Part shown: piece by piece, positions 1-27,818 of the stretch
Layout of the letters: the number at the start of each line of letters is the position of its first letter
Position numbering within the stretch: the first letter of the stretch is position 1
Origin: a virus
Lineage: Duplodnaviria; Caudoviricetes
IMG/VR virus record: IMGVR_UViG_3300033475_000125
Location: 1-27,818 of that record
Length of the DNA stretch: 27,818 nucleotides
Direction: 5' to 3' (one strand)
Notes under the pieces: generated by a model
Told to the model about the DNA's origin: nothing
Seen by the model: the letters and a program-made list of their open reading frames with translations, nothing else
Database searches by the model: none
Program-made: the position numbers and the translations under genes

Positions 1-529
1 CATTGCCGGCCCCGCCACCAAAGGCACTCAGGACGCTACCAAAGCTCGTTGCGGTCCCGGCCGAGCCGGCTGCACCGACGGCAGACGAGCCACCCGTTGA
101 TGCGCTCCCCCCGGTGCCTACCGTTACCGTAACAGTCGCGCCGATGTCGCTGGCCCGGTAACACTTCTCTGCCATCGAGCCACCGCCGCCGCCCGAGCCG
201 GCGCCCCGTGACGTCGCCGCCGCGCCGCCGGCCCCGCTGCCGCCCGAGCCGCCCGCGCCGAACGCCTTGACGCAGACGACCGTTACGCCGGCCGGTTTGG
301 TCCATGTGCTGGTGCCATGCGTGGTGTAGGACGATAGCGACGTGCTGCCGCCACCGCCGCTCGAACTGGTGCCGCAGGAAAACGCCCCGCTGGTCGAATT
401 GTAGTTAAGATGGTTGCCGGCGGTATCGACGCAGGCCGGGAGCTCCCGGTGGTTGACCGGCCCAGTGACCTGGGCGTGCGCCGCAAACGGCAGCAGCAGC
501 CCGAGCCAGAGCAGATGGCGAAGTTTCAT
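1..529 (-). CDS. Glycine-rich tail-fibre-type protein with N-terminal signal peptide (partial, runs off the window)
   Basis: Not in the ORF track; translated by hand from ATG 529 (ATGA overlap with upstream stop): MKLRHLLWLGLLLPFAAHAQVTGPVNHRELPACVDTAGNHLNYNSTSGAFSCG...YTTHGTSTWTKPAGVTVVCVKAFGAGGSGG...VTVTVGTGG...TSFGSVLSAFGGGAG. The TWTKPAG..V.V...GAGG.GG / VTVTVG.GG pattern is the phage glycine-rich domain. Confidence 0.8.
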   Translation of the reverse strand, partial: MKLRHLLWLGLLLPFAAHAQVTGPVNHRELPACVDTAGNHLNYNSTSGAFSCGTSSSGGGGSTSLSSYTTHGTSTWTKPAGVTVVCVKAFGAGGSGGSGAGGAAATSRGAGSGGGGGSMAEKCYRASDIGATVTVTVGTGGSASTGGSSAVGAAGSAGTATSFGSVLSAFGGGAGN

Positions 530-1647
530 CGCGAGATCCATGCGGTTGATGCGGTGGCGAAGAACCGGGCGCTGCCGCCCGCCAGAACGAGCACCGAGGC
601 GTTCGCGGCGCCCCCGTCGATCGTTGCGCCGCTAGGCGGATAGACCGCCAGCGCGTTGGCGCCGGCATTGATGGTCTCATAGCGGTCGCCGGCCGTTGGG
701 GCGGCAGGCAGCACGCCGCCTGTCCCGGGCGCGACGGTGGCGAAATAGCTAACCGCCGCCGTGATGGCATAGGCGCCGGCCTGGGTTGACCCGGTTGCGG
801 TAATCGGCCCATCCCAACCGGCGCCGCGCGACGAAAGAGTGCCCGAATTGAGCAAAAGGCCGGCGCCCAGCGCGGTGACGGTGCCGCCGCTCCAGTCAAC
901 CGTTAGCGTGCCGCTGCCGGTGATCGGACCGCCATGGATACCGCCGCTGGTGGCAATATTCGTGACCGTCCCGCCGCCGGTCGGCGCCGCCCATGCGGGA
1001 TTAGCTGCCAAGCCGCCGGTTTGTAGAAACTGTCCCGCCGTCCCCGGCGCAAGCACCGCCCAGGCGGTGCCGGAACGGAACAGGATGTCGCCCTGCGTGT
1101 TGCCAAGCGCGGCATCGAGCAGCCCCGTAAGCGCCGTTGGAGAAGGCGCGGCAGCGGCGGTGCCGATGTTCGCCAGGAGGTCGCCCGCGGCAATCGCTGC
1201 CAGCGCCACGGTCCCGCTGTTGGTGATCGGGCCGCCGGTCAGCCCGGCTCCGGTCGCTATGCTGGTGACGGTGCCCGATCCACCGCCGCCGCCGGCAACC
1301 GGCGCCCCGGTCTGCGGCGTATAGAGAAAGTCACCGCCCGCAGCGATGATCTGCTCCATCAGCACAGAGATCGCCGTGCCGTTGTCGTTGAACCGGAGGA
1401 CAACCGTATGGGCAACGGTATCGCCATTGTGCAGCCGCACCTCGTTGACCTGCACCGTCTGCCCATAGGCCGGCGCATTGACGACGGTGACGGCTGACGT
1501 TCCGTTTGAAACGGTCTGGCGGGCATTGAGGGCGAAGGTGGTCGTGGTATCCGTGGTGGCGTAGCAAGCGGTAATATCGCAGTCGGTCGTGGCCTTCGCT
1601 TCAGCCAGGACGATCTCAAGCGTGCGGCTGGTGCTATCGAGGATCAT
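526..1647 (-). CDS. Tail fibre-like virion protein
   Basis: Start taken at ATG 1647 (ATGA overlap). G/A/T-rich, with two copies of GTVT.IAT..G..GGPIT.SGT and a GDIL.R.GTAW.VLAPGT.GQFL...G...NPAW fibre motif. Confidence 0.7.
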   Translation of the reverse strand: MILDSTSRTLEIVLAEAKATTDCDITACYATTDTTTTFALNARQTVSNGTSAVTVVNAPAYGQTVQVNEVRLHNGDTVAHTVVLRFNDNGTAISVLMEQIIAAGGDFLYTPQTGAPVAGGGGGSGTVTSIATGAGLTGGPITNSGTVALAAIAAGDLLANIGTAAAAPSPTALTGLLDAALGNTQGDILFRSGTAWAVLAPGTAGQFLQTGGLAANPAWAAPTGGGTVTNIATSGGIHGGPITGSGTLTVDWSGGTVTALGAGLLLNSGTLSSRGAGWDGPITATGSTQAGAYAITAAVSYFATVAPGTGGVLPAAPTAGDRYETINAGANALAVYPPSGATIDGGAANASVLVLAGGSARFFATASTAWISR

Positions 1648-2009
1648 CGGCCAAACCACCAACGGTTGAGCATCGGGATGTCGGTGCCGGCGGCGCCCCC
1701 GGCGCCCGCAAGCGCCGCAATCTCCGCGCCCAACGCTATGTCGGCATTTGCCCGCGCCGTCGCTTCGTTCGTCACCGCTGCTACCCGCGCCGAGGTCTCC
1801 GAGGCGATCTCCCCGCCCAGCGCTATATCCGCGGCGGAGCGGGCCTGCGTTTCCGCCGTCAACGATGCAGAAACGGCCCCCGTGGAGACGCCCACACCGG
1901 AGCCGGTGCGGTTGAAGAGGGCAAGTAGAAACGCCCGCCAGGCCGGCGTCAGATTGCCGCCCTGGTCAACGACCGGGCTGGTCGGAAAGCCGGTGCTGCT
2001 CGCAGGCAT
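1644..2009 (-). CDS. Small tail-associated virion protein with coiled-coil
   Basis: P.SPVVDQGGNLTPAWRAFLLALFNRTG N-terminus, then E..AR..AD heptad repeats. Coupled to both neighbours. Confidence 0.65.
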   Translation of the reverse strand: MPASSTGFPTSPVVDQGGNLTPAWRAFLLALFNRTGSGVGVSTGAVSASLTAETQARSAADIALGGEIASETSARVAAVTNEATARANADIALGAEIAALAGAGGAAGTDIPMLNRWWFGR

Positions 2010-2782
2010 CAGGTCGGCCCGAGGGCTATCCAGCTAAAGCCGGCCGGTCCCAAACCTTGGCCGGTCGTGAATGACTTCGAGGAAAAGACCAGGAAGCCGT
2101 TGATGGTGGCGGCATAGGCGACGATGCCGGCGAACGATGGACCGCTGTTTTCACTTGCAACGACTATCGGCGTCCCGCCGAACGGCGTGGCGAAGGTCAC
2201 CGTGGCGTTGCCGCTCCCGTCGGTAATCCCGGTGCCCATTTGCAGCCGCGTGTTGGCCGGGAAGCCGTTCCCCGCCGCCAGCGCCGCCTCCGCCGCCTCC
2301 GCCCGGGTCGTCTCCGCGGTGATGGCGTTGGCGTTGGTAGTATCCGCCGCCGCGCGGGCCGTAGCCTCCGCGGTGTCCGCGGCGGTGCGGTTTGTCGTCT
2401 CGGCGGAGATTGCCGCCGACAAGGCCGCCAAGGTCGCCGAGTTGTCAACGATGCCCAGCAGGCCCTGCGCCGTTGGGATGTCCGGGGCGATGCAGACCGG
2501 CGCCATCGCCACCGACACCAGGGTGTTGGATAGTTGGTCCCATACCAGGTTGCCGGCCGCATCCGTAAGGATCGTCCGCACGATGCCGTCCGCGTAAATG
2601 ATGCAGCGGCCGGCGGAGTCGAGCACTATAGGGTTGGTGTTGAGCGTGGTGCCGTCCGGGTCCTGCCAGGTAGATTTCGGCGTCGTTGTCCCGGCGACAT
2701 AAGTTGCCAGCTTGCCGCCCGCGTACGGCTTTCCATTCGCATCGGAGAATTGGAGCTCCGCAGGCGGCAGCAGCGCGACCAT
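2009..2782 (-). CDS. Tail fibre/spike protein: N-terminal virion-attachment domain, coiled-coil, gp53-like C-terminal domain
   Basis: QFSDANGKPYAGGKLATYVAGTTTPKSTWQD...NTNPIVLDSAGR is a typical podophage tailspike N-terminus. C-terminus is LQMG...ATVTFATPF...FSWIALG. Confidence 0.75.
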   Translation of the reverse strand: MVALLPPAELQFSDANGKPYAGGKLATYVAGTTTPKSTWQDPDGTTLNTNPIVLDSAGRCIIYADGIVRTILTDAAGNLVWDQLSNTLVSVAMAPVCIAPDIPTAQGLLGIVDNSATLAALSAAISAETTNRTAADTAEATARAAADTTNANAITAETTRAEAAEAALAAGNGFPANTRLQMGTGITDGSGNATVTFATPFGGTPIVVASENSGPSFAGIVAYAATINGFLVFSSKSFTTGQGLGPAGFSWIALGPT

Positions 2783-2791
2783 TTCGATGTC

Positions 2792-4258
2792 CTATGATAG
2801 AGCCGGCTCGGTGACGATCCAGGCGCCTTGGAGGACGGTCTGCACGGGCGAGGACCACTCCAAGGTAAAGACGCGGTCGCGGGCCATGCCCAACCGCTGC
2901 CATTGCACGCTCTTGAGGTATTCGCCGCCCGCGCCGAGGCTTTGCCCAACCGGCGAGCCGAACGCGTGGCCCCTGTCGTCGCTCCATGACAGGAAGACCA
3001 TCGGCGGGTTGAGCACGGCCGCCGCGGGCGGCGCGGCCGGCGCATCGCCATCTCCCCAAATCAACGTACCGTCTGGCGATATACCCAACGCCTCACCCTG
3101 GAACGTATCGGCCGCGTCAGCCGCTGTAGGCAGCTTGTGGATGACGAGCCCAGCATCCCAATAGACCGGCCATTGAACGCCCGCTGCATCCCATGCCGTT
3201 CCCACAACAATCGAGCCGTCTGCCGACACCCCATTGGCCTGCGACGCGGAGCCGGACGGCAGGCCCCCCAGGTTAGTGGCCGCCGTCCCGGTCCATTTAG
3301 TGGCCCATTGGTTGCCGCTCGCATCGGTGGCATAGCCCACCGCGACCGGGGAGCCGCCCACCAGATCGTCGGCACACGCCAGCGCGGAGGCCGAATTGCC
3401 GCCGGGCAGATAAGCCAGCACGTTCGCGACGCCATAAAACGTTGTGGCGGGCTCGCCCCCGGGCGGCCAGACGATCGAGCTGGTCGTCGCCAGACTGTCC
3501 CAATAGACATAACGCTGCACGCCGCCGACCTGAGTAAAGCCGTAGACAATACTGCCATCCGCGAGGCAGAACAGGGAACCGCCGCTTGCCGCAGGCGCCT
3601 CGCCGATGACCGGCGCCAGCGGACGCCCCGCCCCACCGGTCCAGAGACAAGCCACCGTGGTGGCGGTCAGGAACGGCGTGCCAGCCGGTGAAAGCGCGTT
3701 GCCGATAACGATATCGCCCGCCGCGTCACAGCCGAACGCCGATGCATTCGTCGCCGGGTTCAGGCCGCCCAGCGCCGGGTATGGCAGCAGAGACGCCGCG
3801 CCGTTATCCCAAATCGTCGCCTGACTCAGATTGGAGGGGCTCGCGACCACTTCACTGGTGCCGACGATGTAGCGCCCATCGGACGAGACGATGCGGTTTT
3901 GTCCAGAGAAGGCCGCGCTTGTATAACCCGCACCGGGCGACAACGGCCCCCCCGCGGCGCCGCCGCCGGTCCAGCGGATGGCCGACCCAGCCCCGTCGCT
4001 GCCGACGATAACCGACCCGTCCAGCGAGATCGCGACAGCCTGGGTGTTGCCGCCGGCCCCGGCATCCGGAAGCTGGGCGATCGTGGCGCCATGCCATTGC
4101 GCGGCCTTCACACCGCTGCCGCCGGGCAGGTTCCAGCCGACGCCCACCACCACGCGGGTTGCCTGGCTCCCCCCGGCCGGCCTCGCGTCTCCGTCCACAA
4201 TCAGTTGCTGCATCTTGGTCAGCGCGAAGGAATCCCAGCGCAACGCAAAGATGCTCAT
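2792..4258 (-). CDS. HAF-repeat beta-propeller fused to the C-terminal segment of P22 gp10
   Basis: ATG 4258 overlaps the gp10 stop (ATGA). About 8 repeats such as SQANGVSADGSIVVG and QAVAISLDGSVIVG. Ends PPMVFLSWSDDRGHAFG...GEY...VQWQRLGMARDRVFTLEWSSPV...GAWI, the gp10 C-terminal signature. Confidence 0.8.
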   Translation of the reverse strand: MSIFALRWDSFALTKMQQLIVDGDARPAGGSQATRVVVGVGWNLPGGSGVKAAQWHGATIAQLPDAGAGGNTQAVAISLDGSVIVGSDGAGSAIRWTGGGAAGGPLSPGAGYTSAAFSGQNRIVSSDGRYIVGTSEVVASPSNLSQATIWDNGAASLLPYPALGGLNPATNASAFGCDAAGDIVIGNALSPAGTPFLTATTVACLWTGGAGRPLAPVIGEAPAASGGSLFCLADGSIVYGFTQVGGVQRYVYWDSLATTSSIVWPPGGEPATTFYGVANVLAYLPGGNSASALACADDLVGGSPVAVGYATDASGNQWATKWTGTAATNLGGLPSGSASQANGVSADGSIVVGTAWDAAGVQWPVYWDAGLVIHKLPTAADAADTFQGEALGISPDGTLIWGDGDAPAAPPAAAVLNPPMVFLSWSDDRGHAFGSPVGQSLGAGGEYLKSVQWQRLGMARDRVFTLEWSSPVQTVLQGAWIVTEPALS

Positions 4259-5460
4259 CCGCCCGTGCCCGTTTCCAAGTCGGCCAAAAATTGCCGGTAG
4301 AACACCCGCTTTCCATCGTTGAGCAGATGCGGGAACGACCGCAGCCGCTTGATCGGCCTGCCGTTGTCCGTATAGGCGTTCGGGTCGAGCCGGTAGAGAT
4401 TGCCGTTTTGCCAGTCCCCGGCAACGGCAGCGCCATAAGCCAATGTCGCGCATTTGGCACGGTGCCGGTGCTCCGTCCCGTTGGTATCAAGCCAAACGAG
4501 CTCATGCCAAAGCCGGGTCGTGATGTCATAGGCCCAGGTTTTGTCGGCCGTGGGAAAATTCAGCACGTAGAAGGAATGGCCGCCTAGCTGGTAGGTATAG
4601 CCCTCCGCATCGGCGATGGTCGGGTAGGTCGTGAGCTCCGTCTCGATGGCATAGGTCGAGATCCGCGTCGCCTGGTAGGCGGCGCCAGCCAGCACGATCC
4701 CCTGTCCGTAACGATCCTGCTCCAGCCAATAGACCGTGTTATCGGAGGAGGCCACGGAATAGGGCGCGCAGCACCCGTGATCGATGAACACGCCGGGCAT
4801 CGAGCCGAACGGGAAATCGGCCGCCCCGGTGTTATACCAGATCTCGGTCGTTTTCGTGCCGATGAGCCAGATTTCCCGTTTGGCAACGATCAGCGACGCC
4901 AACAGGTCTGAATAACTTTCCTTGTTGGCGAAGAACAGCGGGTCGAATGTAGTAGCGAGGCTGTTGGAGACCTGGAACTGAGGTGTGCCCGGGACGGAGA
5001 ACAACAGGAAGGTATCGAGGTAATCGGCCCGGACTGCGCCGCGGAACGTCCCCGTGGGATCGATGATCGGCGTGAACGCATTCGTTGCAAGCGTAACTTG
5101 CCAGCCGTTCGCGGTGCCATCGACAATAACGAGCTGCAAGCCGTTGTCGGCCATCGATACCGGCGTCGTCAGGCCAACCGTGATGGTGCCCAGCGCGGTC
5201 CAGCTCCAATCCTTGTTGACGAGATACACGCCGTCCCCGGCGACCGCGTAGACCGCGCCGGAGGTGGTCGCCCGGATGCCGCGGATCGGCGCTTGTGGAG
5301 CCGTGGAAAGCAGCGTGAGCCCGGGCGTTGGATAGAGGGCCATAGGCGCCGGCTCGTCGCTCGACGGCGGCAGCGGCTCCGAATAGAGGTTGACCTGGCG
5401 CTGCGCGGCGGCAACGACGGAACGCGCCATATAGGCGCCTCCGGTCAACGGTATCCGCAT
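4255..5460 (-). CDS. P22 gp10-like DNA stabilization/tail hub protein, N-terminal ~400 aa
   Basis: MRIPLTGGAY.ARS...QR.VNLY.E, LYPTPGL, EIWLIGTKTTEIWYNTG, YTYQ.GGH.FYVLNFPT..KTW.YD..T..WHE, ending F..DLETG.G. TGATG coupling to gp4. Confidence 0.9.
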   Translation of the reverse strand: MRIPLTGGAYMARSVVAAAQRQVNLYSEPLPPSSDEPAPMALYPTPGLTLLSTAPQAPIRGIRATTSGAVYAVAGDGVYLVNKDWSWTALGTITVGLTTPVSMADNGLQLVIVDGTANGWQVTLATNAFTPIIDPTGTFRGAVRADYLDTFLLFSVPGTPQFQVSNSLATTFDPLFFANKESYSDLLASLIVAKREIWLIGTKTTEIWYNTGAADFPFGSMPGVFIDHGCCAPYSVASSDNTVYWLEQDRYGQGIVLAGAAYQATRISTYAIETELTTYPTIADAEGYTYQLGGHSFYVLNFPTADKTWAYDITTRLWHELVWLDTNGTEHRHRAKCATLAYGAAVAGDWQNGNLYRLDPNAYTDNGRPIKRLRSFPHLLNDGKRVFYRQFLADLETGTGG

Positions 5461-6206
5461 CACCAACCGCCGGTCTGAAAGCCGGGCGAGGCGGAGGCGG
5501 CAACGGAGCTCCCAAGCCGGCCCGCTACGCCCGCCGGCATAGCCAGGTCGGGGATCTGCGTATTTGCCATCCGCAGTACGTTGACCGCGGCGCGCATGCG
5601 GCCCACCAGGGCCGGCTGCGGCGTCTGGCCATAGTTCATCGCCAGCTCGTTCGCCAACGTATAAAGCATCGCGCTCATGTATTCGGGCGGATAGCCCGTC
5701 AACGGGTCGGTCAGCACGGCGACCGGCGGCAAGGTCGTTTTGCAGAAGATATGCAATTCATAGAGCGTTGCCGGCGGGATCGGCCAGATAAACAGCGTCC
5801 CCGTGGGATAGTCCGACTGGTAGAAGGCCGCGGTCGGAAAGGTCGTCAGGCGCTTGAGGGCGATGGTGTTGTAATCCTCGCGCGAGTCCACGATGCGCAG
5901 GGGATAGTCAACCGGGTTGGGCAGCGACGTGAGCAGCCGGGCGAAGGCACTGTCGATGCGCTCCGGCCGCGTCACGGCGAAGTCTCCGGCCGCCCCGACG
6001 CTGTAGGAGGTCGCCCCGGTCGAAACCAGGACGAGCTCTTGCAGCGACCAGACAAGCCAACGGCGCCGCTGCCATTCGGCCAGGATGTTGATGAGCAGTT
6101 GGAGCCCGGTCTGCGCGTCCTCCGCCAGCGGCGTCTGGCCGACGCCGATGATGGAGGACGTACGCATAGCGAACGCCACCAGGTCGCCCGCGGTGGTTAT
6201 GGCCAT
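5460..6206 (-). CDS. P22 gp4-like head-tail adaptor
   Basis: TAGDLV..A.R...I.GVGQTP.AED...GL..L..IL.EW; PPEY..A..Y.LA.ELA..YG; lies between coat and gp10. Confidence 0.8.
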   Translation of the reverse strand: MAITTAGDLVAFAMRTSSIIGVGQTPLAEDAQTGLQLLINILAEWQRRRWLVWSLQELVLVSTGATSYSVGAAGDFAVTRPERIDSAFARLLTSLPNPVDYPLRIVDSREDYNTIALKRLTTFPTAAFYQSDYPTGTLFIWPIPPATLYELHIFCKTTLPPVAVLTDPLTGYPPEYMSAMLYTLANELAMNYGQTPQPALVGRMRAAVNVLRMANTQIPDLAMPAGVAGRLGSSVAASASPGFQTGGW

Positions 6207-6207
6207 G

Positions 6208-6549
6208 CTAGCGCCACTTCACCCATGCACCGTTGATGAAACGATATTGGATGGCCACGCCGATGGCCCCGGCGGTCGTAGCCACCGCGCTGCCGTGCCA
6301 GTCCTGCACGGTGAGCGCGGTGACAATTTGGCCGAACGACAACTCGCAGATCTGATAGGGCTGCGGGTTGGGCGTCAGCTTGACGGTCAGGGCCGCAATG
6401 GTCCCGGCCGGGTTGACATAAAGCAGCCGGTCGTCCGTCCCGAGGGCGATGGTCGTGCCGGTGAGCGGAGATTGGACGTTGATCGAACCGGTCGCGGTGG
6501 ACCGGTTGATCTCATCCCCGCTGTGGAGCCGCGTGCCGCGGTCGAGCAT
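6208..6549 (-). CDS. Small beta-rich virion protein (possible capsid decoration)
   Basis: ATG 6549 with GGAGG SD, immediately after the coat gene; LYVNPAGTIAALTVKL motif. Function inferred from position only. Confidence 0.6.
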   Translation of the reverse strand: MLDRGTRLHSGDEINRSTATGSINVQSPLTGTTIALGTDDRLLYVNPAGTIAALTVKLTPNPQPYQICELSFGQIVTALTVQDWHGSAVATTAGAIGVAIQYRFINGAWVKWR

Positions 6550-6560
6550 GGCACGCCCTC

Positions 6561-7751
6561 CTAATTCGCTGCCAGGCGGCAAGCGAGCTGCGGGCGGATT
6601 GCCTGGTATCCGTAGAGGATATCGAGGCGGCAGGGGAGCACGTCGTTGTTGATGTCGTACTGCCGGACGACACGTATAGACAAACCGTCCTTCTCAGCCC
6701 GGGACGCCATATCGACGCCGCGCGGCATCACCAGGTCCGCGGTGGCGAAGGTGAAGGCGTCCGGATGATAGCAGATGGAGTTGCCCGTGGGCGTAGAGGC
6801 GGTGCCCGCGAAGGTCACGACGGCGCTGTCCGCAGGCGAGGCGGAGACGTTCTGGAACGCGCCCGAGGTGACGATAGCCGGAGCGAACTGCATCGTCCCC
6901 GCGCCGCCCGTATAGGCCGCGGTAAGCACGAACTGCTGCAACGTCGAGGTCACCGCCTTCGTCTCGGGGTGGACCCTGAAGACGTTGTTGATCGTGAATA
7001 TATCGCCCGCGTTGCCGGCGCCGGTCCCGGTCTTGACCACCAGGCTTGAGCCGGTCTGGTTGGCGCCGTTGACCAAGTAGCCGGCCTCCGCGCCCGGAGT
7101 GAGCTGGCTGAGAAAGGTGTTCTCAGCAAACTCGAAGCCCGCCGTGTAGCCCATCACGCCATCGGTGTACTGGGTCGCGATCCGCTGGCTCGACTGGAAC
7201 AAGCCCTTGAGGCTGTCCACCAGGTCAACGTTGTCCTGGGTATTCAGCCGCACCATCCATTGTTTCGACTGCGGAGTGAGGTTATCGAGCAGAATCTTGC
7301 GCCCGGTCAGCACGTTTTTGAACGACTGCGGAGCTCCCTGCCCGTTGACCTGGTTCCACACCGAATTGACCATTGACAAGGCGTCTGCCTCGACGTTGGC
7401 CGCCAACACGTTGATCGCCGGCTCGATGTAGCGCGCGGCAAAATCGTCAATGTTCAACGTCAATTCCTGGCTGCTGAACGAAAAATCGACGTGTTTCTGC
7501 GTGCTGATGGTCAGCGAGGTGTTCGTTTCGACGCTGTTCTGCACCGCCAGCGTGGGACCGCTTGAAACGGTATACTGCACCGGGTTGCGGATACGCAGCG
7601 TGGTGCCAATCTTCGCCCCGCTTTGCGCGAACGAGTCGTCGTACTGGCGGTTGATGCTGCCGACGAAGTTCAGCTTCTGGTGCAGAATGACCAGGGCCTT
7701 AGCCGTGATCATGTTGATATTGAGAAGGGTATTAGAGGCCACGTCTGTCAT
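6561..7751 (-). CDS. Major capsid protein (P22 coat family)
   Basis: SNTLL...MIT.KAL.IL...L.F...INRQYDDSFA..GAKIG.TLRIR.P; RVVRQYDINNDVLPCRLDILYG. Confidence 0.95.
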   Translation of the reverse strand: MTDVASNTLLNINMITAKALVILHQKLNFVGSINRQYDDSFAQSGAKIGTTLRIRNPVQYTVSSGPTLAVQNSVETNTSLTISTQKHVDFSFSSQELTLNIDDFAARYIEPAINVLAANVEADALSMVNSVWNQVNGQGAPQSFKNVLTGRKILLDNLTPQSKQWMVRLNTQDNVDLVDSLKGLFQSSQRIATQYTDGVMGYTAGFEFAENTFLSQLTPGAEAGYLVNGANQTGSSLVVKTGTGAGNAGDIFTINNVFRVHPETKAVTSTLQQFVLTAAYTGGAGTMQFAPAIVTSGAFQNVSASPADSAVVTFAGTASTPTGNSICYHPDAFTFATADLVMPRGVDMASRAEKDGLSIRVVRQYDINNDVLPCRLDILYGYQAIRPQLACRLAAN

Positions 7752-7940
7752 TTGACTACTCGCGACTATCGCGTTGACTTGGATCGACTGCCCCTCACTC
7801 GGGTGAGCTCTTGGGGCGGACTTCCTGTCGCGAGGGTCGAGTAGTCGCAGCGACGCGGGAGGCAGGCACGACGCAGGGAGAAACCGCTCCCAGCCGGTTG
7901 GCTATTCCATCGAGGCACATCCGCGGCCTATGCTCGGCGG

Positions 7941-8156
7941 ATGAGATACCTCCCGATGATCATCGTGTCGGTCGCGCTTGCCGTTAACATCGGCACCGCC
8001 GCCTTCAACCTGCTTCAGCTCCGCCGCTGGCGGCAGCTAAACCGGGCCTGGCTCGAAATCTGCATGATGGCGTGGTACGCCCGGCACTCGCCGGGTCCGT
8101 TGTCGGTGCTAGCGGAGGACGCCGGGATCAGGCTCCGCAAGCGCCCGTGGGCGTAA
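7941..8156 (+). CDS. Small putative membrane protein, antisense to the head operon
   Basis: 71 aa with N-terminal hydrophobic helix (LPMIIVSVALAVNIGTAAFNLL) followed by basic residues. Fills the gap between scaffold and coat; SD is weak. Confidence 0.5.
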   Translation: MRYLPMIIVSVALAVNIGTAAFNLLQLRRWRQLNRAWLEICMMAWYARHSPGPLSVLAEDAGIRLRKRPWA

Positions 8157-8224
8157 AACTTCGGCCCGATTTCCGTAAAACAAAGCCGGGTTTTGCGTAA
8201 AACCCTCGGGCGTTTCGGTAAAAC
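8151..8224. repeat. Four phased copies of GTAAAAC (22/22/21-bp period)
   Basis: GTAAAAC at 8153, 8175, 8197 and 8218. The third copy is a palindrome GGGTTTT-GCGT-AAAACCC. Confidence 0.85.
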
Positions 8225-8238
8225 ACGGCGGCCCGGCC

Positions 8239-8979
8239 TCACCGGGCGTTGCGCCGCTCCGCCGCCTGCTTGGCGTAGTACTCAACGAGCTGCTGCGTGG
8301 TCGCGGTGGCCTCATTGAAGGCCGCACGCGCCGTCCCGCCGCCTATGGGACGAATGGGCGGCGGCGCCTGGGTTGTCCGCCTGGCGCCCGCGGCAGGCGC
8401 CCCTGCTGGGGCCTTCTTTTCCATCGACGCCGCGAACCGGCCCAGCGCAATCGCCCGCGCCCGCTCGGTGCGGAGCCCGGCGATACGCTCCATCTCCTCC
8501 GGATCGTCGGCCAGCGCCGCGGCAACCGCGGGGCCGTCCGGCGTTTCAATGAGGAGCTGCGCGATCTGCGCGTCCGCGCCCATCTGCATGAGCGCGGCGC
8601 ATTTGTCCTGCCAGTCCGGATAGGACGCCCGGCCGGCTTCATGGAACCGGTCGGCCCGGTCCCGCTCCAACCGTTCGGCAACCTGCTGCTCGACCAGGCG
8701 CGGGATGTCCTCCGGCGTGACCGGAGACGGCTGGCGTGGGGCCTGGGTGCGGGTCCGTTCGAGCTCCGCCGCCAGCCGCGCCCGCTCTTGCTCGCCGGCC
8801 GACAGGCGCGCGGAGAGGGCCGCAATACGCCTATCGACACGGCTCGGCTTTGGCTGTTCGGTCTCGGTGGTCTCAGTCGCAGCGCCCGCATCGGCCGGCG
8901 CGGTGGCCTCCGTCTCAGTCGCAGCAGGTTCGGCCGCCGGTGCGGCCCCGCCCTGCGGGTCGGTGGTAGTATTGCTCAT
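8239..8979 (-). CDS. Capsid scaffolding protein
   Basis: Acidic low-complexity N-terminus, VDRRIA.L..R coiled-coil, C-terminal TQAPPPIRPIGG; upstream of coat. Confidence 0.8.
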   Translation of the reverse strand: MSNTTTDPQGGAAPAAEPAATETEATAPADAGAATETTETEQPKPSRVDRRIAALSARLSAGEQERARLAAELERTRTQAPRQPSPVTPEDIPRLVEQQVAERLERDRADRFHEAGRASYPDWQDKCAALMQMGADAQIAQLLIETPDGPAVAAALADDPEEMERIAGLRTERARAIALGRFAASMEKKAPAGAPAAGARRTTQAPPPIRPIGGGTARAAFNEATATTQQLVEYYAKQAAERRNAR

Positions 8980-9025
8980 GTTCGCGGGTTATCCGTTCTG
9001 TCCGTTGCTGACGGAGGACGTCGCC

Positions 9026-9430
9026 ATGGTTCGAGGGTTAGGAGATTTCCAACGCGCGCAGATCAAGCGCCGGGACGCTAGGATCGATCTGCTGTTCCAA
9101 CATCTGCACAACGCCCTGGATACGTTGCAGGACATTATGAGACGGCCGTACGAGCCACCGGCCCCGCCAACCGCGCCAGCCAGCGCGGCCCCAGCAAAGC
9201 CCGTGGCGGCGGTTGGTGAGCCGGCGGGCACCCTCCCGGAATATGCCACCATCAACCGATGGATCGAGATTTCCGGCATGAACCGCACAGCCATCTATGA
9301 GGCAATGAAGACCGGGGAGCTGAAGGCGATCAAGGTGCGCCGCCGCACTTTGATTGATGTCAAAGCCGGGCTGGCTTGGATGGGAGATCGCGTCTATTCG
9401 CCATCAGGCCGGATTCTCGGGCGTTACTAA
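9026..9430 (+). CDS. Excisionase/AlpA-like (HTH_17-type) DNA-binding protein, antisense in the head module
   Basis: ATG 9026 with ACGGAGG SD. C-terminal YATINRWIEISGMNRTAIYEAMKTGELKAIKVRRRTLID is an Xis-like winged HTH. Confidence 0.8.
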   Translation: MVRGLGDFQRAQIKRRDARIDLLFQHLHNALDTLQDIMRRPYEPPAPPTAPASAAPAKPVAAVGEPAGTLPEYATINRWIEISGMNRTAIYEAMKTGELKAIKVRRRTLIDVKAGLAWMGDRVYSPSGRILGRY

Positions 9431-9714
9431 GCGCGCCCGAGCTCGGGCTCAGGGGCGGGGAACTCGTCGCCCGGCGCGGATGCCTTGACCGGCGGGGCCA
9501 ACTCATCCGCGGCCGGCGTGTTGGCGACGACGGCGTTCGCCAGGGCATCGCCTTCATAGTTCAGGGCCGTAATGAGGTTGCCGAGGGCGGCCGGGTCGCC
9601 GGACGAGTTGGCGCGGTGGATATGGTGGGCGATGCCTTGCACCAGGGCACGGGCGGAGCCGAGCACGCTCGTCTCCTCTCCCACCGCGGTATGCAGGTGA
9701 GCGAGTATTGTCAT
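9427..9714 (-). CDS. Small helical phage protein
   Basis: AAGGA SD; DPAAL..L...L....DALANAVVANTPA motif. Stop overlaps the stop of the convergent gene. Confidence 0.65.
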   Translation of the reverse strand: MTILAHLHTAVGEETSVLGSARALVQGIAHHIHRANSSGDPAALGNLITALNYEGDALANAVVANTPAADELAPPVKASAPGDEFPAPEPELGRA

Positions 9715-9725
9715 GGTCTTATCCT

Positions 9726-11348
9726 TTACTGTTGGGAGGAGGTCGCCCCGGTCGCGGCGCCGCCGGCAAGCAGCCCGGCGATGCCGTACTTGCGCAGGAT
9801 GCCGATCGTCTTGGCGTCAAATACGACGTAATTGCGCGTCCCCGCGCCGCCTCCGCGCCGCGAGCCCTGGTCGAGATAGCGGATGCCCGGAATGCCGGCC
9901 TGATGCAGGGCCTGCGAGACAAGCGCCGCGGCCTGCGAAGGGTCCGGCTTGGTCGTGCCCACGTATTCGCCGCGCTGCTGCCTCACCATCCCCTGGTAGA
10001 GGCTTGAGCCGTCAGCCGCGTTGTCCCATGCGGTTGGGTAATTCTGCTTGGCGAAGGTTTGCACATTCGGCGGCAATTGGTCGCGCGGCGTGTCCCAATC
10101 CAGGAACGTCGCCGGGTCCGCCGCGATGTTGACCTGGTACATGTTGCCGGGGTTTGTTATCTGCGCGGTCGGCCCCGTTGGGTCGGCGAGCCGCGCCCTG
10201 ATCTCCGCCAACCGCTGGCGTCCCTGAGTATAAATTCGCGCACTCGACTCCGTCGTCGCCTTCGACAGCATCTTGGCAAAATTGGCGTCTTCCGCATCGA
10301 TCCCTTCGAGGGTCGCGCCTCTATCTCCGCCGAAACGGTCCAGATAGTAGGCGGCGCGGTGCGCGATATTGTCGTAATCGTATGGGCCGCCATCAAACTG
10401 AGGCGCAGCCAGCGCGTCCCGGTAGGACCGCGCCGTCCCCTCGTTCTCCGCGAAATAAAGCCCATGCCCATACGCCTGCGCGCCCTCCCCGGTGCCAACC
10501 GCATCGGTTGAGAACTGGTCGAACGAATGCGGCGAGCCGTGGTAAGCGGTGATCCCCGCCGGCTGCATATCCGCCAGCACCTTCATCGCTGCGCTGTCGA
10601 GCCCTAGACCGGGCGCCTGCGGCGTTGCGGCCCCGGTGGCTAGTGGGTTGGCCGCACCGGCCGGCGGCGGCTGTGGGGCCGCAGAGGAGGCATCGATCAA
10701 TCGTCTGAGATCAGCTCCGTTTCGAACCGTCTGGTAATCCCCATTGTAGGCAACGCCGGTTTCCGGCTGGCCGTTGACGATCTTCGCCAGTTGCCGCATT
10801 TGGGGATCTGTCGGTCGGCCTGCGATGTGAATATCGCCGTATGTGCTACCGGCCCCGATGCCGGCGTTAACCCGCGCGGCGCCAGTATCCGCCAGCATCG
10901 CATTAACGCCATCATCCCCGAAACCGTAGCCCAGCGTATTGGCAATATACTCGTGTGTATTGTCGCCGGTTCCTAACAGTCTGCCATCAGGCAAGACATA
11001 CTTTGCCTCGCTAGGGTCACGGGGATTGAAAAACTTGCGACGCTGCGCATCGGTGATCTGCCGGAATATCGGCGCCTTCATCTCTGGGGCCGTCGTGCCC
11101 ATCAGCAGGCCGCCCGCCGTCTGCCGCGCGGCGTCGAGATATCCCGCCTGCGTTGGCCAGCCCGTCGATGGGTCAATCGTTCCTGCGGCAATACCAGCAG
11201 CCTTTTGCTGCGCTACCCAATCACTATACGCCTTGGCGTTGGCAGTCCAGGCGTCCGCCAGCGTGGGAGCTCCGGCCGCCAGCGGGTTGCCGGAAAGCTG
11301 GTTCGGATCGAACGGGCTGGGCGGCGCGAGGAGGTTTGTCCCGCTCAT
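9726..11348 (-). CDS. Multidomain protein with C-terminal ADP-ribosyltransferase-like (ART-PolyVal-like) domain
   Basis: AYHGSPHSFDQF...GTGEGAQAYGHGLYFAE...NMYQVNI...FLDWD...AGIPGIRYLDQGSR...NYVVFD. ATGA-coupled to the portal gene. Confidence 0.75.
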   Translation of the reverse strand: MSGTNLLAPPSPFDPNQLSGNPLAAGAPTLADAWTANAKAYSDWVAQQKAAGIAAGTIDPSTGWPTQAGYLDAARQTAGGLLMGTTAPEMKAPIFRQITDAQRRKFFNPRDPSEAKYVLPDGRLLGTGDNTHEYIANTLGYGFGDDGVNAMLADTGAARVNAGIGAGSTYGDIHIAGRPTDPQMRQLAKIVNGQPETGVAYNGDYQTVRNGADLRRLIDASSAAPQPPPAGAANPLATGAATPQAPGLGLDSAAMKVLADMQPAGITAYHGSPHSFDQFSTDAVGTGEGAQAYGHGLYFAENEGTARSYRDALAAPQFDGGPYDYDNIAHRAAYYLDRFGGDRGATLEGIDAEDANFAKMLSKATTESSARIYTQGRQRLAEIRARLADPTGPTAQITNPGNMYQVNIAADPATFLDWDTPRDQLPPNVQTFAKQNYPTAWDNAADGSSLYQGMVRQQRGEYVGTTKPDPSQAAALVSQALHQAGIPGIRYLDQGSRRGGGAGTRNYVVFDAKTIGILRKYGIAGLLAGGAATGATSSQQ

Positions 11349-13504
11349 TGCATCATCGGCGCCGGTTGCGCCTGCGCCTGGTCAGGCGGCGGTTGCAGCG
11401 ACTGCTCGATGCCCGCGTGGCCTTGGAGGACCGGAACCAACGGCGTGCCCAGCATCTGCTCGACCATTTGCCGGACGATGATCTGCAACGAGGTCTGGTC
11501 AATGTTGCCAACCGCCGCCAGGCGCCGCGTTTCGGCGTCATAATCCTTGATCGCCAGCTCGCCCGCGCGGTCCTTCGCCTCTTCCTTCATCCGCACGATC
11601 TCCGCCTTGAGCCGCGCCACCTCGGCGTCCGCCTGGCCCAGGATCTGCCGCGCCTGCTGGCTTTGCTGCTGCATGGCCTGTTGGAGCTGGGCAACCTGCG
11701 GCGGCGGCCCGGGCTGGTATTGCGGCGGCAGGCCCCGCTTGAGCCGGTCGGCCAATTCGTCCGCGCCCGGGAAATCGGCGTTCGCGGCCCAAAAATCACC
11801 GACGATGGGAAACGCCTGCTGGTTCTGCGCGAGGATCTGGCTGAAGGCGTTAAACGCCTCCTCCCGCCGCGTCCCGAACGACGGCCCGACATCCGCCTCT
11901 ACATCGTAGCGCCCGACCGACGGGTTGAAGATCACCCGCGGGTCCGGCTGGTTCGGGTCCGCGGTTGCAGCGTCCGCCTGCTGCGGCGTGACCGGCTGCG
12001 GCCCGTTCGGCCCCATAATGACGTGCTGGTGCGCGTTCGGCGCGTTCGGAACCAACGCAATGTCGGCGTCGGTCCCGTCCTCCGCCATAATCTTCATCAC
12101 CCGCGCGGTGTCATAGACCTTCGGTATCAGGTCGAGGACGATACGACCGACCTGGCGTATTCCTTTCGCCTGGTTATCGATGTAGTGGTATACCGCGTTG
12201 TCGCCCTGGCGCTGCCGCTGGGAGATGGCGGTGCCCGAAACCTCGTTGCCGTTGGCTCCGACCATCGCTTGATACTGGCCCGAGACCATCATCATGTCGT
12301 CCCGGGCGAGCTGCATGCCTTCGATGTAGGCTTGCGCCATGACCGGAGGCTGCGACCGCTCCGGCGGCGCGATGGGCTGGCCGGTATCGTCAAGGTCGTT
12401 GTAGACCAGCACGGACTTGTTCACCAGGTTAGCCACAAACCAGTCCGGGTAGCCCTCGACGGCGCGGGCGGAGGCGATATACGGCGCCTTGCTTTGCAGG
12501 GCGACGTGCTCAACCGCGGAGCTCGACCAATAGTTATACATCCGCTGGGCGTCTATCAGCGCCCGCGTGTGGCCCTTGCGGTCCATCTGGTTGTCGATCA
12601 CCACCTCTTCGCCGATGAACGGGACGATGGGGATGTACTTACCCGGCCAGACCTTCCTCTCTTCGATCCGGTTGCCGACAATGCGAAACCACTCGATCTC
12701 CGGCTCCGCCACGTCGCGCGACCGCACTACCTGCGGCTTGATCTTGGCCAGGTCCTCCGCCGAAAGGTCGCCCTCGCGAAGCACGGTGCCGTCCGGCATC
12801 TCATGCAGCGTCTCGGTGGCCTCGTTCCGGCGCCAGTATTCGGCCTCCCGAACATGGTCGCGGTCATTCCAGCCGTCCGTATGCTCCAACGCGGCCGGAG
12901 CGGGCATATCGCCCTCCCCATGCTTGGCTTCATAGGCGTCCCGCGGCTCATCGTTGAAGACGAAACCAAAATTCATGTCGGCTTTGTCATATTCCCGCGC
13001 ATCCGGGTCCAGATAGACCGTGTTCGGATTGGCGATGCGGCGGATGAAGATTTCCTGCTCGAAGCTATCTTCGTCCGCATAGTCGGTCACGACCCGGACG
13101 TAGCCCACGCCGGTCTCAACCTGGTGGAAAATGGCGGTAGAATAGGCGTCCGTCGCCTTCGACTGGTATTCGATGCGCCGGACAATCCCCGAGAACACCT
13201 CGGCCGCCTCGAACGTCGCCCGGCCGCCAACCGGCGTGACCTTGATCGCCGCCTTGTGCTGGCGGGCGTCGTTGATGATCTGCAAATTGTGCTGCCGCAC
13301 CTTGTTCATCGTCAGGCACGGCCGGTCACCGCGCGCGGCCCGGACGCCCTGATCCCATTGGTCGCCGTTGAGCGCGTCGCCGTTGGCGAATTTGGCGTCA
13401 TGCAAGGCGTTCGCCCGGGCCGTCGCCTCCCAGGTCACGCAACGCTCGAAACGCGCCTTGGCTTCCTTGAGGATATCCTCGTCGGTCTCGTCCCTGCGCG
13501 CCAT
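11345..13504 (-). CDS. Portal protein (P22 gp1 family)
   Basis: 719 aa; RPCLTMNK, GKYIPIVPFIGEE, DAQRMYNYWSS, GRYDVEADVGPSF.TRREEA; Q-rich C-terminal barrel. Confidence 0.95.
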   Translation of the reverse strand: MARRDETDEDILKEAKARFERCVTWEATARANALHDAKFANGDALNGDQWDQGVRAARGDRPCLTMNKVRQHNLQIINDARQHKAAIKVTPVGGRATFEAAEVFSGIVRRIEYQSKATDAYSTAIFHQVETGVGYVRVVTDYADEDSFEQEIFIRRIANPNTVYLDPDAREYDKADMNFGFVFNDEPRDAYEAKHGEGDMPAPAALEHTDGWNDRDHVREAEYWRRNEATETLHEMPDGTVLREGDLSAEDLAKIKPQVVRSRDVAEPEIEWFRIVGNRIEERKVWPGKYIPIVPFIGEEVVIDNQMDRKGHTRALIDAQRMYNYWSSSAVEHVALQSKAPYIASARAVEGYPDWFVANLVNKSVLVYNDLDDTGQPIAPPERSQPPVMAQAYIEGMQLARDDMMMVSGQYQAMVGANGNEVSGTAISQRQRQGDNAVYHYIDNQAKGIRQVGRIVLDLIPKVYDTARVMKIMAEDGTDADIALVPNAPNAHQHVIMGPNGPQPVTPQQADAATADPNQPDPRVIFNPSVGRYDVEADVGPSFGTRREEAFNAFSQILAQNQQAFPIVGDFWAANADFPGADELADRLKRGLPPQYQPGPPPQVAQLQQAMQQQSQQARQILGQADAEVARLKAEIVRMKEEAKDRAGELAIKDYDAETRRLAAVGNIDQTSLQIIVRQMVEQMLGTPLVPVLQGHAGIEQSLQPPPDQAQAQPAPMMQ

Positions 13505-13734
13505 CAGTCGCTGTCCAGCAGCCGCTCATAGCCGCGCCGGGCCGCCTCTGCCGTGATCTTGCCGCGCGCCTGCTGCACCGCGATCTCCGCGGCGCCACCG
13601 TCCCGCATTCGCATCGACTGGCGGAGGAACGTCACCAGCGCACCGAACGCCTGCGCGGCATCCACTAACCGGTCGATATCCTGCTGGGTCGCCTCGCGCA
13701 CCGCATCGATCGTTACGTCGTAATAGCGTGGCAT
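13504..13734 (-). CDS. Hypothetical protein between terL and portal
   Basis: 76 aa ORF filling the gap, TGATG-coupled to the portal. Confidence 0.6.
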   Translation of the reverse strand: MPRYYDVTIDAVREATQQDIDRLVDAAQAFGALVTFLRQSMRMRDGGAAEIAVQQARGKITAEAARRGYERLLDSD

Positions 13735-13735
13735 C

Positions 13736-15124
13736 CTAGGCCCCCATCCAACCGGCGTTACCGCCGCCTCCGGCGGTCACCAGGCGCACCGGGCGCGCAA
13801 GCCCGGGCTTTGGCGCCACGGTCTCACGCAGGCCCATAGCGAGGCAGCGGAACGCATCGGCCCCGTGGCTCGACCAGTCATGCACCGGCACATCCTTATA
13901 AATTCCCAGGCGGTCATTGAAGTCACGCCGGTAGTGCGCCAGGCACTCCCGCCCGCGCTCCGTCCGTTCGCGGTCAAACCAGCAACGGCCCAGCAGCATC
14001 TTCGCCGCGTTGATCCCGTCATCGACCTCTTGCCGCGGCAACACCCGGACCTTCCGGCCGTTGTTGCGCAATTGCTCCTCCCGGGTCTTGCCGGTCCCGA
14101 GCTCGCGCGCACCCGCGTCGTGCGGCAGCAGATCGTAAGTATATCTGTATGGGCGACTGTCGAGCCATTGGACGTAGTGCGGCAACGCCTCGCCGGTCGC
14201 CTCGTAGTAATCGATGATATGGACCTCACGCCCAACCACCTGGGCGCACCAGATTGCGGTGGCGTCGCCTATCCCGAGGTCCCACGCCGTCCAAACCGGA
14301 ACCGCCGGATCATACGGGACGCCGCAAAGCCGCCCCTGGTCCTCAACGCCCGCCAACTCTTGGCGATAAATTGCCCCGCGGATCGCAGCATCAAACGAGC
14401 ACTCCAATTCCTGGTCGTATTGATCCGCCGACATCATCCGCCGCATGTCGGCGAGTTCGGCCTCCGGCAGCAGCCCGCTTAGGCTCGCCTTCAGGGTCAA
14501 CGTGTACCAGTCCGGATCGCCTAGGGCGGCCTGGTGGATACGATGGAAATGGTTCCGGCCCTTCGGCGTCCCAATGAACGTGGCCCAGCCACCGCGATCC
14601 GCCAGCGACGGGCGAATGACCTCCGGCCAGGCGGACGGATGCATGTCGCCATACTCATCGAGGACAACGCCGTCGTTGTATCCGCCGCGGAGCCGGTCAT
14701 AGTTGTCGGCCCCGTAGAGCCGCACCCGGGCCGCGTTGGGCATCACCACCATGAGCTCCGACTCACGCTGCTCAATCCCGGGGATCGGCGCGGTGAACCG
14801 TTTCAAGTAGCTCCAAGCAACGTCTTTCGACTGCGCATAGGTCGGCGAGAGGTAGGCGAACCGGCCGGCCGGCTTGTCACACCGCAGCGCCGCGTCAACG
14901 AGATCCATCACGCAGGCCACCGTCTTGCCGCCGCGGCGGTGGACCACCAGGGAGGCCCAGCGCTGCCGGCGGGCGTGGAACGGCAGGAACGCCGGCCGGG
15001 CCGTGTAGCCCAGGTTAATCCGGGTCGGTCCCGGTCCCGGTGAGGATGGCGTATCCTTCGAGGTCTGCCGCGCGCGGGACGCCCGTGACGAGGATCGCCC
15101 CGCCGTTCGCGCCTGTGTGCTCAT
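13736..15124 (-). CDS. terL: Terminase large subunit (start uncertain)
   Basis: Walker A HRRGGKT, Walker B VVLDEY, GTPKG, nuclease WDLG..D, HDWSSHGADAFR. Confidence 0.93.
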   Translation of the reverse strand: MSTQARTAGRSSSRASRARQTSKDTPSSPGPGPTRINLGYTARPAFLPFHARRQRWASLVVHRRGGKTVACVMDLVDAALRCDKPAGRFAYLSPTYAQSKDVAWSYLKRFTAPIPGIEQRESELMVVMPNAARVRLYGADNYDRLRGGYNDGVVLDEYGDMHPSAWPEVIRPSLADRGGWATFIGTPKGRNHFHRIHQAALGDPDWYTLTLKASLSGLLPEAELADMRRMMSADQYDQELECSFDAAIRGAIYRQELAGVEDQGRLCGVPYDPAVPVWTAWDLGIGDATAIWCAQVVGREVHIIDYYEATGEALPHYVQWLDSRPYRYTYDLLPHDAGARELGTGKTREEQLRNNGRKVRVLPRQEVDDGINAAKMLLGRCWFDRERTERGRECLAHYRRDFNDRLGIYKDVPVHDWSSHGADAFRCLAMGLRETVAPKPGLARPVRLVTAGGGGNAGWMGA

Positions 15125-15437
15125 GCAGTAAAGGGTCTTTCCAACCGGCGCGGCATTTCAGCCAAAAGATTGCAGCCGCAACATTCTCGCCTTTTGTTGC
15201 CATGTTATGCAGCGACTGCGCGACCGCGGCATTGGCCTCAATCGCCGCGGTATCGAGCTCCCGGCGGAACTTCTCGCGCAGCGTCCCGTCGTGAATACCC
15301 ATGATCCGGGCGATATCGTCCTGTTTGGTGCCGTATCCCGCCAACGCCTTGACTGTCGCGCGGTCCTTTTCGGACGGCTCGTACCGCGGCCGACCGGGCG
15401 GCCGACCTGTGTTTTTCCGAGGCACCGGTCGGCTCAC
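15015..15437 (-). CDS. terS: Terminase small subunit
   Basis: GRPRYEP....R..V..LAGYG....DIA..., L...F..EL, AAAIFWLK.RAGWK, EHTG.NGGAI; directly upstream of terL. Confidence 0.8.
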   Translation of the reverse strand: MSRPVPRKNTGRPPGRPRYEPSEKDRATVKALAGYGTKQDDIARIMGIHDGTLREKFRRELDTAAIEANAAVAQSLHNMATKGENVAAAIFWLKCRAGWKDPLLHEHTGANGGAILVTGVPRAADLEGYAILTGTGTDPD

Positions 15438-15470
15438 CCTACACTGGTGTGTTACTTAGCCAGAATGACT

Positions 15471-15506
15471 TTGCATCACCTGATATCGCATGGCACTTTG
15501 ATATCG
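15471..15506 (+). promoter_or_regulatory. Putative promoter with two TGATATCG repeats upstream of the DUF3489-like gene
   Basis: TTGCAT at 15471; TGATATCG at 15481 and 15499; GAGGA SD before ATG 15541. Confidence 0.45.
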
Positions 15507-15540
15507 GCAGCATCGCCAAGGCAGAAACGAGGACTAACCC

Positions 15541-16296
15541 ATGTCACGCACTTCGAAAGTCACCCGCGCCCTGATCACCCGGAAGGCGAAGGCCCCGGCC
15601 AAGCCGGCCAAGCGCGCGGACGCCCGCACCGCCAAGAAGGCCCCGGCTCCCGCCAAGCGGGCCAAGAGCTCCGAGCTCGCCGGCCTGGTCGCCCAGGTCG
15701 AGCAGGGCTGGGATACCCTCCCGGCCGCGCCGGTTGCGGTCACCGACAAGCAGCGCGCGGTCCTCCGCGCCCTGCTGCACAACGTCTTTCATGACGCCAC
15801 GCCGCTCGACGCCCGCGCCGAGGTCCAGGTTTGGGCCAACCTGATCAACGACAGCGAGGCGCCCTCCGGCATCGAGGGCAAGGCCCTCGGCGCGATCATA
15901 GCCTCCCTGGTCAAGCGGGAGCTCGTCTCGACGGACGGCGAGGGCATCTGCCTGACGCTCGCCGGGCACGCCACCGCGATGGAGGGCGAGCCGGAGCCCG
16001 CGCCGAAGGTCGCGGCGAAGGCGAAGGCAACGGCCCCGGTCGTTCAGCCGACCGATGCGAAACCCGCGGCGGTAGAGGCCGAGCCGAACTGGCAGACCGG
16101 CAAGGCCCGCGCGAAGATCATCAACGCCTGCGCGCGGCCGGAGGGCGCCACGTCGAAGGAATTGTTCGAGATCACCACCTGGAAATACGCAAGCTGGCCG
16201 CACCAGCTCCGCCTGGCGGCAAAGACCACCGGCTGGTCGCCGGAGGTCCGCAAGGTTGACGGGCGCACCCGCTACTTCCTGGTCGAGCCGGCGTAG
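15541..16296 (+). CDS. DUF3489-like double winged-helix protein with Lys/Ala/Pro-rich N-terminal tail
   Basis: C-terminal AKIINACARPEGATSKELFEITTW...RKVDGRTRYFL; central TDKQRAVLRAL...IIASLVKRELV...LTLAG wHTH. Confidence 0.75.
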   Translation: MSRTSKVTRALITRKAKAPAKPAKRADARTAKKAPAPAKRAKSSELAGLVAQVEQGWDTLPAAPVAVTDKQRAVLRALLHNVFHDATPLDARAEVQVWANLINDSEAPSGIEGKALGAIIASLVKRELVSTDGEGICLTLAGHATAMEGEPEPAPKVAAKAKATAPVVQPTDAKPAAVEAEPNWQTGKARAKIINACARPEGATSKELFEITTWKYASWPHQLRLAAKTTGWSPEVRKVDGRTRYFLVEPA

Positions 16297-16307
16297 GAGG
16301 GCCGGCC

Positions 16308-16484
16308 ATGTTCGACCGTCCCCTCTCACTGCGCGACGGAGTCGCGCAGCCCGGCCCCTCAATTTGGGCCATGATCGCCGGCCGCTTTGGAGCCATCCCG
16401 ATGGTGCTGACGTTCGTCCTCGTTTCTATCGCCGCCGTCGCGCTTGCCTTCGAGGTCCTTTACGCCCTCTCCAAGCTGGCCTGA
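16308..16484 (+). CDS. 58-aa putative membrane protein
   Basis: Below the ORF-track cutoff; AGGAGG SD; MFDRPLSLRDGVAQPGPSIWAMIAGRFGAIPMVLTFVLVSIAAVALAFEVLYALSKLA. Confidence 0.6.
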   Translation: MFDRPLSLRDGVAQPGPSIWAMIAGRFGAIPMVLTFVLVSIAAVALAFEVLYALSKLA

Positions 16485-17785
16485 CCTGCCGCCTCACCGA
16501 CAAGCCTGCCCGCGGCGACCTCCCCAAAGGTCGCCGCATTTGATTCCAGCCGCGCCTCAAGCCCGGTGAACGCCTGCCAGCGCCGCACCGCAACGTCCAC
16601 ATAGGCCGCGTTGAGCTCCACCGCGTGGCAGGCCCGGCCGGTCATCTCCGCGGCAATGATGGTGGTCCCGCTCCCGCTGAACGGCTCATAAACCGCCTGC
16701 CCGGGGGAGCTATTGTTCTCGATCGGCCGCTTCATGCACTCGACCGGCTTCTGCGTTGAATGCCCGGTCTCATTCTTTACGTGGGCGATCTCCCACAGCG
16801 TGCTGGCAGACTTGCTCCCGGCCCAATGCCCGGTTTTGCCCTTCCGCACCGCATACCAGCAAGGCTCGTGCTGCCAATTGTAGTGACCGCGGGAGATGGC
16901 GAACGAGCTCTTTGCCCAAATGATCTGCGACCGCACCTCAAAGCCGGCCGCCTCGATCGAGGACTGCACCGCGGAGGCGTTGACGCCGGCATGCCAGACG
17001 TAGGCTACCTCGCCCGGGAAGAGGCCCCACGCCTCCGTCCAATCCATCCGCCCGTCATTGGAGACCGTGCCAAGGGCGGACGGCGAGAAGCCAATCAAAC
17101 CCTTCCGCGCCGCCTCCTCACGCCAGGCCGGATCATACTCCACGCCGTACGGCGGGTCGGTGACCATCAGGTGCGGCTTCACGCCGGCCAGGGCGGCCTC
17201 AACGGCTCCGGCGTCGGTAGAGTCCCCACAGACCAACCGGTGCCGGCCCAGCAGCCACACGTCGCCCGGGACGGATACGACCGCGGCCTCCTCGGCCGGA
17301 ACGTCATCCGGATCGGTCAGCCCCTCGTTGCTATCCAGCAGCCCGGCAAGCTCGGCGCCCGAGAAGCCGGTCAACGCCAGGTCAAACCCGCCTAGTGCCA
17401 GGTCGCCCAGCTCCAGCTTCAGCATCTCGACGTCCCAGCCGGCGTTGAGCGTCAGCTTGTTGTCCGCCAGCACATAGGCCCGGATCTGCGCCTGGCTCCA
17501 GCCGCGCGCAACCATGACCGGCACCGTACCCAGGCCCAGCTTCTGCGCCGCCAGCACCCGCCCGTGGCCGGCTATGATGCCGTTCGCCTCGTCCACCAGC
17601 ACCGGATTGGTAAAGCCCCATTCGCGTATGCTTGACGCTATCTGCGCGACCTGTTCCGGGCTGTGCGTTCGGGCGTTTCGGGCGTACGGAATGAGCGCGG
17701 CAACCGCCCTCCGCTCCACAGAATCCGCAGGCCACAGGCGGGTCGTTGCGTTTTCCGTTTTAGGGGCGGCAATCCCGACCGGCAC
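16460..17785 (-). CDS. ParB-N domain / N6-N4 DNA methyltransferase fusion
   Basis: LIPYARNARTHS...IAGHGR (ParB-N); TDPPY, HSTQKPVE, EPFSGSGTT (beta-class amino-MTase). GTG 17785 chosen because of a GAGG SD. Confidence 0.92.
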   Translation of the reverse strand: MPVGIAAPKTENATTRLWPADSVERRAVAALIPYARNARTHSPEQVAQIASSIREWGFTNPVLVDEANGIIAGHGRVLAAQKLGLGTVPVMVARGWSQAQIRAYVLADNKLTLNAGWDVEMLKLELGDLALGGFDLALTGFSGAELAGLLDSNEGLTDPDDVPAEEAAVVSVPGDVWLLGRHRLVCGDSTDAGAVEAALAGVKPHLMVTDPPYGVEYDPAWREEAARKGLIGFSPSALGTVSNDGRMDWTEAWGLFPGEVAYVWHAGVNASAVQSSIEAAGFEVRSQIIWAKSSFAISRGHYNWQHEPCWYAVRKGKTGHWAGSKSASTLWEIAHVKNETGHSTQKPVECMKRPIENNSSPGQAVYEPFSGSGTTIIAAEMTGRACHAVELNAAYVDVAVRRWQAFTGLEARLESNAATFGEVAAGRLVGEAAGQASLERA

Positions 17786-17954
17786 AGGTTTGACCTCGTA
17801 AAACAAAACGGCGGCCCTCCGCAGAGAAACCGCCGCAACAAACCGCAATCTAGCTATTGACTCCCATGATTCGCAGGCATCCGTCAACATCGAAACAGAT
17901 GAAACCTTCCCCGCCCTGCGCTACAGTTGGCGCCGCCAACAGTGGGGAACAGCA

Positions 17955-18542
17955 ATGATCATGCCGACGACGCGGGACGAATGGCGCGACAGCCTTGAGG
18001 GCGCGATGATTGCCGCCGGGGAGAGGCTGCTTGCGGACGGCGACGTCCGGCCGATCGTCGCCATCGAATTGGCGAACGGCAAGGTCCTCATCGACGCGGC
18101 GTGGCCGGACCAGCGGGCGGAGGAAGTCGCCTGGCGCATCGTCAAGCTGGCGGTCGTCGCCTGGGATGCTGTCGCGGTCTTCTACATCATCCACGGTCAG
18201 ATCAGCGCCGTTCGCCGCTTGCCGGAGGAGACCGAAGAGCAATTCATCGCCCGCGCACCGAACGACGCCAGCCCCGCCTACGAGGCCCTGGTCGGCTGCG
18301 TGACCTTTCGGACGCCCGGGACCGCGGAGCGGCACACCCTCCTTGAGACGCGGAAGGTAAAACGCGATGCGGGCGGGTCGGTCACCGATATCGAGGCCGA
18401 GGATCACCCGGATGAAGACGCCCAAGGATACATGGCCGAGCTCTTCCCGGATTGGGTGCCGACGATCGCGCAACGCGATGCGGCCCGGGCCATCTTGAGC
18501 GAGATGGGCCTGCCCAATCCCAAGCCCGCGACGATGCATTGA
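17955..18542 (+). CDS. Hypothetical protein (antisense moron-like gene)
   Basis: 195 aa globular-looking ORF with GGGGA SD, opposite strand to its neighbours. Confidence 0.75.
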   Translation: MIMPTTRDEWRDSLEGAMIAAGERLLADGDVRPIVAIELANGKVLIDAAWPDQRAEEVAWRIVKLAVVAWDAVAVFYIIHGQISAVRRLPEETEEQFIARAPNDASPAYEALVGCVTFRTPGTAERHTLLETRKVKRDAGGSVTDIEAEDHPDEDAQGYMAELFPDWVPTIAQRDAARAILSEMGLPNPKPATMH

Positions 18543-18606
18543 TTGGCCCCGGGGCTTTCACCCGGTCCGGCATGGCTCATTCCCTACCGCACCCGTGCCG
18601 GGCCGC

Positions 18607-18861
18607 CTACGCGGAGGGTTTAGCGCTGCCGCCAGTCCTGTCGGTAGCCCGAAGGGCGGTTCCCCGGACGCCCGCGCCGTCCCGGCCGCGCTCCATCTCC
18701 TCGGGATAGCGGGACAAGCCGCCGACCGCAACAGCCGCCCAGTCGCGCAGCGCCCGCTCATGGTCGCGGGCCGTGACGTAACCCAGCATGAGGTCGAGGA
18801 TGTCCCGCGCCCCGGCGACGTAGCCGGCGGACCAGTCCGCCTGGCGCTGCTTTTCCTCCAT
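18607..18861 (-). CDS. Hypothetical protein
   Basis: TAAGGA SD; last ORF of the coupled small-gene run. Confidence 0.55.
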   Translation of the reverse strand: MEEKQRQADWSAGYVAGARDILDLMLGYVTARDHERALRDWAAVAVGGLSRYPEEMERGRDGAGVRGTALRATDRTGGSAKPSA

Positions 18862-18910
18862 ATTTCTGATCCTTACGAAGCTTCCGAAGCTTATGCGCGG
18901 TCATGGCCGC

Positions 18911-19111
18911 TCATGCGTACGGCTCGTCCGCTTCGGCCTTGGCTTGCAAGCTGCATGAGCAGAGGGCCGCGCCCCCTCGCGCATTGCAATCAATGCCGGT
19001 CGGCTCGCAGTCGGCATCCGCTTGCACCCGCCGCATCAGCGCCCGGTGCAGGCGCGAGACTTCTGCCAACGCAGCCGAAACCCGTGCCGGCGATGGATCA
19101 GGCTCGCTCAT
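18911..19111 (-). CDS. Hypothetical Cys-containing protein
   Basis: ATG 19111 overlaps the upstream stop (ATGA). Confidence 0.5.
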   Translation of the reverse strand: MSEPDPSPARVSAALAEVSRLHRALMRRVQADADCEPTGIDCNARGGAALCSCSLQAKAEADEPYA

Positions 19112-19530
19112 GGCCGCCCCGGCCGCGCCCGCACGTCCGGCGTGTCGCCGAGCTGGGCGACCTCCGCGAACGACAGCGGCTTGCGCCATTGCATCGTCAC
19201 CGCCAGCATCGCCCGCTCCTCGCCCTCAACCGGGATCACCGGCTCGGAGCTCCCGAGCCCGAACAGGATGCGGTCCCGGATAGCCTCCATCTTGCGCCAG
19301 CGCGTTGGGCTCCACCGGAGCACCGATACCGGCCCCTCCGGCCCCTGCCAGCACAACGAGAGGTGCCAAAGCGGCCGGCCGCCGGCATATACGCTTCACT
19401 CTTCGCCGATGTTGCACGTCAGGCCGGCGGAGACCTCCCGCTCGGCCTGCCAGTAGTGTCCGGGCCGCACATCCCGCGGCGGGTCATAGATTGGGTGCGC
19501 CAACGCGAACCGCGCGTGGTTGTCCATCAT
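19108..19530 (-). pseudogene. Hypothetical gene interrupted by a single in-frame TGA (19396-19398)
   Basis: MMDNHARFALAHPIYD...CNIGEE*SVYAGGRPLWHLSLCW...RPGRP reads in one frame and is ATGA-coupled at both ends. Confidence 0.6.
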
Positions 19531-20627
19531 GTCCGACCGGCCCGCAGCATGCGCCCCAGGTAAAACGAGCAGACGCCAATGGCGGCATTGGCCGACAGGA
19601 AATCATGCAACGCCAACACCATCATATCTGTCGCCTCCCTGAAGCCTCTATCGCCTGGGCGATGCGGTCCCGCTCGGCTGTCAACCAATCTTCGACCGCA
19701 TCTTGAATGGCTTGCGCCAGTCCGTCCTTGAGCCTGGCACTGGCGTTTGACGGCAGGAAATAGGCCGCCAACTCATAGCAGGCCGGATCGTAGCCCTTCA
19801 TGATCGCTCCGCAGCGGTCAGATGCCGGCGTGTTCATAGTGTCCCCCAAGCGCACGCATCGCCATTCCCGGCGCCCAACTTGAATTGCCATGCGTGAGGT
19901 TGGCGATCTCGCGCAATGCGGCGCGCAGCCGCTCGATGAGCTCCCTTTGCAGCTTCGGATCATCGATCGGCCGGTCGTTAATCATACCTTCTCCGCCTCC
20001 CTGGCCTCTATAGCCTCCGCGGTCACCGCCGCCTGCTCCCATTGCGCGGCGAACCGCAGCAGCGCCTCCGCCCGATCCGGATACCGCTCCGCCGCCAGGC
20101 GGTTGAAATGGGCCACGCTGCGGCAGGCACGCGACGACGGGTGCATGAGGTCGATGAACTCACCCAACCACTGTTCCCCCCGCGTCATTCCTGCCGCTCC
20201 GCAGCAGCTTGCGCCCGCGCCCGCCACAGCGCGGCGAACTCTTCGCACAGGTCCGCGTCATCCGGCTGGCCACTCGCCCGGCACCGCTCCGCGCTCACCC
20301 GATACAGGCCCGAAATGCCCAGGCATTCGCTGGCCGACGCCTCGCTAAACGGGAGCTCCCGCCGCGCCCGCTCCAACGCCTCCCGATCGTCGTAAATCAT
20401 CATGCCGCCGCGGTCTCCGTCTCCGGCTTCAACGGATACAGCCAGTCGGCCACCTTCATCGCCGCTTCCGGCGTGCGGATGTCCATACCGCAGCATGGAC
20501 AGAACAACACCGGACGCCGCCCGCCGCCCGGAATGATCACGGAGTAGCCCGAGGGCAACCGGCCGACCGTTACGCCATCAAGGCGCGTGCGGTCATACCA
20601 GCCAGGACGTTGCGCTACTGTCTGCAT
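19527..20627 (-). other. Run of six small, mostly coupled hypothetical ORFs (nin-like region): 19527-19625, 19622-19837, 19818-19985, 19982-20188, 20185-20403, 20400-20627
   Basis: Successive ATGA overlaps. The first ORF has a GAGAGG SD and a CPCCG motif. Confidence 0.6.
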
Positions 20628-21193
20628 TTCCTCTCGCTTTCCCCAAAAAAGCCAGCCTGCCATTTGTGATTTGACAATTGTATGTGGTTGAGAGCGCCAA
20701 CGATAATCGCGATTCCATGGGTATGCCAACTCTTAATCGCACGCGAATCCGCGCCTAACAGAACGGCAATACGTTTCCAGGTCATAATGTGCCGACACGT
20801 CTCCGGTGAAACCAGGCTGCGGGCCGCAACGATGCGGCGGAGGACGTGCCGGTTCTGGGGTATCAACCGTAACCACCCATACGCCACGTCCATCCGGGTG
20901 ATCTCCGCCGCATCCGGCACCGCGGCCCGACTCGGCTCGTCCGTCCACCCATACGCCTCGATGGCCTCGCGCAGCACGTCCGGCATCGCCGAACGCACGC
21001 CGGCCGGATACGCCGAGGGCGTCCGCATCGCCAGTAAGGTCATCCCGGCGGCCTCCAACCGGTGCCCCACCATCTCCGCGTCAATCCGGCACGTCCCGGG
21101 CCTGGGAACGGCGCACACGCCGTCTAGCCCGCTGCCGCACGTCCCGCAGCCCCAAACCGCCCCAGGCGCTGTACGGGCTTCACAGGCGGTCAT
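20615..21193 (-). CDS. DUF6362-like protein (candidate late-gene regulator)
   Basis: RLEAAG.TL..., SAMPDVLRE..EAYGW, P.A.EITRMD.A.GWL.LIP....LRRIV.ARS, WKRIA..LG.D. Confidence 0.7.
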   Translation of the reverse strand: MTACEARTAPGAVWGCGTCGSGLDGVCAVPRPGTCRIDAEMVGHRLEAAGMTLLAMRTPSAYPAGVRSAMPDVLREAIEAYGWTDEPSRAAVPDAAEITRMDVAYGWLRLIPQNRHVLRRIVAARSLVSPETCRHIMTWKRIAVLLGADSRAIKSWHTHGIAIIVGALNHIQLSNHKWQAGFFGESERKCRQ

Positions 21194-21444
21194 TCGTCCT
21201 CCCGCTGCGTCGCCACGGCATCGGCCAGGTTGTCCAACGCCCCGCCGAGCCGGTGGCCCAGCATCTCCAGCGCTCCCATCGCCGTCGCCGCGTCATTGTT
21301 GCCCAACCTGCGGAGGGCTTCCGCGGTCTCCCGCTGCGCCTCGGCCAGCGCCAGCAGCCCGTAGGCGATGGCATAGCCCGGGTCGGTGACGGCTTTGTCC
21401 CGGCACACGTTGCGCAAGATGCCCTCCGCCTGTCGCTCCGTCAT
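21190..21444 (-). CDS. Hypothetical protein
   Basis: GGAGG SD, ATGA coupling; AIAYGLLALAEA...LG...AAT.MGALE. Confidence 0.65.
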   Translation of the reverse strand: MTERQAEGILRNVCRDKAVTDPGYAIAYGLLALAEAQRETAEALRRLGNNDAATAMGALEMLGHRLGGALDNLADAVATQREDE

Positions 21445-21662
21445 GGCGCCTCCTCCGATTGCCGCATCGCCCACAGCCCGTCGTTGTATTGCGTGCAGGC
21501 CATGCTGGCGGCGCGCAAGGCCGCCGTCCGGGTCCGGAAGAGGCAGAGCATCGAATGCGTCTCCGGTTGGCCCTCCGCGTTCATCGCGTAGTAGACCGGC
21601 TCCCAACGCAGCCAGCCCAGGCGGCGGGCACCAAATTCCCGGTATACCAGGCCCGGGATCAT
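21441..21662 (-). CDS. Hypothetical protein
   Basis: ATGA-coupled on both sides. Confidence 0.5.
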   Translation of the reverse strand: MIPGLVYREFGARRLGWLRWEPVYYAMNAEGQPETHSMLCLFRTRTAALRAASMACTQYNDGLWAMRQSEEAP

Positions 21663-22558
21663 GCCGCGACGCCCTGCCTCGCCGCGGCGCGGATTGCGGC
21701 GAGGTATTCCGGCGGCAGGTAGCGGGGCCGGGGCCGCTTTGGCACCAGCAGCGCCTCAACCTCGTCGCGATCCAGGACGGGGCCGCGGCCGGGCGCATAG
21801 GCGACCCCAGCGACCCGGGCCTGCAACGCCGTCAGCGCCCCCGCCAGCGGGACTGGCAACGGCGCCTGCGCCTGGGCCGCCTGCTGCCGCCGTCGCTCGA
21901 TCTCCCGCACGGACGGCTCCCGCTCCTCCGGCCCCTTGTCAGCCCCTTGGCCGCCCCCCCAACCATTCCGTCGAGCCACCGCCGCAATCCCGGGCGGCAG
22001 ACCGTCCAGCACGCTGCGGTCAACCGGCGCCGCCGCCTCCTCCGGCGGGGCGGGAGGCACGACCGGTGCAGCCTGCCGCCTTCCCTGATCAGCAATTTTG
22101 AAACTTGCCGGTTCGCGCGCGTCACGCGCGCAAGGTTCAGTTACTGGTTCTTTACTAGGTTTGGGTGCACGCGGTGCACCGGTCAGCGTACCTGATTTGC
22201 ACTGGTCGGGGTGCACGCGGTGCACTGGTTGGTGTGCAGAGGAGTGCACGCCGTGCACTGGTGCGGCCCCTGACCGGTGCACGCTGTGCACTGGTTGGAC
22301 CGGATCACTCTGGACGAAATAGTGCATGGTGCGCCCGCGTTGCTCCATGCGGATCAGGCCGCGCCCGGCGAGGCTGTGCACCAGGCTGTGCGCCTTGCGC
22401 CGCGATACGCCGGCATCCGAGGCGATGCACGGCAGCGACGGCCAGCACTCGCCATCCCGCGCCCGCTCGCACAGCGCGACCAGCACCATCCGCTCAAGGC
22501 CGGGAAGCCCCAGCTCACGGCCACGCTTCATGGCCCACAACATATCTGGGCAGCTCAC
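21659..22558 (-). CDS. Replication initiator (lambda O-like N-terminal HTH)
   Basis: ERMVLVALCERA.DGECWPSL..IA.DAGVSRR.....V..L...GLI; iteron repeats lie in the linker. Confidence 0.8.
   Translation of the reverse strand: MSCPDMLWAMKRGRELGLPGLERMVLVALCERARDGECWPSLPCIASDAGVSRRKAHSLVHSLAGRGLIRMEQRGRTMHYFVQSDPVQPVHSVHRSGAAPVHGVHSSAHQPVHRVHPDQCKSGTLTGAPRAPKPSKEPVTEPCARDAREPASFKIADQGRRQAAPVVPPAPPEEAAAPVDRSVLDGLPPGIAAVARRNGWGGGQGADKGPEEREPSVREIERRRQQAAQAQAPLPVPLAGALTALQARVAGVAYAPGRGPVLDRDEVEALLVPKRPRPRYLPPEYLAAIRAAARQGVAA
22134..22295. repeat. Probable phage replication origin: four iterons GTGCAC-GCN-GTGCAC-YGGT plus adjacent AT-richer tract
   Basis: Copies start at 22165, 22211, 22244 and 22277. 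TTCAGTTACTGGTTCTTTACTAGGTTT is adjacent. Confidence 0.85.
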
Positions 22559-22992
22559 GGCCTTACCTCCCTGATGTATTGGCGTTTTTTGGCGCGGCGC
22601 ACGACGAACATGCCCTCGTTCTGAAGGCGAGCCAGGTGGCGGCCGATTTGCGATGGATCAATCCCGATGACTTGGCCCAGCACCGCCTGCGTGGGCAGCG
22701 GCTTGCCGGCCCTGTGGCAGGCCCGCACGGCCGCCATCAGCATCTTCCGGACCTCAATGCCGCGCAGGGCGTTGTTCCGGGTGCAAGGCCCGCATGACAG
22801 GGCCGCATTTCCGTTCTGGAACATAGGCACGTCTCCGCTTGCGTCGGCGGAGGCGTCGTGCGAAAAGAGCGGTGTCGATGACGCTCTTTCGCGCTTTCCC
22901 GCGCCGATCTGGTTAGGTTCAGCGCCCGCTCCGGTTCCAGCCGGGCGGGCGTTCCTATTTGGACCCCGACTCCGAGCCGACGCAATATTCAT
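22555..22992 (-). CDS. HTH-domain protein
   Basis: LPTQAVLGQVIGIDPSQIGRHLARLQNEG; coupled both sides. Confidence 0.6.
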   Translation of the reverse strand: MNIASARSRGPNRNARPAGTGAGAEPNQIGAGKRERASSTPLFSHDASADASGDVPMFQNGNAALSCGPCTRNNALRGIEVRKMLMAAVRACHRAGKPLPTQAVLGQVIGIDPSQIGRHLARLQNEGMFVVRRAKKRQYIREVRP

Positions 22993-23402
22993 AGTTGGAC
23001 CCTCCGAGCCCGCGGGATGCCCCAGGTATCCAAGCAGCCCAAGAGCTCCGCGGCGTCACGCGCAACGCCGACCAGGCCGCCGCCTACCAGCAGCGCCGTG
23101 CCGACGCTCCGCTGGTGCTCCGACAGCGCCGCGTCCGCGTCCTCCGTCTTGATTTCCAGGAAATGCGCCCGACCCCGGTAGAGAATGAAGGTATCGAGGA
23201 TGCCGGCGATGATGCCGCGGCCGATTCGCACGCCGGGGATCTCGCCCGCATAGTTGGCGTGGTCGATCGAATACCAGACCACGCCGTGCCGGCTCACCTT
23301 CCCGGCCGGCGCGATCTCAAGGCGCAGGATGCGGCACAGCTGCTCTTGCAGCGGATGCTCTTTGACCACAGGCGCGGTCAGCCGGAACCGCGCCGCGGTC
23401 AT
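22989..23402 (-). CDS. VRR-NUC / PD-(D/E)xK nuclease
   Basis: KEHPLQ, GIIAGILD......GRAHFLEIKT, LSEHQ. Confidence 0.8.
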   Translation of the reverse strand: MTAARFRLTAPVVKEHPLQEQLCRILRLEIAPAGKVSRHGVVWYSIDHANYAGEIPGVRIGRGIIAGILDTFILYRGRAHFLEIKTEDADAALSEHQRSVGTALLVGGGLVGVARDAAELLGCLDTWGIPRARRVQL

Positions 23403-23479
23403 GACCGGCACACCGGAAAGCGACTCGTCATTCCGCCCAGGCCGGTTAGTGTTCCCGACCGGAAACGGAGGCTGAACGC

Positions 23480-23689
23480 ATGAGATGGCGCATTGATTAT
23501 TCCGACGACAAGGGCGCCGGTGATCTTGATCCGGTCGAGTATGACACGAAGGACCAAGCCGCCGATGAAGCCCGCGCCCGGCTTGATAGCGGCGATATGC
23601 CATGGGCGATCACGGCGCGCGTGTTCCCGATCGAGGATGACGGCGAGCCGGCCGCCGATCAGGCGGCGGCGACGACGATCAAAGCGTGA
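23480..23689 (+). CDS. Small acidic protein, antisense
   Basis: GGAGG SD 8 nt upstream; D/E-rich 69 aa. Confidence 0.6.
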   Translation: MRWRIDYSDDKGAGDLDPVEYDTKDQAADEARARLDSGDMPWAITARVFPIEDDGEPAADQAAATTIKA

Positions 23690-23700
23690 GATACCGGCCC

Positions 23701-24504
23701 TCATAAGCCGCACATCCCAAGGCAGTCGTTGCCGAAGAGGTCGAGTTGCGCAACGGATAGGTCAACCTGATCGAGCGGCACCCGATCGCGGTGCATGTAT
23801 TCGACGGCCCGCATGCCGCGGTTGTTGCCTACCCGTAAGAGCGCATCAGCCGCGATGGCGTCCGCCCATTCGTCCGGCCGGTTGTCGCGCATGTCGCGCC
23901 AATAGGCGTTGTCATGGAACGGGCACCCGATGCAGGCCGATTTCATCGGTTGCGGGTAGCCGTGCCGTTTCAGCCATAGCAGGCAATCGTGCCGCCGCAT
24001 CCGGGCATCGATCAGCGGATAGAGGTTGACCATGTACCGCTGTTTGGCGGACCGCATCCGGTGCGCCTCATCGAGCGATATCCCAAGCATGACTTCCACC
24101 GCGCCGGCGGGAATGTGCGCGTGCCCAGGCTTACCCAATTCGGCGCGGATCGCGTGCATGATCGGCGTCAACTTGTATTCCGATGAGCATTGGCGCCGGC
24201 CCATGCCTTCGGTACCGTCAGGGTTGACCGTATGCCACGGGATCGCCGCAAACCGGCCTCCCGTCGTATTGCGACGGTCGCGCAAGCCGTCGCGGATGTT
24301 GCCTTGCGCCACGCGCCGCACAGGAAACGGCAGAACCGTCTCCAGCCAGTCCAGATGCCTATAGACCGCGGCCGGCTCCCATCCGGTATCGGCGAAGATC
24401 GCGACGTCGGGAAACGGCGCCTCTTGGTGGGCCGCCATCAGGGCAAGCGTGGTCGATTGGACACCGGCACCGAGCGACAACACCCGGAGCACCGCCGCGC
24501 TCAT
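23701..24504 (-). CDS. PAPS-reductase-like (PP-loop adenine nucleotide alpha-hydrolase) protein with Cys motifs
   Basis: VLSLGAGVQST, IFADTGWE, RQCSSEYK, GISLDE, YPLID, KSACIGCPFH, C-terminal DCLGMCGL. Confidence 0.8.
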   Translation of the reverse strand: MSAAVLRVLSLGAGVQSTTLALMAAHQEAPFPDVAIFADTGWEPAAVYRHLDWLETVLPFPVRRVAQGNIRDGLRDRRNTTGGRFAAIPWHTVNPDGTEGMGRRQCSSEYKLTPIMHAIRAELGKPGHAHIPAGAVEVMLGISLDEAHRMRSAKQRYMVNLYPLIDARMRRHDCLLWLKRHGYPQPMKSACIGCPFHDNAYWRDMRDNRPDEWADAIAADALLRVGNNRGMRAVEYMHRDRVPLDQVDLSVAQLDLFGNDCLGMCGL

Positions 24505-24704
24505 GGGCGCGGCCTGTAGATATCAACGACGCCGACCGCGTGGTCCTCGAACCGTAGCGCCATCTCGATCGCGCCCTCTTGGCGGGCTTTCCGCACCGCC
24601 CGCGCGATCTGCTCGTTGGCGCGGGCCACGGTATCCGCGGTCACCGGGACCTCAGCCGGCGAGCCGTCGCTCCGCCGGTAAAGCAACAGCGTCCGGAGCA
24701 TCAC
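24501..24704 (-). CDS. Hypothetical protein
   Basis: Coupled on both sides. Confidence 0.5.
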   Translation of the reverse strand: MMLRTLLLYRRSDGSPAEVPVTADTVARANEQIARAVRKARQEGAIEMALRFEDHAVGVVDIYRPRP

Positions 24705-25012
24705 GCCGCATCCGCGACCGCAGGCTCACGAGAGGCCAACAGCAGGCCGCCGCGGGCCTCCGCTTCCTTGGCGACCGCCAGTGCCGCCTCAATCTCCATC
24801 TGCCGCGAGTCCAGGATCCGATGGTCGGCGGTGCGCGGACCTTTCTTGGTCATGATCCGCCGCGTCTGGCTGACTTCGGCCAGGCCCAGCTTCGCCAGCG
24901 TGTAGGCGAGCTCGGCGGCGCCTTCCTTGGCCGCCACCACGCCCTCATGCCCCAGGTCCGGCTGGTCGTCCGGGACGCCGGCCTCGATGATGATCTGCAC
25001 CCAGCGCTTCAT
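24701..25012 (-). CDS. Hypothetical protein
   Basis: ATG 25012 overlaps the gcrA stop; MKRWVQIIIEAGVPDD... Confidence 0.6.
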   Translation of the reverse strand: MKRWVQIIIEAGVPDDQPDLGHEGVVAAKEGAAELAYTLAKLGLAEVSQTRRIMTKKGPRTADHRILDSRQMEIEAALAVAKEAEARGGLLLASREPAVADAA

Positions 25013-25458
25013 GTCCCGGTCCTTTTGATATAGGCGGTTTTGCAATGAGTCGGGCAATACGGCCGATACCCATCGACCGGATCGGAGCAGAAACGAAAAC
25101 CCGGCCTGCCCGGCGAGCCTATCGGCCAGGCGCATTCCCGGCCCGGACGCTGCGGACGCGGCGGCGGTTCGCGCGCAGCCGGCGGCGGAAAGATCATCCT
25201 GGGCGGCGCGGCAACCGGCGCCGGCCGTGGCAGCGCCGGCAGCGGCTCCTCCGGCGTTGCTGGTTTCGCCGGTACGTATGTGCCGTTGGGCAGACGTTTG
25301 ATCGGTGAAGGGCGTGGTTCCAAATGCAACCTGTGGACTTTGCCGCAGATGCTGTTCTTTGATCGATGCATGCGCTCCGAGATGGCGGAAACGGTGTCGC
25401 CCGCCTCCCAACGCGCGCGGAGCAGATCAATCTCCGCCTGGGGCCATAGCTCGGTCAC
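25009..25458 (-). CDS. gcrA: GcrA-family cell-cycle regulator homolog
   Basis: W....IDLLRARW.AG.T.S.I......SKNSICGKVHRL.L and C-terminal CAWPIG.P....FRFC......RPYC..HC..AY. Confidence 0.88.
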   Translation of the reverse strand: MTELWPQAEIDLLRARWEAGDTVSAISERMHRSKNSICGKVHRLHLEPRPSPIKRLPNGTYVPAKPATPEEPLPALPRPAPVAAPPRMIFPPPAAREPPPRPQRPGRECAWPIGSPGRPGFRFCSDPVDGYRPYCPTHCKTAYIKRTGT

Positions 25459-25565
25459 CGGACAAAAACCGCCGGACGGGGAGGAAAGCCGCCCGGCGGA
25501 GTTGACCCGCGGCAGCGACGCGGGATCACCGACGCACGCAACCACGCCGGCAACGCGGTGCTCAT
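25455..25565 (-). CDS. 36-aa mini-ORF coupled to cro and gcrA
   Basis: MSTALPAWLRASVIPRRCRGSTPPGGFPPRPAVFVR; ATGA overlap with the cro stop and GTGA overlap with the gcrA start. Confidence 0.45.
   Translation of the reverse strand: MSTALPAWLRASVIPRRCRGSTPPGGFPPRPAVFVR
25464..25499 (-). terminator. Intrinsic terminator-like hairpin (tR1-like position)
   Basis: Minus strand CCGCCGGGCGG-ctttcctcc-CCGTCCGGCGG-TTTTT: 11-bp stem with one G-U pair, then U5. Confidence 0.7.
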
Positions 25566-25771
25566 GCAGCCTCCTCCTTTTTCGGCGTCTGCCGAACGAG
25601 GTGCTGGATGTCCTCAACCTGGAGCCCGAGGACGTGACATACTTGGAACATTCGCCCGGGCGGAATCCGGCCGTCCCGGCGCCAGTCACAGATCGTCGGG
25701 TGCGAGACGCCCAGCCGCTGCGCGAAAGCGTTGACGCCGCCGCCCAGCTTAATCAGCGTTGTTACGTCCAT
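25562..25771 (-). CDS. cro: Cro-like HTH repressor
   Basis: LIKLGGGVNAFAQRLGVSHPTICDWRRDGRIP; divergent from the cI-like gene. Confidence 0.85.
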   Translation of the reverse strand: MDVTTLIKLGGGVNAFAQRLGVSHPTICDWRRDGRIPPGRMFQVCHVLGLQVEDIQHLVRQTPKKEEAA

Positions 25772-25777
25772 CCCGCC

Positions 25778-25807
25778 ATTGTTGGGCACGCCAACTCTGC
25801 GCGTCAA
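25778..25807 (-). promoter_or_regulatory. PR-like promoter with overlapping operator GTTGG-N5-CCAAC (25781-25795)
   Basis: Minus strand TTGACG-CGCAGA-GTTGG-CGTGC-CCAAC-AAT. Confidence 0.8.
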
Positions 25808-25876
25808 TGCCCTATTGCGCCGCGGCGCGGTAGCCTATACCAACATGGGGCGGGATAACAGAAATTGTCGTTTGTC

Positions 25877-26239
25877 ATGAGCATGAAGAAAGCCACGCTC
25901 GCTCAACGCCTAAAAACGTTACGAAGTCGGCGGCCTAAATTAAGAGCCGATGACGTCGCGGCGACGGTTGGGATAAGCCGGGCTTATCTTAGCGCCATTG
26001 AAAATGGGCATGACCTTCCCGGGCGCGATGTCCTCGCGCGGCTTGCCGAATATTACGAGGTTTCCTCCGAATTTTTGCTTTATGGCCGCGATGCCAAACA
26101 GCAGGGTGAGCTCGTGGAAGATCCCGACGAACTGGCCCTTTTGGACTTCTGGCGCAGCCTCCATTCGGAGTACCGGCCGGTCGTCCTGAAGATGCTGGCC
26201 GCAGCGGCCGGGTCCGTTGCGAACGACGCTGCGGCCTGA
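25877..26239 (+). CDS. CI-like XRE HTH repressor without peptidase domain
   Basis: LAQRLKTLR.....DVAATVGISRAYLSAIENG...PG...L.RLA.YY.VS.EFLLYG; start ATG 25877 or 25883. Confidence 0.88.
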   Translation: MSMKKATLAQRLKTLRSRRPKLRADDVAATVGISRAYLSAIENGHDLPGRDVLARLAEYYEVSSEFLLYGRDAKQQGELVEDPDELALLDFWRSLHSEYRPVVLKMLAAAAGSVANDAAA

Positions 26240-26329
26240 CAGCGGGATAATCTCCGCGCCTCCGCCGTTCGCCAAACCTGGCGATCCCATCCCGATTCGG
26301 CTCCACAATACGGTTGCATCAGTAATCGA

Positions 26330-26359
26330 TTGACGCGGGGTGTTGGAACGGCCAACCTT
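26330..26359 (+). promoter_or_regulatory. PL-like promoter with overlapping operator GTTGG-N5-CCAAC (26342-26356)
   Basis: TTGACG-CGGGGT-GTTGG-AACGG-CCAAC-CTT, the same layout as the PR-like unit. Confidence 0.8.
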
Positions 26360-26502
26360 GGGCACGTCCGCCCCAAGGCAACCGAAATGCCAAATCACCG
26401 ACCTCCTCCCCTGCGTTCGGGTAAGCAGCAATATTGCTCCTCTCGATCATGTCAACGCAATAGTGGTCAGGTCCTCCGACCGGCAAAAATTGCACGGCAT
26501 TC

Positions 26503-26859
26503 ATGAGCGGCAACCGGGAATTGCGCAAATACAACACGGTATGTCCGCCGCTATTCACCGAGGTTGGACGAACCGACGCGGACGGCGATCCGGTGGTTGT
26601 TGAAGTTGCAGTGTTCTTCTGCATCGATGCCTATTGGCCCGGATATCCGGCTCGTCTCGGCGACGATCCGACTCGTTGCTGGCCGGCGGAACCGGCGGAA
26701 TACGATTTGTCGTTTGTCACAGCAGAAATTACCGAACGCTTCGGCGATCACGCGCCGTTGAACTATGCGGAACTGGTAACGTTACATACGTGGTTCGACC
26801 ACCACTATGATGATGCATGCGAGGTGGCGGCAAACTTTCGCGCAGCGGAGGACGGATGA
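26503..26859 (+). CDS. Hypothetical acidic early protein
   Basis: PGYPARL..DP..CWPAEPAE motif; ATGA-coupled downstream. Confidence 0.65.
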   Translation: MSGNRELRKYNTVCPPLFTEVGRTDADGDPVVVEVAVFFCIDAYWPGYPARLGDDPTRCWPAEPAEYDLSFVTAEITERFGDHAPLNYAELVTLHTWFDHHYDDACEVAANFRAAEDG

Positions 26860-27050
26860 TGGGGACATATCTTGCCGATACCATTCGCGCCATCGCCAGC
26901 AGCGGAGACCGCCTGGCGCTGCGCCGCCTCTTTGACATCGCCGACCAAGTACAGCGGATGGAGGTCTGCGTCGATCAGATCGTTGGCCAGGCAGAGGCCC
27001 ACATGATCACTCGGCCGATGCCGCGCCGCCGGGGAGAACGTCGCCCATGA
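26856..27050 (+). CDS. Hypothetical early protein
   Basis: GGAGG SD; ATGA coupling at both ends. Confidence 0.6.
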   Translation: MMGTYLADTIRAIASSGDRLALRRLFDIADQVQRMEVCVDQIVGQAEAHMITRPMPRRRGERRP

Positions 27051-27574
27051 AGCCGCCGACCATACAGCAGGTTCAGCACGTGGTCAGTCTCGCCCTCGCC
27101 GCGGTCTCCCGGCTGCGCGAGGAGCACGGCCTGGTGCTTGATACCGAAGATGAGGTGATAGACGCCCTTGCCGAAGAGGGTATCGCCGCGGACGCGGTGC
27201 TGCGCCGCCTGGTCCGCGCCATCCTCGATGCGAAAGCCGACGCCCAGGCGGCCGACGCCCGGATCGAGGACCTGCGCGCCAGGCGCAACCGCTTTCGCCA
27301 CCGGGAGGAGGTCTACCGCGCCACGCTGGCGGCCTCGTTTGAGACGCTGGGCTGGCGCCGCTTCAACGACGCGGAGGCGTCCGTATACGTCACCGAAGGC
27401 CGCCCCAAGGTTGTCATAACCGACGAGCATGCCGTCCCGCGCACGCTCATGGAAACCACCGTCATCCACACGCCGGACAAGGGCCGCATCCTCGATGCGC
27501 TGCAACGCGGCGAGACCGTGCCCGGCGCGGCGCTGGCCAATCCGGCGCCAATCGTTACCATCAGGAGTAGATAA
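27047..27574 (+). CDS. Siphovirus Gp157-like protein
   Basis: Coiled-coil, then VVITDEHAVP...PDK..I..AL..GE.VPGA.L.N....V.IR. Confidence 0.85.
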   Translation: MKPPTIQQVQHVVSLALAAVSRLREEHGLVLDTEDEVIDALAEEGIAADAVLRRLVRAILDAKADAQAADARIEDLRARRNRFRHREEVYRATLAASFETLGWRRFNDAEASVYVTEGRPKVVITDEHAVPRTLMETTVIHTPDKGRILDALQRGETVPGAALANPAPIVTIRSR

Positions 27575-27818
27575 TGCCGCCCGCTACCAGCCTGACGACC
27601 GCGGCTTCCCGCGGGCCGGATATCCAGCCGGTGTTGATCCCGCGCACATTCGATCAACTCGTTACATTCTCGGAGATGGCCGCCGCCTCCGAGCTGGTGC
27701 CAAAGGACTATCGCAACAAGCCAGCCAACGTCATGATCGCGGTGCAGATGGGATCGGAGCTGGGGTTATCGCCCATGCAGGCAATCCAGTCGATCGCCGT
27801 CATCAACGGCAGGCCAGG
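27574..27818 (+). CDS. RecT-like single-strand annealing protein (partial)
   Basis: TAATG-coupled; A.SELVPKDYRNKPANVMIAVQMG.ELGLSPMQAIQSIAVINGRP. Confidence 0.8.
   Translation, partial: MPPATSLTTAASRGPDIQPVLIPRTFDQLVTFSEMAAASELVPKDYRNKPANVMIAVQMGSELGLSPMQAIQSIAVINGRP

Follow-up and report, generated by a model that had tools for sequence, protein, structure and literature searches.

A P22-like tail hub gene in two overlapping reading frames, with a putative host-surface-binding propeller on the second chain

Organization of the hub locus

The window, i.e. the whole stretch of 27,818 nucleotides analysed (virus record IMGVR_UViG_3300033475_000125), harbours a P22-type head module in the order terminase, P22 portal (PF16510), scaffold, P22 coat (PF11651), adaptor (phrog_637) and tail hub (Table 1). 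The P22 gp4-like adaptor is the likely binding partner of the hub platform domain. At the DNA level the hub is not a single chain but is encoded by two ORFs in different frames. By profile search ORF A matches positions 5-399 of the 486 positions of phrog_578 ('head closure Hc3', E 2.8e-96) and residues 418-484 of ORF B match positions 405-470 (E 3.5e-9), so that the two genes jointly cover the canonical nozzle; the first-pass annotation, in which a gp10-like ORF was proposed to be split with its C-terminus on the next ORF, was thus borne out. A match to phrog_19101 is confined to the C-fragment. Pfam gave no match for ORF A, ORF B or the intact relative P0111, for which a precomputed column nonetheless lists PF11134. 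No further hub copy was found in the window, whose record is ~70% complete, nor a second one in 10 relative records searched, two of which are 92% and 100% complete. The phage retains fibre-like genes in addition to the hub cargo, and a 4-nt overlap identical in kind to that between ORF A and ORF B is present at the junction of the portal gene with the next gene.

Table 1 Features of the hub locus (positions in the window)
Feature	Position	Strand	Basis or remark
Tail-fibre-like gene, directly downstream of ORF B	2009..2782	-	phrog_1396 tail fiber E 0.003; phrog_26190 E 6e-12; PF21882 E 6e-4, below cut-off
ORF B, cargo and hub C-fragment	2792..4258	-	488 aa, own start codon
Hub C-fragment ('plug'), ORF B residues 418-488	2792..3007	-	last four to five platform-sandwich strands; phrog_578 405-470
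Pro/Ala linker, ORF B residues 407-417	3008..3040	-	sequence; pLDDT <50 at 412-415
Cargo, HAF-like 8-repeat beta-propeller, ORF B residues 1-406	3041..4258	-	AlphaFold2 model, WD40-type PDB matches
ATGA stop/start overlap of ORF A and ORF B	4255..4258	-	sequence
ORF A, tail hub N-chain (P22 gp10 / Sf6 gp8 class)	4255..5460	-	401 aa, phrog_578 match
Head-tail adaptor (P22 gp4-like), upstream neighbour of ORF A	5460..6206	-	phrog_637 'head-tail adaptor Ad3' E 2e-8; PF11650 weak, E 0.005

ORF A comprises the six-blade propeller of the hub together with the opening strands of its platform sandwich. It is 79% identical to the intact hub L162/P0111, the model of which (mean pLDDT 88.9) resembles P22 gp10 (8u10, TM 0.82) and Sf6 gp8 (7sg7, TM 0.78); judged on this relative, an interrupted beta-propeller with an apical platform domain is present. 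ORF A ends with ...FLADLETGTGG*, its stop falling in the loop past the conserved F.ADLE.G strand. In the model of the intact relative the break corresponds to loop 402-417 (pLDDT <50), between strands 387-397 and 421-427.

The first 406 residues of ORF B were predicted to fold as a confident beta-propeller (AlphaFold2, mean pLDDT 88.0), which opens with a strand at residues 2-9. Tandem ~45-aa repeats of the HAF type form this propeller. There are eight of them, with a Gly motif at residues 37, 84, 131, 184, 238, 306, 351 and 400; a ninth match to the motif, at residue 217, is off-register. The model matches WD40-type propellers in the PDB (Z 17-19; top Z 19.1, rmsd 4.2, 308 aligned) and an ESM Atlas cluster named 'HAF family extracellular repeat protein' (TM 0.73), and reaches a TM of 0.41 at most in the viral structure library. 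The repeat pattern and the propeller fold are shared with the HAF-family extracellular repeat proteins (TIGR02913), but unlike these the cargo is fused to a phage structural fragment and scores below the family cut-off (14.9 against 22.65 bits). Of the approximately eight HAF repeats proposed earlier, the number and the propeller fold therefore stand, while the family assignment is reduced to HAF-like. The cargo of P0009, P0010 and P0020 lies above the cut-off and that of P0003 scores 22.1 bits; among 109 matches about 31 weak ones (an approximate count) are named or shaped like HAF proteins. By eye, no signal peptide was visible in the alignment of the window cargo. A weak match to NCBIfam TecA, 14 bits against a cut-off of 220, was rejected as chance. 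The propeller is a putative host-surface-binding domain, and the adhesin or lectin role given to it in the first-pass annotation is less firm than stated there. A Pro/Ala linker of similar kind precedes the C-fragment in P0112/L184.

The C-fragment of the window retains 32 of the 33 columns conserved in unsplit relatives. Its pooled dN/dS is 0.17 for nine split pairs, among which the window-L184 pair that is saturated at synonymous sites (pS 0.75), versus 0.16 for seven unsplit pairs, and values of ~0.2 hold for the hub N-part and the C-fragment alike. Conservation of the fragment is slightly lower in split forms (0.925) than in plain forms (0.953). As judged from these sequences, the fragment is under purifying selection in split forms. 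Complex prediction of ORF A with the fragment gave an ipSAE of 0.86, with 0.00 for the best of three controls; the mark applied is reached by 116 of 157 solved complexes and by 2 of 215 mismatched pairs. The runs share at least 88% of contacts, the partner pLDDT is at least 79, and the predicted contacts lie at ORF A residues 372-376, 391-394 and 42-43. The fragment strands are thus predicted to slot back into the platform sandwich of the hub, although this outcome may reflect likeness to solved single-chain hubs, because the two chains are halves of one fold. The proposals of a two-chain hub and of the C-terminal fragment as its docking tag are backed by the comparison with relatives below, and the complex prediction is consistent with both.

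Plain, fused and split relatives

Three scans, with the best-scoring 80 loci taken per scan, yielded 168 loci, of which 136 are intact, 22 split (including the window's own record), seven cut by contig ends, two incomplete and one without a match. The 148 adequately covered loci collapse into 99 distinct forms, of which 70 are plain, 15 carry an in-frame insert of at least 100 aa and 14 are split; because of this selection by score the proportion is not a natural frequency. Loci with fewer than 330 hub residues covered (among which the splits L115 and L121) and loci cut by contig ends are outside this set; L247, with a break inside the fragment and no start, was dropped as error-like, and the plain assignment of L053, located at a contig end, is doubtful. 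The 14 splits, window included, all break in the hub loop, with three different frame relations. Relative to the first ORF, the second lies in the -1 frame in 20 of the 22 split loci, in frame 0 in L097 and in frame +1 in L017, where a 34-nt gap separates the ORFs and a GGGAG motif precedes the second start. An in-frame ATG or GTG is present at -4..0 of the stop in 13 of the 14 distinct splits, compared to 26% in simulated errors (see below; P about 3e-7 if independent), and every split that has a start keeps the fragment in frame downstream of the cargo. L220 and L245 represent one protein, with starts one base apart in frame. A scan with the C-fragment itself found 13 splits among 85 loci, some overlapping earlier records and one error-like. 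Alignment A1 contains 46 rows, one of them, erroneously, the cargo protein P0023.

Fused hubs with in-frame HAF-type propellers were also found (P0013, P0015, P0018, L015, L062, L117). On the hub tree the split label is unclustered (71/500 and 342/500 shuffles as low), in a test that is blind to gains versus losses. The nearest relative of the window on this tree is unsplit (100/97 support), and its closest relative, L162 (79%), is a cargo-free hub. A viral scan with ORF B retrieved only one unsplit relative, via the C-fragment, and a viral scan with P0005 gave zero matches. The C-fragment is matched by 18 GenBank phage records (best 45% identity), among which no cultured member of the window clade; in phiAX1 and PAE2 the fragment lies inside one ~475-aa gene.

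The same split does recur in other phages with passengers of other kinds, as had been anticipated. L183/L184 break at the position of the window with ATGA and carry a different cargo, their N-chain being 74% identical to that of the window, and L261/L267 combine a window-type break with other cargo. Cargo differs between hubs merely 0.03-0.06 substitutions per site apart. A change of cargo between near-identical hubs is the pattern expected of receptor-binding modules. Cadherin-like cargo scores above the cut-off in L013 and L097, fn3 cargo is found in P0005 and HAF cargo in P0009, P0010 and P0020; by sequence, the cargo types appear to be mostly extracellular binding-type folds. One and the same propeller cassette stands ahead of an extended gp10 fragment in L171 and, in P0005, ahead of the last 170 positions of the phrog_376 tail protein. 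L195 has two C-fragment ORFs in tandem, one bare and one extended, with a 365-aa gene between them, and 24 of the 81 retrieved fragment-bearing proteins are without hub core.

Explanations for the break

Two of the possible explanations concern the junction itself, and both had been raised in the first-pass annotation. The break could result from a one-base mistake of assembly or sequencing in a gene of 890 codons: the window is a metagenomic contig without raw reads, L247 demonstrates errors in these collections, and 680 of 2610 simulated single-base errors (26%) placed an in-frame ATG or GTG at -4..+1 of the new stop. Because of this rate the ATGA overlap, present as described and likely to serve translational coupling, is weak evidence when taken alone; the strong evidence for a real split is the relatives, not the overlap. 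In L183 and L184 the break, again with ATGA, coincides with that of the window, and homologous cargo proteins have a Met start at, or a few residues from, the start position of ORF B. Met1 of ORF B aligns with Met1 of P0003 (44% over 431 columns), which starts at an ATGA overlap in L171. As to reads at 4250-4300, one 151-base contig of the public run X1 (4174-4324) bridges the junction with 0 gaps. It differs from the window by three substitutions, which at its depth of 2.1 may be errors, and the run is possibly not independent of the window's source. Two of the differences are synonymous when read in the ORF A frame upstream and the ORF B frame downstream, and non-synonymous when read in the other frame. 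None of the public runs contains the stretch of the window whole (X1 shares 0.06 of its words, and the other X1 pieces that match the window are short), no RNA run was listed, and the L001 sequence, 100% identical to the window in hub residues 1-300, ends before the junction. Taken together, an error is very improbable. A programmed -1 frameshift (or readthrough in some relatives), giving an ~890-aa hub with an inserted propeller either alone or beside the two-chain form, is improbable as well, if somewhat less so. The -1 frame is indeed open for 76 codons upstream of the ORF B ATG (stop to start), fused hubs with HAF-type propellers exist and the -1 relation dominates among split loci. However, across 11 genes of the window a -1 frame open for at least 65 codons is found at 23% of codon positions (895 of 3896), so that the open frame seen earlier is not unusual, and the -1 relation is the product of ATGA/TGATG coupling. 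Programmed frameshifting is expected to show a conserved slippery heptamer and a single frame relation, but relatives show -1, 0 and +1 relations and also a 34-nt gap with a stop in the second frame. The junction has no stable RNA structure across it (z -0.90) and, by eye, no canonical XXXYYYZ slippery site within 60 bases upstream of the stop. A slip well upstream would cost the conserved F.ADLE.G strand, and the cargo model already begins with a strand a single residue after the start. A weaker point against frameshifting is that a search of longer proteins found no hub fused to the propeller subtype of the window among four matches from 7999 candidates; one fused-form candidate, P0155, is a bacterial repeat protein.

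The hub gene may alternatively have been disrupted by an inserted gene in a defective, decaying element. The window split may be recent, because the nearest relative is unsplit, but the nearly complete set of conserved fragment columns, the in-frame position of the fragment after the cargo in all splits that have a start, the low dN/dS of both parts and the open frames of portal, coat, terminase and adaptor make decay very hard to credit. More serious, though still unlikely, is the explanation that split and re-association are real and that the propeller, instead of binding the host, is simply tolerated as a passenger, serves as a decoration that stabilises or shields, or adheres to soil particles or biofilm matrix. 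For the propeller neither a ligand nor a catalytic motif nor a match to a lectin came to light, its best PDB matches being generic propellers of 8-21% identity; L162 carries zero cargo at 79% identity; separate fibre-like genes are retained; and the platform domain sits at the adaptor, far from the tail tip (PMC9728967). Against this stand the cargo types, mostly extracellular binding folds, and their variation between hubs that are hardly diverged.

Proposed two-chain hub and known nozzles

The explanation preferred here, to which we assign a probability of about 0.72, is a two-chain hub in which a C-terminal plug re-enters the hub and displays an exchangeable, probably host-surface-binding domain. 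It draws on the window sequence and its relatives for the split, the separate start, the fragment conservation and the cargo exchange, and on models for the predicted fold of both parts and their association. The hub of this P22-like phage would be encoded by two overlapping frames, coupled in translation by the ATGA overlap, which may yield roughly matched amounts of the chains. These chains would join before or during binding to the adaptor ring, the ~70-residue C-fragment plugging into the platform sandwich of the first chain and so rebuilding the hub. The break loop probably faces outward, given that it accommodates in-frame inserts of 240-590 aa, and the rebuilt hub could display up to six likely host-surface-binding propellers near the tail neck. 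Acting beside the fibres, the propeller may bind the host via a glycan, an exopolysaccharide or a surface protein. A likely origin is a cassette with its own start codon that entered, by recombination, a loop tolerant of insertions and bounded by two conserved flanks; subsequent exchange between these flanks by recombination would swap the cargo and flip the gene between plain, fused and split.

The P22 gp10 / Sf6 gp8 hubs (PHROG 578; PDB 8U10, 8EAP, 7SG7; Pan3 9VYG; Pam1 7EEQ) have the fold of P0111 and, as in the window, are encoded next after a gp4-like adaptor within a portal/coat module of the P22 type. These hubs are, however, cargo-free single chains of 440-472 aa, whereas in the window a second protein carries the final ~70 residues, preceded by a 406-aa propeller. 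In the Sf6 virion the hub is a hexamer on a dodecameric adaptor, and its N- and C-terminal extensions build an apical domain that reaches in between the subunits of the adaptor (PMC9728967); the break in the window falls in the corresponding domain. Split nozzles as such are already established by two structures solved in 2026. In Pseudomonas phage A1002 the nozzle consists of nozzle-base gp42 and nozzle-rope gp39, which supplies strands absent from gp42 (PMC13730344). The likeness is a ~400-aa N-terminal nozzle chain plus a second protein with the C-terminal part behind a long N-terminal extension. Completion in A1002 is by beta-strand complementation and is solved, whereas that in the window is a prediction only. 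In A1002 the break lies in the fibre-dock region, gp39 contributing two part-blades and the platform (~150 aa), the gp39 extension is a rope binding 11 fibre dimers, and gp40 and gp41 intervene by numbering (PMC13730344). The window differs in its break inside the platform after strand 387-397, which leaves the hub propeller whole and only ~70 aa to the second chain, in its overlapping genes and in an extension that is a folded exchangeable domain; the break of relative L171 is nearer to the A1002 type. In Xanthomonas phage PhiXacm4-11 six gp30:gp31 heterodimers rebuild a canonical nozzle, with extra beta-sandwich domains that protrude radially, two of which are built of strands from both chains (bioRxiv 10.64898/2026.02.16.706137). 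This is a T7 gp12-type nozzle with its break among the extra domains, and the accessible part of that report holds neither a minimal plug nor a survey of exchangeable cargo. The literature searched, in which few subscription journals were covered, yielded neither a gp10 broken within its platform domain nor a phage tail with HAF repeats. The two solved structures limit the surprise (PMC13730344; bioRxiv 10.64898/2026.02.16.706137); new are the break inside the platform domain, the minimal 70-residue plug, the rapid flips between plain, fused and split and the duplicated plug.

If the two-chain reading is true, the hub would serve P22-like soil phages not just as a conserved connector but as a site where surface domains are exchanged, attached through a ~70-residue plug, which predicts the location of host-range determinants in a clade without cultured member among the 18 GenBank records. 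Many phage-contig proteins annotated as 'hypothetical' or 'HAF extracellular' would then be virion parts, and the break would offer a minimal split point for tests of hub assembly or for domain display on phage tails. It is further speculated, tentatively and with less than even odds, that the plug is a reusable tag for six tail sockets, that more than one plug protein per phage gives mixed tails with tunable occupancy, and that self-starting cassettes move between hub loops and even hub families. This would add, to the routes of host-range variation that fibres and spikes offer soil podophages, a third one, and make the plug a natural non-covalent display tag.

A tail hub encoded by two genes

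The split of the tail hub claimed in the first-pass annotation was confirmed by matches to phrog_578, the hub family profile of 486 positions. ORF A, the N-chain, matches positions 5-399, and residues 418-484 of ORF B, the C-fragment, match positions 405-470. Residues 1-406 of ORF B contain eight repeat units and are confidently predicted to form a beta-propeller. Structurally these repeats resemble those of HAF proteins (TM 0.73), but their TIGR02913 score is under the cut-off. The two-gene hub with an exchangeable passenger is real and conserved, and probably functional. We estimate a probability of roughly 0.7 that it is a two-chain hub in which the fragment acts as a plug displaying a propeller that probably binds the host surface; the two-chain part alone is very likely.

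In the proposed mechanism, coupled translation would make the two hub chains about equally abundant. The platform sandwich would become complete with the plug in place, six such dimers would sit on the adaptor ring, and the propellers would jut out from the neck. The insertion loop probably faces outward because the tolerated inserts are large. Host-surface binding is suggested by the cargo types and their turnover; structure comparisons of the propeller revealed no ligand or catalytic site.

Features of the window and of related loci (L-numbers)
Feature	Record	Position	Strand	Description
ORF A	window	5460-4255	-	401 aa
ORF B	window	4258-2792	-	488 aa; ATGA overlap with ORF A
540-aa gene	window	9726-11348	-	ATGA overlap with portal gene
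Plus-strand frame	window	8705-9430	+	amid structural genes
Methyltransferase	window	16460-17890	-	ParB-fused DNA methyltransferase
PAPS-reductase-like gene	window	23701-24504	-	phrog_424
Adaptor-hub region	L008	1335-4999		close unsplit relative; eight small genes between adaptor and hub
Adaptor-hub region	L162	2121-3995		close unsplit relative; one extra 625-aa gene between adaptor and hub
Split hub	L195	2425-4216		N-chain, free 365-aa gene without Pfam hit, two tandem fragment ORFs
Fragment ORF	L195	3468-3980		with ~90-aa extension
Fragment ORF	L195	3980-4216		bare
Split hub	L171	2719-6953		same propeller cassette as window
Split hub	L126	273-1800		minimal, cargo-free; TAATG overlap; 89-aa second ORF
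Unsplit hub locus	L164	1-9215		CP007444.1, Dyella jiangningensis SBZ 3-12

Error, decay and recoding

The ATGA overlap and the open -1 frame, both stressed in the first-pass annotation, are present but weak as evidence on their own: 26% of simulated errors produced such an overlap and the background rate of an open -1 frame is 23%. Support at the junction was found in the public sequencing run X1, of which one 151-base contig covers 4174-4324 with three substitutions and zero gaps, a thin support at a depth of 2.1. Its two listed differences are silent in ORF A's frame before the junction and in ORF B's after it, and each would alter a residue in the other frame. Stronger evidence against a sequencing error comes from the relatives. 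Viral, metagenome and genome scans yielded 168 pooled loci (136 intact, 22 split, 7 truncated, 2 incomplete, 1 with no hit; L082 is the window's own record), which represent best-scoring subsets and not frequencies. A coverage filter left 148 loci, and merging at 97% resulted in 99 forms, again from best-scoring subsets: 14 are split, 15 have at least 100 aa inserted in frame in this loop, and 70 are plain. In 13 of the 14 split forms, an ATG or GTG in frame lies between -4 and 0 relative to the stop. A fragment-based scan added 85 loci (65 plain, 7 with inserts, 13 split); several of these 13 are records already in the first set and one, L247, is error-like. The search for other phages with the same split and different passengers was successful. 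L183 and L184 have an N-chain 74% identical to that of the window, with the same stop position and ATGA overlap, and their second ORF carries a different 200-aa cargo with a similar Pro/Ala linker. L261 and L267 are also broken at the window's position, with another cargo.

With respect to decay, the window has kept 32 of the 33 fragment columns conserved in unsplit relatives. Mean conservation of those columns is 0.925 in split, 0.937 in fused and 0.953 in plain forms. For the fragment, pooling gives a dN/dS of 0.17 over 9 split pairs and of 0.16 over 7 unsplit ones. Neither the window (27,818 bases, estimated 70% complete) nor 10 other records, two of them 92% and 100% complete, yielded a second hub.

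Recoding was weighed against separate starts. The second frame is -1 relative to the first in 20 of the 22 split loci, 0 in L097 and +1 in L017, where a gap of 34 nt, a second-frame stop and the motif GGGAG come before the second start; L220 and L245 encode the same protein begun one base apart in frame. No single recoding event accounts for all these loci; separate starts do. The junction RNA showed no unusual stability (z -0.90). ORF B aligns from Met1 with the related protein P0003 (44%), whose own start in L171, a distant locus, is again at an ATGA overlap. A low-level ORF A-ORF B fusion product may be made in the window itself; for the loci taken together, separate starts are the reading that fits.

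Predicted reassembly and exchange of cargo

The model of P0111, the intact hub protein of L162 (pLDDT 88.9), matches Pan3 9VYG and resembles P22 gp10 (TM 0.82) and Sf6 gp8 (TM 0.78). In this model the break maps to a loop of low confidence (402-417) that follows strand 387-397, with five strands beyond it. Modelled within ORF B alone, the fragment has the lowest confidence of any part (block pLDDT 57-83). Co-folding of ORF A and fragment scored 0.86 (ipSAE) versus 0.00 for the best control, with a partner pLDDT of at least 79 and contact agreement of at least 88% in the complex-prediction runs; 116 of 157 solved complexes passed the score mark used, as did 2 of 215 mismatched pairs. The predicted strand partners of the fragment are ORF A residues 372-376, 391-394 and 42-43. 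Since the two pieces are halves of a solved fold, this score shows likeness to that fold, not binding. The N- and C-terminal extensions of Sf6 gp8 are described as making an apical domain inserted between adaptor subunits (PMC9728967), and by analogy tail assembly probably depends on the fragment.

Split nozzles are known. In Pseudomonas phage A1002, gp39 bears a long extension and provides the strands absent from gp42 (PMC13730344). The nozzle of PhiXacm4-11 is a gp30:gp31 heterodimer whose extra domains are radial (10.64898/2026.02.16.706137). In Pa223 the hub is a single chain, with a loop to which fibres attach (10.1101/2025.06.11.659172). General background is given by PMC10386132 and 10.64898/2026.09.03.749273. 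The hub of the window would work on the principle of the two split nozzles, but it is broken elsewhere and the complementing piece is much smaller. No report of a break inside a gp10-type hub platform, a 70-residue plug or HAF cargo was found in the literature searched; supplements may list more split hubs.

Plain, fused and split forms are interleaved in hub-core trees. Across 99 rows the split state has to change 12 times; in bootstrap trees of 48 rows it takes 13-14 changes, of which strong branches enforce 10. The window is sister of the plain L162 (support 100/97), in a subclade to which L184 and L195, both tail-less splits, also belong. Most other splits have an N-chain that additionally terminates in a ~190-aa domain. 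The same junction occurs fused in L039. Near-identical hubs differ in cargo and state (L035/L040, L039/L105, L024/L089). The cargo consists of HAF propellers, cadherin-like domains (above cut-off), beta-rich domains without family hit, or nothing (L126). The simplest reading is that cassettes are exchanged when two conserved flanks recombine; the direction cannot be read from the trees. The propeller cassette that L171 shares with the window interrupts the hub at a different loop (phrog_578 334 / 341), inside an inserted beta-rich domain, resulting in nested insertions. P0005, a protein on a 3159-base contig, combines a related propeller cassette with an fn3 domain and the C-terminal part, positions 543-710 of 712, of phrog_376, a tail protein family distinct from phrog_578, which suggests the same design in another nozzle family. 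A double fragment ORF was found only in L195, among 255 loci with a fragment hit; its extension may dock the free 365-aa protein.

The start of the second ORF of L126 holds a Pro5 run and a Tyr7 run on a TAT repeat, a tract that is possibly slippage-prone. In-frame inserts of ~85-150 aa were also observed in other hub-propeller loops, near hub residue 133 (L012, L017, L020-L023, L032, L034, L050, L053) and residue 167 (L060, L069), and L062 has a ~300-aa insert after residue 367.

Genomic setting and host

Profile matches place a P22-type structural module on the minus strand of the window: terminase, portal (PF16510), scaffold, coat (PF11651), adaptor (phrog_637), ORF A and ORF B, and fibre-like genes. 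The nearest unsplit hub (79% identical) lies on a Rhodopila MAG contig and a further one on an Acetobacteraceae MAG; the host is therefore likely a soil alphaproteobacterium, although bins can be wrong. The additional genes that separate adaptor and hub in L008 and L162 show that this region varies even when the hub is whole. The 540-aa gene may encode a polyvalent-type protein between portal and scaffold, with a weak ART-PolyVal match below cut-off (E 1.5e-4); it also matches phrog_873 ('endolysin'). The product of the plus-strand frame has a weak C-terminal match to HTH_17 (excisionase-like, E 0.02). ParB-fused DNA methyltransferase and PAPS-reductase-like genes are common phage accessory genes.

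In-frame TAG codons were observed in the unsplit hub genes of L164, L042, L044, L045, L047, L049, L119 and L122. Most long structural frames of L164, L047 and L049 contain 1-8 of them and end in TGA or TAA, and the aligned residues are often Gln. These loci likely represent a phage clade recoded to TAG=Gln; L164, which lies in the complete genome of a soil gammaproteobacterium, would be a prophage of that clade.
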